The notes beneath the pieces are model-generated. The model ran no database searches, was not told the origin of the DNA, and saw only the letters and a list, made by a program, of their open reading frames with translations. From Candidatus Sulfomarinibacteraceae bacterium (GTDB lineage: Bacteria; Acidobacteriota; Thermoanaerobaculia; Thermoanaerobaculales; Sulfomarinibacteraceae): a DNA stretch of 64,000 nucleotides. Location: contig CAVTEP010000004.1 of NCBI GenBank assembly GCA_963733915.1, positions 112,758-176,757 on the forward strand, in the 5' to 3' direction. Position 1 is the first letter of the stretch. Each line of letters opens with the position of its first letter. Position numbers and translations under genes: made by a program. Below are positions 1 to 64,000 of the stretch, in pieces.

Positions 1-283
1 CGTAGGTGGTGCAGCCATCGCTCTGGATGTCGACCAGGATCGCCCGACCCGCGAGCTCGTCGAGAATCGTGCGTGCCGAATCCACCGGCATTTTCCAGAC
101 CCCTGCCGCTTTGTCGGCGGTGAACGGCCGGATCGGCAGCAGCGCCACCATTTCCGCTTCGCGTTCGGAGAACAGCATCTCGAGGATTCGGTAGAGGAGA
201 TCCGACGGCGGCGCGCCCTGAGGAAAACGATTGATCCGATCCACCAGATCCAGGTAGCCCTGTTTCACTGTGTGGTGCGCCAT
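1..283 (-). CDS. 5' end of a conserved hypothetical protein running off the window (MAHHTVKQGYLDLVDRINRFPQGAPPSDLLYRILEMLFSEREAEMVALLPIRPF...)
   Basis: Own reverse-complement translation: ATG is the complement of 281-283 and the frame is open to position 1 with normal composition. It is absent from the ORF track because the window edge truncates it. Function not recognised with confidence. Confidence 0.5.
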   Translation of the reverse strand, partial: MAHHTVKQGYLDLVDRINRFPQGAPPSDLLYRILEMLFSEREAEMVALLPIRPFTADKAAGVWKMPVDSARTILDELAGRAILVDIQSDGCTTY

Positions 284-326
284 CGGCTGCTCCGCGCCCA
301 TTATCGCAGCTCCCGTCCACCCCTCG

Positions 327-405
327 TTGAAAAGGAGAAAAGGAGAAAAGGAGAAAAGGAGAGAAGGGGAGGAGGGGCGGTCGCCTTTTCCCCTTTTCCC
401 CTCCA
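327..405. repeat. Octamer tandem repeat (GAAAAGGA x4) forming the left arm of an imperfect hairpin with CCTTTTCCCCTTTTCCCCTCC
   Basis: Read directly. It shares the TTGAAAAGGAGAAAAGGAG core with the element at 1434-1513. Confidence 0.7.
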
Positions 406-433
406 GCTCCTCGGAGTGGGTGGATTGGTGGTA

Positions 434-462
434 TTGCCATTCATGCAATACTTTTATACAAT
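434..462 (+). promoter_or_regulatory. Sigma70-like promoter TTGCCA-17-TACAAT for the antitoxin/toxin pair
   Basis: -35 at 434-439, 17-nt spacer, -10 at 457-462, about 20 nt upstream of ATG 483; lies in an AT-rich pocket. Confidence 0.5.
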
Positions 463-482
463 AAATTTTGGGAACACCATTC

Positions 483-749
483 ATGCCCGACAAGAAACTG
501 CGCAAGGTCACCTATTCGTTGCCGGAGGAACTGGTCGACGGGGTACGTCTCGTGGTCCGGGGGGGCGCCGCGCCGTCGTACAGCGCATTCGTCCAGCGCG
601 CCATCGCCGATGGCATCAGCCGTGCCCGCGAACAGCTGCTGGCGGACGCCTTCCGGAACGCGGCCCAGGACCCGGCTTTTCTCGCCGATGTCGACTGGGC
701 TTTGCGCGATGATGGTTTTGCCGACGATGTTGCGGACCAAGAGCATTGA
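483..749 (+). CDS. Type II antitoxin, ribbon-helix-helix/MazE-like
   Basis: Track ORF 468-749 (TTG); ATG at 483 preferred. Small acidic C-terminus, and its stop overlaps the start of a MazF/PemK gene (TGATG). Confidence 0.6.
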   Translation: MPDKKLRKVTYSLPEELVDGVRLVVRGGAAPSYSAFVQRAIADGISRAREQLLADAFRNAAQDPAFLADVDWALRDDGFADDVADQEH

Positions 750-1123
750 TGACGGCGCCGCCGCTCCAGTGGTCGATCTTCGCGATCGACCTCGACTCGG
801 CACCCGATCGCGGGCCGGCAGAAGCCCGGCCGGTGCTGGTGGTTTCACGCGAGTCCGCCAATGCCGCCTTGCCAATGGTGACGGTCGTGCCACTCGCCGA
901 ATTCCGGCCGGGTCGGCGTATCTACCCCAACGAAGTGCTGGTACCATCAGAGGTAGCTGGTTTGACCAACGATTCCATCGCTATGGCCCATCAGACCCGG
1001 ACTGTCCTCAAGCGGCGATTGACCGCGCCGGTCGGCGTGATCGACGACCCAGACCTGCGTTCGGCGGTGCGCCTGGCGATACGAATCCAGTTGAACCTGG
1101 AGCACGAGATCGGATCCGGATGA
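749..1123 (+). CDS. mazF: Type II toxin, MazF/PemK family endoribonuclease
   Basis: ARPVLVVSRESANAALPMVTVVPLAEF... matches the MazF/PemK core pattern (P-x-LVV-S..., V-x-V-P-L). Overlaps the upstream antitoxin. Confidence 0.8.
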   Translation: MTAPPLQWSIFAIDLDSAPDRGPAEARPVLVVSRESANAALPMVTVVPLAEFRPGRRIYPNEVLVPSEVAGLTNDSIAMAHQTRTVLKRRLTAPVGVIDDPDLRSAVRLAIRIQLNLEHEIGSG

Positions 1124-1154
1124 TGATGACTGCGAACTTCCGGGAGGATCGGTC

Positions 1155-1409
1155 ATGACAATGCAGAAGGTCCCGAGCAACGACGCCCAGAACGAGTTTC
1201 AATTCGTGATGGATCAGGTCTGCTCGGGGCTGGGACCGGTCCTGATTACGGGCATGCGGGGCAACGCCGTGCTGGTTTCGGAGAAGGAATGGCGCTCGCT
1301 GAAGAAGAGGCTCACGACCCTCGAGGTGTTTGCCATGGATCACGGGTCGGCAAAGGTTCCGGAGAGGGGTGCCGATCGCCCCTCCGTAGGGGGCATCATC
1401 CACGACTGA
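1155..1409 (+). CDS. Phd/YefM-family antitoxin, orphan (no cognate toxin downstream)
   Basis: GPVLITGMRGNAVLVSEKEWRSLKKRL resembles the YefM at 54475 (PILITGKRGNVVLVSEDDWRAIQETL). RBS GGGAGG upstream. Confidence 0.65.
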   Translation: MTMQKVPSNDAQNEFQFVMDQVCSGLGPVLITGMRGNAVLVSEKEWRSLKKRLTTLEVFAMDHGSAKVPERGADRPSVGGIIHD

Positions 1410-1433
1410 GCAGCACCCGCCCTCCCACCCTTC

Positions 1434-1513
1434 CTTGAAAAGGAGAAAAGGAGCAGAGGCGCAGAGGGGACGGCGCGGCTCCGTTTCTCCTTTTCCCTTT
1501 TCTCCTTTTCAAG
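1434..1513. repeat. Long imperfect hairpin element (CTTGAAAAGGAGAAAAGGAG ... CTCCTTTTCCCTTTTCTCCTTTTCAAG)
   Basis: Inverted arms read directly; same core as 327-405. Together they bracket the TA genes at 483-1409. Confidence 0.7.
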
Positions 1514-1557
1514 ACATCACCCCAAAGCCTCATAGCCTTGGGCGCGTTGTCGGTGTT

Positions 1558-2613
1558 ATGGTCGTACACGCGATCACCATGGACTTACCGGGTCTCTACC
1601 GCCAGATGCTTCGAGCTCGGAACTACGAGCTCGCCGTCGAAGATTTGTGGCACCGCGGCCTGATCTCGGGTGAGATGCACCTCGGTACCGGAGAGGAGGC
1701 GGTAGCGGCCGGCGTCGTGACCCTCCTCGTAGACGGCGACGGGTTGGCCCTGACCCACCGTTGTTCTCCGGCCCTGGTGGTTCGCGGTGTGCCCCTGGTG
1801 CCGATGCTGCGCGAGCTCATGGGATGCGAGGACGGGCTGTGCCGAGGCCGCGGGGGTCACATGCATTTGTTTTCGAAGGAGCATCTGGCGGCGAGCTCCG
1901 GCATCGTCGGTGCTTCACTGCCAGCGGCCGCCGGATTTGCCCTCGCCAACCGCCGGCTGCGCGCCGGCAACGTGGCGGTGGCTTTCACCGGCACCGGCGC
2001 CATGAACTCCGGGATGGCGCTCGAGACCCTCAACCTCGCCGTGGCGTGGTCGCTGCCGATGCTCGTCGTCTGCATCGACAACGGATGGGCCATCACCACC
2101 ACCTCTGAGGCGGTGACGGGCGGCAATCTCGTGGAACGAGCGCGTGCCTTCGGCTGGCGAGCGGAGTCGATCACCGGCCGCGATGTTCGCGTCGTCCACA
2201 AGGCCGCCACGAAGATGATCGAATCGTTGCGACGCGGCAAGGGTCCGGCCTTTTTGCACGCAACATGCCCGCGTCTCGATGGCCATTTTCTCGGCGACCC
2301 GTTGCTCCGGATGGCGAGGCGACCCTTCGCCGAAGGCAAGGAGACTTTCGGAAGAGTCATCAACGCCGCCGTGTCGCGTGGGGGCGGCGGGCTCACCGAA
2401 CGCGCCGGTGGGATGACCAGCATGATGTCGGTGATGGCCAAGGCGCGCCGGAGCCCGACTCGCGAGCGGCGTGGCGATCCGATCCTCGCGGCGCGCAAGG
2501 TGATGGGAAGGTTCGAGGTGGAGCGAAATCGGATCGACGCCGAGGTCACGGCCGAGATCGAGGCGGCTGTCGCTGCCGCGCTTGCCGATCGATCGGATGC
2601 AGCCGGTGCGTGA
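1558..2613 (+). CDS. Thiamine-diphosphate-dependent dehydrogenase E1 component, alpha subunit (pyruvate/acetoin/2-oxoacid type)
   Basis: Track ORF 1435-2613; ATG 1558 chosen because the upstream part runs through the hairpin repeat. Motifs GEMHLGTGEEA, GIVGASLPAAAGFA and FTGTGAMNSG are typical of E1 alpha. Confidence 0.85.
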   Translation: MVVHAITMDLPGLYRQMLRARNYELAVEDLWHRGLISGEMHLGTGEEAVAAGVVTLLVDGDGLALTHRCSPALVVRGVPLVPMLRELMGCEDGLCRGRGGHMHLFSKEHLAASSGIVGASLPAAAGFALANRRLRAGNVAVAFTGTGAMNSGMALETLNLAVAWSLPMLVVCIDNGWAITTTSEAVTGGNLVERARAFGWRAESITGRDVRVVHKAATKMIESLRRGKGPAFLHATCPRLDGHFLGDPLLRMARRPFAEGKETFGRVINAAVSRGGGGLTERAGGMTSMMSVMAKARRSPTRERRGDPILAARKVMGRFEVERNRIDAEVTAEIEAAVAAALADRSDAAGA

Positions 2614-3619
2614 GCTCGGCCTCGGGCAGGCGGTCGACCGCTCCATCGAGGACGCCATGGCGCGGGATGAGTCCATCATCCTCATCGGTGAGGATGCGCC
2701 GATGCTGCGGGCGCCGCTCCTGGCCCGTTTTGGCGCCGGCCGCGTCCTTGCCGCGCCGATCAGCGAGGCCGCCTTCCTCGGCGCCGCCGCCGGTGCCGCC
2801 ATGGCCGGGCTGCGACCGGTGGTCGAGCTCTACATGGTCGATTTCATCGCGGTCGCCCTCGACGCGGTGCTCAACCACATCGCCAAGCTCGAAGGGTTTT
2901 CAGGCGGTCGGTGGAAAGCGCCGGTCGTCATCCGCGCGCCGTCCGGCGGCGGCTACGGCGACGGCGGCCAGCACGCGCAGGCATTGTGGGGGAGCCTGGC
3001 CGCGATTCCGGGTCTCGCGGTGGTTGTCGCCTCGACCCCCGCCGACGCCTACGGTTTGATGTCGTCGGCGCTCGCCCACGACGGACCGGTGATCTTCATG
3101 GAACCCAAGCTCCTGTCCGACGAATGGCTCGAGTTTCTCGGCCGGGGCGGGCGCGACACCATTCAATTTGACGTTCCCGCGGACGGTCGTTTCGGCCCGG
3201 TACCCGATTTACCGTACACGACGCCGTTTGGTTCGGCAGTCGTCCGCCGCCAAGGAACGGACCTCAGCATCGTCTCGCTTGCAGTCGGCGTCCACCGCGC
3301 CCTCGAGGCAGCGGCCCGGCTCGCGGGCGATGGTGTTTCCTGCGAGGTCATCGACCTCCGTTCGCTGCGGCCCCTCGACACGGCAACCGTGATTACGTCG
3401 GTCTCCAAGACCGGCCGTTTGCTGGTGGTCGACGAGGATTACCGTGAGTTCGGGCTCTCGGGCGAGCTGGCGGCCGTTTGTCTCGAGGCCGGGCTCGGCC
3501 CGCGCTTTGCCCGGGTCTGCGTAGAGGACACCTTGCCCTTTGCCCGCCACCTCGAGGACGCCGCCCTGCCGAACGTCGGACGGATCATCGCCGCGGCAAG
3601 GTCGTTGACCGACTCGTAG
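2597..3619 (+). CDS. Dehydrogenase E1 component, beta subunit (transketolase-like pyrimidine-binding + C-terminal domain)
   Basis: Track ORF 2582-3619 (TTG); ATG at 2597 overlaps the alpha stop. Motifs ISEAAFLGAAAGAAMAGLRPVVE, GGQHAQ and VIFMEPKLL. Confidence 0.85.
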   Translation: MQPVRELGLGQAVDRSIEDAMARDESIILIGEDAPMLRAPLLARFGAGRVLAAPISEAAFLGAAAGAAMAGLRPVVELYMVDFIAVALDAVLNHIAKLEGFSGGRWKAPVVIRAPSGGGYGDGGQHAQALWGSLAAIPGLAVVVASTPADAYGLMSSALAHDGPVIFMEPKLLSDEWLEFLGRGGRDTIQFDVPADGRFGPVPDLPYTTPFGSAVVRRQGTDLSIVSLAVGVHRALEAAARLAGDGVSCEVIDLRSLRPLDTATVITSVSKTGRLLVVDEDYREFGLSGELAAVCLEAGLGPRFARVCVEDTLPFARHLEDAALPNVGRIIAAARSLTDS

Positions 3620-3692
3620 ACCGCGCCGCGCGGAAGGAGACCACCCGACCACACGGCAACTGACGCCCTTCGGGCGTCGTGACGCACCGTTG

Positions 3693-3896
3693 TCACCAGC
3701 TCTGGCGAACCGCCTCCTCCGCGATCCAGGAGTTGGTCGCCATCGGCCAGCCGTGTGCCCGGCTCCAGGTGTTGAGCTCCCGCATCAGGCGGTGATACTC
3801 CCGATCGGCCTCATTCGGCCATTCGGTGCGCTCGTCCGGGAGCGATTCGACTGCGGCGAAGCTCCGCAGGGTTTTGAGTTCCGATGTGGATTCCAT
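3693..3896 (-). CDS. Small hypothetical protein (67 aa, MESTSELKTLRSF...)
   Basis: Internal ATG (complement of 3894-3896) is preceded by GGAGGG on the minus strand. The longer track ORF 3693-4034 would overlap pncB. Confidence 0.4.
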   Translation of the reverse strand: MESTSELKTLRSFAAVESLPDERTEWPNEADREYHRLMRELNTWSRAHGWPMATNSWIAEEAVRQSW

Positions 3897-4030
3897 GACC
3901 ACCCTCCGTTTCCGCCCTCGCGACCTCAGCCGTTGAGAAATACGAGCTCGCGGCCGTCCGGGATACACACTATGGCATAAATAAGGTATAAATACAAGCG
4001 AAATATTCCTCTCATTCAGCTTTTTCTTGG

Positions 4031-5377
4031 TCAAGCCCGGGTGGCGAGCTCTTTTCGGAGCTTTTCGAGTCGGTCTGAGATCGCTACCGGGTAGGGTGAA
4101 GCTAAGGGCTTCAGCTTCCGCATCGGCTCCGGAAGCCTTCGCAGCTCGCCGGCCGCCCGTTCGCGCGCGGCGGTGAGGTCGTCGCCTTTCGTGTCGATTC
4201 GCAGGCCGTTTTTCATGACCGGCGCGAGCAGCGGTTCGCCGGGCAGACGCTCGCCGTCGAGGCCGACCACATCGCGCAGCGGGGTGCCGTCGTCCGCCCG
4301 TTCCCGCCAGATCTGCTTGACCCCGGGCAGGGAGGCCTTGTCGGTCGACAGTTTGAGCAGCGGCTTCTCGTCGAGCTGGGCCAGCTTGTAGACGATGTCG
4401 AGGTTGGGAGCGTCCTCGGAGGTACCGAGCCGGGTGCCGATGCCGTAAGCGTCGATGGGCGCGCCCGAGTGCGCCAGCTCCTGAACCCGGAGTTCGTCGA
4501 GGTTGCCGGAGGCGAAGATCTGCAGCTGCTCGAGGCCGGCGTCGTCGAGCATCCTCCGTACGGCCTTCGCCAGGTGCGTGAGGTCGCCGGAGTCGAGGCG
4601 GATCCCGCGCACCCGGAAGTCGTCCCCCAGCTCCTCGGCAAGATCGATCACCCGTCCGACACCGCGCAGGGTGTCGTAGGTGTCGACCAGTAGGATGGTC
4701 TCGGGGTAAGCGCCGACAAAGCTCCTGAAAGCGGCCGTCTCGTCACCCATCGCCTGGACGTAGCTGTGGGCCATGGTGCCGGCGACCGGAATGCCGAACT
4801 CCTTCCCTGCCTCGAGGTTCGAGGTGCCGTCGAAGCCCGCGACGAACGCGGCACGGGCGCCGAAGAGACCGGCCTCGCTGCCGTGGGTGCGGCGCAACCC
4901 GAAATCGAGCAGGCCGCGGCCGTCCGCGGCCAGAACCACCCGCGCCGCCTTCGACGCAATCAATGTCTGGTGGTGGATCTGGTTCATCACTGCGGTCTCG
5001 AGGAGTTGCGCTTCGAGGATCGGCGCCGTAATTCTTACGATCGGTTCGCCGGCGAAGGCGGTATTGCCCTCGGGCATCGCTGCGACGTCGCCCGTGAATC
5101 GAAAGTCCGCGAGGTATTCGAGAAAGGTCGGGCGGAAATATCCAAGGGACTCGAGGTACCCGAGATCGGAAGAGGTGAAGCGCAGGTCCTCGATCCGGTC
5201 GAGCGCCGGACCGAGCCCGGCGGTGAGCAGAAAGTCCCGTCCCGGAGGCAGGCGACGGACGAAGAGGTCGAAAGTGGCCCGCCCTTCGACGCCGTTTGAG
5301 TGGTAGGCCTGCATCATGGTCAGCTCGTAGAGATCGACGACGAGCGCTGACCACCAACGGGACGCGGAAGGCCTCAT
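4031..5377 (-). CDS. pncB: Nicotinate phosphoribosyltransferase
   Basis: 448 aa. N-terminal LVVDLYELTMMQAY signature and family-typical length; 4-nt overlap with pncA upstream. Confidence 0.9.
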   Translation of the reverse strand: MRPSASRWWSALVVDLYELTMMQAYHSNGVEGRATFDLFVRRLPPGRDFLLTAGLGPALDRIEDLRFTSSDLGYLESLGYFRPTFLEYLADFRFTGDVAAMPEGNTAFAGEPIVRITAPILEAQLLETAVMNQIHHQTLIASKAARVVLAADGRGLLDFGLRRTHGSEAGLFGARAAFVAGFDGTSNLEAGKEFGIPVAGTMAHSYVQAMGDETAAFRSFVGAYPETILLVDTYDTLRGVGRVIDLAEELGDDFRVRGIRLDSGDLTHLAKAVRRMLDDAGLEQLQIFASGNLDELRVQELAHSGAPIDAYGIGTRLGTSEDAPNLDIVYKLAQLDEKPLLKLSTDKASLPGVKQIWRERADDGTPLRDVVGLDGERLPGEPLLAPVMKNGLRIDTKGDDLTAARERAAGELRRLPEPMRKLKPLASPYPVAISDRLEKLRKELATRA

Positions 5378-5943
5378 ATTTCGGCCCCGGAGCGCAGCTC
5401 GACCCCGGCCGCCCGCAGCTGCTCCGTTGTACGTTCGCCGTCACCCGATTCGACCTCCACCGGCCGTGTTCCGTCCGCCAGCAGCACGACCTCGAAGCCC
5501 GCTTGAACTGCATCGAGGCAGGCGGCCCTTACGCAGTACTCGAGCGCGAGCCCACAGACGATGACTCGGTTGACGCCTCTCCGATGCAGGACCTCGCCAA
5601 GACCGGTGCCTTCGAAGTCAGAGTAGGCCTCGTGTTCCGAGGTCGTCGCCTTCTGCACAACGCAAAAGATCGGCGGCAGCTCGAGGGCGGGGTGGAGCTC
5701 GGCGCCGGCAGTGCCCTTGACGCAGTGTTTCGGCCACGGCCCACCCCGGGTCGCAAACGAGCAGTGGTCGGCGGGGTGCCAATCTCGAGTCACGAATACC
5801 GGCAGACCGGCCTCCGCGAAGATTTGCAGGGCGCGGTTGACCGTCGGCAGGATCGCGTCGCCGTCGGGCACGGCCAAAGCCCCGCCGGGGAAAAAGTCGA
5901 CCTGGGGATCGACGACCAACAACGCGTCGCATGACTCTGGCAT
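5374..5943 (-). CDS. pncA: Nicotinamidase/pyrazinamidase (isochorismatase family)
   Basis: LLVVDPQVDFFPGGALAV, TRDWHP and CGLALEYCV motifs; translationally coupled to pncB. Confidence 0.85.
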   Translation of the reverse strand: MPESCDALLVVDPQVDFFPGGALAVPDGDAILPTVNRALQIFAEAGLPVFVTRDWHPADHCSFATRGGPWPKHCVKGTAGAELHPALELPPIFCVVQKATTSEHEAYSDFEGTGLGEVLHRRGVNRVIVCGLALEYCVRAACLDAVQAGFEVVLLADGTRPVEVESGDGERTTEQLRAAGVELRSGAEI

Positions 5944-6084
5944 CGTCGCCTCCTCTCGTCGCCTCCCATGCTACCGGAAGTGCGCCTGGACACCGGAGAG
6001 GGTCATCCTCTCCGCCTCTCCGTGCGCGCCCGGAACCTTCAACATCTGACGGCGTATCATGACTGAAGCTGAAAGGAGCAAGCC

Positions 6085-6555
6085 ATGGTTCGAAACCTTC
6101 TTGTCGTTTTTCTCTGCACCGCCTTCCTTGCGATCGCGATTCCCGGTCTTGCCGCCGAAACCGACGACGAGGCGGCGATCAAGGCCACGGCTCTCGACTA
6201 CCTCATGGGCTGGTACACCGGCGACGCCGAGCGCATGGAACGGGCCCTCCACCCCGATCTCGCCAAACGTATCGTACGCATCGACCCCGAAGGCAAGTGG
6301 GACCGGGTCGACGGCATGTCGGCGATGACCCTCGTCCAGTTCACGCGTAAGGGCTACGGCACAAAGGTTCCGGTCGCCGAGCGCCAGGCCGACATCACCA
6401 TTCTCGATGTCTTCGGCAACGCCGCCTGTGTCAGGGCGGTGGCCCGCGATTGGGTCGATTACCTCCAGATCGGCAAGGTCAACGGCGAGTGGAAGATCAT
6501 CAACGTGCTATGGGAGATGAAGCCCCAGCCGCCGCATGAAGGTACCGGCCAGTGA
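6085..6555 (+). CDS. Secreted NTF2-like / putative lumazine-binding family protein
   Basis: Signal peptide (LLVVFLCTAFLAIAIPGLAAE), then AIKATALDYLMGWYTGDAERMERALHPDLAKR ... NGEWKIINVLW, typical of the lumazine-binding SnoaL-like family. Confidence 0.6.
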   Translation: MVRNLLVVFLCTAFLAIAIPGLAAETDDEAAIKATALDYLMGWYTGDAERMERALHPDLAKRIVRIDPEGKWDRVDGMSAMTLVQFTRKGYGTKVPVAERQADITILDVFGNAACVRAVARDWVDYLQIGKVNGEWKIINVLWEMKPQPPHEGTGQ

Positions 6556-6596
6556 CCGTCTGGAGGATTGAGCTCGGGGACGTCGTCTGATTGACC

Positions 6597-6950
6597 ATGA
6601 GCGCGAGCAGGAAGCCCCACACCGTCTACGCGACCGACCGCGGACGGGTGTGCCCGAAGTGCGGTTGGCCCATGGTGAGCTGCCGCTGTTCGGCGGGCTT
6701 TGACGAGACGGTGCCGGACCGCATCACGGCCCGCCTGCGCATCGAAAAGGCGGGCCGCAAGGGCAAGACTGTGACCGTGGTCGAGGGTCTGCCCCGAAAC
6801 AGCGCCTTCCTCAAGGACCTCGCTTCCGAGCTCAAACGTGCCTGCGGCTCGGGCGGCAAGGCCGGCGACGCTTCAGTCGAGATTCAGGGCGACCGCGTCG
6901 ACACCCTTCGCGAGCTCCTCCGCGCCAAGGGTTGGGTGGTCAAGGGGTGA
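6597..6950 (+). CDS. yciH: SUI1/YciH family translation initiation factor-like protein
   Basis: CPKCGWP..C.C zinc-ribbon N-terminus plus the SUI1 domain (RKGKTVTVVEGL ... LKRACGSGG ... IQGD). Track ORF starts at TTG 6591; ATG is at 6597. Confidence 0.85.
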   Translation: MSASRKPHTVYATDRGRVCPKCGWPMVSCRCSAGFDETVPDRITARLRIEKAGRKGKTVTVVEGLPRNSAFLKDLASELKRACGSGGKAGDASVEIQGDRVDTLRELLRAKGWVVKG

Positions 6951-6974
6951 TCGGGACGAGCCGTGGAACGCGGG

Positions 6975-7778
6975 TCAACAGCTGCGGTGGAGCAGCGCCG
7001 GTGGCTGGATCGCGGCGGCGGCGAAGCCTTCCATAACCCGCTCGGTGACGTCGGTCTCGAAGGCCTTCTCGAAGCTCACGTCGAGCACGTAGGCCTTGGC
7101 CCGAAGGCGCAATGCGAAGTAGCTGTCCTGCAGCACCTGAGAGATGGTGACCGCCCACGGGCGCGCGGTCGAAACGAAGCGGGAGCTGGTCAGGGCTTCG
7201 GTGACGATGCTCTTGGCCTTCGCAAGATCCTGGTCGAGGCCGATATAGAAGTCCATCTGCACCATCATCTCCACCGACCCGGCGTTGCCCGAGGCCACCG
7301 AGTCGGTGAGAAACCTGTTGTTCGGGATGGTCACCTGGGTGTCGTCGAGGGTCACGAGCGTGACCGACCGCAGTCCGATGTGGCGGATCTCGCCGTACCA
7401 GCCGTCGAATGTGACCCGGTCGCCGACCTGGAAGGGGTGGTCGATGAGGATGATCAGCCCGGCGATGATCGACGACACCAGGTCCTTGAGCGCGAAACCC
7501 ACCGACACTGCGGCGGTTCCGCCGAGCGCTAGCAGGACCTGCGGCGTTATCTCCACCACCGTGAGCGCGGCGGAGAGCAACCCGATGAGCAGCACGCCGA
7601 AACGCGCGAAGGAGCCGATCTGGTTGATGACGAGCCGTCTGTCGGTGAATCGTTGTCCGAGCTCGCTGAAGAGGCGCCGCGCCAGGTGCGCGATGACCAG
7701 GGTGACCACGATGACCAACAGCGCGTAGGGGAGATTCCCGGGTTGAAATATGGACAGCAGGCTCGTGTTTGGCTCCAT
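6975..7778 (-). CDS. Small-conductance mechanosensitive channel (MscS family)
   Basis: Track ORF 6975-8180 is trimmed to the internal ATG (complement of 7776-7778, MEPNTSLL). Three TM segments, then LIDHPFQVGDRVTFDGWYGEIRHIGLRSVTLVTLDDTQVTIPN, the classic MscS beta-domain. Confidence 0.85.
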   Translation of the reverse strand: MEPNTSLLSIFQPGNLPYALLVIVVTLVIAHLARRLFSELGQRFTDRRLVINQIGSFARFGVLLIGLLSAALTVVEITPQVLLALGGTAAVSVGFALKDLVSSIIAGLIILIDHPFQVGDRVTFDGWYGEIRHIGLRSVTLVTLDDTQVTIPNNRFLTDSVASGNAGSVEMMVQMDFYIGLDQDLAKAKSIVTEALTSSRFVSTARPWAVTISQVLQDSYFALRLRAKAYVLDVSFEKAFETDVTERVMEGFAAAAIQPPALLHRSC

Positions 7779-7785
7779 CACGCCC

Positions 7786-10299
7786 TCATGCCGGAAGCAG
7801 GTTGCGGCGGCGCAGCAAACGGACCGCCGCGCGATGCCAGGTAGTGGAGACCCGGTACATCTCGTTGTCGAGAGTGATGGCCCCGAGTTCGAGTAATCGA
7901 TCGAGGTGGATGAAACACTGGACGCGGTCAAACCGGGTGACCTCGACGAGATCGTCGAGGCAGATACTCTCGTGGGTGACGATGGCGCCAAGGACGAAGA
8001 GACCGTCCTGTCCCCCGTCCTCGAGCAATTCGACCTCAGGTGCCTTGAAGAGCCGCACGCGTACGCTGGACCCGCTGTCGGGGTCGAGCGAGCGCAGGAA
8101 AAAGTGCAGGGCCGCGCGAGGGTTTCCGTCCGAATAGTCCCACAGCAGGCGGGTGTAGCCCTCTTCGGACTCGACGACACTCGCGCGTACCGACACCCCT
8201 TCGAGCCGGTCGATCACGAGATCGGCGTAATTGAAGCGGACCCCACTTGCCGCGCACCGGGTGCGGATGAGCTCGGCGATCTGGCTGTCGCTCCAACCGG
8301 TGAGGTGGCGGCGTGTACGGAACACCCTCGCATCTGATCGTACCGCCGTCAGATGACGCCACGCGTAGGCACTCATGCTGCACAGCCAGAACACGTTGTT
8401 GCACGTGCGGTTGACGAGTGTCGCGAAGCCGCTGAAGGCCTCGTAGCCGCCGACGTTGGCGAGAAAGAGGTGTTGGGCCATGTCGAGCACGACGACACGC
8501 TTTGGTCCGTTGTACAGCGCGCGTCCGAGCTCGCGCGGTCCCGCATCGGGCCCAGCATCAACTTCCAAGAGCTCTGCGAGGCGAGTGCAGAGATCGGACG
8601 AGTCCGTCACCCGCCGGCCGAGCGTGATGCTTTGGATGTCGAGGTCGTCGCGCCGGATTTGATTGAGCCAGGTGGTCTTGCCGATGCCGCGTTCGCCGGT
8701 CAAGAGGTAGGAGCCTCGCGCTCCGGTGTCACGCCAGACCGTCAGGATCTCGTGCAGCTCGGTCAATCCCGGAAAGTTGGGCACCACCAACGGCCCGGCC
8801 TCGATGGCGTCTTCACCAAATGCCTCAATGAGTCCATCGGGCAGCTCTTCGACATCGCCCTCGGCGTAGCCCTGCTTTTCGGCCCGTCGCTGTACACGCC
8901 GTCTGAAGAGAAAAGCGAGAGCCTTCTGGGTCTGCTCGAAGCCGAGCGCGAACTCGCGGGTCACCGTTGCGGCCCCTCGACCCGCGAGCCACACAACGGC
9001 GGCGGGTGCGAGAAACACCCCGTACCAGCGCGACCTCGTCGTGCGCAGGATCGCCGCCAGCCGGCCCGTCGGTTGCATCTTCAAAAATGTGTCGATCATC
9101 ACACTGCGCCAGCGGAAGAGCTCGACGAGCACCGCGACCAAGACCACCACCCACGCGAACTTCATGACCAGGGTCGAGAGAAACCCCTGGCCCATGCCGC
9201 GCGACACCAGGGTGATCAGGATCAGGATCGTGGCAACGCGGAGGACCGTGCGAACACTGTGCAGCAGCGTCGCCCGGCGTGCGTCGGTCGCGTCGAGACC
9301 GTAGTGCACGGCGATGTTGACGAGCGTGGTTGCGAGGACATCGGTGGCGAGGCGGTAGACGCCGAAAACGATGAGTAATTTGAGCAGGACGCTGATCTCG
9401 GTGAACTCGGCGGCCGCGCCCAGCGCCCACTTGACGGCCGCGACGGTCATCAGGAACAGCGCCCACGGGGCGGCGGTCTCGCACCACCTGAACACCCGCT
9501 GCACCCTCCTTTTGGAGGCCACGCTGGCGAGCGAGCGGAAGGCCGCCGTCCGCAGTTGCTGGATCCACCCGCGCCACCTTTGGCGCACCCACAAGGCGGT
9601 GGCGAGCACCGCGATCACCAGGACCAGTTGCGAGAGGGCGGTGCCGACAGCAAAGAGATCGTGGGCCATCTGCGGCACGTCGTCAATCTCTTGCTGCCTC
9701 AGAAGGACGTGGTAGCGAGCCATGAGCGACACCGTGCGGACCTCGCGCCGTGCCTGCTGCAGACCTTCACGGCCGAAGCTGACCAGGGCACGGCGGCGGT
9801 CCTCCGAAAACGAGTCGCGCGACCGCTTCCGCAGCAGGACCAGGCGTTTCAACGCCTCGCCGTGCAGCTCGACCTCCTGCCAGCGAACGGCGGACTCATC
9901 GGCCGTAGGCGCCGAGTGGAACCGCGCGAGCGCGTCGGCAAGAGCCGTCTGTTCATCCTCGAGGGCAGTCACGAGGTCGACATCGATCTCATCGACCGCC
10001 ACGGTCCCGGGCGCGGCCGCCTGGAGGCGATCGGTGAACCCCTGAATTCGTCGGTCGATGGCCGTGCGCCTGGCCTCCAGGTCCAAGGCCGTTCTTTCGC
10101 CGTTTTCGCGTCCCGTGTCGGCGATTGGATTGCTGATTGGGGCAATCTCGGATTCGGATTCAACCGGGGCGGGGCTCGGAAGTGGCGTAGGAGCCGCAAC
10201 CGCCGTCGGCGTCGGCTCGTTAGGAGCCGCGGTCGGCACGAGACCGGCCGTCACCAGTGCGAGTACGGTGATTTGGATGACGGGTGCGATTCGGTGCAT
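7786..10299 (-). CDS. Multi-pass membrane protein with N-terminal signal peptide/coiled-coil region and C-terminal P-loop AAA-type ATPase domain
   Basis: 837 aa. Signal peptide, Pro/Ala-rich linker, long charged helical region, about 7-8 hydrophobic segments, then Walker A GERGIGKTT and Walker B VVVLDMAQ. Its stop is 7 nt upstream of the MscS start. Confidence 0.7.
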   Translation of the reverse strand: MHRIAPVIQITVLALVTAGLVPTAAPNEPTPTAVAAPTPLPSPAPVESESEIAPISNPIADTGRENGERTALDLEARRTAIDRRIQGFTDRLQAAAPGTVAVDEIDVDLVTALEDEQTALADALARFHSAPTADESAVRWQEVELHGEALKRLVLLRKRSRDSFSEDRRRALVSFGREGLQQARREVRTVSLMARYHVLLRQQEIDDVPQMAHDLFAVGTALSQLVLVIAVLATALWVRQRWRGWIQQLRTAAFRSLASVASKRRVQRVFRWCETAAPWALFLMTVAAVKWALGAAAEFTEISVLLKLLIVFGVYRLATDVLATTLVNIAVHYGLDATDARRATLLHSVRTVLRVATILILITLVSRGMGQGFLSTLVMKFAWVVVLVAVLVELFRWRSVMIDTFLKMQPTGRLAAILRTTRSRWYGVFLAPAAVVWLAGRGAATVTREFALGFEQTQKALAFLFRRRVQRRAEKQGYAEGDVEELPDGLIEAFGEDAIEAGPLVVPNFPGLTELHEILTVWRDTGARGSYLLTGERGIGKTTWLNQIRRDDLDIQSITLGRRVTDSSDLCTRLAELLEVDAGPDAGPRELGRALYNGPKRVVVLDMAQHLFLANVGGYEAFSGFATLVNRTCNNVFWLCSMSAYAWRHLTAVRSDARVFRTRRHLTGWSDSQIAELIRTRCAASGVRFNYADLVIDRLEGVSVRASVVESEEGYTRLLWDYSDGNPRAALHFFLRSLDPDSGSSVRVRLFKAPEVELLEDGGQDGLFVLGAIVTHESICLDDLVEVTRFDRVQCFIHLDRLLELGAITLDNEMYRVSTTWHRAAVRLLRRRNLLPA

Positions 10300-10455
10300 A
10301 AATGTTTGTCTTTCGGGCTCGAGATCATAGCAGGGATTGGTTGTGGTTCAATACGATGGATCTTCCACTTCACCACTGAAGTCTCCAGCCCGCTCGATTC
10401 CACTGCTAATATCGGTGCAGCCCAGCAAACATTCGGATCCGATGGGAGTTTCAGG

Positions 10456-11643
10456 GTGACACGCCGACGGATCAACCTCGCAACATTGCTCATCGCCACC
10501 GTGTCACTCGTCATCGGCTGCCAACCACCGATCACACAGACCTCCAGCACCGAGGTGGCCCTGCAGACGCTCGTCGACCGGGCCGTGGCCGACCACGAGC
10601 TCGTCCACGCCGCCGCCCTCCACGTCGATTCGCCCGCATCCGGTCTCGTCTGGGAGGGCGCCGCCGGAGCGGCCGACCCCGATACCGGTTCGGTGATGAC
10701 CGCCGCCACCCCGGTCCGGATCGCGAGCAACACCAAGACCTTTATCGCGGCCACAATCCTCCGTCTGGCGGAGGAGGGACGGCTCGGCCTCGACGACCCG
10801 ATCACAGCGCACCTGCCTGAAAACCAGGTCGGTCTGCTCCGGGCGGATGGCTACGATCCCGAGAAAATGACCGTCCGCCACCTCCTCACGCACACCAGTG
10901 GTCTTTACGATCACTCGCAGGGGGATCGCTACGGGGAGGAGATTCTGGCCGACCCCAACCACCGGTGGACCCGCGACGAGCAGCTCACGGCGGCGGTCGA
11001 GTGGGGTGAACCTCAGGCCTCGCCGGGCGAGGTCTACACCTACTGCGATACCGGCTACATCCTGTTGGGCGAGATCGTCGAACAGGTCGCGGGCCGGCCG
11101 ATGGCCGCCGCGGTGCGCGAGATCATCGGCTTTGACCGGCTCGGGATGAACTCGACCTGGTGGGAAACCCTCGAGCCGGCGCCGCGAGGCACGCCCGAGC
11201 GCGCGCACCAGTATTTTGGCGAGGTCGACACCACCGGCTTCGACCCCTCCTTCGACCTCTACGGTGGCGGCGGCCTTGTCTCCACGGTCGGTGATCTGGC
11301 CCGCTTCTACCGCGCCCTTTTCAACGGCGGTGTGTTCGCCAGTCCTGACGCCGCGGCCTCGATGCTGACCACCATCGACGGCGTGCGGGCGCTGCCCGAT
11401 GCGGGCGAAACCGACCTGCCGCCGGGCGCCTACCGGATGGGGGTGTGGGTGGTCGAGGTCGAGGGTCTGAGTACGTACCGCCATACCGGTTTCTGGGGCA
11501 CTCTCGCGACCTACGTTCCCGAGCTCGACCTCACGGTGACCGCGACCGTCAACCAGAACCAGGGCCGGGCGGCGCTCGAAGGGATGGTTCGCGAGGCGAT
11601 CGAGATCATGCGCTCACAGCACGTTGTGGGTGATCCAGTCTGA
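10456..11643 (+). CDS. Serine hydrolase, beta-lactamase/transpeptidase-like family, lipoprotein
   Basis: GTG 10456 after GGGAG. Lipobox LVIGC, SxxK motif (SNTK), HLLTHTSGL. The upstream part of track ORF 9556-11643 is an antisense shadow of the 7786-10299 gene. Confidence 0.8.
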   Translation: MTRRRINLATLLIATVSLVIGCQPPITQTSSTEVALQTLVDRAVADHELVHAAALHVDSPASGLVWEGAAGAADPDTGSVMTAATPVRIASNTKTFIAATILRLAEEGRLGLDDPITAHLPENQVGLLRADGYDPEKMTVRHLLTHTSGLYDHSQGDRYGEEILADPNHRWTRDEQLTAAVEWGEPQASPGEVYTYCDTGYILLGEIVEQVAGRPMAAAVREIIGFDRLGMNSTWWETLEPAPRGTPERAHQYFGEVDTTGFDPSFDLYGGGGLVSTVGDLARFYRALFNGGVFASPDAAASMLTTIDGVRALPDAGETDLPPGAYRMGVWVVEVEGLSTYRHTGFWGTLATYVPELDLTVTATVNQNQGRAALEGMVREAIEIMRSQHVVGDPV

Positions 11644-12411
11644 GGTCTCCTCGATCGAGCGGTTGGTGACGTCGACGGTGTGGATCGCGGGGATACGCGA
11701 GTAGATACTGTCTGCGTAATCGATCTCGGCGAAGATGTGTGACCGGTTCGAATAGCCGGGGATCCTCGCGCTGTGGCGGCTCGCCCGGTCGGAGCGCAGC
11801 TTGACCTGGCGATCGAGCTCCATCCGGAACCCGACCTTCGGCACCGACAGCTCCGTGACCTCGTCGGGAAGCGGCACGTCGAGGATGATCGGGATGTTGG
11901 CCACCTTGAGCTTGCGGCACGAGAGGAAGATGCTGGTGGGCGTCTTGCCCGTACGCGATACCCCGAGAATGATCAAATCCGCTTGATGAAGGGTTTCGAT
12001 TCCGGCGCCGTCGTCGTGTCGCAGCGTGTAGTGAATGGCCTCGGTCACGAGGTAGGTCTCCTCGCTCTGGCTGCGGAATACTCCCGGGGTCCGGCTCGGC
12101 GCCGATTCGAGGACCTTCGAGAAGATATCCATCAACGGGCTCATCACGTCCACCACCGTCAGGTCCTTGGCGCGACCGTGGCGAATCATCGCGTCGGCGA
12201 GCTCACGCGACACGAAGGTGAAGACGATGATGCAGGCGCCCGCCGGCGCCTCTGCGACGACCTCCTCGACCTGGGCCTCGGTGCGGACGAATGGAAAACG
12301 CCGGATGTTGGACTCGGCGCCGCCGAATTGGACCAGGGTCGAGGTCACGACCGCCTCGGAGGTGGCGCCGGTAGCGTCGGACACGATAAAGATATTGAGC
12401 GGCTGTGCCAT
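11614..12411 (-). CDS. ppsR: Pyruvate,phosphate dikinase / PEP synthase regulatory protein (bifunctional kinase-pyrophosphorylase)
   Basis: IFIVSDATGATSE N-terminus and GVSRTGKTPTS P-loop. Start ATG is the complement of 12409-12411. Confidence 0.85.
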   Translation of the reverse strand: MAQPLNIFIVSDATGATSEAVVTSTLVQFGGAESNIRRFPFVRTEAQVEEVVAEAPAGACIIVFTFVSRELADAMIRHGRAKDLTVVDVMSPLMDIFSKVLESAPSRTPGVFRSQSEETYLVTEAIHYTLRHDDGAGIETLHQADLIILGVSRTGKTPTSIFLSCRKLKVANIPIILDVPLPDEVTELSVPKVGFRMELDRQVKLRSDRASRHSARIPGYSNRSHIFAEIDYADSIYSRIPAIHTVDVTNRSIEETSDWITHNVL

Positions 12412-12445
12412 GGTCGGCGGCTCCCGGCCGGAAGGGGACTGACGG

Positions 12446-13390
12446 CTACTCCTCCCAAGCCTCCCACAGCATCTTCTTGAGAGTGCGGGCGACGGCGTCG
12501 AGGAGGTGGGCGTCATTGTCGGTGAGGTTTCTGGCCGAAATGGTCAGCTCGGGTGTGATCCGCGCCCGGTGCCAGCTCTCGGTGGTGCCGCGATTGCGGC
12601 GTGGGACATTGAGCACCCGTTGGAGTCGGGCGAGCGACCAACCCAGCCTCTCCTGCGGATCGATGGCATCGAATCCGTTGTGCCCGCCTGCCTCGCCACC
12701 CACGTCCGCGGAGGCCGGTGGATTGTCGGGTTTCGCCTGCTCGTACCTGAGCGGGCGTGGAACCACCTCCGGGTCGTCGGGCTCCTGTGCGGCGGGTTTG
12801 GGGGTGACGGAGGGAGTATCGGCCATGTGTTGTACCTCGTTGGGATCAGTCAGCGAATCGCCGAATGTCATCTCGTCCGGGTCGTCGATCACGACCTCGT
12901 AAAATTCGCCGGATGCCTCGGGGTCAAAGGCGGGCTGCACGATCGGCACGTGCATCGTGTCCAGGGCTTCGATCGTTCTGACGGCCGAACCGTTCGACCC
13001 GTTCCCGCCGGTGTTATCCGAATGTACCGGTTCCGCCCTGGCCGGCACCGGTCCGTCGCCCGCCACGGGCTCGGGGGAAGCGCCGACGTCGACCACCGGC
13101 AGCGGCTCTTCACCCTTGACCATGTCCGCGATCGTCTCCGGGCGTACGCGCTCGAGGATGTCGCGAATGTCTTTGAGGCTCAGGTTACCGACCTCTCCGT
13201 GGTCCTGTTTTTCCCGGATCATCTTCACGAACAACAGCCGATCGAGAAAAGTCTGCGGGTATCGGGTGCGCGGCCCCCGCCGGCCGACTTTTGGCAGCAG
13301 CCGTTTCTGGACGTAATAGGCGATGGTCCGCCGGTCAAAACCGCTCCGATTTTCGACTTCTTCCATGGTGTAGGTGCGGGTGATGGGCAT
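12446..13390 (-). CDS. MerR-type HTH domain protein with long low-complexity acidic/proline-rich middle region
   Basis: N-terminus YTMEEVENRSGFDRRTIAYYVQKRLLP looks like a MerR-family HTH; the rest is unrecognised. Confidence 0.55.
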   Translation of the reverse strand: MPITRTYTMEEVENRSGFDRRTIAYYVQKRLLPKVGRRGPRTRYPQTFLDRLLFVKMIREKQDHGEVGNLSLKDIRDILERVRPETIADMVKGEEPLPVVDVGASPEPVAGDGPVPARAEPVHSDNTGGNGSNGSAVRTIEALDTMHVPIVQPAFDPEASGEFYEVVIDDPDEMTFGDSLTDPNEVQHMADTPSVTPKPAAQEPDDPEVVPRPLRYEQAKPDNPPASADVGGEAGGHNGFDAIDPQERLGWSLARLQRVLNVPRRNRGTTESWHRARITPELTISARNLTDNDAHLLDAVARTLKKMLWEAWEE

Positions 13391-13396
13391 GTATCA

Positions 13397-13426
13397 AAAA
13401 TACCAATTGTGCACAACTTCTGTCAA
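13397..13426 (-). promoter_or_regulatory. Promoter TTGACA-18-TATTTT ending 6 nt before the ATG (leaderless architecture)
   Basis: Minus-strand reading of 13391-13426; no Shine-Dalgarno between the -10 and the ATG at 13390. Confidence 0.45.
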
Positions 13427-13548
13427 TAACTGTTGAAAAATCAAACAACTGTCATTGGGCTGGCAACAGCTGTCGAAAGCGGCCTGCGGCCCTTGATTTG
13501 AGGGCTAAGATCTTCGGTCCGTTCGGCTTGCGCGACCTGCGGGCGAGT

Positions 13549-14217
13549 TCAGCCCTCTTCCGTCCCCGAGTAGCGCTTCGCCATGTCGCGGACGACGTGC
13601 ACCGCGACGCCGACGTGGTGCCAGCGGTCCGCTTCGTATGGCACCGGCGGGTAATTGCGGTTGGAGGCGATCAGCAGCAGGTCCTTTTTGTCGCGCACCA
13701 GACGGCGCGCCATCGGCTCGCCGTCGAGATAGCCGACGACGATCCGGCCCGGCTTGGCCTCGAGCCTGGAATCGATGATCAGGTGGTCGCCCGGATACCA
13801 GTCGGGGATCATGATTTCCTCTTCCGCCCTCACCAGCAGGTAACGACCCGAGATCGGCGGCAAACGGAAGACCTTGACCAGCACCGACTCCCGGTGGACC
13901 CGAAGCTCGGCGGTCGGGGTATCGATGCCCGACGGATCGCCTGGTCTGCCGGAGTAGTACCGGATGGAAAAAAAGCTTTCGTCTCCACCCGCGAGAGAAG
14001 CGCACAGGTCTGGAAAGAGGGCGCACGGCGATTGGCCGAGGGCCTCGAGGAGCCGCTCGATCTGCAACCAGCTCGGGCTCACGTCTTCACGTTCATACTT
14101 CGACAGCAGGCTCTGGTCCATGCTCGCGGCATCGGCCAGTTCGGCCTGGGTGACGTCGAGCGATTCGCGGAGGTCCCGCAAGCGTTGTCCAAAACCGAGT
14201 GCGCTGGCTTTTCTCAT
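13549..14217 (-). CDS. XRE-family HTH repressor fused to an S24 (LexA/CI)-like C-terminal domain
   Basis: HTH (FGQRLRDLRESLDVTQAELADAASMDQSLLSKYE) plus an S24-like core (IMIPDWYPGDHLIID ... GRIVVGYLDGEPMARRL). Track ORF starts at GTG 14223; ATG is at 14217. Confidence 0.75.
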   Translation of the reverse strand: MRKASALGFGQRLRDLRESLDVTQAELADAASMDQSLLSKYEREDVSPSWLQIERLLEALGQSPCALFPDLCASLAGGDESFFSIRYYSGRPGDPSGIDTPTAELRVHRESVLVKVFRLPPISGRYLLVRAEEEIMIPDWYPGDHLIIDSRLEAKPGRIVVGYLDGEPMARRLVRDKKDLLLIASNRNYPPVPYEADRWHHVGVAVHVVRDMAKRYSGTEEG

Positions 14218-14297
14218 GCCCACCTCAATTCGTTTGGCTAGATCTTACATCGGATTGGGAGCAGATCGGCGGATGTCGAGAAATTCCTCGTGCTCTC

Positions 14298-14326
14298 TTG
14301 CATGGTTAAAAATTATATGGTACTAT
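14298..14326 (+). promoter_or_regulatory. Sigma70-like promoter TTGCAT-17-TACTAT for the tandem paralogue pair
   Basis: Lies in the AT-rich divergent intergenic region 14224-14380. The downstream ATG 14381 has RBS GGAGGA. Confidence 0.5.
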
Positions 14327-14380
14327 TTGCTCTAGGTGGAAAATCAACAGGTTATTTATAACAATGTGCACGGAGGATCG

Positions 14381-14908
14381 ATGAGCATTTGGTCCGCGTT
14401 CGTCAAATCAATAAATAAAAAAGGCGGCGAGCCCGTCGCCAGGGCCGCAGGCGTCCTCAAGGATGAAGGCGGCTGGTACTACGAGGAGTCGCAGAACTTT
14501 TCGAGCTCGCAAAGCACGGTTCGTGTCGAGCAGCGGCGGCCCGGCAGCTGGGAGGTCCGGAAGTCGTCGTGCGGGATCATGGGCCTTAACGATCGTGATC
14601 GCCGAACCGGGGTGGCACGTTTTTTTGCCGGTACCTACCGGTGGCTGCGGCTCGAACGCGAAGCACGAGGTTCGCTGGCCGGCAATGTCATCAAGATCGT
14701 CGGTACATACCGCGACAAGGCCGGCAAAGAGCATGCAACACTCCTCGGTTTCCTCGACGAGGAGTTGGCCGAGGAGCTCGAAGGGCAGGACGTCCGCAAT
14801 CTGTGGGGTCGGATTCGGTTCATCAAGTTTCCGATCCCCGGCCGCGACTCCAGGTATCTGGTGCGGTTCGATCTGATGGAAAATTCGAGCCCGAGACACA
14901 ACGGGTAA
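14381..14908 (+). CDS. Hypothetical protein, HIRAN-like C-terminal domain (paralogue A)
   Basis: Start moved to ATG 14381 (RBS GGAGGA; N-terminus MSIWSAF parallels MKFWSSIF of paralogue B). Shared motifs GWYYEES, RPGxW, FFAGxxRWLRxERE, IKIxGTY, LGxxxxExA, LWGRIR. Confidence 0.6.
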   Translation: MSIWSAFVKSINKKGGEPVARAAGVLKDEGGWYYEESQNFSSSQSTVRVEQRRPGSWEVRKSSCGIMGLNDRDRRTGVARFFAGTYRWLRLEREARGSLAGNVIKIVGTYRDKAGKEHATLLGFLDEELAEELEGQDVRNLWGRIRFIKFPIPGRDSRYLVRFDLMENSSPRHNG

Positions 14909-14926
14909 TGGCAGACGGAGAGGCCA

Positions 14927-15502
14927 ATGAAATTCTGGTCATCTATCTTTGGTCCCAGGCCCAAGGTGCAGGATTCCCTCGAGATCAGGCCCTCAGGGCT
15001 TCTCATGGATGCCGACGGATGGTACTACGAGGAGTCGCTGGACCCTGATTGTCCGCAGCGATCCATCCGCGTTCAACAGGACCGTCCGGGCGACTGGTAT
15101 GTCCGCAACACCAATTGTCGGATTGCCGAGCTCAACAGCCCCTCTCGCGCCGACGAGGTCCTCGGTTTCTTTGCGGGGTCATTCCGGTGGCTGCGCTTCG
15201 AACGCGAGACGGGCAATGGACGAGGCGACGCCATCAAGATCATCGGCACCTACCTCGATCAGGACGGAGCGACCTGCGAGTCCAACCTGGGCTATGTCGA
15301 GCCGGAAAATGCCGTAGCGCTCGCGGACAAGGACGTCGAGCGCCTGTGGGGACGTATCCGCTGCATCAGACCCCCCGGCCGCGGCCGGCAGCCGACCTTT
15401 TGTCTTCGCTATGATCTCTTGATCGAACTCGACGAGAAGATCTTCGGTGATGACAAGACCGTCGATGCCCGGCCGGACGACTTCCTTCCAGCTGCGCCCT
15501 GA
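14927..15502 (+). CDS. Hypothetical protein, HIRAN-like C-terminal domain (paralogue B)
   Basis: 191 aa, colinear with paralogue A over about 140 aa. RBS GGAGAGG upstream. Confidence 0.65.
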   Translation: MKFWSSIFGPRPKVQDSLEIRPSGLLMDADGWYYEESLDPDCPQRSIRVQQDRPGDWYVRNTNCRIAELNSPSRADEVLGFFAGSFRWLRFERETGNGRGDAIKIIGTYLDQDGATCESNLGYVEPENAVALADKDVERLWGRIRCIRPPGRGRQPTFCLRYDLLIELDEKIFGDDKTVDARPDDFLPAAP

Positions 15503-15519
15503 TTTGTCGTTCCCATCCA

Positions 15520-15652
15520 CACTGTGCCTCGAGATGCCCGCACCACGAATTCTCTCGAAAAACCGAGGGGAAATTGTGGTGCAGCCGTCCCGCCTGCATA
15601 TTTGCCTTTTCATCGATTCGAACTGTGCGCTGAGACGCTTGCACCACAAAGA
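15520..15652. repeat. Three degenerate copies of the GTGCGGGCG-hairpin (REP-like) family
   Basis: GAGATGCCCGCACCACGAA, ATTGTGGTGCAGCCGTCCCGCCTGCA and GTGCGCTGAGACGCTTGCACCACAAAG, compared with the intact copies at 24.1, 43.2, 43.9 and 45.6 kb. Confidence 0.6.
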
Positions 15653-15824
15653 AACGGGTCTGATCTTCGATCCCCGTGATTGAGGATTCATCTCAAAATT
15701 TCAGACCAACTGATTCTAAAATACTGAAAATCCAAACGTTAGGTATTGATGACGGGAATGGGATCGGCCACAATCGGGTTGCTTCGCACGATACTCACGA
15801 CTCGAAGGTGGAGGATCCCGGGAC

Positions 15825-17033
15825 ATGTCGACAACCGAGCCTCGTTTGTGCAGCAAATATCTGAACGCCATGGTTCCGATCACGGTCGCGACGATCGTCA
15901 TGCTGTCGGGTTGTTCACGGTCGGTTGAACCCCCGCCGGCGATCTCGCTGGTGCAGGAATTCTCGGCCGCCGAGGTGTCCGAATCACCGATCCGGCTGCT
16001 CGACTTCCCGGACCTCGAGTGGCGCTTCGACGGCGAGTCCCCGCTCGCCCCGAAGGAGAACGCCGGTGCGACCGTCGGCTGGTCGGCTTTCAACGACATC
16101 ACGGATCTCGGAGTCAACGATGGTCGGCTCGAGGGCCGCGCGGGGGACATGCCGATCCTCATGGTGGACGTTCCAGAGGATGCTTTCCCCAAGGACCGGC
16201 TGTGGGCCGTCGAGCTCAAGCTCCGTATCTCGGCCGGATCGAAGCTCGGCATCGATACCTTTCGTGACGACGAGGTCGACAAGGACGATTTTCTCAAGGA
16301 CCTCGAGGAGACCGGCCAGTCGGCGTACATGATCGATCTCCGACCGGGCGATGACGTCGCGACCTACACGCTGACCGAGAGCAATGCCACCTTTTCCAAG
16401 ATGGAGGCGATCGGCGGCCTCAAGCACATCGCCCTGCGCTTCGTCGATGCTGACGGCGCCGACTTCGCGCTCGAGTCATTCCGCATCATCCCGCGCACCG
16501 AGCACCTCGCCGGAGTGCCGGCAGGGGTCAGCTGGCAGGGCCTTGCAGGCGTCTTTCGCGAAACCCTGGTCGCGCGGGCGCCCGAAAAATTGACCTGGCA
16601 GCAGGATCTCGGCGAGCGGCCGTGGCTCGATCTCGCCATCGGTACACCGGACAACCACCCCATCGTCTTCAGGGCCGAGGTCGCGAGCCCGGGGCGCGAG
16701 ACGATTATCCGCGAGCGCACCATCACCGCCGGCGACCGCTGGGAGCCCTTCGCCGTCGATCTCGAGGAGCTTGCCGGCCGCCAGGTGACTCTGACGCTCT
16801 CGCTCGCCTCCGACGAGGACGGGCACATCGGCTTCTGGGGCGCGCCGGCCATCCGCCATCGCGGCGCCCGGCCCGCGGTGATCCGAGCCGTCCACCGCCC
16901 GCTCAGCGCTCGGCCCGGAAGGCCCACCGCGCGGCGTCATCGTCATCGTCGCCGACACCCTGCGTTCCGATCACCTCGAGGCCTGGGGCTACGAACGGCC
17001 TACTGCGCCGACTCTCGCCGCCCTCGCGACTGA
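15825..17033 (+). CDS. Lipoprotein N-terminal domain of a sulfatase-fold protein; 3' ~150 nt are out of frame (frameshift)
   Basis: Lipobox MLSGC. Sensible sequence runs up to ...DGHIGFWGAPAI, then Arg-rich nonsense. The sulfatase-fold frame opens at 16882. Confidence 0.6.
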   Translation: MSTTEPRLCSKYLNAMVPITVATIVMLSGCSRSVEPPPAISLVQEFSAAEVSESPIRLLDFPDLEWRFDGESPLAPKENAGATVGWSAFNDITDLGVNDGRLEGRAGDMPILMVDVPEDAFPKDRLWAVELKLRISAGSKLGIDTFRDDEVDKDDFLKDLEETGQSAYMIDLRPGDDVATYTLTESNATFSKMEAIGGLKHIALRFVDADGADFALESFRIIPRTEHLAGVPAGVSWQGLAGVFRETLVARAPEKLTWQQDLGERPWLDLAIGTPDNHPIVFRAEVASPGRETIIRERTITAGDRWEPFAVDLEELAGRQVTLTLSLASDEDGHIGFWGAPAIRHRGARPAVIRAVHRPLSARPGRPTARRHRHRRRHPAFRSPRGLGLRTAYCADSRRPRD

Positions 17034-17085
17034 GGGCACCCGCTTCGCCGACAACATCTCTCAGGGCGCGTGGACCAAGATCGCG

Positions 17086-18294
17086 GTGCCGTCGCTCTTG
17101 ACCTCGCTCTACGCCTCCTCACACGGCATCTATGACATCCCGCACAAGATTCCGGCATCGGTCACCACCATGACCGAGGTCTTTCGCGATGCAGGCTACG
17201 CGACCTTTCACACATCGTCGGTCCTCTTCTCGGGTAAGAACAGCAATCTTCAACAGGGAGTCGAGGTCCTCCACGAGCGCGAGTCCATCGACGAGCTCGG
17301 CGAGTACCAGTCAAAAACCTCACGCACCTACGTTGACCGGTTGTTGCCGTGGCTCGAGGACCACAGCGAAGAGCCCTTCTTCGTCTTCCTGCACGTCTTC
17401 GATCCCCACAGCCCGTTCCGTCCCATGCACCCCCATGACACGCGCTGGATAGCCGGCGACGCGGTCGCCGAGCACGAGAAACACCTCGAAAAGGTCAACG
17501 ACATCGTCAAGGTCTTTCACCACCTGCCGAGCGCCGAGCAGCTCGCCGAGGCCGAGGTCGACGCCGATGTCTTCCTCAGAGCCGAGAAGGCGTGGTACGA
17601 CGGCTCGATCCGGGCCATGGACTATGAGATCGCCCGCCTCCTCGAGCGTCTCGAAGAGCTCGGTCTCCGTGACGACACCCTGATCGCGTTCGTCGCCGAC
17701 CACGGCGAGGAGTTTCTCGAGCATGGCAACCACTGGCATGGCCACTCCGCCTACGGCGAGCTGGTCAACGTGCCGATGTTCGTGACCTGGCCGGGTGTGG
17801 TGCCGCCGGGTCTGGTGATCGACCGGACCACCCAGTCCATCGACCTCATGCCGACCTTGCTCGAGCTGGCGCAGCTGCCCGTGCCCGAGATGGCGCAGGG
17901 CGAGAGCCTGCTGTCGTTGATGGCGGCGCCCGATGATCCCGCGACACTCGGTTGGAACCGGCGCGCGGTCTTCACCGAACGCCGGAACCCGCCCTTCGAG
18001 GCTACAGAGGGGACGGCGGACTCCTTCGCCGTCATAGCCGACGGATGGAAGCTGATCTGGAACGTGGTCGTGCGCGACGACCGGCCGGAGATGGAGCTCT
18101 TCGACCACCTCGGCGATCCGCTCGACCGGGTCAACATCGCCGACCAGCATCCCGAAGTCGTTGCCGACCTCCGGCTCGAGCTCGAGCGCTGGCGTGAGAT
18201 GACCGAGGCCGAAAAGGTGAGCGCCGATGGCGAGGGCGCCGAGATCGACCCCGAGGAGCTCGAACAGCTCCGCGCGCTCGGGTATGCCGACTGA
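17086..18294 (+). CDS. Sulfatase-fold (alkaline-phosphatase superfamily) hydrolase domain, continuation of the previous gene
   Basis: This frame is open from 16882 and encodes GVIVIVADTLRSDHLEAWGYERPTAPTLAALATEGTRFADN upstream of the track start. Motifs FLHVFDPHSPF and ADHGEEFLEHGNHWHGHS. The position of the usual CxPxR formylglycine motif reads TKIAV. Confidence 0.75.
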   Translation: MPSLLTSLYASSHGIYDIPHKIPASVTTMTEVFRDAGYATFHTSSVLFSGKNSNLQQGVEVLHERESIDELGEYQSKTSRTYVDRLLPWLEDHSEEPFFVFLHVFDPHSPFRPMHPHDTRWIAGDAVAEHEKHLEKVNDIVKVFHHLPSAEQLAEAEVDADVFLRAEKAWYDGSIRAMDYEIARLLERLEELGLRDDTLIAFVADHGEEFLEHGNHWHGHSAYGELVNVPMFVTWPGVVPPGLVIDRTTQSIDLMPTLLELAQLPVPEMAQGESLLSLMAAPDDPATLGWNRRAVFTERRNPPFEATEGTADSFAVIADGWKLIWNVVVRDDRPEMELFDHLGDPLDRVNIADQHPEVVADLRLELERWREMTEAEKVSADGEGAEIDPEELEQLRALGYAD

Positions 18295-18329
18295 AATGAC
18301 GACGGGCTACCCTCGGCAGCCCAGTCGGA

Positions 18330-18535
<206 letters not shown>

Positions 18536-18685
18536 TCCCCCACCCCCTCCTCTGGTCTGTGGTTCCGTTCGATAGAAGGGTTGGAGGGGCAGGGGCAGCA
18601 GCAGGTACAGCGACCGGGGCAGCAGACCGCGTCAGGGGCAGTCCACAGGGGCAGCACCCGGACGGACCGGCGCGGAGACCTTCGA

Positions 18686-19060
18686 TCAGGCCTTTGGGTT
18701 GAGCAAACGCCAGGTGATGGCGCGGACTTGATCGAAGGTATCGAGCACGGTCGTGGCGCTTCGTCCATCAACGACACCAGCCTGAACCAGGAGGCGAAGG
18801 TGGCTGTCGACCTCCTTGGCTGAGCCGTAGGCGATCCTCCAGAAGTGCTGCCGGTCCCTCCCGGTCCGGCCGTGCCCTTCCGCCAAGTTGGCGGGGACCG
18901 AGCTTGCCGACCGGATCACCTGATCGGCGATCGATTTCAAAGGGGCCGGAACCCTCATCACAAGCTTGATCGCAATGCCAGCCGCGTCAAGGGCTTTCGA
19001 GTGGGCAACGAGGTTGGGTTTCGTGAGCGCGTCGGTCATGTTCACCTCCAGGTTGTTCAT
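18686..19060 (-). CDS. Four-helix-bundle protein (23S rRNA-intervening-sequence / S23 ribosomal protein family)
   Basis: QVIRSASSVPANLAEGHGRTGRDRQHFWRIAYGSAKEVDSHLRL matches the family signature (R-A-x-S-I/V-x-x-N-I/L-A-E-G ... GS-x-x-E). Start at MNNLEV (19060), or alternatively MTDALT (19039). Confidence 0.75.
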   Translation of the reverse strand: MNNLEVNMTDALTKPNLVAHSKALDAAGIAIKLVMRVPAPLKSIADQVIRSASSVPANLAEGHGRTGRDRQHFWRIAYGSAKEVDSHLRLLVQAGVVDGRSATTVLDTFDQVRAITWRLLNPKA

Positions 19061-19475
19061 GCCCTTCCCCGAGCCGGTGAGGCGGCCGATGTCAGGGGTG
19101 CGAAGCACCGGGCCCCTGGCCCGGCTTGCCCTTGACATCGTCCGACCACCGGCTACTTCTCGCACTGAACGACCCGGAGGTGAACATGCCGTCGTCACGA
19201 CCCGTGCTCGCTGCCCCGGCCGCTGCCGCGGACGCTGTTCACTGCCCCTGCGGTCGGTCGCTGTTCCTGTCGCTGCACATGCCAATCGGAACTTCCGAAA
19301 CCCGATCCCATCAAATTCCGGATGAGCCGAACGTTCCAGGACAATACCTGACGAGCCAACCGGCGAAAAGCGCTGCGCCCGCGGCACGATCCCGGCGCAC
19401 AGGGTACAATCGGGCGGTCAGCCCGAAGAGGCGTCACAGTATCCAGCCCGAACAGTATCGTCAGGGAGGTCGAGG

Positions 19476-21011
19476 TTGCAGCTCGTCAGCGTGTCGCGGG
19501 GCGAACAGGAGCGGGGCAAGATCTTCGCGCGGACCCTTGCTCAAAAGCTCGCGTTTCAGTGCCTCAGCCAGGAGGACCTGGCCGAGCTCGCAATCCAGGA
19601 AGGCATCGCCGTCGGCAAGCTCGAGACGGCTGTCGTCAAGAAACGTCATCTGACGGAGCGGCAGGCCCTCGAAAAGGAGCACTACCTCGCCTTCATCACG
19701 AAGGTGCTGTGTGAGCGCGCACGCGAAAGCAACCTGGTCTTTCACGGGCGCGCCGGTCACCTGGCCGTGCCGGGTCTGACGCACGTGCTTCGGATTCGAA
19801 CCCAGATCGAAACCGAGACCCACATCGAGGAGGTCATGCAAAGGCTGTCCCTCGAGCGGGACAAGGCCCGCGAGTATGTCGAGAAGGTGGACGAGGACAT
19901 CACCCGTTGGGTGCGGACGATGTACAGCATCAGCGGCGACCCGTGGGCGGGCTACGACCTGGCCCTCAATCTCGATCGGGTCGACGTTGGTGGCGCCACC
20001 ACGACTCTTTGCGGATTCGTCCAGCTGCCGGAGTTTCAGACGACGCCGGCAACCGACAACGTCCTCGACAATCTGTTGCTGGCGGCCCGGGTTCGGATTG
20101 CCCTTGCGCGGGACGAACGCACCTGGGCGGCGAGCTTCTCGGTGCGATCGGACGCCGGCCACGTGACAATATCCTACCTTCCTCACGACATGGCCGTCGG
20201 CGTCAGGGCGCCGGATGTCGTGGAAAAACTGAGCGGTGTCAAGGACCTCACCTGCTCCGTGGCATCGAGCAACATCCTGTGGGTCCAGGAGCGCTTCGAG
20301 GCCGCGGGTCCCACCTTCGATGCAGTCGTCAAGGCTGCCCACCACTGGCACTCCGCGGTCGAGCTGATGAAGGTCATTCCCGTGACTGCCGGGTCATCTG
20401 CTGTGGAGGCGGTGGCCCGCGACCTGAATGAAAAAGCTGGCAAGCCGGCGCCGTTGTTTACCGCCCGCCAGGTCGACGGCGGTATCGAGGCTGACCTGCA
20501 GAGTCCACCGGGTGGAGCCGAGGTCGACCGCGACCTGAGAAGGATGTTTGGCGAACTCAATTCTCGCGGGATCGCGGGCAGCGCGAGCCGGTTGCCGGCC
20601 GACATGAAGAGAATCCGTTCCGCCGTCAATCGATCCACCCCCTACAGCCTGGTGGTTGTCGACGAGGTGTTTATGGACCAGGCGCCCGCCACCCGCACGC
20701 GCAGGACTCGAGAGCTGGTGGGGCGCCTCGGAGAGGTCATCCAGGCGCCGGTGGTCAGTGCCGAAGATCTCGGCCAGCTGTTGCAAACGAGCCGATCCGT
20801 CTATCTGAGGATGGCTGCACTGGCGCTGGTCGTCGTAGGTGTCATGCTCTTGGTGTTCAACTACCAGAAAGAGGTGCTCGAGTTTTTTGCACCGGCGTCC
20901 GCTGCGGCAAAGATCGTCGCCTCCGTCGTCCTGCTGCTGGTGGTGCCGGTCTTTGCCGTGATTTACGGCACCCTGACGACGTCGGTGTTGAAATTGTTCC
21001 ACGTGGAGTGA
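19476..21011 (+). CDS. Cytidylate-kinase-like family protein with C-terminal transmembrane anchor
   Basis: TTG start after GGGAGG. The N-terminal ~180 aa resemble the cytidylate kinase-like (Cytidylate_kin2) family, with a degenerate P-loop (SRGEQERGK). Two C-terminal TM helices. Confidence 0.5.
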   Translation: MQLVSVSRGEQERGKIFARTLAQKLAFQCLSQEDLAELAIQEGIAVGKLETAVVKKRHLTERQALEKEHYLAFITKVLCERARESNLVFHGRAGHLAVPGLTHVLRIRTQIETETHIEEVMQRLSLERDKAREYVEKVDEDITRWVRTMYSISGDPWAGYDLALNLDRVDVGGATTTLCGFVQLPEFQTTPATDNVLDNLLLAARVRIALARDERTWAASFSVRSDAGHVTISYLPHDMAVGVRAPDVVEKLSGVKDLTCSVASSNILWVQERFEAAGPTFDAVVKAAHHWHSAVELMKVIPVTAGSSAVEAVARDLNEKAGKPAPLFTARQVDGGIEADLQSPPGGAEVDRDLRRMFGELNSRGIAGSASRLPADMKRIRSAVNRSTPYSLVVVDEVFMDQAPATRTRRTRELVGRLGEVIQAPVVSAEDLGQLLQTSRSVYLRMAALALVVVGVMLLVFNYQKEVLEFFAPASAAAKIVASVVLLLVVPVFAVIYGTLTTSVLKLFHVE

Positions 21012-21018
21012 TGTCCTC

Positions 21019-22107
21019 ATGCCAACAATGATCTTCGGAGACTTCATCACGCTGGACCTCGGTACTGCACTGCAGGTGGTCTTGCTGGGTTTTATCGGCG
21101 GCGTATTGAGCGGGTTCATCGGCAGCGGCGGTGCCTTTTTCATGACCCCAGGCATGATGAACCTCGGCATTCCCGGCGTCATCGCCGTCGGCAGCAACAT
21201 CACTCACAAGTTTGGCAAGGCGCTGATGGGATCGCGCAAACACGGCGAGCTCGGCAACGTCGACAAGAAACTCGGTATCTTCCTGCTCGCGACCTCGTTT
21301 GTCGGCATCCGGCTTGCGGTGTGGATCAACAGCACGCTCTTCGGGGTCGCTGACAGCCACGGCGCCAAGGGAGCGGCGGCGGACCTCTACATCAGCCTGG
21401 TCTTCGTCTGCATTTTGTCGGCGGTGGCCATCTCGATGCTGCGCGACGTTGCGACCTCCCGCAAGGACGAGGGGCCGTCGCGCAGGATCGCCGAGGCTCT
21501 GGGCAGGATGCGTCTGTTTCCGGTGATCGAGTTTCCGGTCGCCGACGTCAAGGTCTCGTTGTGGGTGCTCGCGCTTGTCGGTCTCGCGACCGGTTACCTG
21601 GCGGGCACCATCGGCGTCGGTGGTTTTGTCGGCGTCCCAGCCATGATCTACGTCTTCGGGGTGCCGACCGCCGTGGCCGCCGGCACCGAGCTCTTTCTCG
21701 CCATGTTCATGGGGGCGTTCGGCGCTCTCAACTATGTCATCGCTGGTTTCGTCGACCTGCGGCTTGTGCTGCTGCTCTACCTCGGCTCGCTGATCGGTAT
21801 CTACCTCGGCGTCTATGGGACCAAGTTCGTCAAGGAAGTCGTCATCCGGTTGGTAACGAGCGTGGTCATCCTGCTGTGCGTGGTGTCGCGCGGCATCGCC
21901 ATCCCGGTTTACCTGCGTCAGCTCGGGTTCGTCGCTTTCGATGAAGCCTGGGTCGGGTGGTTGCACCTGCTCAGCAAGGGAATGTTGTTCCTGGCGGGTG
22001 TCTCCGGGGTCGCGGTCATTCTCGTCAACGTGATCAAGGCGTATCGCAGGCGGGAATCAATTCGAAGAAGCCTCGCGGAATCGGCGGGTCTGTCGGAGAA
22101 GTTCTAG
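21019..22107 (+). CDS. TauE/SafE (TSUP) family anion-exporter-like membrane protein
   Basis: Polytopic, with the repeated GxGGxxxxP motifs typical of TSUP (GSGGAFFMTPGM; GVGGFVGVPAM). Confidence 0.8.
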   Translation: MPTMIFGDFITLDLGTALQVVLLGFIGGVLSGFIGSGGAFFMTPGMMNLGIPGVIAVGSNITHKFGKALMGSRKHGELGNVDKKLGIFLLATSFVGIRLAVWINSTLFGVADSHGAKGAAADLYISLVFVCILSAVAISMLRDVATSRKDEGPSRRIAEALGRMRLFPVIEFPVADVKVSLWVLALVGLATGYLAGTIGVGGFVGVPAMIYVFGVPTAVAAGTELFLAMFMGAFGALNYVIAGFVDLRLVLLLYLGSLIGIYLGVYGTKFVKEVVIRLVTSVVILLCVVSRGIAIPVYLRQLGFVAFDEAWVGWLHLLSKGMLFLAGVSGVAVILVNVIKAYRRRESIRRSLAESAGLSEKF

Positions 22108-22117
22108 GAGCCGGGCA

Positions 22118-22498
22118 ATGAGTGATCACAACATCCAGATCATGGTGCTTGACGACGAGGAGATCGTCGGCAAGCGGCTCAAGACTGCACTCGCAAAATC
22201 GAACTACGACGTGGAAATCTTCCACGACAGCCGGCAGGCGGTCGAGCGAATTGCTGAAAAGGAGTTCGACATCGTCGTGACCGACGTGCGGATGGACGAG
22301 ATCGGCGGCATGGAGGTCCTCGAGCGCGTGCTCGAGCATTCGGCTCGCACCAAGGTCATCATCATCACCGGTTACGCCACCGTCGAAGTGGCTCGCGAGG
22401 CCCTCACGCGCGGTGCCTTTGACTTCATCGCCAAGCCGTTCAAGCCCGATGATCTGCGCAAGGTCATCACCAAAGCTGTCAAGGAGCTGGAACGCTGA
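22118..22498 (+). CDS. Single-domain response regulator (CheY-like receiver)
   Basis: IMVLDDEE ... DIVVTDVRMDE ... AFDFIAKPF. Confidence 0.9.
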   Translation: MSDHNIQIMVLDDEEIVGKRLKTALAKSNYDVEIFHDSRQAVERIAEKEFDIVVTDVRMDEIGGMEVLERVLEHSARTKVIIITGYATVEVAREALTRGAFDFIAKPFKPDDLRKVITKAVKELER

Positions 22499-22543
22499 AA
22501 GGCCGTTGGGCCGTGAGCCCGCGCCGCCGCGGACTGGAGGATC

Positions 22544-24082
22544 ATGACCGAATCGGGAGGGCCGCCGGATCCGGCGTTTGGCGCGCTTGACCTCGTCAAG
22601 CGCGAGAGGTTGACGACCACCGAGGCCGAGAAGACTCTGCTCGCCCGTCCCAATTTCAGCATCCGCCGCCGGCTTGCCACCATGTTCATACTCTTCGCGG
22701 TCGGTTCAATCGCCATCACCGCCATTATGTGGTACCTGCTGACCCTCACCGAAAAAAAGATTGGGCTCATCGGAGTCGCGGACCAACTCAATTACGAAAT
22801 CCTCCAGGTCCGCCGCTTCGAGAAGAACTTCCTGCTCTATGGTGGTGATCTCGAGCACGTGGATTATCATATTGCCGCCGCCGAAGCCGCCTTGGAGAGC
22901 TCATCGTCGGAGCTCAACGACTTGGTCAGCAGCGAATGCCTCGAGTTTCTCGAGGTCAATCTGTGGCACTACCAGGAGCTCATAGGCCAGGCACGCAAGA
23001 TTGACCTGTCACAAAACCCCGCTGCGGTGAAGACCCGTGAAGAGATCTTTCATCGTCTCCGTAACACCGGCTCGGACCTCGTTTCGTGTGGACAGACGAT
23101 TGCCGACCTGGAACGAGAAAACGTTCGTTCATTGCTCCGCGTTTCCAGTCTGATTCCAGCGGTCTACCTGCTCCTGGTGGTCGCGTTGTCGGTCTACGCG
23201 GCCATCTTCATGCGACGGCACCTGATGCGGCGCCTCGAGCTCTTGATGGGCGCTGCTCGACGAATCGGGGAGGGTGATTTTTCACCGATCGTACCGGTCA
23301 GAAGAACCCGTGACGAATTCACCGACCTCGCCATCGCCATCAACCGGATGACCCGCGAGCTCGAGCGTCGCGAGGAGTTCCTGCTGCAGTCGCAAAAGCT
23401 CCGCGCCGTCGGCTCGCTGACGGCCGGTATCGCGCACGAGATCAACAACCCCCTCAACAACATCATGCTCACCGCGGCCGTGCTTCAAGAGGACTTCCAA
23501 GGCATGCCCGAAGACGAGCAGCAGGAGCTGATCGAGGACATCGTGGAGCAGACCGACCGCGCCCGCAGAATTGTCCGCAATCTCCTCGATTTCGCTCGCG
23601 AGAGTGAGATCAAGACCAAAGCGCTCAGACTTGACGAGGTCGTCGGTGACGCCGTCAATCTTTCCGCCAACGAGCTCAAGTTGGCGGGCGTCCGGCTGGT
23701 TCGTGATCTCGCCGAAGACCTACCGGAGGTCAACGGCGACCACCAGTACCTGAGCCAGGTTTTTGTCAACCTCATCCTCAACGCAGTCGAGGCGATGCGA
23801 GGCGGGGGCACGCTCACCCTGAGCAGCGATGTCAGCCTCGACACCGGCTGCGTCGCCATTCACATTGCCGACACCGGTCCGGGGATTCCTCCTGATGTAC
23901 TCAAGTCCATATTCGACCCGTTCTTCACCACCAGAACGAGCGGCCGCGGTACCGGTCTCGGTCTGTCGGTGTCCCTCGGCATCATCCAAAAGCACGGCGG
24001 CGAGATCCGGGTCGAATCGACGGTGGGCGAGGGCAGCACGTTCACTGTGATCCTACCCGCCTCACAGCAACCCGTTGGCTGA
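22544..24082 (+). CDS. Sensor histidine kinase (2 TM, HAMP, HisKA, HATPase_c)
   Basis: H-box GIAHEINNPL, N-box LILNAVEAM, G-boxes DTGPGI and GTGLGLSV. Confidence 0.9.
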   Translation: MTESGGPPDPAFGALDLVKRERLTTTEAEKTLLARPNFSIRRRLATMFILFAVGSIAITAIMWYLLTLTEKKIGLIGVADQLNYEILQVRRFEKNFLLYGGDLEHVDYHIAAAEAALESSSSELNDLVSSECLEFLEVNLWHYQELIGQARKIDLSQNPAAVKTREEIFHRLRNTGSDLVSCGQTIADLERENVRSLLRVSSLIPAVYLLLVVALSVYAAIFMRRHLMRRLELLMGAARRIGEGDFSPIVPVRRTRDEFTDLAIAINRMTRELERREEFLLQSQKLRAVGSLTAGIAHEINNPLNNIMLTAAVLQEDFQGMPEDEQQELIEDIVEQTDRARRIVRNLLDFARESEIKTKALRLDEVVGDAVNLSANELKLAGVRLVRDLAEDLPEVNGDHQYLSQVFVNLILNAVEAMRGGGTLTLSSDVSLDTGCVAIHIADTGPGIPPDVLKSIFDPFFTTRTSGRGTGLGLSVSLGIIQKHGGEIRVESTVGEGSTFTVILPASQQPVG

Positions 24083-24113
24083 CCAGCCGTCATCCTGAAC
24101 GAGAAGCGGTACG

Positions 24114-24192
24114 AAATTGTGGTGCGGGCGTTTCGCCCGCACATCTTCGATGGCTGTGGAATCGTGCGGGCGAGATGCCCGCACCACAAACG
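24114..24192. repeat. REP-like hairpin pair (TTGTGGTGCGGGCG-TTT-CGCCCGCAC ... GTGCGGGCG-AGAT-GCCCGCACCACAA)
   Basis: Two GC hairpins in inverted orientation between convergent genes. Confidence 0.8.
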
Positions 24193-24259
24193 AGAGGACC
24201 GATTTTCGATGTGTTCGTTGCGCTCGCTCAGGATGGCGGGCGACCCGGGCGAATCAGGG

Positions 24260-25249
24260 TCACTTCTCTTTCACGAGCGCGTACAAATCGTGGTCGGCAT
24301 CGAATCCCTCGACCGTGTGCCGGCCCAGCTCCTTGAACTTGAAACCGTCGCCCGCCATCTGGCGAGTGATCGGGCACACGATGATCGGTCCGGTGTCCTT
24401 GTTCGCGAGCTTCTCGATGCGGAACGCGAGCACCACCGACTCGCCAACCATTGACAGCCCGAGCGCACCGTCGCTCCCATAGCCGGAGATGGTCACCAGA
24501 CCCGTGCAGAGGGCGAAGTCCATGCCGAGCGGAAAACCGGCCACGTTCCACACCAGCGGGTCCGCTCCCAGCTTGGCAACCAGGCTCTTCAGGCGCAGGG
24601 CTGCTCGACAGGCCTGGCTGGCGTGACAGTCGTTCGAACTCTTTTCCCAAAAGGCGAACAACGCGTCGCCCTGAAACTCCTTGAGCGTTCCGCCGAGATC
24701 CCGAACCTCGTGCTCCAGGCGTCCGAAGACGCGATTGACCGAATCCTGGAGCCCGGTTTGGTCGGCCATTTGGACCATCGAGGTGTAGTTGCGAATATCT
24801 CCCACCAGGAGGGTGACCACGGTCGAGTCGGCGACGCCGAAGGTGTCCGTCGAGGTCGACTCGGTACCTGAGCCCACCGGGGGGTGGCCATCCAACCGCA
24901 GGTTCAGCACCTTGCCGATCGAAAGCACCTGGCCCGGAGACATCTCGGTCCGGAGGTTCGGCGACAGCCGGCGCCCGTCGAGCCGGGTGCCGTTGCGGCT
25001 CACGTCGCGTACATAGCAGCGGCCGTCCGGCTCCTGGGTGATGACGCAGTGGCGGGAGGAAACCGTAGGGTCGTTGACGAGCAGGAATCCCGGGAGCTTG
25101 CGGCTCTCTTTGTAGCGCCCGATCTCGATCCGGTCGAAAAAGAGGAAGACTTCGTTTTGGCCCGAGCCGCTGTCGGCGACCAACCACTTCCCCGGGTACT
25201 CGGGCACCGCTGGCGGGACGTAGTGGGTGATCGACTTGTCGTCAGCCAT
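24260..25249 (-). CDS. FHA-domain-containing adenylate/guanylate cyclase
   Basis: FHA (FDRIEIGRY ... VSSRHCVI ... YVRDVSRNGTRLDG) followed by a class III cyclase domain (VVTLLVGDIRNYT ... FQGDALFAFW). Start ATG is the complement of 25247-25249. Confidence 0.85.
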   Translation of the reverse strand: MADDKSITHYVPPAVPEYPGKWLVADSGSGQNEVFLFFDRIEIGRYKESRKLPGFLLVNDPTVSSRHCVITQEPDGRCYVRDVSRNGTRLDGRRLSPNLRTEMSPGQVLSIGKVLNLRLDGHPPVGSGTESTSTDTFGVADSTVVTLLVGDIRNYTSMVQMADQTGLQDSVNRVFGRLEHEVRDLGGTLKEFQGDALFAFWEKSSNDCHASQACRAALRLKSLVAKLGADPLVWNVAGFPLGMDFALCTGLVTISGYGSDGALGLSMVGESVVLAFRIEKLANKDTGPIIVCPITRQMAGDGFKFKELGRHTVEGFDADHDLYALVKEK

Positions 25250-25491
25250 GAGAGACCCCCCGCCGGTTATCGACACGGCCTTCCCCGTGGCCGGCCGCAG
25301 CCACGAACCGGCAACGCCGATCTGGAGAATCATTCATCAGATGCATGCTCACTAACCCCTAATGTGCGCCGGAGAGCCGTTATTCCTCATGGCGAAGCAT
25401 CGTTGTCTGGTGCCTCGAGCGCCGAAGCCCCCTGAGGCAGGAATATCTCGACTGCTGCACCTGATTTTGTAGAAAAAGAGGAGATTCGAAA

Positions 25492-26145
25492 ATGGCGACC
25501 AAGAAAGTCGGTGTCATCGGATCGGGGATCGTTGGTCAGGTGTTGGCAGCAGGTTTCGCCAAACACGGCTTCGAGACCATGATCGCCAGCCGCAAACCGG
25601 AGAACCTCGCCGAGTGGGCGGCGGGAACGGTTCCGCCAGTTACGCCCGGCACTGTCGAGGAGACGTCCCGCCTCGCCGACATCGTCGTGCTCGCCGTCAA
25701 GGGGACCGCCGCCGGGGAGGCCGTGCGCCTCGCGGGGGCCGACTCGCTTGCCGGGAAGATTGTCATCGACGCCACCAACCCGATCGCCGATGCGCCGCCC
25801 GAGGGCGGCGTTCTCAAGTTTTTTACCGATCTCGATTCATCGCTGATGGAGCTCCTCCAGGACGCGGCACCGGAGGCCCGCTTCGTCAAGGCCTTCAGCT
25901 GCGTCGGAAATGCGCTCATGGTCAACCCGGACCTGCCCGGCGGGCCACCGACGATGTTCATCTGCGGCAACGATCGTGCAGCCAAGAAGGAAGTGGCGGG
26001 AATCCTCGATCTCTTTGGCTGGGAGGTCGAGGACATGGGCGGCGCCGAGGCTGCGCGTGCCATCGAGCCGCTCTGCATTCTGTGGTGCATCCCGGGCTTC
26101 CTTGACAACCGGTGGATGCACGCCTTCAAGCTGCTGAAGGTGTAG
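25492..26145 (+). CDS. NADP oxidoreductase, coenzyme F420-dependent-type (NAD(P)-binding Rossmann protein)
   Basis: VGVIGSGIVGQVLAAGFAKHGF Rossmann N-terminus; length and C-terminus are typical of the F420_oxidored family. Confidence 0.7.
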   Translation: MATKKVGVIGSGIVGQVLAAGFAKHGFETMIASRKPENLAEWAAGTVPPVTPGTVEETSRLADIVVLAVKGTAAGEAVRLAGADSLAGKIVIDATNPIADAPPEGGVLKFFTDLDSSLMELLQDAAPEARFVKAFSCVGNALMVNPDLPGGPPTMFICGNDRAAKKEVAGILDLFGWEVEDMGGAEAARAIEPLCILWCIPGFLDNRWMHAFKLLKV

Positions 26146-26182
26146 GCGCCGCCCACGCGGACCGTGCACACGGCACGACAAG

Positions 26183-26212
26183 AAAAAACCCCTCCGTGGG
26201 GGAGGGGTTTTT
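26183..26212. terminator. Bidirectional intrinsic terminator (AAAAAACCCCTCC-GTGGG-GGAGGGGTTTTT)
   Basis: 7-bp GC stem flanked by an A-tract and a T-tract, between convergent genes ending at 26145 and 26231. Confidence 0.8.
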
Positions 26213-26230
26213 GTTGATTTGTCTGTGTGT

Positions 26231-26569
26231 TTACCAGCCGCTGTCGTAACCGCCGCGATCACCGCCGCCGCCGCGACCACCGCCGCCTCCACGACCGCCA
26301 CGACCGCCGCCGCCGGAACGCTCGCGAGCCTGGGCGACATCCACGCGAATGGTGCGGCCGTCGAGCTCGGTGCCGTTCATCGCCGCGACTGCCTTGTCGG
26401 CCGCGTCGTCATCATTGAAGGTGACAAAGCCGAAGCCGCGGGAGCGGCCCGAGTCACGATCAGAGATCACGATCGCCTCGGTGATCTCTCCGTAGGGACT
26501 GAATGCGGCGTGGAGGCCGTCATTGTTCGTGTCCCAACTCAAACTTCCGACAAACAACTTCTTCGACAT
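26231..26569 (-). CDS. Glycine/arginine-rich RRM (RNP-1) RNA-binding protein, copy 1
   Basis: RNP-2 LFVGSL and RNP-1 RGFGFVTF, with an RGG tail. ATG is the complement of 26567-26569. The remainder of track ORF 26231-27775 is a spurious extension. Confidence 0.9.
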   Translation of the reverse strand: MSKKLFVGSLSWDTNNDGLHAAFSPYGEITEAIVISDRDSGRSRGFGFVTFNDDDAADKAVAAMNGTELDGRTIRVDVAQARERSGGGGRGGRGGGGGRGGGGDRGGYDSGW

Positions 26570-26715
26570 ATCTCTTCTCATCTCCCTGGGCACTGCCATT
26601 TCCTGGCGCCCCCGTTTCGCACACCGTGGTGGAACCTGCTTCCACCCGAACAGAAGCCAGCCCCAATGGCCGGCAACGGAAATCCGAACATAGCAAACAT
26701 CCAGATGCAATTCAA
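26570..26715 (-). promoter_or_regulatory. Conserved leader + promoter (TTGAAT-17-TATGTT) of RRM copy 1
   Basis: -10 is the complement of 26687-26692 and -35 the complement of 26710-26715. The leader contains the two conserved hairpins shared by all five copies. Confidence 0.6.
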
Positions 26716-26767
26716 TCGTGCCTGAGCTCAGGAGTCTGCCGAGAATGCTAACCTCGATATCGATACC

Positions 26768-28729
26768 ATGACGAAGAACGACAAAGCCGCGACCGACTCT
26801 GAACGCTACCCGGGAGAGATCAAACTCGCCGAGTCGGCGTTTCACCTCCTGATGGAGCGAACCGCACGGGGCCGGATGCCCGGCGATGCGTTTCCAACCG
26901 GCGATGTCTACGACATCCTCGACACGGTGGGTGAGCTGCTTCACCTCGAGGCTCTCGAAGCAAAGGGTAAAAAGGTATCGAAGAAGAAGCTTGAGACGAT
27001 GGTTGATCGCCTGAGGTCCGCTCTCGAAGGCCTGGCGGCCTGGCCGGTGGGCTCCCGGGTTCTGGTCATCGCCCCGCTCGCCGAGGCCTTCGATAAAGCG
27101 GAACTCGACTGGGTTGTCGAGGAGCTCCTGGCGGCCCTGCCGGAGCCCGATGCCCTCAGCGCCAAAGAACGCAAAGCGACGGTCGACGCATACCGCCGCC
27201 TGGCGCCGGTCCGCACGCGACTGATGATCGAGATCGGCGTGTGGGACCCGAAGCTCGAGGGCCAGTTGCGCCTGCTTCGTGACCTGAGCGCCGACCAACC
27301 CGAGGACGACGATCTGCTCGAGATCCTCAAACGCGGCATCGTGCTCAACGCCCTCTCGGGACGTGAACACCTGCTGCTCGAGGAACGCCGCCGCCTCGCC
27401 GAAGCCGAGCCCCTGCCCGAGAAGATCGCCGAGGCTTTCGACCAGATCTCCGAAGAGCTGATTGGCATCGAGATCGCCCGCCTCGGCCTCCACCTCGTGC
27501 TGGCCGATGTCGTTGCGGCGGGCCTCGTCCCGAAAAAGGTTTCGGAACGACAAATCGTGGCCGGCGCGTATCTGGCGATGCTCCGCCGTGATGATCCGAG
27601 CCGGAAGCCGGATCTGCACAAGATCGCCGGTTGGGCAAAGATCAACCACCGCAAGCTCGACGTCTTTTCCGATGAGATGGCTGCCGTATTCAAGTGGAAA
27701 CCTCCCGGCCACGAAGGCTCGATTCAGGCCCGTGAAGAAAAACGGTGGCGGGTCGAATCGCTGACGCTCCAACACATGCCGGTGCGGTGGAGCCGGGGCG
27801 CCGATGCCGAGCGGCCTCCGTACTCGACGCGGGCGGCGCGCAAGCGGCTCAAAGAGCTTCGCGAGGTCGCGTGGATGATGATCGACTGGTTCGAGCCGGT
27901 GAGGTTCGTATCCGAGGCTTTTTCATACGGCGACGGCGCCCCCGATGAAATGGATCTCGAGATCGTGCGCGAGATCATCAATCTCTGGGAGGAACAGGCA
28001 CCGGTTCGTGGACTCGACGATCTCGACCAGAGTTACCTCGATGACGATTGGGTGGACGAGGAATGGGAGGACGACACCGAAGATTTCGGTGGCTCCCTGC
28101 CCACGATCGTCACCACCGACGGCGAGCCGTGGGTCTTCAGCACGACGACCTTCGACATCGCCAAGGGCGAGCGCAGCGAAGTCATCAAGTGTCTTGACTC
28201 GGTCGATGAGCTGAGCCGGGAGCAGGAGGCCGGCGGCGAGCGCTGGGTGTGGCTCGACCCGCGCACGGACGGCGATGTCGTCATCGCGAGCCTCACCCTC
28301 GAGGAGGACGTGCTCACCGTCGAGGCCCAGTCGGTCGCGAGATCGGCCAGGGTCAGCGCCCGGCTGGCGGATCTCATCGGCGACCGGATCATCTTGAAGG
28401 ACATCCACACCGAACAGCCGACGCCCGAGCTGATCGCGGATCGCGCCGCCGAACAGCTGGCAGTCGCCGACGGTCCGGGCATTCCGCGAGACGAGCAGAA
28501 ACGGATCGTGCTCGAGGTCATCGATCGACACTACCGCGCGTGGCCCGACCAGACCCTGCCGGCTCTGGGCGATATCACCCCCCGCGAAGCCGTCACCGAT
28601 CCGGTGCTTCGTGCCGAGGTGATCGCCATGCTCCTCGAGTTCGAGGAAAATACCCGCGCCGCCACCTGGCCGATGAACGAGTTCGACTTCGGCTTCCTGT
28701 GGAACGAGTTGGGTCTGAAGCGCGACTGA
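26768..28729 (+). CDS. Hypothetical protein, 653 aa, acidic, no recognised domain
   Basis: Long ORF with coding-like composition. The C-terminal LPALGDITPREAVTDPVLRAEVIAMLLEFE resembles a motif seen at the C-termini of various uncharacterised proteins (DUF2384-like). Confidence 0.7.
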   Translation: MTKNDKAATDSERYPGEIKLAESAFHLLMERTARGRMPGDAFPTGDVYDILDTVGELLHLEALEAKGKKVSKKKLETMVDRLRSALEGLAAWPVGSRVLVIAPLAEAFDKAELDWVVEELLAALPEPDALSAKERKATVDAYRRLAPVRTRLMIEIGVWDPKLEGQLRLLRDLSADQPEDDDLLEILKRGIVLNALSGREHLLLEERRRLAEAEPLPEKIAEAFDQISEELIGIEIARLGLHLVLADVVAAGLVPKKVSERQIVAGAYLAMLRRDDPSRKPDLHKIAGWAKINHRKLDVFSDEMAAVFKWKPPGHEGSIQAREEKRWRVESLTLQHMPVRWSRGADAERPPYSTRAARKRLKELREVAWMMIDWFEPVRFVSEAFSYGDGAPDEMDLEIVREIINLWEEQAPVRGLDDLDQSYLDDDWVDEEWEDDTEDFGGSLPTIVTTDGEPWVFSTTTFDIAKGERSEVIKCLDSVDELSREQEAGGERWVWLDPRTDGDVVIASLTLEEDVLTVEAQSVARSARVSARLADLIGDRIILKDIHTEQPTPELIADRAAEQLAVADGPGIPRDEQKRIVLEVIDRHYRAWPDQTLPALGDITPREAVTDPVLRAEVIAMLLEFEENTRAATWPMNEFDFGFLWNELGLKRD

Positions 28730-28753
28730 AAAACCCCTCCGCGGGGAGGGGTT
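28729..28753. terminator. Shared hairpin terminator AAAAACCCCTCCGCGGGGAGGGGTT
   Basis: Same sequence as at 33199, 38101 and 41506. The U-tract lies on the minus-strand transcript. Confidence 0.8.
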
Positions 28754-28775
28754 CGATAAATTGTCGAGTTACGGT

Positions 28776-29084
28776 TTACCAGCGGTCACCGGAGTCGCGA
28801 CGACCACCACGACCGCCGCCGCCGCCACCGGTACGTTGCTTGGCCTGGGCCACGTCTACCCGGATGGTGCGGCCGTCGAGCTCGGCCCCGTTGAGGGCTG
28901 CGATGGCCTTGTCGGCCGCGTCGTCATCCTCAAAGGTGACAAAGCCGAAACCCCGCGAGCGACCCGTGTCGCGGTCGCTGACCACAACGGCCTCGCTGAT
29001 CTCGCCGTGAACACCAAACGCGTTGCGCAGGCCTTCATCATTCGTGTCCCAGCTCAAACTTCCAACAAACAGTTTCTTCGCCAT
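28776..29084 (-). CDS. RRM RNA-binding protein, copy 2
   Basis: MAKKLFVGSLSWDTNDEGL ... RSRGFGFVTF ... GGGGGGRGG. ATG is the complement of 29082-29084. Confidence 0.9.
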   Translation of the reverse strand: MAKKLFVGSLSWDTNDEGLRNAFGVHGEISEAVVVSDRDTGRSRGFGFVTFEDDDAADKAIAALNGAELDGRTIRVDVAQAKQRTGGGGGGRGGRRDSGDRW

Positions 29085-29229
29085 TTCTCTTCTCATCTCC
29101 CTGGGCTTTGCCGCTTCACGGCGTGCCCGTTTCGCGATTATGGTGGACCCTGCGTCCACCCGTGCAGAAGCCAACCCCGGCGGCCGGCTACGGAGTCTGC
29201 AACATAGCATTCATCCTCATGTCAAGCAA
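29085..29229 (-). promoter_or_regulatory. Conserved leader + promoter of RRM copy 2
   Basis: -10 TATGTT is the complement of 29201-29206; -35 TTGCTT at 17 nt. Hairpins are conserved, with G-U-compatible substitutions. Confidence 0.55.
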
Positions 29230-29261
29230 TCAGGGAATAGGAGCCGCGCCCGACGTTTTTC

Positions 29262-32200
29262 ATGAGTGTGGGCACCACTGATTCAGAAACCATCGGCCTC
29301 GACAGCTCGACGGCCAGCGTCGAGGTGATGCCGACGGCCGTTGTCGGCGACACCTTCTCCAACCGCTACCGCCTGGATGAAGAGATCGGCCGCGGCGGCA
29401 TGGGCATCGTCTTTCGCGCCTGGGACTCGGATCTCGAGCGCCCGGTGGCGGTCAAGATCCTCGGCGCCCACCACCAGGTCGGCGACGCACGCGAGCGCCT
29501 CTTCCGCGAGGCCCGTGCCGCCGCCGCCCTCAGCCACCCGCACGTGGTTGCCGTCCACGACGTCGGCGAGCATCACCACATGCCGTACCTCGTCATGGAG
29601 CTGGTCGAGGGCCCGAGCCTCAAGGAACACAAACCCGAAACCCTCGACGAGACCATCGCGCTCGCCACCCAGCTCTGCAAGGCCCTCGAACACGCCCACC
29701 AGCACGGCCTCGTCCACCGCGACCTCAAGCCGGCCAATGTCCTGCTCGAGGACCGGGCCGATGGCCCATTCGTCAAGCTCGTCGACCTCGGTCTCGCCAT
29801 CCGCGAGCGCGCCGTCCGCATCACCCGCGAGGGCGGCATCACCGGCACCGTCGCCTACATGGCGCCCGAGCAGGCGCTGGGCAAGGAAATCGACGGCCGC
29901 ACCGATCTCTATGCCCTCGGCGTCATACTCTACGAGCTCACCACCGGCCGTCTGCCATTCGACGGCGACAACCCGCTGGCCGTCCTCAGCCAGCACCTGC
30001 ACGCACCGGTGGTCCCGCCCCGCACCTACCGCGCCGACCTTCCGGAGCACATCGAACGCGCCATCCTCCGCCTCCTTGCCAAAGAACCGGACGACCGTTT
30101 CGCCACCGCGAAAGAGGTCGCCGCGGTCCTCAACCAGAGCCCCGAGGCAGCGGCCATTTCGGCACCCATCGGTGTCTCCGCCGCCCTCGGCGGGCTGGTG
30201 CGCGGCCGCATGGTCGCCCGGGACACGGAAATCAACTCCCTCCGCCGCTCCTGGACCGAGACCAGCCTCGGCCGCGGTGGCATGGTACTGGTCTCCGGGG
30301 AGCCCGGCTCCGGCAAGACCCGCCTCGCCCGCGAGCTGGTCGACTACGCCCACATCACGGGCGGCGCCGTCATGTCGGGTGGATGCTACGAGCTGGAGGC
30401 AGCCACTCCGTATCTACCCTTCGTCGAAGCGCTGCGCTCCTGGGTCCATCAACGTACAGACGACGAGCTCCGCGCGGCCGCCGGTGACTCGGGTGCCGAG
30501 CTTGCCCGTCTGGCGCCCGAGCTCGGAAGCCGTATCGGCCCCTTCCCCGATGGCCCGGCGCTTTCGGCCGCCGAGCAGCGCCTCCGCCTCTACGACGGCG
30601 TCGCCCGCTGCCTCTTTCACCTCGCCGAGCCCGGGGGACTGCTGCTCTTTATCGACGATCTCCAGTGGGCCGACCAGGCCTCGCTGAGCCTGCTTCACTA
30701 CCTGGTCCGCCTCGCCGGCCGCGAGCGGCTGCTCATCCTCGGCTGCTACCGCGACACCGATCTCGACCGCTCCCACCCATTGTCCAGTGCCCTCGATCTT
30801 TGGAACCGCGAGCGAGCCTCGGTGCGGATCCACCTCGGCCGCCTCGGTCTGGACGGCACATCGGCCATGCTGAGGGTCCTGCTCGGCGACGAATGCATCT
30901 CCGAGCGGTTCTGCGCCGACATCCACCGCGAGACCGAGGGCAATCCGTTTTTTGTCGAAGAGGTCGTCAAGACCCTGGTCGACGAAAAGCAGCTCGTCTG
31001 CGAGTGCGGCGAGTGGCGGCGCCGCGACGAAGGAGAACATCTCGTCCTGCCCCAGGGCGTCAAGGCGGCCATCGGACGCCGGCTCGATCACGTGAGTGAG
31101 CCCACCACCGAGATCCTCCGCATTGCCGCCATTCTCGGCAAGACCTTCCAGTTCTCGGAGCTCGCGGCGGTCGCCGACCAGTCCGAGGACGCGCTCCTCG
31201 ATGCCCTCGACGAGGCCGTCGCGGGGCAGCTGCTGGAAACCGGATCCGGCGAAACCGTCGCCTTCACCCACGACAAGATCCGCGAGGTCCTTTACCACGA
31301 GCTCAACCCCATCCGTCGCCGCCGCCTCCACAGCCGTGTCGCCGAAGGGCTCGAAGCCCTGCGCGAGAGGGGAGGGCGGGTATCGGTCGAGGATCTCGCC
31401 CACCACTTCATGGGGGGCGGATGCCTCGAAAGGGGCTTCGACTACGCCATGCAGGCGGCCGCCGACGCCGCCACCCTCTTCGCCTACACCGACTCGATTC
31501 GCCTCTATGAACAGGCCCGCGACTGCGCCGAAGCGCTGGGTCGAACTGACGAGCTGCTGAAGATCGACACCGCCCTCGGCGATGTCTATTCCTTGAAGGG
31601 CGAGCCCGTCAACGCCACCGAGCACTACGAGCGGGCCCTCGCCGCCGTCGACGATCCCGCCGAGCAGCTGCGCCTCAAGTGCCTGATCGGCGAGGCCTAC
31701 GTCGTCGTCGGCGACGCCCGTGCATTGACCTACATCGAGGAGGCCAAGACGACCCTCGACCGCGAAGCCCAGCCTGCCGAGTTCGCCCGCGCGACCATGA
31801 TCGAGGCCCGCTTCCACCACTACCACGGTCAGTCCGGCACGGCCGCGGAGCTCCTCCTCCAGGCCATGGGGCCCGCCGAGAGGTCGGGCGACATCATGCT
31901 CCTGGCCTGGATCCACTTCTACCTCGCCGGCGCCTACCAACACCTGATCAACTTCGACGAGAGCAACCGTTGGACCCGACGAATCGTCGACCTCGGCGAG
32001 GCGCACAACAACCCCAGCATCGGTTCCATGGGTTACGAATTCCTGCAGGAGAACGCCTTCATGTGCGGCAAATGGAGCGAAAGCCTCGAGTATGCCGCTC
32101 ACCACCGCGAGCTGGGGGAAAAGGCGCACTCCTCCGACCGCCTGGCCTGGAACTTTCTACCCGTTTCCTACGCCAACTACGGCCTCGGCAACCTGGATGT

Positions 32201-32846
32201 GGCCGAGGTCGCCTGCGACGACGGCCTCGAGATGGCCGAACGCCTCGGCGACGAGCGCCTGGCCGCCTTTCTCGCCGGCTGGAAGGCGCTGATCGCCGCC
32301 GAGCAGGGCCGAATCGACGAGGCCATCCCCCTGGCCGACGCGGCCATCAAACGTGGCGACACCCTCGGCCTCAAGACCGGCCAGCTCGAAAGCCGCCGCG
32401 ACCGCGCCTGCATCGCTCAGCTCCAGGAGGACCACGAGGTCGTCCTCGACCTCACCGCCCAGATCGAAGAGCTCCTCGAAGGCACCGACGAGTCCATCCA
32501 ACCGGTTTGGATGAATCCCACCCGCTGCCAATCACTCATCGCCACCGGCATGCTCGACGAGGCCGAGCACCGGATCGAGACCATTCTCGAGGCCGCCCGC
32601 AAGGCCGACATGCCGCATTGGGAGGCCATGTGCCTCAAAGTGCGCGGGCAGCTGCATGTGGCGCGGGGTGACGACGAGGCTGCGCTTGACGATCTCGGTG
32701 TCGCGATCGAGATCTTCGAGAAGCTCGGGAGCAGAATCGAGCTTGGGCGGACGCTGGTGTTGCGCGGCAACGACGGGGATCTCCCCCGCGCGCGCGAGCT
32801 CTTCGAAGCCTGCGGCGCCGGCTGCGAGCTGACCAAGCTCGGATAA
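29262..32846 (+). CDS. Ser/Thr protein kinase fused to a STAND-type AAA ATPase and TPR-like C-terminal repeats
   Basis: Kinase motifs GRGGMGIVF, HRDLKPANVLL and GTVAYMAPEQ; P-loop GEPGSGKTRL with Walker B LLLFIDDLQWAD; long helical-repeat C-terminus. Confidence 0.85.
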   Translation: MSVGTTDSETIGLDSSTASVEVMPTAVVGDTFSNRYRLDEEIGRGGMGIVFRAWDSDLERPVAVKILGAHHQVGDARERLFREARAAAALSHPHVVAVHDVGEHHHMPYLVMELVEGPSLKEHKPETLDETIALATQLCKALEHAHQHGLVHRDLKPANVLLEDRADGPFVKLVDLGLAIRERAVRITREGGITGTVAYMAPEQALGKEIDGRTDLYALGVILYELTTGRLPFDGDNPLAVLSQHLHAPVVPPRTYRADLPEHIERAILRLLAKEPDDRFATAKEVAAVLNQSPEAAAISAPIGVSAALGGLVRGRMVARDTEINSLRRSWTETSLGRGGMVLVSGEPGSGKTRLARELVDYAHITGGAVMSGGCYELEAATPYLPFVEALRSWVHQRTDDELRAAAGDSGAELARLAPELGSRIGPFPDGPALSAAEQRLRLYDGVARCLFHLAEPGGLLLFIDDLQWADQASLSLLHYLVRLAGRERLLILGCYRDTDLDRSHPLSSALDLWNRERASVRIHLGRLGLDGTSAMLRVLLGDECISERFCADIHRETEGNPFFVEEVVKTLVDEKQLVCECGEWRRRDEGEHLVLPQGVKAAIGRRLDHVSEPTTEILRIAAILGKTFQFSELAAVADQSEDALLDALDEAVAGQLLETGSGETVAFTHDKIREVLYHELNPIRRRRLHSRVAEGLEALRERGGRVSVEDLAHHFMGGGCLERGFDYAMQAAADAATLFAYTDSIRLYEQARDCAEALGRTDELLKIDTALGDVYSLKGEPVNATEHYERALAAVDDPAEQLRLKCLIGEAYVVVGDARALTYIEEAKTTLDREAQPAEFARATMIEARFHHYHGQSGTAAELLLQAMGPAERSGDIMLLAWIHFYLAGAYQHLINFDESNRWTRRIVDLGEAHNNPSIGSMGYEFLQENAFMCGKWSESLEYAAHHRELGEKAHSSDRLAWNFLPVSYANYGLGNLDVAEVACDDGLEMAERLGDERLAAFLAGWKALIAAEQGRIDEAIPLADAAIKRGDTLGLKTGQLESRRDRACIAQLQEDHEVVLDLTAQIEELLEGTDESIQPVWMNPTRCQSLIATGMLDEAEHRIETILEAARKADMPHWEAMCLKVRGQLHVARGDDEAALDDLGVAIEIFEKLGSRIELGRTLVLRGNDGDLPRARELFEACGAGCELTKLG

Positions 32847-32848
32847 TC

Positions 32849-33180
32849 CGTGCGGGCGAGACGCCCGCACCCGATGCCAACACGACCCACCCGCCCGGCA
32901 GCCGGGACGGCTGCCCCACAATCGTTTCTCGGCTCCTCGAAATGGCTTGTGGGGCACGGGTCTCGCAAACCGGGTGGGCGGTTTGTCATTGGGGCTGAGC
33001 GCCGCTCCCTCCCGCTGTCATCCCGAGCGAGTAAACGGAGTGAGCGAGTCGAGGGACCCCCTGAAGCCAGAGAGTCTTCCGTGCTCATCACTCTCCGGAG
33101 AATTGAGGGGGTCCTTCGCACTCGGCGCCTGCGGCGCCTCGCTCAGGATGACAGAGGGGGGGGCTTGCTCGGGATGACAA
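32849..33180. repeat. Cluster of three interspersed repeat families (REP-like hairpin 32849-32871; ~100-bp composite element 32884-32982; GTCATCC(C/T)GAGCG-family pair 33017-33180)
   Basis: Each has other copies in the window (54.1-54.4 kb and 58.3-58.5 kb). Confidence 0.75.
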
Positions 33181-33198
33181 TGAGGGCAGGCGCGCCAA

Positions 33199-33225
33199 TA
33201 AAAAACCCCTCCGCGGGGAGGGGTT
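33199..33225. terminator. Shared hairpin terminator AAAAACCCCTCCGCGGGGAGGGGTT
   Basis: Identical to the other cassette terminators. Confidence 0.8.
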
Positions 33226-33247
33226 CGGTTGATTGATGAGTTACGGA

Positions 33248-33553
33248 CTACCAGCGGTCGCTGTAACCGCCGCGGCCACCGCCGCCGCCGCCACCACCGG
33301 AACGCTGCTTCGCCTGGGCCACATCCACCCGGATGGTGCGACCGTCGAGCTCGGTACCGTTGAGGGCTGCAACGGCCTTGTCAGCCGCCTCGTCGTCCTC
33401 GAAGGTGACAAAGCCGAAACCACGCGAGCGACCCGTGTCGCGATCGCTGATCACAACGGCTTCGCTGACCTCGCCGTGGGCGCCGAACGCGCTGCGCAGG
33501 CCCTCGTCGTTCGTATCCCAGCTCAAACTACCAACAAACAGTTTCTTCGACAT
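33248..33553 (-). CDS. RRM RNA-binding protein, copy 3
   Basis: MSKKLFVGSLSWDTNDEGLRSAF ... RSRGFGFVTF. ATG is the complement of 33551-33553. Confidence 0.9.
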   Translation of the reverse strand: MSKKLFVGSLSWDTNDEGLRSAFGAHGEVSEAVVISDRDTGRSRGFGFVTFEDDEAADKAVAALNGTELDGRTIRVDVAQAKQRSGGGGGGGGRGGYSDRW

Positions 33554-33696
33554 ACTCTCTCTTTTCTCCCTGAGCGCTGCCTTCCGGTGCGCCCGATTCG
33601 CAAACCGTGGTGGACCCTGCGTCCACCCATACAGAAGCCGGCCCCGCTGGCCGGCAACAGACATCGCAACATAACAGATATCTTCTTCTATTTCAA
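33554..33696 (-). promoter_or_regulatory. Conserved leader + promoter (TTGAAA-17-TATGTT) of RRM copy 3
   Basis: -10 is the complement of 33668-33673; -35 is the complement of 33691-33696. Confidence 0.6.
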
Positions 33697-33799
33697 ATAA
33701 TTTCTTTTGACGGCTCCAAAACCCTCTCGTTTGAGCAGGTAGATCGCGTTACAATCTCGTCTACAGTCGAAGCGAAGCTTGCCGTTGGAGGGACAATCA

Positions 33800-36025
33800 G
33801 TGTCCGACCGAGGACTTGTCATCATCGTCGACGACGACCAATCCAGCGCCGACACTCTGCAGGATCTCCTGGAAAAGGACGGCTACGACGTCGCCAGGAC
33901 GGCGAGCGGCCCGCACACCCTCGAGGCGATCGCCGCGGCCGGGGCCAACCTCGTGCTGCTGGACACCCTTCTCGAGCACACCAATCCGTTCGAACTGCTT
34001 GATGACATGAAGAAAAATCAGCAGGCGCGGGACCTTCCGGTGATCTTCATGACCACCCTCGACGACGCCGAGGCCCGACTCAAAGGGCTGGAGTCGGGGG
34101 ACGACCTGATCGTCAAGCCCTTCGACGCGCGCGAGGTCCTGGCGCGAATCGAGCGCCAGGTCACGGTCTCGAAGGTGCGGGCGGCGCTGCGCGAATCGGA
34201 GGCGAAGTTCCGGTCGGTCATGGAGTCGGCGATCGACGCGATCATCTCCGGTGACGCCGAAGGGAAGATCCGTTCGTGGAACACCGCCGCGACGGCGCTG
34301 TTCGGCTTTACCGAGGCCGAGGTGATCGGGCAGCCGATCGAGATCATCATCCCCGACCGCTATCACGAGGCTCACCAGGAGGGCATTCGCAGAGTGAGCT
34401 CGGGCGGTCCGAGCCACGTCATCGGCAAGACCGTCGAGCTTGCCGCGGTGCGCAAGGACGGGACCGAGTTCCCGGTCGAGCTGTCGCTGGCGACCTGGTT
34501 TCTGGACGAAAGGCGCTACTACACCGGCATCATCCGCGACATCAGCGAACGCAAACAGGCCGAGGAGAAGTTTCGCTCGGTCACCGAGTCGGCGATCGAC
34601 GCCATCATCTCGGCCGACCATGTGGGAGAGATCATCAGCTGGAACAAGGCCGCCACCCGCATCCTCGGCTACACCGAGGAAGAGACGGTCGGCCAGCGTC
34701 TCGAGCTGATCATCCCCGAACGCTTTCACGACGCGCACCGAGAGGGCATGAAACGGGTGACGGAGGCCGGAGAAAGCCGCGTTATCGGCTCTACGGTGGA
34801 GCTGGCTGCGCGCACGAAGAGCGGCGAGGAGGTACCGATCGAGCTTTCGCTGTCGACCTGGACGGTCCACGAGGAGCGCTACTACACCGGCATTATCCGC
34901 GACATCGGTGAGCGCAAGCGGGCGGAGGAGGCGCTTCGCCAGAGCGAGCAGGCGTTGCGCGAGAAGACCGAGGAGATGAAGCGGAAAAACGAGGTGCTGG
35001 AGGAGACGCTGCAACAGCTCAACGAGATGCACGACCAGCTCATCATCCAGGAGAAGATGGCCTCGCTGGGAAAGCTCAGCGCCGGCATGGCGCACGAGCT
35101 CAACAACCCCGCCTCCGCCGCACAGCGCAGCGCCGACCAACTCCAGAAGACCTTTTCACAGCTGCAGAACATCCAGCTGCGGCTGGGCGAGCAGAAGCTC
35201 GACCTCACCCAGATCCAACAGCTGGTGGAGCTGAACCGCATCGTCAAAGACCGCGTCCGCACGCCTGCCGAGATGAGCGCCATCGACCGCAGCGACCGGG
35301 AGTCCGCTCTCGAGGGGCGCCTGCACGAGCGGGGCATCGACACCACCGGCGAGCTGGTGCCGGCCCTGGTCAGCCTCGATTTCGACGAAGACGACTTCGA
35401 GTCCCTGGAGAAGACCTTTCCCGCCGAGCAGTATGCCCTCGTCGTCGATTGGCTGAGCTGCATGTTCGGGATCTACAGCCTGGTCGGCGAGATCGGCCTC
35501 GCCACCGGTCGCATCGTCGAGCTCGTCAAGGCCCTGAAGACCTACACCTACATGGACCAGGCGCCGGTGCAGTCGGTCGACTTGCGCGAAGGTCTGGACA
35601 ACACGTTGATCATTCTCCACAACAAGTTGAAGAAGGGTGTGACCGTGATCCGCGAATACGCCGAGGACCTGCCGGTCATCGAGGCCTACGCGAGCGAGCT
35701 CAACCAGGTGTGGACCAACATCATCGACAACGCCATCGACGCCATGGACGGCAAGGGAACGCTGATCATCAGGACGCGGTACGAAGACCCCTGGGTGGTG
35801 GTCGAGATCCAGGATGACGGCCACGGCATTCCCAAGGAGATACAGTCGAAGATCTTCGATCCCTTCTTCACCACCAAGGGCCCCGGCGAGGGCACCGGTC
35901 TGGGTCTGAACCTCAGCCTCAACCTCGTCGTCCAGAAACACCACGGAAAGATCACGGTGACGTCGAAACCGGGCAAGACCTGTTTCGCCGTGCGGTTGCC
36001 GATCGATTTCAAGCCCCCCGAATGA
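33800..36025 (+). CDS. Hybrid sensor: N-terminal receiver + three PAS domains + histidine kinase
   Basis: GTG 33800 after GGAGGG (track start is TTG 33779). Three near-repeated PAS units (FRSVxESAIDAIIS ... ERKxAEE), H-box GMAHELNNP, and G-boxes DDGHGI and GTGLGL. Confidence 0.9.
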   Translation: MSDRGLVIIVDDDQSSADTLQDLLEKDGYDVARTASGPHTLEAIAAAGANLVLLDTLLEHTNPFELLDDMKKNQQARDLPVIFMTTLDDAEARLKGLESGDDLIVKPFDAREVLARIERQVTVSKVRAALRESEAKFRSVMESAIDAIISGDAEGKIRSWNTAATALFGFTEAEVIGQPIEIIIPDRYHEAHQEGIRRVSSGGPSHVIGKTVELAAVRKDGTEFPVELSLATWFLDERRYYTGIIRDISERKQAEEKFRSVTESAIDAIISADHVGEIISWNKAATRILGYTEEETVGQRLELIIPERFHDAHREGMKRVTEAGESRVIGSTVELAARTKSGEEVPIELSLSTWTVHEERYYTGIIRDIGERKRAEEALRQSEQALREKTEEMKRKNEVLEETLQQLNEMHDQLIIQEKMASLGKLSAGMAHELNNPASAAQRSADQLQKTFSQLQNIQLRLGEQKLDLTQIQQLVELNRIVKDRVRTPAEMSAIDRSDRESALEGRLHERGIDTTGELVPALVSLDFDEDDFESLEKTFPAEQYALVVDWLSCMFGIYSLVGEIGLATGRIVELVKALKTYTYMDQAPVQSVDLREGLDNTLIILHNKLKKGVTVIREYAEDLPVIEAYASELNQVWTNIIDNAIDAMDGKGTLIIRTRYEDPWVVVEIQDDGHGIPKEIQSKIFDPFFTTKGPGEGTGLGLNLSLNLVVQKHHGKITVTSKPGKTCFAVRLPIDFKPPE

Positions 36026-36048
36026 CCGTGGAGGGGAAGGAGACGGAA

Positions 36049-37710
36049 ATGGCCAAACCAGTCGTGATGACGATCGATGACGAGCCGCACGTGCTCAACG
36101 CCATCGCGCGCGATCTGCAGGCGCACTATCAGAAGGACTACCGGATCGTCAAAGCGAGCTCGGGCACCGAAGCCCTGGAGACGGTGCAGGAATTCAAGCG
36201 CCGCAACACGCCGCTCGCGCTCTTCCTGGTCGACCAGCGCATGCCGGTCATGAGCGGCGTCGAGTTTCTGGCGGAAGCCATCAAGCTCTATCCGGAATCG
36301 AAAAGGGTCCTGCTGACCGCCTACGCCGATACCGATGCGGCGATCGCGAGCATCAACGCCATCGATCTCGACTATTACCTGATGAAACCCTGGGACCCCC
36401 CCGAGGAGCGCCTCTATCCCGTGCTGGATGACCTGTTGAGCGACTGGCTGGCCAGCGTGCCGGTCCCCTATGACGGCATCCGGGTGGCCGGGACCTTGTG
36501 GTCGGCGGGCTCGCACAACGTCAAGGAGTTTCTCGCCCGCAGCCAGATACCGTACAAGTGGTTGGATATCGAAAAAGACTCAGAGGCGAGGGAGCTGGTC
36601 GAGACGAGCTCCGATGGGCGGCCCCGGCTGCCGACCGTGTTCTTTCCGGATGGCAGCACCCTGGTGGACCCGGACCTCCGCTCGCTGGCGGAGAAGGTGG
36701 GTTTGCAGGCTTCCGCACAACAGCCGTTTTATGATCTGATCATCATCGGCGCCGGTCCGGCAGGCTTGGGTGCCGCCGTCTACGGGGCGTCCGAAGGACT
36801 GCGGACGGTGGTGATCGAGAAGGAAGCGGCCGGAGGGCAGGCCGGGACCAGCGCTCGGATCGAGAACTATCTCGGCTTTCCGAAGGGTATCAGCGGGGCA
36901 GACCTCACGCGACGCGCGACCACCCAGGCCAAACGCCTCGGGTCCGAGATCCTGACCGCCCAGGAGGTCGCCGGGCTGCGGGTCGAAGACCCCTATCGGA
37001 TCGTGACCCTGGACGACGGCAGCGAGCTGAGCTGCCACGCGCTCCTGGTGGCGACCGGCGTCAAAGTCCGCGAGCTCGACGTGCCGGGCATCGAGCCCCT
37101 GGTCGGAGCCTCGGTGTACTACGGAGCCGCGACCTCCGAAGCGGTTCACTATCAGGGCGGAAAGGTCTTTGTGATCGGCGGCGCCAACTCGGCCGGCCAG
37201 GGTGCGATGTTCCTCTCTCGGTTCGCGAGCGAGGTCACCATCCTGATCCGCGGGGACTCGTTGAAGACGAGCATGTCCCGGTATCTGATCGATCAGATCG
37301 AAGGGACGAAAAACATCTCGCTCAGGGTGAACACCGAGGTGACCGCCGTGGCCGGCAGCGACCATCTCGAGACAATAACGGTGAAGAACAACACAACCGG
37401 CGAGACCGAGACCACGCCGGCTGACGCGATCTTCATCTTCATCGGCGCGGTGCCCCACTCCGACATCGTGGCAGGCATCGTCGAGCGATCCGACGCGGGC
37501 TTCATTCTCACCGGACCGGATCTGATGCGCGATGGGCGCCGTCCGAAGAACTGGAAACTGCAGCGCGACCCGTTCCTGATGGAGACCAGCGTGCCCGGCA
37601 TTTTTGCGGCCGGCGACGTGCGCCACGGCGTCATCCGGCGGGTCGCCTCGGCGGTCGGCCAGGGTGCCATCGCGGTCAGCCTCGTGCACAAGTATCTCGA
37701 GACCGTGTGA
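36049..37710 (+). CDS. Fused response regulator / thioredoxin-disulfide-reductase-like FAD oxidoreductase
   Basis: ATG 36049 after AAGGAG (track start 36022 overlaps the HK stop). Receiver domain, then GAGPAGLGAAVYGASEGL and GGANSAGQGA dinucleotide-binding motifs. Confidence 0.85.
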   Translation: MAKPVVMTIDDEPHVLNAIARDLQAHYQKDYRIVKASSGTEALETVQEFKRRNTPLALFLVDQRMPVMSGVEFLAEAIKLYPESKRVLLTAYADTDAAIASINAIDLDYYLMKPWDPPEERLYPVLDDLLSDWLASVPVPYDGIRVAGTLWSAGSHNVKEFLARSQIPYKWLDIEKDSEARELVETSSDGRPRLPTVFFPDGSTLVDPDLRSLAEKVGLQASAQQPFYDLIIIGAGPAGLGAAVYGASEGLRTVVIEKEAAGGQAGTSARIENYLGFPKGISGADLTRRATTQAKRLGSEILTAQEVAGLRVEDPYRIVTLDDGSELSCHALLVATGVKVRELDVPGIEPLVGASVYYGAATSEAVHYQGGKVFVIGGANSAGQGAMFLSRFASEVTILIRGDSLKTSMSRYLIDQIEGTKNISLRVNTEVTAVAGSDHLETITVKNNTTGETETTPADAIFIFIGAVPHSDIVAGIVERSDAGFILTGPDLMRDGRRPKNWKLQRDPFLMETSVPGIFAAGDVRHGVIRRVASAVGQGAIAVSLVHKYLETV

Positions 37711-37772
37711 CAACGAAGCGTGCGCGGGTGGGCGGATTTCCTAAGACCCTTCGCATTTCGGGAGATACCCTC

Positions 37773-38028
37773 GTGCAGAAGAAACTGACCATCACGATTG
37801 ACGAAGAGGTCTACAAGGGATTGCATGCCGTTATCAGTCGAGGGCGATTCAGCCGTTTTCTCGAAAAACCTGGCACGGCCACACGTCGTTTCGCCCGATT
37901 TCGAAGCCGCCTACCATGAGGCGACCGGCGATGAGGTCAGGGAAGCGGAGGCCAGGAGTGGGCCGAGGGCGTAATCGGAGATATCGCCGATAACCCGAGC
38001 TGAGGTGTGGTGGGTGAGTTTTGATCCT
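37773..38028 (+). pseudogene. Decayed copy of the antitoxin/MazF module found intact at 40903-41452
   Basis: Nucleotide-level alignment to 40903-41155: A5 instead of A4 at ~37865 and a 1-nt deletion at ~37952 break the antitoxin frame. The toxin ATG is lost (GATAAC vs GATGAC), and the toxin is truncated after EVWWVSFDP, replaced by a repeat element. Confidence 0.75.
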
Positions 38029-38100
38029 CCTTCTCGCTCGCTCAAGATGACGGTACGGGGAAGCCGCTTCCCCGGTTTGGCAGCCTGGCGGGCACATCAC

Positions 38101-38127
38101 TAAAAAACCCCTCCGCGGGGAGGGGTT
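38101..38127. terminator. Shared hairpin terminator AAAAACCCCTCCGCGGGGAGGGGTT
   Basis: Identical to the other cassette terminators. Confidence 0.8.
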
Positions 38128-38149
38128 CAATTGATGAATGAGTGACGGT

Positions 38150-38443
38150 CTACCAGCGGTCGCTGTAGCCGCCGCGGCCACCGCCATTCGAACGCTGCTT
38201 GGCCTGGGCGACGTCCACCTTGATGGTGCGGCCGTCGGGCTCGGCCCCGTTGAGCGCCGCAACGGCCTTGTCGGCCGCCTCGTCATCCTCAAAGGTGACA
38301 AAGCCGAATCCATGCGAACGACCCGTGTCGCGATCGCTGATCACGATGGCTTCGCTGATCTGGCCATGGGTAGTGAAGACGCTGCGCAGGCCCTCGTCGT
38401 TCGTATCCCAGCTCAAACTTCCAACAAACAATTTCTTCGAAAC
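38150..38443 (-). CDS. RRM RNA-binding protein, copy 4 (canonical start lost; possibly decaying)
   Basis: The homologous ATG position reads GTT (complement of 38441-38443). The only in-frame starts are TTG/GTG at 38521/38518, inside the conserved leader. RNP-1 is altered (RSHGFGFV), and there is an L-to-P change (AEPDG). Confidence 0.6.
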   Translation of the reverse strand, partial: VSKKLFVGSLSWDTNDEGLRSVFTTHGQISEAIVISDRDTGRSHGFGFVTFEDDEAADKAVAALNGAEPDGRTIKVDVAQAKQRSNGGGRGGYSDRW

Positions 38444-38588
38444 GACTCTCTTTTTCTCCCTGAGCGCTACCTTTCTGGGCGCGCCATTTTCGCAAACCGC
38501 GGTGAACCCTGCGTTCACCAAAACAGAAGCCGGCCCCGTTGGCCGGCAACAGACATCGCAACAAAACAGATATGTTCTTCCAATTCAA
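38444..38588 (-). promoter_or_regulatory. Conserved leader + weakened promoter (TTGAAT-17-TTTGTT) of RRM copy 4
   Basis: -10 is the complement of 38560-38565 and carries a T-for-A change at the conserved second position. Confidence 0.5.
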
Positions 38589-38740
38589 TCATTTTCTCTT
38601 GAAGTTTTCGATCGCACGGCAATCCCTCCTTCCGAGCGCGGGTAGAAACGACCCTTCTTCGTCCTCCAAAAGGACTTCGCGCAACGTCCCGCCGTCGCTT
38701 TGGGGAGGCCGCAGAAAGGCGCCAGGGGCTGATGCGGGCG

Positions 38741-38769
38741 TTGAAATCTGGTATAACCGGAGTTATACT
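38741..38769 (+). promoter_or_regulatory. Promoter TTGAAA-17-TATACT ending 6 nt before GTG 38776 (leaderless architecture)
   Basis: Hexamers and spacing read directly; no SD before the start codon. Confidence 0.5.
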
Positions 38770-38775
38770 CCAGTC

Positions 38776-39012
38776 GTGAAAACCGCGATCTCGATTCCGG
38801 ACGAAGTCTTCGATGCGGCCGAGGACATGGCCAGACGCCTCGGTATGAGCCGCAGCCAGTTTTACGCGACCGCGGTCCGCGACTACCTCGAGGCGCATCG
38901 CAGCCGCGGCGTAACGGCTCGCCTCGATCAGATTTACGAGAACGCCGATTCTCGTCTCGACCTCCGCGTTGCCGAGGCGCAGACGGTTTCGCTCGGCGAA
39001 GACGAGTGGTGA
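38776..39012 (+). CDS. Type II antitoxin, ribbon-helix-helix (CopG/MazE-like)
   Basis: VKTAISIPDEVFDAAEDMARRLGMSRSQFYATAVRDYLE is a typical RHH. Its stop overlaps the MazF start. The upstream part of track ORF 38539-39012 is rejected. Confidence 0.7.
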   Translation: MKTAISIPDEVFDAAEDMARRLGMSRSQFYATAVRDYLEAHRSRGVTARLDQIYENADSRLDLRVAEAQTVSLGEDEW

Positions 39013-39350
39013 TGCAGCGCGGTGAGATCTGGTGGGCGACCCTCCCGGGCCCAACAGGCTCGGGGCCGGGGAAACGCCGCCCCGTCCTGATCGTCCAGTC
39101 CGATGCTTTTAACGCCAGCCGGCTGCAGACAGTGATCGCCGTTGTGATCACCTCAAACGTGGAGCTCGCGGCCGCACCCGGCAATATCCTCCTGCGGCGA
39201 CGCGACACCAAGCTGTCAAAAGACTCCGTGGCCAACGTCTCACAGCTGATCACCCTCGACCGGTCCTTCCTCAATGACCGGGTGGGGGAGCTCCCGAAGA
39301 GACTCAGCGGCGTGCTCGACGAAGGGCTCCGCCTGGTTCTCGGTTTGTAA
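39012..39350 (+). CDS. mazF: Type II toxin, MazF/PemK family
   Basis: RGEIWWATL ... RRPVLIVQSDAFN ... VVITSN. ATG 39012 sits in a TGATG overlap (track start is GTG 39006). Confidence 0.8.
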   Translation: MQRGEIWWATLPGPTGSGPGKRRPVLIVQSDAFNASRLQTVIAVVITSNVELAAAPGNILLRRRDTKLSKDSVANVSQLITLDRSFLNDRVGELPKRLSGVLDEGLRLVLGL

Positions 39351-39377
39351 CCACGGATTCCTGCCACCATCCCTCAT

Positions 39378-39625
<248 letters not shown>

Positions 39626-39668
39626 TTTTAGGGAGAAATAGCCAACAACACGAGGAGCGGCCACGACC

Positions 39669-40651
39669 ATGAAAAACTCGGAAACTCGGATCTCGAAATC
39701 TCACCCATCGGTCTCGGCACCTGGGCCATCGGCGGTGACGGCGGCGGTTTCACCTGGGGTCCGCAGGATGATGCCAAGTCGATCGCGGCCATCCGCCGCA
39801 GCGTCGAGCGCGGCATCAACTGGCTCGACACCGCACCGGTCTATGGCCTGGGTCATTCGGAAAAGGTGGTGGCGCGGGCCCTCGCGGAGATCGGCAGCGC
39901 TGGCCGGCCGCTGGTCTTCACCAAGTGCGGGCTGATCTGGGACGACGGCGGCAACATTAGCCACCACATCAAGGCCGACTCGATCCGCTCCGAGGTCGAG
40001 GACAGCCTCGGCCGCCTCGATGTCGACGTCATCGATCTCTACCAGATCCACTGGCCGGCCTTTCCCCCCGGCGGCGACGCCCCCGATATAGAGGAGGCGT
40101 GGGAAGCCCTCGTCGAACTCAAGGAGCAGGGCAAGCTCCGCGCCATCGGCGTCTCCAACTTCGACGCCGGCCAGCTCGAGCGCGCCCAGAAGATCGCCCC
40201 GATCACCTCGCTGCAACCGCCGTACTCCGCCCTCATGCGCCAGATCGAGGACGAGATCCTACCCTACTGCCTCGAGCACGATATCGGCACCGTTGTCTAC
40301 TCACCGATGCACAACGGCATGCTCACCGGCACCATGACCCGCGAGCGCATCGACAACCTCCCCGAGTCCGACTGGCGCAAGCAGCTCAACCCGGCCTTCA
40401 AGGAACCGCTCCTGACCAAATGTCTCGAGTTTGTCGAGGTGCTGCGCGGTATCGCCGATCGTCACGGCCGCTCGGTCGCCGAGGTCGCCCTTGCCTGGAC
40501 GCTTCGCCACCCGGCCGTCACAGGCGCCATCGTTGGCGCCCGCGACGCCGAACAGGTGGACGGCTTCATCGGCGCCATGGACTTCCGGCTCGGCACCGAA
40601 GACCTCGACGAGATCGAGGCGGCGCTGCCCGACTCCTTGACGTTGCTTTAG
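39669..40651 (+). CDS. Aldo/keto reductase; start codon is out of frame with the body (1-nt indel in an A-run)
   Basis: The AKR frame (EKLGNSDLEISPIGLGTWAIGG ... DTAPVYGLGHSEKVV ...) is open from ~39650 but has no start before GTG 39866. ATG 39669 is followed by A5; one extra A would give MKKLGNSDLEIS. Confidence 0.8.
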
Positions 40652-40828
40652 CCCGCTTATCTCACCGGGTTTCGTGACGAGGGCGGCGAAGCGCAAGTAT
40701 CCGGTGGGTTTGGCGTGAATCGGGCGACGCAGTCGTAGTAGCGCTACGTCGAGGAGCACGATTTGCGACAAGCACGGCGGGACGCCGCGATTCGGCGTCC
40801 GTAGTAGACACCCGGTGAGATAAGCGGG
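40652..40828. mobile_element. MITE-like element with perfect 19-bp terminal inverted repeats (CCCGCTTATCTCACCGGGT / ACCCGGTGAGATAAGCGGG)
   Basis: TIRs at 40652-40670 and 40810-40828, non-coding interior. Solo end copies at 48874-48925, 52486-52530 and 56815-56837. Confidence 0.6.
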
Positions 40829-40866
40829 TTAGGAGCAGAATCGTCATTTGCTCGCGGAATCGCCAT

Positions 40867-40887
40867 TATACGTGTATAGTACGTATA
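40867..40887. promoter_or_regulatory. Inverted repeat TATACGT-N7-ACGTATA upstream of the antitoxin gene (candidate TA operator)
   Basis: Perfect 7-bp arms, 16 nt upstream of ATG 40903, in an AT-rich pocket. Confidence 0.45.
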
Positions 40888-40902
40888 GGTGGAGAAACTC
40901 CT

Positions 40903-41133
40903 ATGCAGAAAAAACTTACCATCACGATTGATGAAGAGGTCTACAAGGGATTGCATGCCGTCGTCGGTCGAGGGCGGATCAGCCGCTTTCTCGAAAACCT
41001 GGCGAGGCCACACGTCGTTTCGCCTGATCTCGAAGCCGCGTACCACGAAATGGCCGGTCACGAGGTGCGCGAGGCTGAGGCCGAGGAGTGGGCCGAAGGC
41101 GTGATCGGAGATATCGCTGATGACACGCGGTGA
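40903..41133 (+). CDS. Type II antitoxin (RHH-type; [33 protein letters not shown]...)
   Basis: Small protein with an acidic C-terminus. Overlaps the downstream MazF by 14 nt. Confidence 0.7.
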
Positions 41134-41452
41134 GGTGTGGTGGGTGAGCTTTGATCCTTCGATCGGCGGTGAAATCAAGAAAACCCGACCGGCGGTCATC
41201 GTCAGCAACGACGCCTCGAACCGTCACCTCAACCGGGTACAGGTCGTTCCCCTGACGTCGAATGTGGATCGAGTGTTCCCGAGCGAGGCTCTTGTCCGGC
41301 TGGATGGCGAGACACGAAAAGCCATGGCCGATCAAATCGCCACAGTCAGCAAGCGCCGTTTGGTAAACCTCGCGGGACGTCTCTCGGGAGATGACATGCA
41401 GGCCGTCGAGCACGCGATTGGCATCCAGCTTCAGTTGGTTTCCGTGGCTTGA
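41120..41452 (+). CDS. mazF: Type II toxin, MazF/PemK family
   Basis: [30 protein letters not shown] ... VVPLTSN. Confidence 0.85.
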
Positions 41453-41505
41453 CCGAGGCCCTGAGTCAGCCTCCTGCTCAAGGGCAGGCCGAAATCTCGG
41501 GCACC

Positions 41506-41531
41506 AAAAAACCCCTCCGCGGGGAGGGGTT
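41506..41531. terminator. Shared hairpin terminator AAAAACCCCTCCGCGGGGAGGGGTT
   Basis: Identical to the other cassette terminators. Confidence 0.8.
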
Positions 41532-41553
41532 CGGTTGATTGATGAGTTACGGA

Positions 41554-41856
41554 TTACCAGCGGTCGCTGTAGCCGCCGCGGCCACCGCCGCCACCGCCAT
41601 TCGAACGCTGCTTGGCCTGGGCGACGTCCACCTTGATGGTGCGGCCGTCGAGATCGGTCCCGTTGAGCGCCGCAACGGCCTTGTCGGCCGCCTCGTCATC
41701 CTCGAAGGTGACAAAGCCGAATCCGCGCGAACGACCCGTGTCGCGATCGCTGATCACGATGGCTTCGCTGATCTGGCCATGGGTACTGAAGGCGCTGCGC
41801 AGGCCCTCGTCGTTCGTATCCCAGCTCAAACTTCCAACAAACAATTTCTTCGACAT
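41554..41856 (-). CDS. RRM RNA-binding protein, copy 5
   Basis: 100 aa with RNP-2 LFVGSL, RNP-1 RGFGFVTF and a GGGGGGRGG tail. Matches the track ORF exactly. Confidence 0.92.
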   Translation of the reverse strand: MSKKLFVGSLSWDTNDEGLRSAFSTHGQISEAIVISDRDTGRSRGFGFVTFEDDEAADKAVAALNGTDLDGRTIKVDVAQAKQRSNGGGGGGRGGYSDRW

Positions 41857-41999
41857 GACTCTCTTTTTCTCCCTGAGCGCCGCCTTCCGGCGCGCCCGTT
41901 TCGCAAACCGCGGTGAACCCTGCGTTCACCAAAACAGAAGCCGGCCCCGTTGGCCGGCAACAGACAACGTAAGATAGCAGATATCTTCTTTAATATCAA
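41857..41999 (-). promoter_or_regulatory. Conserved leader + promoter (TTGATA-17-TATCTT) of RRM copy 5
   Basis: -10 is the complement of 41971-41976 and -35 the complement of 41994-41999. Hairpins at 41912-41930 and 41940-41958. Confidence 0.6.
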
Positions 42000-42011
42000 A
42001 TATTTTCTTTT

Positions 42012-42107
42012 TCGAGACGTATCAACATCCAGCGCCGGCTGGTGTACCAGGTGCTCAAGGACGAACGCACCGTGAAGGTCCTCCGCATGTGGACCCATTA
42101 CCAGTGA
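42012..42107 (+). pseudogene. 3' remnant of a YoeB/Txe-family toxin gene
   Basis: Encodes SRRINIQRRLVYQVLKDERTVKVLRMWTHYQ*, near-identical to the C-terminus of the intact YoeB at 54714-54980. No N-terminal part and no antitoxin. Confidence 0.7.
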
Positions 42108-42229
42108 GGCTCGGTCGTGTTGTGATGCGGGATTCCCGCCCGCACATCTTTCGTCCGCCCGACGACGAGCCCGGACCGATGGCCGTGTCGCGCAGCTGCC
42201 CGCCATCGCGCCGCACGAAGGCTCCGAGC

Positions 42230-42346
42230 GGAATAAGATGGGTCTCCCGACTGCTATCAAGATCAGAATCCATCGTGACCAGCCGGTTGGAAACTGTCCG
42301 AGGCTTCGGCTACCGCTGGAAAGACGTACAAACTCAACAGAAATAG
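42230..42346 (+). pseudogene. 3' remnant of an OmpR/PhoB-type response regulator (winged-helix C-terminus)
   Basis: ...IVTSRLETVRGFGYRWKD* matches the (I/L)ETVRGxGYR terminal signature. Nothing upstream resembles a receiver domain. Confidence 0.5.
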
Positions 42347-42449
42347 ATATTTACAATTTTTCCTGAAATTTCATCAAAATCTAATGCAACTGGGTCTCAT
42401 TCAATCTATGTTGAAGTCATTACCAATAGCGAGAACGAGAGGGGGAACG

Positions 42450-42977
42450 ATGATGAGTGTAAAGAAAGTAGCGTGGGTAGTTGTAGGACTGATGGTGGCG
42501 GCCCTTCCGGTCGCGGCGACCGACGCCGTCGACACGCCGACCGTCGCCGAGCAGATCGCCGGTCTCCAGCAGATGTGCGCGGATACCGAGCAGGCGCGGG
42601 CGCAACGGCAGGCCGACACCTCGCTGTACGAGCGGCTCGGTGGGTATGACCGCATCCACGAGTTCACCCTCGAGGTGGTTCGCCTCCACAACCAGAACCC
42701 GGCAATCCAGAGCATGTTCGTCGACGTGGATGGGGACCGGTTGGCCAAGGACGTTGCCGATTTCGTGGCCAGCGGCACGGGCGGCCCGGCCACCCACGCC
42801 TACACGGGGCGCGATATGCCGTCCTCCCACCGCGACCTCAACCTCACCGATGCAGACTTCCTGTCGGCGGGCGGCGACATCGTCACCGCCATGAAGACCA
42901 CTGGATATGGCCAGAACGAGATCGACGAGATGCTCTGCATCCTCGTCTCGCTCAAGGACCAGGTCGTCTTCCAGTAA
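42450..42977 (+). CDS. Truncated (2-on-2, group I-like) haemoglobin family protein with N-terminal signal peptide
   Basis: LYERLGGYDRIHEFTLEVV ... FVASGTGGPATHAYTGRDMPSSHRDLNLTDADF. ATG 42450 after GAGGGGG. Confidence 0.7.
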   Translation: MMSVKKVAWVVVGLMVAALPVAATDAVDTPTVAEQIAGLQQMCADTEQARAQRQADTSLYERLGGYDRIHEFTLEVVRLHNQNPAIQSMFVDVDGDRLAKDVADFVASGTGGPATHAYTGRDMPSSHRDLNLTDADFLSAGGDIVTAMKTTGYGQNEIDEMLCILVSLKDQVVFQ

Positions 42978-43149
42978 TCGCTACCGGAGAATGTCAGGCA
43001 CGAATCGCCGCCCAACGGGGCGGCGATTCGTCGCCACTCCTCCGTTGTTCCTCAGGTTGACAACTCACCAGTGCGGCGCGGCGCTCTGGCGCGGTCACTC
43101 GACCGCATTGAACGGATACACATGCTGGGCGTCCCGCAGGGTGAGCTGT

Positions 43150-43238
43150 TTTTTGTGGTGCGGGCGTCTCGCCCGCACAATGCCTCGCAGTAGCGTCGAA
43201 TCCTGAGGTTGTGCGGCCGGGACGGCCGCACCACAACG
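43150..43238. repeat. REP-like hairpin pair (TTGTGGTGCGGGCG-TCT-CGCCCGCAC ... GTGCGGCCG-GGA-CGGCCGCACCACAA)
   Basis: Read directly. Confidence 0.8.
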
Positions 43239-43330
43239 ATCCTTTTCATCTCGAAACACCGCCGCCCTGCAACCATCCTTGGACGACGACGTTAGATACT
43301 GTGAACGCTTCAATGAAAAGGAGCATATCC

Positions 43331-43807
43331 ATGACCTCACGACCCATCGACCGTCGCACCTTCATTTCGACCGGCGCCACCGTGTGCGGGCTCTGCGTGT
43401 GCTCGCAGTTCCCGTTCGCCGCCTACGCCGGGGACGAGCCGATCGACCCCAAGAAGCTCAACTACTGCGGTTACACCTGCCCCAAGGACTGCACCTTCCT
43501 CCGGGCAACGCTCGAGAACGACCTCGAGCTCAGGAAGGAAGCCTGGAAAGAGTGGAAGATCGAGGAGAACTACGGCCTCGAGTTCGACGAAGAGCAGGCC
43601 TTTTGCTACGGCTGCAAGGAGCTCGACAAGCCCGAGGGCGTCGTCCTGGAGCGCTGCACCGTCAGGGCTTGCGCCCGCGAAAAGAAGCTCGATGCCTGCA
43701 TCGAGTGCGACGAGCTCGCGACCTGCGACAAGGACCTCTGGACCCGCTTCCCCACGTTCCACGAGAAGGTCCTCGACATGCAGCAGCGATACCGGCAGCA
43801 GACCTGA
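43331..43807 (+). CDS. Cys-rich DUF3795-like protein with Tat-like signal (RRTFISTGA)
   Basis: ATG 43331 after AAGGAG. Cys pattern C..C....C ... C.GC ... C.VR.CA ... C..C..C fits DUF3795-type proteins. Confidence 0.55.
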   Translation: MTSRPIDRRTFISTGATVCGLCVCSQFPFAAYAGDEPIDPKKLNYCGYTCPKDCTFLRATLENDLELRKEAWKEWKIEENYGLEFDEEQAFCYGCKELDKPEGVVLERCTVRACAREKKLDACIECDELATCDKDLWTRFPTFHEKVLDMQQRYRQQT

Positions 43808-43865
43808 TCCTCAGATCCGTTCTGCCCCCGCCCAGAGTCCTCGTCGCTACCGGCTCCGCTCTCGG

Positions 43866-44028
43866 GTCCGCCCGGACGGCCGCACCACAAGAGCGACACC
43901 TGGGCCGGATTGTGGTGCGGGCGTCCCGCCCGCACATCTGGAATTGTCTGGCAACCGTGCGGCCGGGACGGCCGCACCACAAAAGCGACACCTGGGCCGG
44001 ATTGTGGTGCGGGCGTCCCGCCCGCACT
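43866..44028. repeat. Array of four REP-like hairpins arranged as two ~75-bp composite units
   Basis: The unit CGGCCGCACCACAA(A/G)AGCGACACCTGGGCCGGATTGTGGTGCGGGCGTCCCGCCCGCAC is repeated twice. Confidence 0.85.
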
Positions 44029-44173
44029 CTCCCTCGGCTCTCCACCCCGGAGCGCGGCGAACCTTCCCAAGTTCGTTGTCGAAAAATGAGATGAACGCGA
44101 TTTTTCAGTGGACGTTTTCGCGCTGAAGCACCACATTCCTCGCTGAGGAAGAAGTGTATAAAAAGAGGAACAC

Positions 44174-45550
44174 ATGAAATATTCAGATCTGGCGCTGGCC
44201 TGTGGCCTGACTCTCACCCTTGTGGCGCTGCCCGGCTCTCCGGTTCGGGCGGAGACCTATTACGTCGACGACGACAGCTGCCCCGGGCCAGGGGCCGGAA
44301 CGCCGGGCGATCCGTTCTGCAGCATCCAGTCGGGCATCGATGCGGCGTCCGCTGGAGACACGGTCCAGGTGGCCACCGGCACCTACCTCGAGAACATCAC
44401 GATGAAGAGCGGTGTCGTGATTCAGGGGGCGGGGCAGGGTGTCACCACCATCGACGGCGGCGGCAGCGGCTCCGTGGTGACCGCCAACGGCGTCGATTCC
44501 GCCGCGATGCTCGACGGGTTCACGATCACCAACGGTGACGCCGACGACGGCGGCGGGATGTACAACAACGGCTCGTCACCGACGGTGAGCAACTGCACCT
44601 TTTCCGGGAACACTGCCTTTTTTATGATCAATTTCGGGAGAGGCGGCGGGATGTTCAACCAGTCTTCCTCTCCGACGGTGACCAACTGCACCTTTTCCGC
44701 CAACGATGCCGAGGAACGCGGCGGCGGAATGTACAACGTGAACTCCTCACCGACGGTGAGAAACTGCACCTTTTCCGGGAACACCGCCCATCGGGGCGGT
44801 GGAATGTACAACGAGTCCTCGTCGCCGACGGTGACACGGTGCAGCTTCAACGGCAACTCTTCCACATTGAACCTGGGCGGCGGGATGGCCAACGATGGCT
44901 CCTCCCCGACGGTGAGCAGGTGCTCCTTCTTCGACAACGACGCTTACAACTACGGTGGCGGGATGGCCAACTTCAGCGGATCATCTCCGACTGTGGCCAG
45001 CTGCATCTTCTCCAAGAACCACACCGTTTTATACCCCGGCGGTGACGACATATCCAACCAGGGCTCGGGTTCATTGCCCACTGTGATCAACTGCACCTTC
45101 TATACCGAGGCCCTTCTCGGGTACATGATGTTCAACGAAAACTCCTCTCCGACGGTGACAAACTGCATATTCTGGGGATTTGGTGACCCCATCTGGAACA
45201 GCGGTACCTCAGCACCGACGGTGACCTTCAGCGTCGTGCCGTACAGCGGAACCGGCAACATCTGGGAAGACCCGACGTTCGTGGACTCGGTGAACGGAGA
45301 CTTTCATCTCCTGCCGTCTTCACCGTGCATCGATGCCGGGGACAACTCGCCTCCGGCCCTGCCCACCACCGACATCGATGGCGATAACCGCAGGATCGAC
45401 GATCCTGAGGTCGTCGACACCGGCTACGGGACGCCGCCGATCGTCGACATAGGGGCTGACGAGTTTAATCCGCCGACACCCATCTTTTCCGACGGCTTCG
45501 AGTCCGGCGACTGTACAGCCTGGTCGAACACGGTTGGCGAGGTGACCTGA
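44174..45550 (+). CDS. Secreted right-handed parallel beta-helix repeat protein
   Basis: Signal peptide. About 9 repeats of the GGGMxNxxSSPTVxNCTFSGN pattern, and a C-terminal DIDGDNR / IGADEF motif typical of this class. Confidence 0.8.
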   Translation: MKYSDLALACGLTLTLVALPGSPVRAETYYVDDDSCPGPGAGTPGDPFCSIQSGIDAASAGDTVQVATGTYLENITMKSGVVIQGAGQGVTTIDGGGSGSVVTANGVDSAAMLDGFTITNGDADDGGGMYNNGSSPTVSNCTFSGNTAFFMINFGRGGGMFNQSSSPTVTNCTFSANDAEERGGGMYNVNSSPTVRNCTFSGNTAHRGGGMYNESSSPTVTRCSFNGNSSTLNLGGGMANDGSSPTVSRCSFFDNDAYNYGGGMANFSGSSPTVASCIFSKNHTVLYPGGDDISNQGSGSLPTVINCTFYTEALLGYMMFNENSSPTVTNCIFWGFGDPIWNSGTSAPTVTFSVVPYSGTGNIWEDPTFVDSVNGDFHLLPSSPCIDAGDNSPPALPTTDIDGDNRRIDDPEVVDTGYGTPPIVDIGADEFNPPTPIFSDGFESGDCTAWSNTVGEVT

Positions 45551-45562
45551 CCGCGGCCTTCT

Positions 45563-45705
45563 TGTCATCCTGAGGGAGGTGGAGCCGACCGAAGGATCTG
45601 GGGGACGGGCAGCAGCGCGCTGACTTTCACTATTGTGGTGCGGGCGTCCCGCCCGCACATCTGGAAATGCTGACAACCGTGCGGCCGGGACGGCCGCACC
45701 ACAGA
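45563..45705. repeat. GTCATCCTGAG-family fragment + REP-like composite unit
   Basis: 45631-45705 is nearly identical to the unit at 43907-43982. Confidence 0.8.
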
Positions 45706-46026
45706 TACATTCAGTTCGACGAATCCAGACCACGGTCTTTTCGACGAGGCTCGATCCGATGGAGTGTGTCGAGATGAGATGTTATCGCAACACAGAGGCA
45801 GCCTCGGTTTGATTTTCCTCATCTCGATCCTTGTAACTTGCGATCAGCTTTCCTAAGATGCCCGCAGAGTCAACGGAAAAGCGATGTCTGAGACCTCACG
45901 TCTCGTCCGTGGAGGCCGGTTCGGCGACGCCGGCGAGGCGCGGTGCGTGGGTGCGTTCGTTCCTCGGTTGCCCGTGCGGTCGCCGACCGCGGGCTCGCCT
46001 CGAAACTCAACAGAAGGGGGGGTGCG

Positions 46027-46278
46027 ATGAATATTCCTGTGTTGGCGCTCGGTGCGCTCGTTGGTTGGTGCGGAACCCGGGGGCCGCGACCGCCGGGCCC
46101 CAGGGACCCCATCATCGGCATGATCGTTGGTGTCGTGGCGGTGGTGCTGTTCGGCTGGGCGCTGGGCTATGAGGCCATGCCTGCCGCGGCGGAAATCGTT
46201 GTCCTCTCGATCGCAGCATTCGCCGCCGCCAGGTTCGTGACCGACGTGGTGAACTTCGTCATCGGACCCAAGAACTAA
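46027..46278 (+). CDS. Small membrane protein (83 aa, two predicted TM helices)
   Basis: ATG 46027 after a G-rich RBS; hydrophobic segments. No family recognised. Confidence 0.4.
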   Translation: MNIPVLALGALVGWCGTRGPRPPGPRDPIIGMIVGVVAVVLFGWALGYEAMPAAAEIVVLSIAAFAAARFVTDVVNFVIGPKN

Positions 46279-46340
46279 CTCTGAGAGGGTCCGGGCGTTC
46301 GCCTCCGGGTGGCCCTCCACGGTGGACTGAGGGGCCTTCC

Positions 46341-48875
46341 GTGCCGCCGGGTCGACAGGTCCACGACAAGGGGAAAGCTGTGGAAACGACGAGTCGAGTC
46401 GGAACCACCGTCGGGCACATCCGCATCACCCGGTTTATCGGCGCGGGCGGCATGGGCGAGGTGTACGAGGGTTTTGACGAGACCCTGCGCCGCAAGGTGG
46501 CGGTCAAGACCATCGGCAGGAAGGCACGGCTCACGCCGACCGCGAAGGCCCGCTTTCTGCGCGAGGCCAGGGCGCTGTCGGCGCTGGATCATCCCCACAT
46601 CTGCAAGATCTACGATTACGTCGAGGGCGACGGGAGCGACTTCCTGGTGCTCGAGCACATCGAGGGCAGCAACCTGGCGGACGCCATTCAATCCGGTCTC
46701 GATCGAAATCTCAAGCTCAGAATCGCCGAGCAGATCGCCGGCGTGCTGGTTGCCGCACACGAGAAAGGAGTCGTGCACAGGGACATCAAACCCACCAACG
46801 TGATGCTGACTCGGGGTGGCAACGCCAAGGTCCTCGACTTCGGGCTGGCGCGCCTCGCCCAGCCCAAAGACCGGGGGCGGAAGCCGCTCGCGCTTCCAGC
46901 CATTCGGGGCCGGCCGAACAACGGGCGATCGACCCTGCGGAGCTCGAGGCTCCAACGATGGGCTTCACCGAGGCTGGGCAACTTCCGCCTCGGGAACCCG
47001 CCGCCGCAGAGTCGGGCCCGGACACCATCAGAACGATACGCGGCAGCGTCATGGGCACCCCGAGATACATGAGCCCCGAGCAAGCCCGGGGCGAGGTGGC
47101 GACCGCCGCCAGCGACATGTTCTCGTTCGGGTTGATGCTGCGCGAGCTCTTCACCGGGCGGCGGCCCGACGAAAGGGCGAGCGAATCCTCGGACTCGCCG
47201 GATGCGACCGAGCCGAAAAGGCCCCGGTCGATCCCGGGACTCAGCGGCGACCTGCGGGCGTTGATCGAACGGCTCGAGGCGCCGGCGCCGAGCGCCAGAC
47301 CTTCGGCCTCGGAAGCCCTCGATCGTCTGCGCTGGATCCGCGACCGACCAAAGCGGCGAACGCGCAGGATTCTCATCGCAGCCGCCATCGTTCTCGCGCT
47401 GGTCGGCGGGCTCAAGTACACCCTTGATCTCCGCCAGGAGCGGGCGCAGGCGATCGCGGCCCGTGACCAGGCGGAAGCGCTGGTGGATTTTCTGGTTGGT
47501 CTCTTCGAGGTCTCCGATCCGGGAGAGGCGCGCGGCCGGACGATCACCGCGCGGGAGATCCTCAGCCGGGGCGCGGACGAGGTGTCGGCGGAGCTCGGCG
47601 ACCAACCGGCGACCCAGGCCACGCTGATGGAGACGATCGGTGTCGTCTACACCAAGCTCGGTCTCTACGAGGAGGCGAGGCCTCTGCTGAATGCGTCCCT
47701 CGACCTGCGACGCGACGCCGTTGGCGGCGAAACGCTCGCAGCCGGCAGCAGCCTCCAGAGCCTGGCCGAACTGGATGACCGAACGGGGCTGTACGAGGAA
47801 GGGGAAGGGCTGGCCCGTCATTCGTTGGCGATCCGGGAGGCCGAGCTGGGTCCCGAGAGCCTCGACGTCGCCGAAAGCCTCGACGTTCTCGGCCGCTTGT
47901 CCGAACGGCAGGCGAAGTACGACGAGGCCGAGGCGGCATTCACCCGGGCGATCGCAATCCGCGAGAAGATACCTGGGCGCCGATCACCCGGTTGTGGCGG
48001 AGAGCCTGCGCGAGCTCGGAATCGTGTACCAACGGCAGAATCGACTCGAAGAGGCCGAGGCGTGCTACACGAGGGCGCTCGCCATCCGCGAGCAGGCGCT
48101 GGGCGAGGACCACCCGGAGGTCGGCGCGAGCGTCAACAGCCTCGCCTCGCTGTATTACCTCCAGGGCAGGGTGGAGGAGTCCGAGACCATGTATCGCCGG
48201 GCCCTCGAAATCCGCGAGAAAACCCTCGGACCCGATCATCCCGATGTCGCCCTGGCCCTCGACAACATCGCCTACTTCGATCAGATACAGGGACGAAACG
48301 ACGAGGCCGAGGCCAACTACCGCCGCGCACTCTCCATCCAGGAAAAGTCCCTCGGCCCTGACCACCCCGAGGTCGCCGAAACCCTGCGCCGGATCGGAGT
48401 GTTGTGTGCCGAGACCGGCCGGCCGGACGAGGCCGAACCGGCCTTTCGACGTGCGGTCGCGATCCTCGAGGTCGGCGAATTCGCAGACAGCCCGCAACTG
48501 GCGATGGCGCTGCTCGATCTTTCGAGTTTTCTGGACGACGAGGGCCACTATGTGGAGGCGGACGAGACCACCCGTCGCGCGCTCGATATCCAGGAACGGA
48601 CCCTCGCCGAAGACGACCCGGCGATCGCCGAGAGTTGCTTCGGTCTCGCCCACCTGCGCCACCGGCACTTCGACCGGCCCGACGAGGCCGTGCCGTTCTA
48701 CGCTCGCGCCGTCACCATCCTCGAAGACAAGGTCCCTGCGGACGACCCCTACCTGATCACGATCATCGCCGAATACGCGAAGCTGCTCCGCGAGCTCGAC
48801 CGCGATGACGAGGCGCTGGCCCTCGAAGAGCGAATCCCACCGGAGGTCGTGAGCGGCCCCTCGACCGTTCACTAG
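46341..48875 (+). pseudogene. Ser/Thr protein kinase - TM - TPR (TPR_12-like) protein, interrupted by two frameshifts
   Basis: Three consecutive track ORFs (46341-47072, 46958-48361, 47691-48875) carry, in order: kinase subdomains I-VII (GAGGMGEVY, HRDIKPTNVML, DFGLARL); subdomain VIII onward (GTPRYMSPEQ), a TM segment and the first TPRs; then the remaining TPRs. Frame changes lie at ~46860-46960 and 47966-47972. Confidence 0.8.
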
Positions 48876-48885
48876 CCCGCATATC

Positions 48886-50775
48886 TCAGCGGGTTTCGTC
48901 GCGAGGGCGACGAAGCAAACAAGACACGGGCGCCGCCGCCAGATCGGGCTTTTGCCATCCCGGATCGCCGACGTGGAGGTCGCGAGCTCGATTTTTCCTC
49001 AGTTCGACACGCAACACCGTACGCAGTCGTTCGATTGGCCCAGCGAGGTATAGCCGGCCGGGCACGACGCGGACTGGCTGCAGTAGTTCACCGCCCATCG
49101 CGCCGCACGACGGTGGCGACAGGCAGCACCGTGTGCAGTCGGACGACGGACCCAACGAGGTGTAGCCGCCCGGGCAGCTGGTGGTCTGGCTGCAGTAGTC
49201 ACCGCCCATTGCACCGCACGACGGCGCGCAGCCGCCGCAATAAATCGATTCCCCACAGTTGTCCGTCCGCCATCCACAGCTTCCGGGTGGGCACCCGGTC
49301 GAAGTACACGGTTGGGTCTTGCAGCACGGGTTGCAGTCGTAGGACACGCCGAGCGAGCTGTAGCCCGCCGGGCAGCTCCCGGTCTGGCTGCAGTAGTCGC
49401 CGCCCATCGCGCCGCAGGAGGGTGCGCAGTCGCCGCAGAAGATCTCCTCACCGCAGTTGTCGGTCTGCCACCCGCAGCTTCCGGGCGGGCACCCCGTCGA
49501 AGTACACGGTTGGGTCTTGCAGCACGGGTTGCAGTCGTAGGAGGCGCCGAGCGAGCTGTAGCCCGCCGGACAGCTCCCGGTCTGGCTGCAGTAATCGCCG
49601 CCCATCGCCCCGCAGCTTGGGAGCGACACACAGCAGTTCCTGCAGTCGAAGGTGGGGCCGAGCGAGTCGTAGCCCGCTGGGCAGCCGTCGAGATCGCTGC
49701 AGTAGTCACCACCGATCGATTCGCACTGGGTCGCGGTGCCCTCGAAGCAGCACGGGTTGCAGTCGCTCGTCAAACCCAGCGATGAAAAGCCATCCGGACA
49801 GCCACCGGTCTGGCTGCAATAGCTGCCGCCGATTTCGCCGCAGGTCGTCATCGGAACGTCGTCGGCCACCTCGAAGGCCAACGGCACGCTCGTCGGCCCC
49901 GCAGTCGTCGAGTTGAGCGCCTGAACGGTCCATGTGTGTTGGCCGGGGTCGAGGACCCGCGTCGGTGTGGACGCACACCACTGGGTGTTGCACTCGGGAA
50001 CCACAAGCTCGTCGATCACCGGGCCGGACTGGTCTGAAACGATCAACCGATAGTGGGTGACGTGTTTCAGATCCGCGGCCCAGGTGTAGGTTGGATTCCG
50101 CGTCCTCACAAAACCCGACGGGCTGATCGGCGTCGGTTGGCCGAGCTCACCGTTCCAGGCCTCGCAGTCTGAAGGCTCGCAGAGCACATGGGGGTTTGAA
50201 GGATCTGGACAGGTCTCCCAGAACCCGCCGAAGAACGCGTCCTCACGCTTGTCGGGGCTGAACGGCTGATAGAAATCCGTCTCGTTGCAATTGCTGCCGC
50301 AGGACAAGCTGTTATTGATCAATGCGCCGATGACCGCCTGAAAGGCCGGCACCTGGAACATCTCCTCCTCGTAGACACAGGCGTCCCAGACGCCGAGAAG
50401 CGACACCAGGAACGGGCCGGTATTGGGAGGACAGCTGTTCCCCGGGCAATTATCGGTTCCGCACGGGCTGTGCTTCGGATCGACATCGCCGCAGAACTGG
50501 CAGCACAGCACCTTGTCGTACACCGCAGTGCGGACGGGGGTGCCCAGCTCGCTGAAAAGACGGACACCGACACAGGTGGTGCAGTCGTGTCCCTCGTAAC
50601 AGTTACCGCCGCAGTCCTCGGATTTGAGGTCGCCGGTCACCGACAACGCAAACCGGAGACTCACCTTGTACTTCTGCGGGGGGTCCGCACCTTCGAGCGG
50701 AGCGGCCGACCAGCCGAGAACAACCGCGGCCAATACCAGGAAAAGCGCAAACCGAGGCGTGTTGCAACGACGCAT
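48886..50775 (-). CDS. Secreted cysteine-rich repeat protein (six CxxxGGxYCSxxxxCPxGYxSLGxxxDCxxCC modules); probable frameshift near the 3' end
   Basis: ATG is the complement of 50773-50775, after GAGGAGG. Signal peptide MRRCNTPRFALFLVLAAVVLGWSAAP. The last module switches frame at ~49087 (AA where the other modules have A); the corrected frame stops at 48999-49001. Confidence 0.75.
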   Translation of the reverse strand: MRRCNTPRFALFLVLAAVVLGWSAAPLEGADPPQKYKVSLRFALSVTGDLKSEDCGGNCYEGHDCTTCVGVRLFSELGTPVRTAVYDKVLCCQFCGDVDPKHSPCGTDNCPGNSCPPNTGPFLVSLLGVWDACVYEEEMFQVPAFQAVIGALINNSLSCGSNCNETDFYQPFSPDKREDAFFGGFWETCPDPSNPHVLCEPSDCEAWNGELGQPTPISPSGFVRTRNPTYTWAADLKHVTHYRLIVSDQSGPVIDELVVPECNTQWCASTPTRVLDPGQHTWTVQALNSTTAGPTSVPLAFEVADDVPMTTCGEIGGSYCSQTGGCPDGFSSLGLTSDCNPCCFEGTATQCESIGGDYCSDLDGCPAGYDSLGPTFDCRNCCVSLPSCGAMGGDYCSQTGSCPAGYSSLGASYDCNPCCKTQPCTSTGCPPGSCGWQTDNCGEEIFCGDCAPSCGAMGGDYCSQTGSCPAGYSSLGVSYDCNPCCKTQPCTSTGCPPGSCGWRTDNCGESIYCGGCAPSCGAMGGDYCSQTTSCPGGYTSLGPSSDCTRCCLSPPSCGAMGGELLQPVRVVPGRLYLAGPIERLRTVLRVELRKNRARDLHVGDPGWQKPDLAAAPVSCLLRRPRDETR

Positions 50776-51116
50776 GTGACCTCCTCGATCGTCCGGGCCG
50801 GCCGCGCGCGGCGCGATCGGCGTTCCCGTTTCTTTTTCTCGCAGCAACGTGAACAGATTATAGACCCGGCGGGGTGGTTCATGGGCGTTCCGCCGCACGG
50901 CGGGTCGTCCATTCCGATCCCGGAGGGTACCCAATGACTCGGACCCAAGGGCCTCGTGCTTTTGACTGAGAGTGGGACGCCTTTGCTATGGATGACGCCC
51001 AATTGTCATCCTGAGGAGGGCGGAGCCCGACGAAGGATCTGGGGGGAGGTCAGGATCACCTCGAATGACTGGCAACCAGCCTTGAAGCGGAAGCGTCCCG
51101 CCCGAGAATCTCCTGA

Positions 51117-51161
51117 AAACGCAACGTGAAAGTCCTGCGAATGAGGACCCATTACGAGTGA
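51117..51161 (+). pseudogene. Short 3' remnant of a YoeB-family toxin (..VKVLRMRTHYE*)
   Basis: Matches the last 11 codons of the YoeB at 54714-54980 and the remnant at 42012-42107. Confidence 0.5.
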
Positions 51162-52357
51162 GGGTCGGTCCATGGATAGCTCTGGATCTCTTTCCAGGGC
51201 AGTACCAGACCGCCAGACCGCTGCTGGCGGTCGCTGCCCCCGGACACCAGGACCCTCTGGACGCCCTCCGTTGGCGGCGGCACCGCTTCGCGGGCCAGCG
51301 ACGAGAATCGATCCAGGGACTCGAAGAACGACGGGTGAACGGTGGCGCCCGACTTCGCCTCCACCGCCACCACATCGCGGCCGCGGTCGATCACCAGGTC
51401 CACCTCGCGGCCCCGGTGGTCGCGCCAGTGGTGAAACTTCGAACGCACGCCCCGGTTGGCAAATGCCTTGCCGATCTCCGCCACGACCCATGACTCGAAC
51501 AGCGCGCCGCGCAGTGGGTGGCTCTTCAGCTCCTCCAGCTTTCGGATGCCGAGCAACCAGCAGGCCAGACCGCTATCGACGAAATGCAGCTTCGGAGCTT
51601 TGACAACCCGTTTGCGCAGGTTTCGATGCAACGGCGGCAGCCTTTGCACGACGTAGCCGGCCTCGAGGACTGACAGCCATGAGCGGGCGGTATTGTGGGA
51701 CACGCCAGCGCCCTCGCCGAGCGCCGTTTGGTTGACGAGGTTGGCGGTCTGCGAGGCGACGAGCTCGAGAAAGCCCTGAAAAGCCGCCAGATCGTTAACC
51801 GCCAGATGTTGACGAACGTCGCGTTCGACGTAGGTCCTGACATACGCGGCGAGCCATTGATCGGCCGGCACCGCGCGGTGGTGAATGGCCGGATAGCCGC
51901 CCTGCCACACGGCCTGCCAGAGATCGTCGACCGGCGACAACGCAACCCGCTCATTGATGTCGAGAGGCAGAAGCTCCACGAGGGCCGTGCGCCCGGCCAG
52001 CGACTGCGTGATTTCGGAACGAACGCCGAGGTTGACGGAACCCGTAAGCACGAAGCGGCCGGGTCGAGGGTCGTCGTCGACCATACCTTGCAGGTAGCTC
52101 GGCAGCTCGGGTGCCCGCTGCACCTCGTCGAGGATCGCCCCGCCGGCCAGCTCATTGAGCAATCCTCGCGGATCGTCGACCGCAAACCGGCGCTGATCCG
52201 GGTCCTCGAGCGAGACGTATCGCAGCTCCGGAAAGGCCATCCGGCAGAGGGTCGTTTTTCCTGACTGGCGAGGTCCGGTGACGGTCACAACTGGAAACGA
52301 CCGGGCCAGCTCGACGAGAGCCGGCTGGATGCGGCGCTCGATAATGTTTTTGGCCAT
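51152..52357 (-). CDS. AAA-family ATPase with DUF4143-type C-terminal domain (paralogue 1)
   Basis: Walker A GPRQSGKTTL and Walker B AILDEVQ, with a restriction-endonuclease-like C-terminus (EVDLVI ... AVEAK). Start is the complement of 52355-52357. Confidence 0.85.
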   Translation of the reverse strand: MAKNIIERRIQPALVELARSFPVVTVTGPRQSGKTTLCRMAFPELRYVSLEDPDQRRFAVDDPRGLLNELAGGAILDEVQRAPELPSYLQGMVDDDPRPGRFVLTGSVNLGVRSEITQSLAGRTALVELLPLDINERVALSPVDDLWQAVWQGGYPAIHHRAVPADQWLAAYVRTYVERDVRQHLAVNDLAAFQGFLELVASQTANLVNQTALGEGAGVSHNTARSWLSVLEAGYVVQRLPPLHRNLRKRVVKAPKLHFVDSGLACWLLGIRKLEELKSHPLRGALFESWVVAEIGKAFANRGVRSKFHHWRDHRGREVDLVIDRGRDVVAVEAKSGATVHPSFFESLDRFSSLAREAVPPPTEGVQRVLVSGGSDRQQRSGGLVLPWKEIQSYPWTDPHS

Positions 52358-52391
52358 GTACAAATTGTAAATCAAATTTCCAATTTGTACA
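52357..52391. promoter_or_regulatory. Perfect 11-bp inverted repeat TGTACAAATTG-N13-CAATTTGTACA overlapping the -35 and the start codon of the ATPase gene
   Basis: Arms at 52357-52367 and 52381-52391. On the minus strand the promoter reads TTGTAC-17-TACAAT-6-ATG. Confidence 0.55.
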
Positions 52392-52408
52392 AATGCCGGC
52401 GACGAACC

Positions 52409-52489
52409 CGAATCATCTACGCGTATGAGGGTGCCGAGCTTTTGATCTCGGTCGTGCGCATGGGTCACCGCCGCGAGGTCTACCGGCAG
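52409..52489 (+). pseudogene. 3' remnant of a RelE/ParE-family toxin gene
   Basis: RIIYAYEGAELLISVVRMGHRREVYRQ matches the typical RelE/ParE C-terminus (RIIY ... V.I...HR.E.Y). No upstream part. Confidence 0.55.
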
Positions 52490-52636
52490 CCAGGTCGCGA
52501 GGGCGGCGAAGCGCACGTATCAGCTGGGATTGATATTGCCGATCCGGGACCTTATCGACGCCCTGTTGGTCCCCATTTCGCACCGAATCATGAAAATCCG
52601 TCATGCCATGATGGAATTTCATGGTAATATTTCAGC

Positions 52637-53797
52637 ATGATCCATCGAAAATCCATCGTGAATACCTTGAAGAACGCCCTCAATCGCAGTCGCGTTGTGG
52701 TGTTGGTCGGTCCGCGGCAATGCGGCAAGACAACGCTGGCACGGCAGCTGCTCTCAGAGGATTCCGTCAATTATTTTGACCTCGAGGACCCTGCCGGCCT
52801 GGCACGGTTGGATGAGCCGATGACGGCGCTCGGCCCTCTGCGGGGCCTGGTCGTGATCGACGAGGTGCAGCGGCGACCCGACCTCTTTCCGGTGCTGCGG
52901 GTACTGGTCGACCGCAACGACAGTGAAGTACGCTTCCTGATTCTCGGCAGCGCCTCTGGTGATCTGATGCGGCAAACCTCCGAAAGCCTGGCCGGCCGGA
53001 TGGAACGCGTGACGATCGGCGGCTTTTCGATGTCAGAGCTCGGGGCGGAGGTGGAGCAGACGTTGTGGCTGCGCGGTGGTTTTCCTTTGTCCTATCTGGC
53101 GCCGACCGAAGCCGAAAGCGATGCGTGGAGGAGGAGTTTCATCCAGACCCTGCTGGAACGCGATTTTCCCCAGTGGGGGGTCCGCGTCCCGGCAGTTTCC
53201 CTCCAGCGTTTCTGGACCATGCTTGCGCACTATCACGGTCAGGCCTGGAGTGCGGCAGAACCCGCCAGAGCTCTTGGGGTGAGCGAATCCACCACCCGTC
53301 GCCACCTCGATCTGCTGACGGACGCACTCATGGTCCGCCAGCTGCAGCCCTATCACGTCAATATTCGCAAGCGGCAAGTCAAAGCCCCCAAGATCTTTGT
53401 ACGCGACAGCGGTCTCCTCCATCAGCTTCTCGGAGTCGACTCGCTCAAATCACTGATGACGCACCCGAAGGTGGGAGCCTCATGGGAAGGATTCGTGATC
53501 GAGCAGGTGCTGACGGCGGTTGGTCATGATGACGCGTTTTTCTGGGGCACGCACCAGGGGGCGGAGATCGATCTGGTGCTTCGCCGGGGCGGTGAACTCC
53601 TGGGGGTGGAGTGCAAGCGCACCGATGCGCCGCGCATGACGCCCTCTATCAGAGTTGCACTGGAGGACCTGGAGTTGGCGAGAGTCGCCGTGTTGTACCC
53701 CGGATCGAAGCGGTATCCCATTGCCGAGAATGTGGAAGCGGTGCCCCTGCGCACGATCGGCGAGGGAGAGGAAATATTCGGCGAGAGCCCCCCATGA
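52637..53797 (+). CDS. AAA-family ATPase with DUF4143-type C-terminal domain (paralogue 2)
   Basis: GPRQCGKTTL, VVIDEVQ and EIDLVL ... GVECK. Confidence 0.85.
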   Translation: MIHRKSIVNTLKNALNRSRVVVLVGPRQCGKTTLARQLLSEDSVNYFDLEDPAGLARLDEPMTALGPLRGLVVIDEVQRRPDLFPVLRVLVDRNDSEVRFLILGSASGDLMRQTSESLAGRMERVTIGGFSMSELGAEVEQTLWLRGGFPLSYLAPTEAESDAWRRSFIQTLLERDFPQWGVRVPAVSLQRFWTMLAHYHGQAWSAAEPARALGVSESTTRRHLDLLTDALMVRQLQPYHVNIRKRQVKAPKIFVRDSGLLHQLLGVDSLKSLMTHPKVGASWEGFVIEQVLTAVGHDDAFFWGTHQGAEIDLVLRRGGELLGVECKRTDAPRMTPSIRVALEDLELARVAVLYPGSKRYPIAENVEAVPLRTIGEGEEIFGESPP

Positions 53798-54145
53798 GAT
53801 TCCCGTTGCTCAGCGACGCGCCTTCAATTCCCGCACGCCTAGCCAGCCAGAATCATCCGATATCGATTCCCGATGGCCCGGTCTGTCGAGGACGCGAAAA
53901 ACCCCTCCGCGCGATTACAGTAGAGCCATGTCCAGGAAACGGAGCAAGGGAACCGGTTGGCTGACGGCAAAAACCGCGATCGCCACCGCCGCCGGCGCCC
54001 ACCTCGGCGAGCCCACAAAGATCAGCGTCGGGTGGGTGAAAAAAATCGGACGATGGCACGCACCCGCCCGAAACATCTCGCGATCGCCTTCGCGGTCTGC
54101 TGCGCCGGATCGAAGACTGAATTGAGTGCCCTCGCCTCCGAATGA

Positions 54146-54400
54146 CAAGACCCACCCCCACCCGGCAGCCGAGACGGCTGCCCCATAATCGTCCCTCGAT
54201 CTCTCGACATGGTTTGTGGGGCACACCTCCCGCGTGTCATCTCGAGCGAGCGCCATCCCCCCTCTGTCATCCTGAGCGAGCGAGCCCGGCGAGCGAGTCG
54301 AAGGATCCCCCCAAGAATCAGCAGAGCCTACCCGGAGGGGATCCCTTCGGCTCGGCCCGTGGCCTCGCTCATAGCAGGCTCGTCGACTCCAGCGCCGCCG
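54146..54400. repeat. ~100-bp composite element (54146-54241) followed by GTCATC(T/C)(C/T)GAGCGAGCG-family copies
   Basis: Same families as at 32884-33180 and 58310-58468. Confidence 0.75.
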
Positions 54401-54437
54401 CGCGGCGCCTTCGCACCGGATGACGACTCTTGACGTC

Positions 54438-54457
54438 ACGTACGGAATGCCGTACGT
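54438..54457. promoter_or_regulatory. Inverted repeat ACGTACGG-N4-CCGTACGT overlapping a TTGACG-17-TACGTT promoter (candidate YefM/YoeB operator)
   Basis: Perfect 8-bp arms ending 18 nt upstream of ATG 54475. Confidence 0.45.
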
Positions 54458-54474
54458 TTGTCATGGAGGTGAGC

Positions 54475-54717
54475 ATGACGACGATCACCGTCACCGACGC
54501 TCGGGCCAGGTTGTACAAGCTCGTGGATCAGGCGCGTGACGCAAGTGAGCCCATCCTGATCACCGGCAAGCGAGGCAACGTCGTCCTCGTCTCCGAAGAC
54601 GATTGGCGGGCCATCCAGGAAACGCTCCATCTGCTCTCGATTCCAGGGATGCGGGAGTCGATCAGGGAGGGTATGGCCGAATCAACTGATGAGTGCAGCG
54701 AGGAGCCGGGCTGGTGA
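54475..54717 (+). CDS. yefM: Phd/YefM-family antitoxin
   Basis: MTTITVTDARARLYKLVDQA ... PILITGKRGNVVLVSEDDWRAIQETLHLLSIPG. RBS GGAGGTGA. Confidence 0.85.
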   Translation: MTTITVTDARARLYKLVDQARDASEPILITGKRGNVVLVSEDDWRAIQETLHLLSIPGMRESIREGMAESTDECSEEPGW

Positions 54718-54980
54718 GCCAATGGCGGCTCGTCTTCACCAGACAGGCCCAGAAGGACGCGAAGAAGATAACCGCATCTGGTCTCCGTGACAAAACACAG
54801 GCCCTGCTCGATGTCCTTGCCGAGGATCCCTTCAAATCGCCGCCGTCCTTCGTACAGCTGGTTGGTGATCTCGCCGGAGCGTATTCGAGGCGCATCAATA
54901 TCCAGCACCGGCTCGTCTATCAGGTCGTGAAGGACGAACGCACGGTCAAGGTTCTGCGGATGTGGACCCAATACGAGTGA
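54714..54980 (+). CDS. yoeB: YoeB/Txe-family toxin
   Basis: GTG 54714 in a GTGA overlap with the yefM stop. ...YSRRINIQHRLVYQVVKDERTVKVLRMWTQYE. Confidence 0.85.
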   Translation: MSQWRLVFTRQAQKDAKKITASGLRDKTQALLDVLAEDPFKSPPSFVQLVGDLAGAYSRRINIQHRLVYQVVKDERTVKVLRMWTQYE

Positions 54981-55516
54981 CCGGCCGCCTTCGCCAGGAA
55001 ATCCCCGACGGGCCCTACGAACTCTCGGACTGAAATCGCTTCCCAAACCTGTGAAACAGATCGTCGACATCGTCTGCCGACATTTCTGACCCAATAGTCG
55101 ACAAAAAGAGAAAACATCGACGCGTCTCTCCGATATGTCGATCCCATCGACACGCCGGATCGCGCCGCCTGACGAACCACCATTGGGACGCTTGGTATTC
55201 GCCCCGAAGGCTCCTCACCGCGAATTCCTGAGTTGAGAAACGGTTCTTTACTACTGCCGGCCAATAAGAAAGAATTCTTGCCAATGGTGTAAAAGAGGAG
55301 TAAATTAGCCAAAATGATCCTGCAACGAAAGCCGCCGCCATTGACGAAGAGCCTGTTGGCGACTCTATTTATTGCGTACCACCCCCGTTGCTGCGGTGCG
55401 GGGCGCGAAACCGCCGAAAGGCGGTTTCTGCATTTGTACCGCCGATCTTTCTATAATCTCAACAGCTTTTGCCACCGCACTCTTCCTGAACTTTATTTGC
55501 TCATAGGCAAAAAAAG

Positions 55517-55545
55517 TTGCAACATTTTTTGCTTTCGCGCATAAT
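55517..55545 (+). promoter_or_regulatory. Promoter TTGCAA-17-CATAAT abutting the ATPase start codons (leaderless architecture)
   Basis: The -10 ends at 55545. ATG 55546 abuts it, and ATG 55552 lies 6 nt downstream. Confidence 0.5.
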
Positions 55546-55551
55546 ATGCCA

Positions 55552-56730
55552 ATGTCGGAACCACGTTACCTCGAGCCCGCGATGGAATCGGATCTGAAAC
55601 AGAAGATGGTTTTCATGGCCGGCCCCCGTCAGGTCGGGAAGACGACCCTCGCCAAGCGATTCCTCGCGCGCTGGCCGGTTGGCCTCTACCTGAACTGGGA
55701 CAACCGTGACCACAGGTTGGAGCTTCGCGAGCCCCGGTGGCCCACCGAACCCGCGCTTGTCGTCCTTGACGAGATCCATAAATGGCGGGGCTGGAAGCGG
55801 TGGATCAAGGGCGAGTACGACGAGCACGGGGACCGTATTCACTTCCTGGTCACCGGAAGCGCGCGAATGGATGTCTACCGTCGCGGTGGAGACTCGTTGC
55901 AGGGCCGGTATCACCACTACCGCCTTCATCCGTTCACGCTGGCGGAGATCGAGCACAAGAAACCGAATCCGAGCACACTCGAACCGGGGCGGGAGATCCC
56001 GCTGAATCGTTCACGGGCCGGCGGCGAGATCGAGGCGATGATGCAATTCGGGGGCTTCCCCGAGCCTTTCCTCGCGCAGAGCCCGAGGACCCACCGGCGG
56101 TGGCTCAAGGAGCGTTTCGATCGGTTCATCCGCGAGGACGTCCGCGACCTCGGGTCTGTGAGAGATCTCTCGCAGATTCAGCTCCTGGCGGACCTCCTCC
56201 CCGATCGGGTGGGGTCGCCGCTGTCGCTCAATTCGCTCCGCGAGGATTTGGAAGTCAGCCACAGGTCAATCACCCATTGGATGGAGATTCTGGAGCGCCT
56301 GTACTTCGCGTTTCGGATCGCGCCGTTCAGATCGAGGGCGGTGCGGTCGCTCAAACAAATGCCGAAAGCCTACCTGTGGGATTGGAGCGCGATTGCGGAC
56401 AAGGGGGCGCGTTTCGAAAACCTGGTTGCCCTTCACCTCCTCAAGCTCTGCCACTACCTCGAGGATGCCGAGGGCCACCGGGTCGCACTCCACTACCTGA
56501 GGGATCGCGCCGGGCACGAGGTGGACTTCCTGGTAACGGCGGATCGCAAACCGTGGTTCGCCGTCGAGGCGAAGCTGCGTGCCGATCGGGCGGATTCCTC
56601 GCTGCGGTACTTCCGCGATCGGCTCAAGATTCCATGGTCCTACCAGGTGAGCCTCGAGGGCGAACGCGATGTTCTGGACGACGGTATCCGTTGTCTGCCT
56701 GCGGCGAAATTCCTGGCTGCACTCGTGTGA
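55552..56730 (+). CDS. AAA-family ATPase with DUF4143-type C-terminal domain (paralogue 3)
   Basis: GPRQVGKTTL, VVLDEIH and EVDFLV ... AVEAK. Track start is 55546; 55552 is preferred if the transcript is leaderless. Confidence 0.85.
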   Translation: MSEPRYLEPAMESDLKQKMVFMAGPRQVGKTTLAKRFLARWPVGLYLNWDNRDHRLELREPRWPTEPALVVLDEIHKWRGWKRWIKGEYDEHGDRIHFLVTGSARMDVYRRGGDSLQGRYHHYRLHPFTLAEIEHKKPNPSTLEPGREIPLNRSRAGGEIEAMMQFGGFPEPFLAQSPRTHRRWLKERFDRFIREDVRDLGSVRDLSQIQLLADLLPDRVGSPLSLNSLREDLEVSHRSITHWMEILERLYFAFRIAPFRSRAVRSLKQMPKAYLWDWSAIADKGARFENLVALHLLKLCHYLEDAEGHRVALHYLRDRAGHEVDFLVTADRKPWFAVEAKLRADRADSSLRYFRDRLKIPWSYQVSLEGERDVLDDGIRCLPAAKFLAALV

Positions 56731-56996
56731 TCCTCAGCCCCCTCCGCGGCCTCGAGGCCATCCAGCAACGCCGGCTCGACCAGCTCGAACTCCGCGATTC
56801 GCAGTCGGCAGCAGACACCCGGTGAGATAAGCGGGCTAACACTTTCTGGGGCAGGCGGCCTGTCACGGCGTAGCCCGGGCGAAGCCGGATCCCGCCTGCC
56901 GGGGGTTGGTGGCCCCCAAGCCCACCCCCGCAGCACCCAAGACCACGGGGCTGTCGGGGCAACTGGTTTGCCTGCTTGAACCCCGTGCAGACGCCT

Positions 56997-58172
56997 TCAC
57001 CCAGCGTCGTCCTCCGTCCCCTCGCGGAGTAGATCGAGGTACCCGGCATAGCCGAATACGCGGTCCCGTCGTCGACCGGTGGTTTCCTCGAGCACGCCGG
57101 CGCTCACCAGCGCAGCGGCCGCCTTGGACGCGGTCGGCTTGGTCGTCCCCAGCAGCTTCGTGACGCCCGCCAGGGTCACCATCGGGTGACGCGGCAGCTC
57201 TTCGAAAAGACGGGCGGCAGAGACCGTGGTCGCCGGATGGGCGAGCACGGTGGAGCGATCCCGGCTCACCAGGGCGTACAGCTCGCGCACCGTCGCCGTG
57301 GTCTCGTCCGCGGTCACGCGAACGCCGTCGAGGAAGAACGCTACCCAAGCCTCCCAGTCTCCATCGGTACGGATTGCGCCCAGCCGGCGGTAGTACTCCT
57401 CGCGGTGGCGCTTGAAATACAGGCTGAGGTACAGCAGCGGCTCCCCCAGGAGGCCCCAGTGCTCGAGCAGGAGTGTGATCAACAACCTGCCCACCCTCCC
57501 GTTTCCGTCGAGATACGGGTGGATGGTCTCGAACTGCGCATGCAACAGCGCGCACCTCACCAGCGGGTGGGAGGAATCGTCGCCGTGGATCGCGCGCTCG
57601 AGCTGGCTTAGCACCTCGGGTAGGGCGTGGGGAGGTGGCGGCACGAACACGGCATTCCCGGGCCGCGTGCCGCCGATCCAGTTCTGGCTGCGGCGCACCT
57701 CTCCCGGCCGTGCGCCTCGCCCGGGCCGCCCGGCCATCAGCCTTCGGTGAGTGAGGTTGAGCAGGCGGACGCTGATCGGCAGGCCCTTCGGGCGCTGCAG
57801 CTCGGTCCTTGCAAACGAAAGCGCCGCCAGGTAGTTGCACACCTCGTCGACATCAGAATCGGCCGGCACCTCGTCGAGGTTGGTCGCCTCGAAAGTGAAG
57901 AGATCGACTAGGGTCGCCTGGGTGCCCTCGATCTGGGACGACAGCACCGCCTCCTTTCGCACGAAGGCGTAGACCAGCCAGTCGATGGACGGCACCATCT
58001 CTCCCGCCACCGCCAACCGCGCCAGTGCGGCTTCCGCTGCACCCAGCGACTCCGTCATCGGCGGGTCCATCTGCAGCGCCGGCCTCTTCGGCGGCAGAGG
58101 GTAGGGGATAAACGCCCGCACCTCTTCGCCCGCGACCGTTGTCTTCTCGTATGAGCCGGTGGTCCTCTTCAT
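56997..58172 (-). CDS. Fic-family protein (AMPylase-type, with C-terminal winged-helix region)
   Basis: Fic motif HPYLDGNGRVGR. Start is the complement of 58170-58172, after GGGGAGAGG. Confidence 0.85.
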   Translation of the reverse strand: MKRTTGSYEKTTVAGEEVRAFIPYPLPPKRPALQMDPPMTESLGAAEAALARLAVAGEMVPSIDWLVYAFVRKEAVLSSQIEGTQATLVDLFTFEATNLDEVPADSDVDEVCNYLAALSFARTELQRPKGLPISVRLLNLTHRRLMAGRPGRGARPGEVRRSQNWIGGTRPGNAVFVPPPPHALPEVLSQLERAIHGDDSSHPLVRCALLHAQFETIHPYLDGNGRVGRLLITLLLEHWGLLGEPLLYLSLYFKRHREEYYRRLGAIRTDGDWEAWVAFFLDGVRVTADETTATVRELYALVSRDRSTVLAHPATTVSAARLFEELPRHPMVTLAGVTKLLGTTKPTASKAAAALVSAGVLEETTGRRRDRVFGYAGYLDLLREGTEDDAG

Positions 58173-58309
58173 GGCCTCTCCCCTTAAGAAACTATTCTTT
58201 ACCAAATTTGATGGAAAGTAAAGAGACGTTTACTATCATGAGCCTTGATCAGATGCCGGCAAGGGGAGCTAAGGTTCTTGAGTTCAGGCCCAAAAGCCGC
58301 TGGCGGCGA

Positions 58310-58468
58310 GTTGAGGGGATCCTTCGGCTCGGTCGCTCCGCTCCCTCGCTCCCAATGACAATACGGCCCACCCACCCGGCAGCCGGGACGGCTGCCCCAC
58401 AAGAGTCCATGGTATTCCGAGACCATTTGTGGGGCACGCGTCTCGCGTGCCGGGTGGGTGGTTTGGTC
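58310..58468. repeat. GTCATC-family fragment + ~100-bp composite element (CCCACCCGGCAGCCGGGACGGCTGCCCCACAA ... TTGTGGGGCACGCGTCTCGCGTGCCGGGTGGG)
   Basis: Third copy of this element in the window. Confidence 0.8.
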
Positions 58469-58570
58469 AGTTGATGTGTCGTCGCCCGATTCGGCGTAAC
58501 GGCGCTCAGGATGACAGCGCGCACCTGTCCCGTGGTCCTCGGCTCACTCGGGAGAGCACGTTCGCCGGGA

Positions 58571-58788
58571 GGGCGGGTGGGGAACTCAAAACTCAAAACT
58601 GCCTGAATGATGGGGTGGTGGGAACTCAAAACTCAAAACTCAAAACTCAAAACTCAAAACTGCCTGAATGGTGGGGTGGGCGGGAACTCAAAACTTAGAA
58701 CTCAAAACTCAAAACTCAAAACTGCCTGAATGGTGGGGTGGGCGGGAACTCAAAACTCAAAACTCAAAACTCAAAACTCAACACTCAT
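58571..58788. repeat. Nested tandem repeat: four units of GGGAA-(CTCAAAA)n-CTGCCTGAATGGTGGGGTGGGC with n = 2-5
   Basis: Heptamer arrays separated by a conserved 22-24-nt linker, read directly. Confidence 0.9.
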
Positions 58789-58835
58789 ACGACGGCCTCA
58801 CTCCTCAATCCGAATTCCTCAGTTCACTCCTCCCC

Positions 58836-60929
58836 CTACCTCAAATTCCGCTCCCAGAACTCCAGCATGGTGGTGTACAGGTGCTTCTGGGCCGGGTCAT
58901 CTTCGATGCCGTGCTTGCGCATCGGGTAGACCATCATGTCCAGGGTGATGCCCGCTTCGATCAGCTCGTTGACGAATCGCCAGGAGTTTTGCGGGTGGAC
59001 GTTGTCGTCGTAGGTGCCGTACACCAGCAGCAGCCGTCCGCTCAGGTTCTTTGCCCGCTCGGCGTGTGAGGTCTTCTCGTACCCCTCGGGGTTGGCCTGC
59101 GGGGTCTTCATCATGGCCTCGGCCCACTTGGTGTCGTAGTAGCGCCAGTCGCTGACCGGGGCCACGGCGATCCCGGCGCGGAACTCCTCGGACCCGGTCA
59201 ACGCCAGCAGCGTGTACGAGCCGCCGCCGCTCCAGCCCCAGATGCCGACCCGGTCCGGGTCGACAAAGCTCTGGCCCTTGAGCCACCTCACCGCATCGAG
59301 CAGATCATCGAGCTCCGTCGAGCCGTACGCCTCGCCGACGATGCGATTCTCCAGCGTCTTGCTGATGGCCGTCGCACTGCGGTTGTCGACGCAAAGAACG
59401 ATGAACCCCTGGTTCGCCAGCACCTGCTCGTAGAGACCACGAGCGTTACCGCTCCAGGCGTCAGCCACCTCCGGCGCCGAGGGGCCGCCGTAGACGTAGA
59501 CGACCACGGGATAGCGCGTGCTTGGATCGAAATTCCTGGGCCTGAGCATCATCGCCGGCATGGCAAAGCCGTCGTTCGTCGCGATGGTGAACAGCTCCCG
59601 GGGCAGCAGATCGAATGGCTCGAGGCGCTCGGGGCGCTGGGGTGAGACAACAACCGCCTCGCCACCCTCCGGACGGCGCAGCGTCAACGACGGCATCTCA
59701 TCGATCGCCGACCACGAGTCGAGGTAGAACGCCCCATCGTCGCGGAACAGGATGCGGTGGGTGCCGTCCTCGCCGGTCAGCCGCTCCATCCCCGAGCCGT
59801 CCAGGTGGACGCGGTACAGGTGCTTCTCGATGGAGGATTTTTCGAGCGCGGTGAAGTAGACCCAGTCGTTCTCCTCGTCGATGTGGGCGACGGCCTGGCG
59901 CAGCCAGAAGACGCCGCCCGATCCGCGCAGCGCCCACTCGCCGCGCGTCACCTGGCCGACGAGCGTGCCGTCGTTCTCGTAGAGATAGAGGTGCGCGTAC
60001 CCATCCCGCTCCGACGCCCACAGGAACCGATCGCTGTGCTTCAGGAAGTACAGGTCGTCGTGGAGATTGACCCACCCGGGGTCGGTCTCACGGAGGATGT
60101 GCTGCACCGTGCCGGTGGCGGCATCGGCCAGGAAGAGATCGAGCGTCGTCTGCGGCCGGTCGAGGGTCTGCACGGCCAGCCGCTTGCTGTCGGGAAGCCA
60201 GTTCACCCGCACCAGGTACTCGTAGGGGTAGACCCCGAGATCGACCCAGGTGGTCTCCCCACCATCGGCGCCGATCACGCCGGCGCGGACGCGGGGGTTG
60301 GCCTCACCGGCCTTCGGATAGCGCTGCTCGATGACGCGCGGCAGGTTCGGCTCCACGTCGACGAAGTGCATCACGCCGACCACCGACTCGTCGGTCTGCA
60401 GGTAGGCGAGGGACCGCGAGTCGGGCGCCCACCAGTAGCCGCTGTCGTTGCGCCCGAACACCTCCTCCCAGTACACCCAGGAGACCGTGCCGTTGAGCAG
60501 CGTGTCGGAGCCGTCGCTGGTCAGCCGCTTCGCGGTGCGCTCCTCGACGTCCCACACCCAGAGGTCGTTGTCGCGAACAAAGGCGAGCTTCTTCCCGTCG
60601 GGGGAAAACCGTGCCGACTTCTCGTCGGCGTCGGTGACGGCGACCGGCACGAACGTCGACGAGCGCAGGTCGAGGAGCACGACGTCGCCCTCGTGCTCGT
60701 AGACCGCCCAACGGCCGGTCGTGTCGAACGAATCCGGCCAGCCGATCTCCTCGATCGCCTCCTCCGGCTCGAGCACCTGGTTGAGGCTGGCCAGCGCCGT
60801 GGCCGCGTCGACCACCACCTTGCGCTCGCCGGTGACGGGGTCGAAGGACTCGAGGGTCCGCTCAGCCTTCGGCGGGTAGGTGTCGTAGAGCATGGCGATG
60901 CCCGTATCGAGCCAGGCATGCGAGGGCAC
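58836..60929 (-). CDS. Prolyl oligopeptidase family S9B (dipeptidyl-peptidase IV-like) serine peptidase
   Basis: Beta-propeller N-terminal region plus a catalytic domain with the GWSGGG nucleophile elbow. The true start is probably ATG 61062 (RBS GGAGGTGA), with a frameshift in the signal peptide. Confidence 0.85.
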   Translation of the reverse strand: MPSHAWLDTGIAMLYDTYPPKAERTLESFDPVTGERKVVVDAATALASLNQVLEPEEAIEEIGWPDSFDTTGRWAVYEHEGDVVLLDLRSSTFVPVAVTDADEKSARFSPDGKKLAFVRDNDLWVWDVEERTAKRLTSDGSDTLLNGTVSWVYWEEVFGRNDSGYWWAPDSRSLAYLQTDESVVGVMHFVDVEPNLPRVIEQRYPKAGEANPRVRAGVIGADGGETTWVDLGVYPYEYLVRVNWLPDSKRLAVQTLDRPQTTLDLFLADAATGTVQHILRETDPGWVNLHDDLYFLKHSDRFLWASERDGYAHLYLYENDGTLVGQVTRGEWALRGSGGVFWLRQAVAHIDEENDWVYFTALEKSSIEKHLYRVHLDGSGMERLTGEDGTHRILFRDDGAFYLDSWSAIDEMPSLTLRRPEGGEAVVVSPQRPERLEPFDLLPRELFTIATNDGFAMPAMMLRPRNFDPSTRYPVVVYVYGGPSAPEVADAWSGNARGLYEQVLANQGFIVLCVDNRSATAISKTLENRIVGEAYGSTELDDLLDAVRWLKGQSFVDPDRVGIWGWSGGGSYTLLALTGSEEFRAGIAVAPVSDWRYYDTKWAEAMMKTPQANPEGYEKTSHAERAKNLSGRLLLVYGTYDDNVHPQNSWRFVNELIEAGITLDMMVYPMRKHGIEDDPAQKHLYTTMLEFWERNLR

Positions 60930-61311
60930 CGAGGCCGCCGTCTTGCCCTCGTCGCTGAAGATCCAGTCGATGGTCAGCTTCTCGTCCGCGGCCAGGGCCG
61001 GCGAGACGAGGGCGAATGCCAGAACGAGTGAGCAAGCCGAGACGAACGAGCCCGAACCGCATTTCGATCACCTCCGGAGAACGGTCGGGGTATTGTACGC
61101 GGCGCGATGAGTACTGCGCATACCCGGGCACCACCTACACAGTTGTCGAATTGTGCCGATCACTCGACACCCGTGGTTCGCCCGAGAGTGCCGGTGGCAG
61201 CTCGATGGGCGAACCAACAACCGTGTCATCGTAAACGTGGTACCCAGCCTCCGTCGGAAGGATCTCAGGGGCGGGGCAGCGGCACAATCTCGGCAAAAAC
61301 TGTTCAAACAC

Positions 61312-61340
61312 TTGACAATCGCGATTCAATCGAGTATATT
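61312..61340 (+). promoter_or_regulatory. Near-consensus sigma70 promoter TTGACA-17-TATATT
   Basis: Hexamers at 61312-61317 and 61335-61340. Confidence 0.6.
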
Positions 61341-61346
61341 AATAAG

Positions 61347-61457
61347 TCCAACGGCGCCGATTTACTTCGCAACTTGCGGGCGCCATAAACAAATGCCGCT
61401 AAAGCGCGAACGGCCAGGAGGACAGCTTCAGCCCGTCGCGTACCGACGGGCTTTTTT
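61347..61457 (+). ncRNA. Candidate ~110-nt small RNA or terminator-containing leader (promoter to intrinsic terminator)
   Basis: Starts ~7 nt after the -10. Ends at the hairpin AGCCCGTCG-CGTAC-CGACGGGCT (61430-61452) followed by TTTTT. No ORF inside. Internal GGCGCC ... GGCGCC pairing is possible. Confidence 0.45.
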
Positions 61458-62053
61458 GACGGCGCCTCCTCCCATTCTGCTCGGCGGCGGGACACAAAGG
61501 AGTTCTCTATGGACACGTACTCGCCCCGCCACGCTCATCGCCTGTAGTGTCGGAATCTGAGACCGGGGGCCGAAACGACAGGTCAAGGGACCTGATCATG
61601 TCCTCCTCGGACCGCCTCCGACCGGAGCCCGTCGACCGGATCGCCGGGCCGCCGCACGGGCGTGCATCACCCCGAAGAGGAGTGGATCGAGACGGTCGCG
61701 GTATGGTCAACGAGCTCCTCGAGCCCAGCAGGCGACGGAAGATCGCACCCTCGACGACCATCGTCTCGCTGGCCCTCGACCAGCGGTCACGGTCTGGGGC
61801 GTCAGCGGCGCACTGCACGTGCAGTGCGGCTCGCCGAGATCCCGGGTCTGACCATCGCATGTACCCGCAGGTCGCTCGACCTGCGCCGGCCGGCCGGTGA
61901 GAACGCGACTTCGCCGACCCCCAGATCCGCGGCCGCATCGCCCGCTACCTGATGCAGTACACGCAGTGCCGACTGGGTGATTTGCACCGCCGTTTATCCG
62001 GCCGACGAGCCCGGGCTTCCCGACCTCGGCAACCGGCCGGAAGGAGGCCTGAC

Positions 62054-62854
62054 ATGCTCGGAGCCATCGCAGGCGACATCTTCGGCGCGGCCTTCGAGGG
62101 CCACCCCCTCAAGAAGGAAGACTTCGACCTCTTCGGCGAGACCACCGCTACTTCACCGACGACACGATCCTCACCGTGGCCACCGCCGACGCCCTGATGG
62201 GCGACGGCGACTACGCCGCCGCCTATCGCGAGCTGGGGCCGGCGCTACCCCGGCCGCGGCTACGGCGGCATGTTCCGGCTCTGGCTGGGCGACTCGAGGC
62301 GCGGCCCGTACAACAGCTTCGGCAACGGCTCGGCGATGCGCGTCAGCCCGATCGGCTGGGCCTTCGACACCCTCGACGAGGTCCTCGCCGAGGCCGAGCG
62401 CTCGGCCGCCGTCACCCACAACCACCCCGAGGGCATCAAGGGCGCGCAGGCCACCGCGGCCGCCGTCCACCTCGCCCGCATCGGCGCCACCAAGGACGAG
62501 ATCCGCGCCGAGATCAGCGGCCGCTTCGGCTACGACCTCGACCGCACCATCGCCGCCATCCGCCCCGACTACCGCTTCGACGTCACCTGCCAGGGCTCGG
62601 TGCCCGAGGCCCTGATCGCCTTCCTCGACGCCGACGACTTCGAGCACGCCATCCGCCTCGCGATCTCCCTCGGCGGCGACGCCGACACCCAGGCCGCCAT
62701 CGCCGGCGGCGTCGCCGAGGCCTTCTTCGGCGGCGTGCCCGAGCGCATCGAGGCCGAGATCGACACCGTCCTCGACCCACCGCTGCTCGAGGTCGTCGAG
62801 CGTTTTACGTGGATGCTCGAGAACGGGCGTGGCCTCGCAGAGCAGGGGAGGTGA
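62054..62854 (+). pseudogene. ADP-ribosylglycohydrolase family protein, interrupted by two frameshifts
   Basis: The family-typical sequence is spread over three frames: MLGAIAGDIFGAAFEGHPLKKEDFDLFGE / YFTDDTILTVATADALMGDGDYAAAYRELG / RRYPGRGYGGMFRLWL ... NSFGNGSAMRVSPIGWAF ... THNHPEGIKGAQA ... SLGGDADTQAAIAGG. Frame changes at ~62141-62148 and at the G4 run 62235-62238. RBS GGAAGGAGG before ATG 62054. Confidence 0.75.
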
Positions 62855-62949
62855 GCCGTGGTTCTTGAAAGCGGAGGATTTCGGCGACTGACAAAAGCCG
62901 CGAAGAGATCTGGGCGGAACGCATCCGAACCGACAAAGAACCTGATCAC

Positions 62950-63474
62950 ATGGCCGTTCACGCGGACATCGTCAACAGGCGGTGCGCTACTTCGGAGCGC
63001 ACCACCGGCCGCTGCTCACCTACATCTTCCAGCGACGACGAGTACGACCAGATCGTGGTCGCCGAGGACATCGGCTCCGGATACAGGTTCTACGACTCCG
63101 ACGATCGCGTACACATGCCGGAGGTCGAGCACCTGGCGCGAGTTGGCCGAGTGGCGAGGGGGAGGACATGGAGGAGTTCGCCGCTGACCACGGCCTCGAG
63201 GAGGACGAGTGGGACGAGCCACTCGGCATGCGGCGTCATCGAGGAGCACTCTCCCATACGACGCCACGCCCGAAGGCCGCGCGTTCGACACTGTTCACGA
63301 CCTGTTCTGCACCGCCGGCGAGGTCGGTCGAGCTCCCGATCGGCGAGTTCGGCTCGACTGCGGCAACGGACCTCTCGCCTGCGATCGAGCCCGAAGGTCG
63401 CCCTGACCTTCCTCCAGATCCTCCTCGATTACGAGGAGACCGGGATCAAGATCGTGCTCGAGGAGAGTGGTTGA
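62950..63474 (+). pseudogene. Heavily frameshifted unknown gene
   Basis: Protein-like stretches alternate between the three plus frames every 60-120 nt: DDEYDQIVVAEDIGSGYRFYDSDDRVHMPEVEHLARV / EDMEEFAADHGLEEDEWDEPLGM / YDATPEGRAFDTVHDLFCTAGEV / VELPIGEFGSTAATDLSPAIEPEG / KVALTFLQILLDYEETGIKIVLEESG*. Confidence 0.35.
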
Positions 63475-63623
63475 AGCAGAAGCGCGAATCGGAAGAGGAC
63501 GGGCCGACATCCCGACATGAAGACTCGCCGAGCAAACCGACTGGAAGCCCTGCCGATGCCGGAGCTGCACGACCACCATCCCGCTGGCGGCCTGCTCGTA
63601 CCACGCGGAAGCAGGTCCTCCTG

Positions 63624-63990
63624 ATGCAACGCGGCGTCATTCCCCGCGAGATGGAGGACAAGTGGTTCGTCTACTGGAAGGACGACCGGCTCCACTTCCA
63701 CCGCAGCTGGACCGGCTTCTGCATCTACATCGTGCGCTTCGAGGTGCGAGGACATGGGCGCCAAGGCGGTGGCGGCGATCCGTCAACCGCGACCCCGACC
63801 AGTACGGCAACACCGACGACGCTCTACGACGCGCAGGATGATTCAGTACCTGATCAGCGTCCTGCTGCTGCGGCGACCCGCGAAGTTTCCCGTCGAAGTC
63901 GAAGGACAGAAAGCGCAGCGGCCCTCGAGCAGTGGAGCCAGGTCGGCCGCGCCGGCCTCGGCGAACACCCCGACGACGAGGTGAATTGAA
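63624..63990 (+). pseudogene. Frameshifted small hypothetical protein (MQRGVIPREMEDKWFVYWKDDRLHFHRSWTGFCIYIVRFE...)
   Basis: The N-terminal 45 aa are convincing. Downstream, plausible sequence continues only by switching frames: ...AKAVAAIR / VNRDPDQYGNTDDA / RMIQYLISVLLLRRPAKFP. Confidence 0.35.
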
Positions 63991-64000
63991 TGAGCGGCCC

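Follow-up and report, generated by a model that had tools for sequence, protein, structure and literature searches.

In lineages without Hfq or a rich Csp repertoire, bacterial RRM proteins are coming to be seen as RNA chaperones and regulators of global reach (RbpA, RbpB and RbpC in Bacteroides, the Rbp proteins in cyanobacteria); the specific RNAs that they target, and the way in which they are themselves regulated, are poorly characterized. For the Chlorobi-RRM motif (RF01697), Weinberg et al. proposed autoregulation on the same logic that we follow here, a proposal that was never tested (PMC2864571 supplement). In Bacteroides thetaiotaomicron, the rbpA, rbpB and rbpC genes have 5' UTRs of 122-155 nt, and their negative auto- and cross-regulation has been demonstrated, part of it post-transcriptional and exerted through the 5' UTR (PMC13370968). 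These genes are cold-adaptive, and their regulation is partly transcriptional (PMC13370968). The rbpB mRNA itself carries a CLIP site for RbpB, a protein that prefers single-stranded regions near ribosome-binding sites (PMC11697453). Experimental precedent for self-binding combined with self-repression comes from Bacteroides only. For a different family of RNA chaperones, the 5' UTR of E. coli cspA is known to combine autoregulation with temperature control of translation and stability (PMC13370968).

We analysed a window of 64,000 nt, the whole stretch of DNA under study, from a Candidatus Sulfomarinibacteraceae bacterium (assembly GCA_963733915.1, contig CAVTEP010000004.1, positions 112,758 to 176,757 of the forward strand). 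It holds five small RRM genes, all on the minus strand, and the same ~110-nt leader precedes all five. Each gene is a transcription unit of its own, with a leader of ~105-110 nt and a small single-domain RRM product (a glycine-rich RNA-binding protein). The leaders and genes lie at 26570-26680 and 26231-26569 (copy 1), 29085-29195 and 28776-29084 (copy 2), 33554-33662 and 33248-33553 (copy 3), 38444-38555 and 38150-38443 (copy 4), and 41857-41964 and 41554-41856 (copy 5). The copy 5 gene encodes 100 amino acids, comprising an RRM_1 domain and a Gly-rich tail; the copy 4 gene has lost its ATG and has GTT instead. A preliminary description had given the same five leader positions and taken the minus strand as the mRNA strand, and both were borne out by covariance-model matches at 26567-26690, 29082-29204, 33551-33671, 38441-38563 and 41854-41974, all on that strand and each ending at the start codon of an RRM_1 gene (Pfam E = 4.6e-24). 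The copy 5 match scored 140.6 bits.

Promoter, leader, coding sequence and terminator form a set that is conserved in all five copies, and the DNA flanking the five units is unalignable among them. Leader identity among the copies was 67-90%, compared with only 23-41% in the stretch between 160 and 400 nt ahead of the start codon. A recent segmental duplication encompasses copies 4 and 5. Between copy 2 and copies 3-5, leader identity (0.67-0.69) was no higher than that of synonymous sites (0.75-0.78). The leader is not coding, because indels in the loop of its third hairpin (C, below) are not multiples of three. An upstream ORF or N-terminal extension, represented by a TTG ORF in copy 4, was also considered and set aside as accidental, its frame not being kept in the other copies and the indels being non-triplet.

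Copy 5 has a predicted sigma-70-type promoter with an extended -10 element (41971-41999, minus strand), made up of a -35 box TTGATA (41999-41994), a 17-nt spacer and the extended -10 TG-C-TATCTT (hexamer 41976-41971). A scan for promoters in copy 5 returned one promoter-like site where 0.2 were expected. The same arrangement of -35, TGn and -10, ending 12 nt 5' of hairpin B, was found in 54/79 genome and 98/102 metagenome leaders (152/181). The predicted promoter would place the transcript start 5' of the hairpins, with the 5' end of the copy 5 leader predicted to within ~2 nt and hairpin B ~4-6 nt from it, a spacing that is also seen in divergent lineages. At the other end of the copy 5 unit lies an intrinsic terminator (41506-41529, minus strand; CCCCUCC-CCGC-GGAGGGG followed by U6), and 3' UTR and terminator are kept in all five copies.

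Homologues were searched for with a covariance model built from the five window copies. In 434 kb of genome loci, this model returned 81 significant leader matches, every one of which ended at an RRM start codon (81/81). A further ~105 leaders came from metagenome contigs (451 kb) that had been retrieved by a DNA pattern for hairpin B only, bringing the total to ~180 copies in related bacteria. An RRM ORF lay directly 3' of 104 of the 106 metagenome matches, the other two being a contig end and a weak chance match. Fourteen of the 133 metagenome matches to the hairpin B pattern fell in unrelated coding regions or terminators, without promoter, hairpin A or hairpin C, and were discarded as chance. 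Across the ~885 kb searched, the element was thus found only in front of RRM genes, with no full-length match elsewhere. Its hosts are mainly Acidobacteriota (Thermoanaerobaculia and Holophagae), and the apex of hairpin B also occurs in Planctomycetota.

Read along the mRNA, the leader contains three hairpins in the order B, A, C, with a CU-rich linker after B and a purine-rich ribosome-binding region after C. The preliminary description had proposed two co-varying hairpins, and although A and B were confirmed, it had overlooked a third that also covaries, hairpin C. Hairpin B (P1; 41940-41958 in copy 5, minus strand), the 5'-most of the three, reads GCCGGCC-AACGG-GGCCGGC, a 7-bp stem with a 5-nt loop of consensus RNYGK. 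Among 81 leaders, 96.6% of its cells were paired, with double changes at 5/7 pairs, and its two apical C-G pairs were invariant (79/79). The apex, GRCC-RNYG-KGGYY, was present 96-113 nt 5' of the ATG in most of 78 loci, Planctomycetia among them. In the other window copies, hairpin B lies at 26656-26674 (copy 1), 29170-29188 (copy 2), 33637-33655 (copy 3) and 38529-38547 (copy 4). It contains one G-U pair in copy 1 and two in copy 2 on the mRNA strand, just as had been pointed out earlier, and the plus-strand equivalents of these pairs are A-C mismatches.

Hairpin A (P2; 41912-41930, minus strand) likewise has a 7-bp stem and a 5-nt loop, GGUGAAC-GCAGG-GUUCACC in copy 5, and its counterparts in copies 1 to 4 are at 26628-26646, 29142-29160, 33609-33627 and 38501-38519. 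The stem variants previously listed were all present, namely GGUGAA-CGCAGGG-UUCACC in copies 4 and 5, GGUGGA-CGCAGGG-UCCACC in copies 2 and 3, and GGUGGAA-GCAGG-UUCCACC in copy 1, and two pairs show double changes among the five window copies. Over the 81 leaders, hairpin A was 94.6% paired and double changes occurred at 7/7 pairs (UA:32 / CG:26 and AU:51 / GC:24, for example). It was 97.1% paired in the metagenome leaders, which had been selected by hairpin B alone. Hairpin C (P3; 41875-41897, minus strand), with the sequence GGGCGCGCC-GGAA-GGCGGCGCUC in copy 5, has a bulged stem and a loop that varies, and is found at 26588-26613, 29103-29128, 33572-33594 and 38462-38486 in copies 1 to 4. 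Its lower helix was 90.7% and its upper helix 85.5% paired in the 81 leaders, with double changes at 9/9 pairs, and it was 92.6% paired in the metagenome leaders.

The three hairpins are kept by selection on the mRNA strand, through compensatory mutations. Hairpin cells in the 81 leaders were 85-97% paired, and cells as a whole 88.4%, vs. 36-54% in slid controls. Double changes were observed at 29/31 pairs compared with 10-17 in controls, and none of 500 shuffles reached the observed values, although covariation counts on model-fitted alignments are biased towards the model. A structure-blind MAFFT alignment folded with RNAalifold still recovered B, A and the base of C, with 12/16 pairs compensated. 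On a tree of the adjacent coding sequence, which is a rough tree, there were at least ~98 switches between Watson-Crick pair types. G-U cells numbered 134 and A-C cells 39, which indicates that selection acts on the mRNA strand, as RNA. Selection on RNA structure and a minus-strand-specific excess of G-U over A-C had both been claimed from the window's own copies, and many homologues outside this genome now show strong covariation in A and B, as well as in C; alignment of homologues with RNAalifold had been suggested as a check, and it yielded covarying pairs together with the hairpins. Folding of single sequences gave nothing unusual (MFE z about -1.2 to -2.0) and is uninformative in this G+C-rich RNA.

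The single-stranded parts of the leader are conserved to varying degrees. Linker 1 (41931-41939, minus strand) is a CU-rich single strand, UUCUGUUUU, whose UCUG is nearly invariant in the close group. Linker 2 (41898-41911, minus strand) is a partly conserved U/G-rich single strand, GCGGUUUGCGAAAC, with the consensus RCGRUKUGCGAGAC, and no conserved pairing was found for it. A pseudoknot joining CGCA in the hairpin A loop to UGCG in linker 2 would suit copies 1-5 and was rejected, being lost in many homologues. The ribosome-binding region (41857-41873, minus strand) comprises the Shine-Dalgarno (SD) sequence GGGAG (41873-41869) and a purine-rich spacer, AAAAAGAGAGUC (41868-41857), which gives an SD-AUG spacing of 12 nt as read off the copy 5 sequence. 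Nearly all homologues have GGGAG or CGGAG as SD, and it is unpaired in the consensus.

Linker 1 is complementary to the purine-rich ribosome-binding site (RBS) region in several registers, and pairing between the two is plausible. RNAalifold on the five copies proposed a long-range helix, P0, between UUCUGUUUU and AAAAGAGAG, and this helix was retained in the covariance model. It was 75-85% paired on model-fitted alignments and 66% paired on an unbiased alignment, vs. 55-61% in slid controls. On the unbiased alignment, the anti-SD registers UUCUGU:ACGGAG and UUCUG:CAGGG were 69-74% paired without covariation, and linker-RBS pairing overall reached 66-75% vs. 55-61% when slid, with no clear covariation for any register. 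An alignment-free test of the linker 1-RBS duplex gave a weak signal (native -4.93 vs. swapped -4.56 kcal/mol, p = 0.007). The putative helix is weak (-3 to -10 kcal/mol) and rich in A-U and G-U pairs, and it is missing in the subgroup with a CAGCGAUCC linker.

The leader is a new motif of a kind that is already known. At the gathering score, Rfam 15 had no match in the window or in 20 related loci. At E <= 10, no relevant family was found on the copy 5 leader or on two related leaders (L034 and L069), RF01697 being unlisted. The preliminary description had likewise been unable to attach a named motif, and the Chlorobi-RRM motif that it correctly named as an analogue is RF01697, whose model does not match the leader. 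A literature search turned up no published description of an RRM-associated motif from Acidobacteria or Planctomycetes.

We propose that the leader serves as a cis-regulatory operator through which RRM translation or stability would come under negative auto- and cross-regulation, possibly linked to cold, and we put the probability of this reading at roughly 55%. We infer the regulatory role from association and analogy; autoregulation by the encoded protein, which the preliminary description had suggested, is supported by the association exclusively with RRM genes and has its precedent in Bacteroides. With a large RRM protein pool, these proteins would bind the leader, for which the conserved hairpin B apex and the CU-rich or U/G-rich unpaired stretches are candidate sites. 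Binding would then lower expression of all the RRM paralogues, either by occluding the ribosome-binding region or by promoting pairing of that region with the CU-rich linker. In addition, hairpin B, at the 5' terminus, may set mRNA stability, and the weak linker-RBS pairing could render the switch temperature-dependent, as in genes for cold-induced RNA chaperones.

Temperature could also act without any protein. In a protein-independent RNA thermosensor of the cspA type, temperature-dependent folds would expose or hide the RBS and produce cold induction without protein feedback. The linker-RBS helix, weak and rich in A-U and G-U pairs, is of the temperature-responsive kind, and cyanobacterial rbp genes are reportedly cold-induced through their 5' UTR, a result said to go back to Sato and Nakamura in 1998. 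Moreover, the Bacteroides RRM proteins are cold-adaptive, and the authors of that work raise a thermosensor for their 5' UTRs (PMC13370968). However, no alternative conserved fold was detected in our leaders, the linker-RBS pairing is without covariation, Rfam gave no cspA-type match, and the invariance of the hairpin B apex is more suggestive of a factor that recognizes it than of simple melting, all of which makes this explanation unlikely. A thermosensor and an operator are compatible with each other. We are somewhat more skeptical of a constitutive element, with no switch at all, in which hairpin B blocks 5'-end-dependent decay and the other hairpins keep the RBS unpaired. Stem-loops at the 5' terminus are established mRNA stabilizers, as in the ompA 5' UTR, and both the location of hairpin B ~4-6 nt from the predicted start in divergent lineages and the unpaired SD in the consensus are consistent with such a role. 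Still, a stem alone would suffice for this purpose, yet the RNYGK loop, the apical C-G pairs (79/79) and the linkers are conserved, and the element is confined to a single gene family and does not serve other genes with high expression.

The remaining alternatives are far less probable. Hairpin B and the U-rich tract that follows could act as a transcription attenuator, terminating most transcripts ~30 nt from the start unless overridden, and in copy 5 GCCGGCCAACGGGGCCGGC followed by UUCUGUUUUG does score as terminator-like, with an identical hairpin and U-rich tail in copy 4. However, copies 1-3 have only a poor U tract (UUCUGUUCG, UUCUGCACG and UUCUGUAUG) and distant members have none (AGCGAUCC and CUCCGUGUC), no competing antiterminator is conserved, and the hairpin is too near the start for an upstream sensor. 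We reject attenuation as very improbable because the U tract is not conserved. A riboswitch, that is, a three-stem aptamer for a small molecule, would fit a conserved multi-stem leader with some conserved unpaired nucleotides, but we consider it scarcely credible: the exclusive association with RRM genes offers no metabolic logic, conservation at the junction nucleotides is no more than moderate, the three-way junction itself hinges on a putative helix, and no Rfam riboswitch matched. Least probable of all is that the leader has no function and that its likeness among copies is a remnant of recent duplication or gene conversion. The five genes are indeed paralogues, two of them in a recent segmental duplication, and some pairs of copies have leaders no better conserved than synonymous sites. 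By contrast, the flanking DNA is unalignable, and compensatory conservation is seen in dozens of genomes and in many metagenomes and spans two Acidobacteriota classes; this cross-genome covariation refutes the idea.

Returning to the operator reading, the leader represents a well-supported, gene-specific candidate target for bacterial RRM proteins, and its ~180 natural variants are a ready-made mutational series for studying binding and feedback. It would also give Rfam a new family and aid the annotation of RRM gene arrays in metagenome-assembled genomes. The source clade, uncultured sediment-dwelling Thermoanaerobaculia of the Sulfomarinibacteraceae, is essentially uncharted with respect to regulatory RNAs. 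More speculatively, hairpin B might be a phylum-spanning operator for bacterial single-domain RRM proteins, in which case its apex would be common to the RRM leaders of Acidobacteriota and Planctomycetota and, in modified form, to Chlorobi-RRM, and the RRM genes might form a cross-regulated, cold-responsive homeostatic circuit like that of the Csp family. We regard this broader proposal as doubtful for now, but if it were true, no natural high-affinity RNA target of the bacterial single-domain RRM family would have been defined before hairpin B.

Set against known systems, the leader would share its general logic with ribosomal-protein leaders, U1A and AtGRP7, in which an RNA-binding protein represses its own mRNA by way of a structured site that it recognizes there. 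The RRM of U1A binds a hairpin or internal loop, and AtGRP7 a U/C-rich site of the UUCUGG type. However, these are different proteins and RNAs, and the eukaryotic ones, U1A and AtGRP7, work through polyadenylation or splicing instead of translation initiation. Like E. coli cspA, our genes combine a long structured leader with a small, abundant, multi-copy RNA chaperone gene, but the cspA product has a cold-shock domain instead of an RRM, and Rfam gave no match in sequence or structure. Temperature-dependent refolding is a feature of cspA, whereas for this leader it is a proposal.

The Bacteroides rbp genes, compared by description, are likewise a multi-copy family of small RRM-1 genes, each with a long 5' UTR (122-155 nt vs. 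~110 nt here), although a conserved secondary-structure motif has yet to be described in those UTRs. The Chlorobi-RRM motif differs in host phylum, Chlorobi vs. Acidobacteriota and Planctomycetota here, and in architecture, with two hairpins, the second of them long and with internal loops, followed by a UUCUCUUU tail, where this leader has three simple hairpins. Yet its first-hairpin apex, UCAG-CCAAYGGUUGG-CUGA, resembles the apex of hairpin B, GGCC-ARYGK-GGCC (GAUUGGCCAAUGUGGUUGAUC in L034, for example), and its conserved CU-rich single strand, UUCUCUUU, recalls UUCUGUUUU in this leader; both likenesses were seen by eye and serve as leads only. Both motifs are conserved structured elements that regularly occupy the 5' UTR of genes for single-domain RRM proteins.

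The window carries five minus-strand RRM genes (copies 1 to 5, at 26231-26569, 28776-29084, 33248-33553, 38150-38443, and 41554-41856), encoding proteins of 97-112 aa with a single RRM_1 domain (Pfam E = 4.6e-24) and a Gly-rich tail. When 290 nt upstream of the five copies were aligned, conservation ran unbroken from ~150 nt before the ATG to the ATG, with none farther out. After the stop codon, a ~25-nt 3′ UTR and a terminator, CCCCUCC-CCGC-GGAGGGG-U6, are kept in 5/5 copies (CCCCUCCCCGCGGAGGGG-U6; 26183-26233, 28728-28778, 33200-33250, 38102-38152, and 41506-41556, minus strand). Because every copy has both the conserved block and this 3′ end, each RRM gene is a complete monocistronic unit.

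In copy 5, reading along the minus strand, a promoter-like site (TTGATA, 17 nt, TG-C-TATCTT; 41999-41971) is followed by hairpin B (GCCGGCC-AACGG-GGCCGGC, 41958-41940), a CU-rich linker 1 (UUCUGUUUU), hairpin A (GGUGAAC-GCAGG-GUUCACC, 41930-41912), a 14-nt linker 2, hairpin C (GGGCGCGCC-GGAA-GGCGGCGCUC, 41897-41875), the Shine-Dalgarno sequence (SD) GGGAG, a 12-nt purine-rich spacer, and the ATG. The preliminary description had delimited the five ~110-nt leaders and hairpins A and B, noting an A-U to G-C double change in hairpin A. Its coordinates, hairpin sequences, double change, and G-U vs A-C argument were all borne out by the alignment of upstream regions and by RNAalifold on the five copies; hairpin C had been missed.

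Such likeness could simply reflect common descent of the paralogues. The leaders are 67-90% identical among copies vs 23-41% at 160-400 nt ahead of the start codon, and between copy 1 and the others, the oldest pairs, leader identity (0.73-0.78) exceeds that of synonymous third positions (0.59-0.70). Between copy 2 and copies 3-5, leader conservation was not above that of synonymous sites. Within the window, the evidence for more than paralogue similarity is only suggestive; what is decisive against mere similarity is the leaders of other genomes.

Copy 4 itself looks like a recent pseudogene. It has GTT at 38441-38443 instead of ATG, its protein has a conserved RNP1 Arg changed to His and a Leu changed to Pro, and relative to copy 5, it is 99% identical at synonymous third positions with at least seven nonsynonymous differences and a leader diverged by 10%. 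The two lie in a segmental duplication (37761-38600 and 40891-42011) that carried along the RRM gene, its leader, and an RHH antitoxin-like ORF (37707-37919 and 40903-41133). A MazF/PemK-like toxin ORF (41120-41452) adjoins copy 5, while ~280 bp, most of this ORF, is deleted in the copy 4 segment. A second RHH and PemK-like pair lies at 38539-39350.

To find homologous leaders, we scanned one genome per species by protein and obtained 78 loci that code for proteins closely related to the RRM protein, mostly from Thermoanaerobaculia/Sulfomarinibacteraceae and Holophagae (Acidobacteriota), probably the window's own clade. A covariance model of the five window copies gave 83 matches, and a second model built on the best 65 gave 81 gene-strand matches in 434 kb, each ending at an RRM start codon, with one leader per gene where RRM genes are in tandem. 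That search returned one weak spurious match (E = 0.009), and covariance-model matches in the window numbered exactly five. We also scanned metagenome contigs, without reference to the gene, for the DNA pattern GCCGGCCNNNGGGGCYGGCWTCTG, which covers hairpin B and the first linker bases. An RRM signature followed at a fixed distance in 118 of the 133 matches (120 contigs), and in 107 of these 118, the KLFVG motif began 112-115 nt after the start of hairpin B. One match fell at a contig end; the other 14, in unrelated coding regions or terminators, are not leaders and were set down to chance because promoter and hairpins A and C are missing. On 100 of the pattern-matched contigs (451 kb), the covariance model found 106 matches, 104 of them directly before an RRM ORF, one cut by a contig end, and one a weak chance hit of 24 bits. 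Across the ~885 kb searched in total, no full-length leader preceded any other kind of gene; the leader is specific to RRM genes. A few leaders (L019, 2291-2503; L092; L158; L030) are longer, with ~90 nt extra inserted in or near hairpin C and a model match of ~212 nt. The hairpin B apex pattern GGCCRNYGKGGYC, expected 0.43 times in the whole window, has a fourth exact match at 28980-28992 (minus) inside the copy 2 coding sequence, probably a coincidence of EAVVV codons.

Strong matches came from metagenome-assembled genomes (MAGs) labeled Thermoanaerobaculia, Sulfomarinibacteraceae, Acidobacteriota, and Holophagae. A few matched MAGs were labeled Myxococcales, Chondromyces, Methylomirabilota, or Cryobacterium, and these outlying labels may be binning errors. 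Most of the 78 loci carry the hairpin B apex, GRCC-RNYG-KGGYY, at 96-113 nt before the ATG; among them are four contigs of Planctomycetia, up to 2.6 Mb long, whose leaders match the model weakly (E about 1e-5 to 1e-4) and also fold as a 5′ hairpin plus two more. In Myxococcota, Bradymonadales, Oligoflexales, and others, the leaders of RRM genes are long and G+C-rich but lack this apex.

In the alignment of the 81 matches, 88.4% of cells formed standard pairs vs 36-54% in controls with helix partners slid along the alignment. Changes on both sides were seen in 29/31 pairs (10-17 in slid controls) and 276 cells (40-101), and 0/500 shuffles reached any observed pairing or covariation measure. Pairing was highest in hairpin B (96.6% of cells; double changes in 5/7 pairs), followed by hairpin A (94.6%; 7/7) and the lower (90.7%; 6/6) and upper (85.5%; 3/3) parts of hairpin C. 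Since this alignment was fitted to the model, three further checks were made. RNAalifold, run unconstrained on 49 diverse leaders that MAFFT had realigned blind to structure, again gave seven pairs of hairpin B, six of hairpin A, and the base of hairpin C, with compensation in 12/16 pairs. Fitch parsimony on a neighbor-joining tree of the adjacent coding sequence required at least ~98 switches between Watson-Crick pair types across 23 hairpin pairs, an approximate figure because the tree is rough; on this reconstruction, the compensatory changes are many independent events, not one inherited change. Finally, G-U cells outnumbered A-C cells by 134 to 39 in the three hairpins, and the opposite strand would pair 4-6 points lower, extending across homologs the preliminary argument that the departures in hairpin B are wobbles on the mRNA strand. 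Parts of the metagenome leaders that had no role in their selection covary too (hairpin A 97.1% and hairpin C 92.6% paired). Cross-genome covariation and mRNA-strand asymmetry show, as originally proposed, that selection acts on the mRNA strand to maintain RNA structure in the leader, which runs from a conserved promoter to the start codon.

The −35/TGn/−10 arrangement occurs in 54/79 genome and 98/102 metagenome leaders, with the −10 hexamer mostly ending 12 nt before hairpin B. Given a start 6-8 nt after the hexamer, the predicted 5′ end lies 4-6 nt before hairpin B. The distant leaders L042, L034, L063, and L070 have another, equally well placed promoter, TTGACA-17-TGGTATATT. Conservation across genomes extends to the spacer itself, AAAGAAGATATCTGCTATGTT (41971-42010 and equivalents in copies 1-4 and related loci), which is unusual for a promoter spacer; it includes a palindrome, AGATATCT, and ATATYTG, repeated directly at the −35 and −10 positions. 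A DNA-binding regulator could use it as an operator, in keeping with rbp feedback in Bacteroides, for which a transcriptional component has been reported. Short REP-like palindromes rich in G+C form two repeat families, TTGTGGTGCGGGCGTCCCGCCCGCAC and GTGCGGCCGGGACGGCCGCACCACAA, at 42110-42154, 43153-43187, 43900-43944, and 43992-44036, and also at 43211-43236, 43865-43890, and 43957-43982, one copy lying directly ahead of the copy 5 promoter. At 44529-44944, a 75-93-nt coding repeat recurs in five tandem copies (62-82% identical to the reference copy), which probably encode a repeat-domain protein.

In the RNAalifold prediction from the five copies, linker 1 was also paired with the purine-rich spacer between SD and AUG; such a helix would form the closing stem of a three-way junction and leave the ribosome-binding region buried. 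This helix was 75-85% paired on model-fitted alignments; on an unbiased alignment, it was 66% paired vs 55-61% for slid partners, and two alternative anti-SD registers reached 69-74% without covariation. Independently of alignment, native linker/RBS duplexes were slightly more stable than swapped ones (−4.93 vs −4.56 kcal/mol, p = 0.007). Some divergent members have a convincing helix (CUCG:CGAG variants; CCUAU:AUAGG in L053; CUGCGGG:UCCUGUAG in L069), and a subgroup with a CAGCGAUCC linker has none. These results weakly suggest the helix; because a pyrimidine tract and a purine tract pair in many registers, we regard it as conserved complementarity rather than an established helix.

We favor, at slightly better than even odds (about 0.5-0.55), the reading that the leader is an operator through which the pool of RRM paralogs exerts negative auto- and cross-regulation. 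Candidate binding sites for these proteins are the conserved apex of hairpin B and the two single-stranded linkers, one CU-rich and one U/G-rich, and regulation would act on translation initiation through accessibility of the ribosome-binding region, with a possible further effect on mRNA half-life through the 5′-terminal hairpin. A temperature component might operate alongside this feedback. A purely constitutive stabilizer, an attenuator, or a riboswitch is less likely.

As the leader of an RNA-binding-protein gene, this cis-regulatory RNA belongs to a known kind; the motif is new and well supported, but it does not amount to a mechanism of a categorically new type. It is of value for three reasons: the case is strong (about 180 examples and many compensatory events), Rfam lacks it, and it bears on regulation and target recognition by the little-understood bacterial RRM proteins. 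Rfam 15 gave no match for the leader in the window, related loci, or leader variants, in line with the earlier failure to name the motif, and RRM-associated motifs go unmentioned in the later motif surveys from the Breaker laboratory.

The closest described element is Chlorobi-RRM (RF01697), whose published alignment and consensus structure have two hairpins (PMC2864571, supplementary file 92). The apex of its first hairpin, UCAG-CCAAYGGUUGG-CUGA, and its conserved terminal tail, UUCUCUUU (PMC2864571), resemble the hairpin B apex, GGCC-ARYGK-GGCC (compare GGCCAAUGUGGUU in L034, 2384-2410, and also L042), and the CU-rich linker 1, respectively. However, the covariance model gave no match and the architecture differs, so we rejected membership in that family; the resemblance suggests a lead toward a protein-recognition element common to different phyla. 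The best functional precedent is the rbp genes of Bacteroides thetaiotaomicron. RbpA, RbpB, and RbpC, which are required in cold adaptation, have 5′ UTRs of 122-155 nt and exert negative auto- and cross-regulation at transcriptional and 5′-UTR-dependent levels (PMC13370968), and RbpB has a CLIP site on its own rbpB mRNA (PMC11697453).
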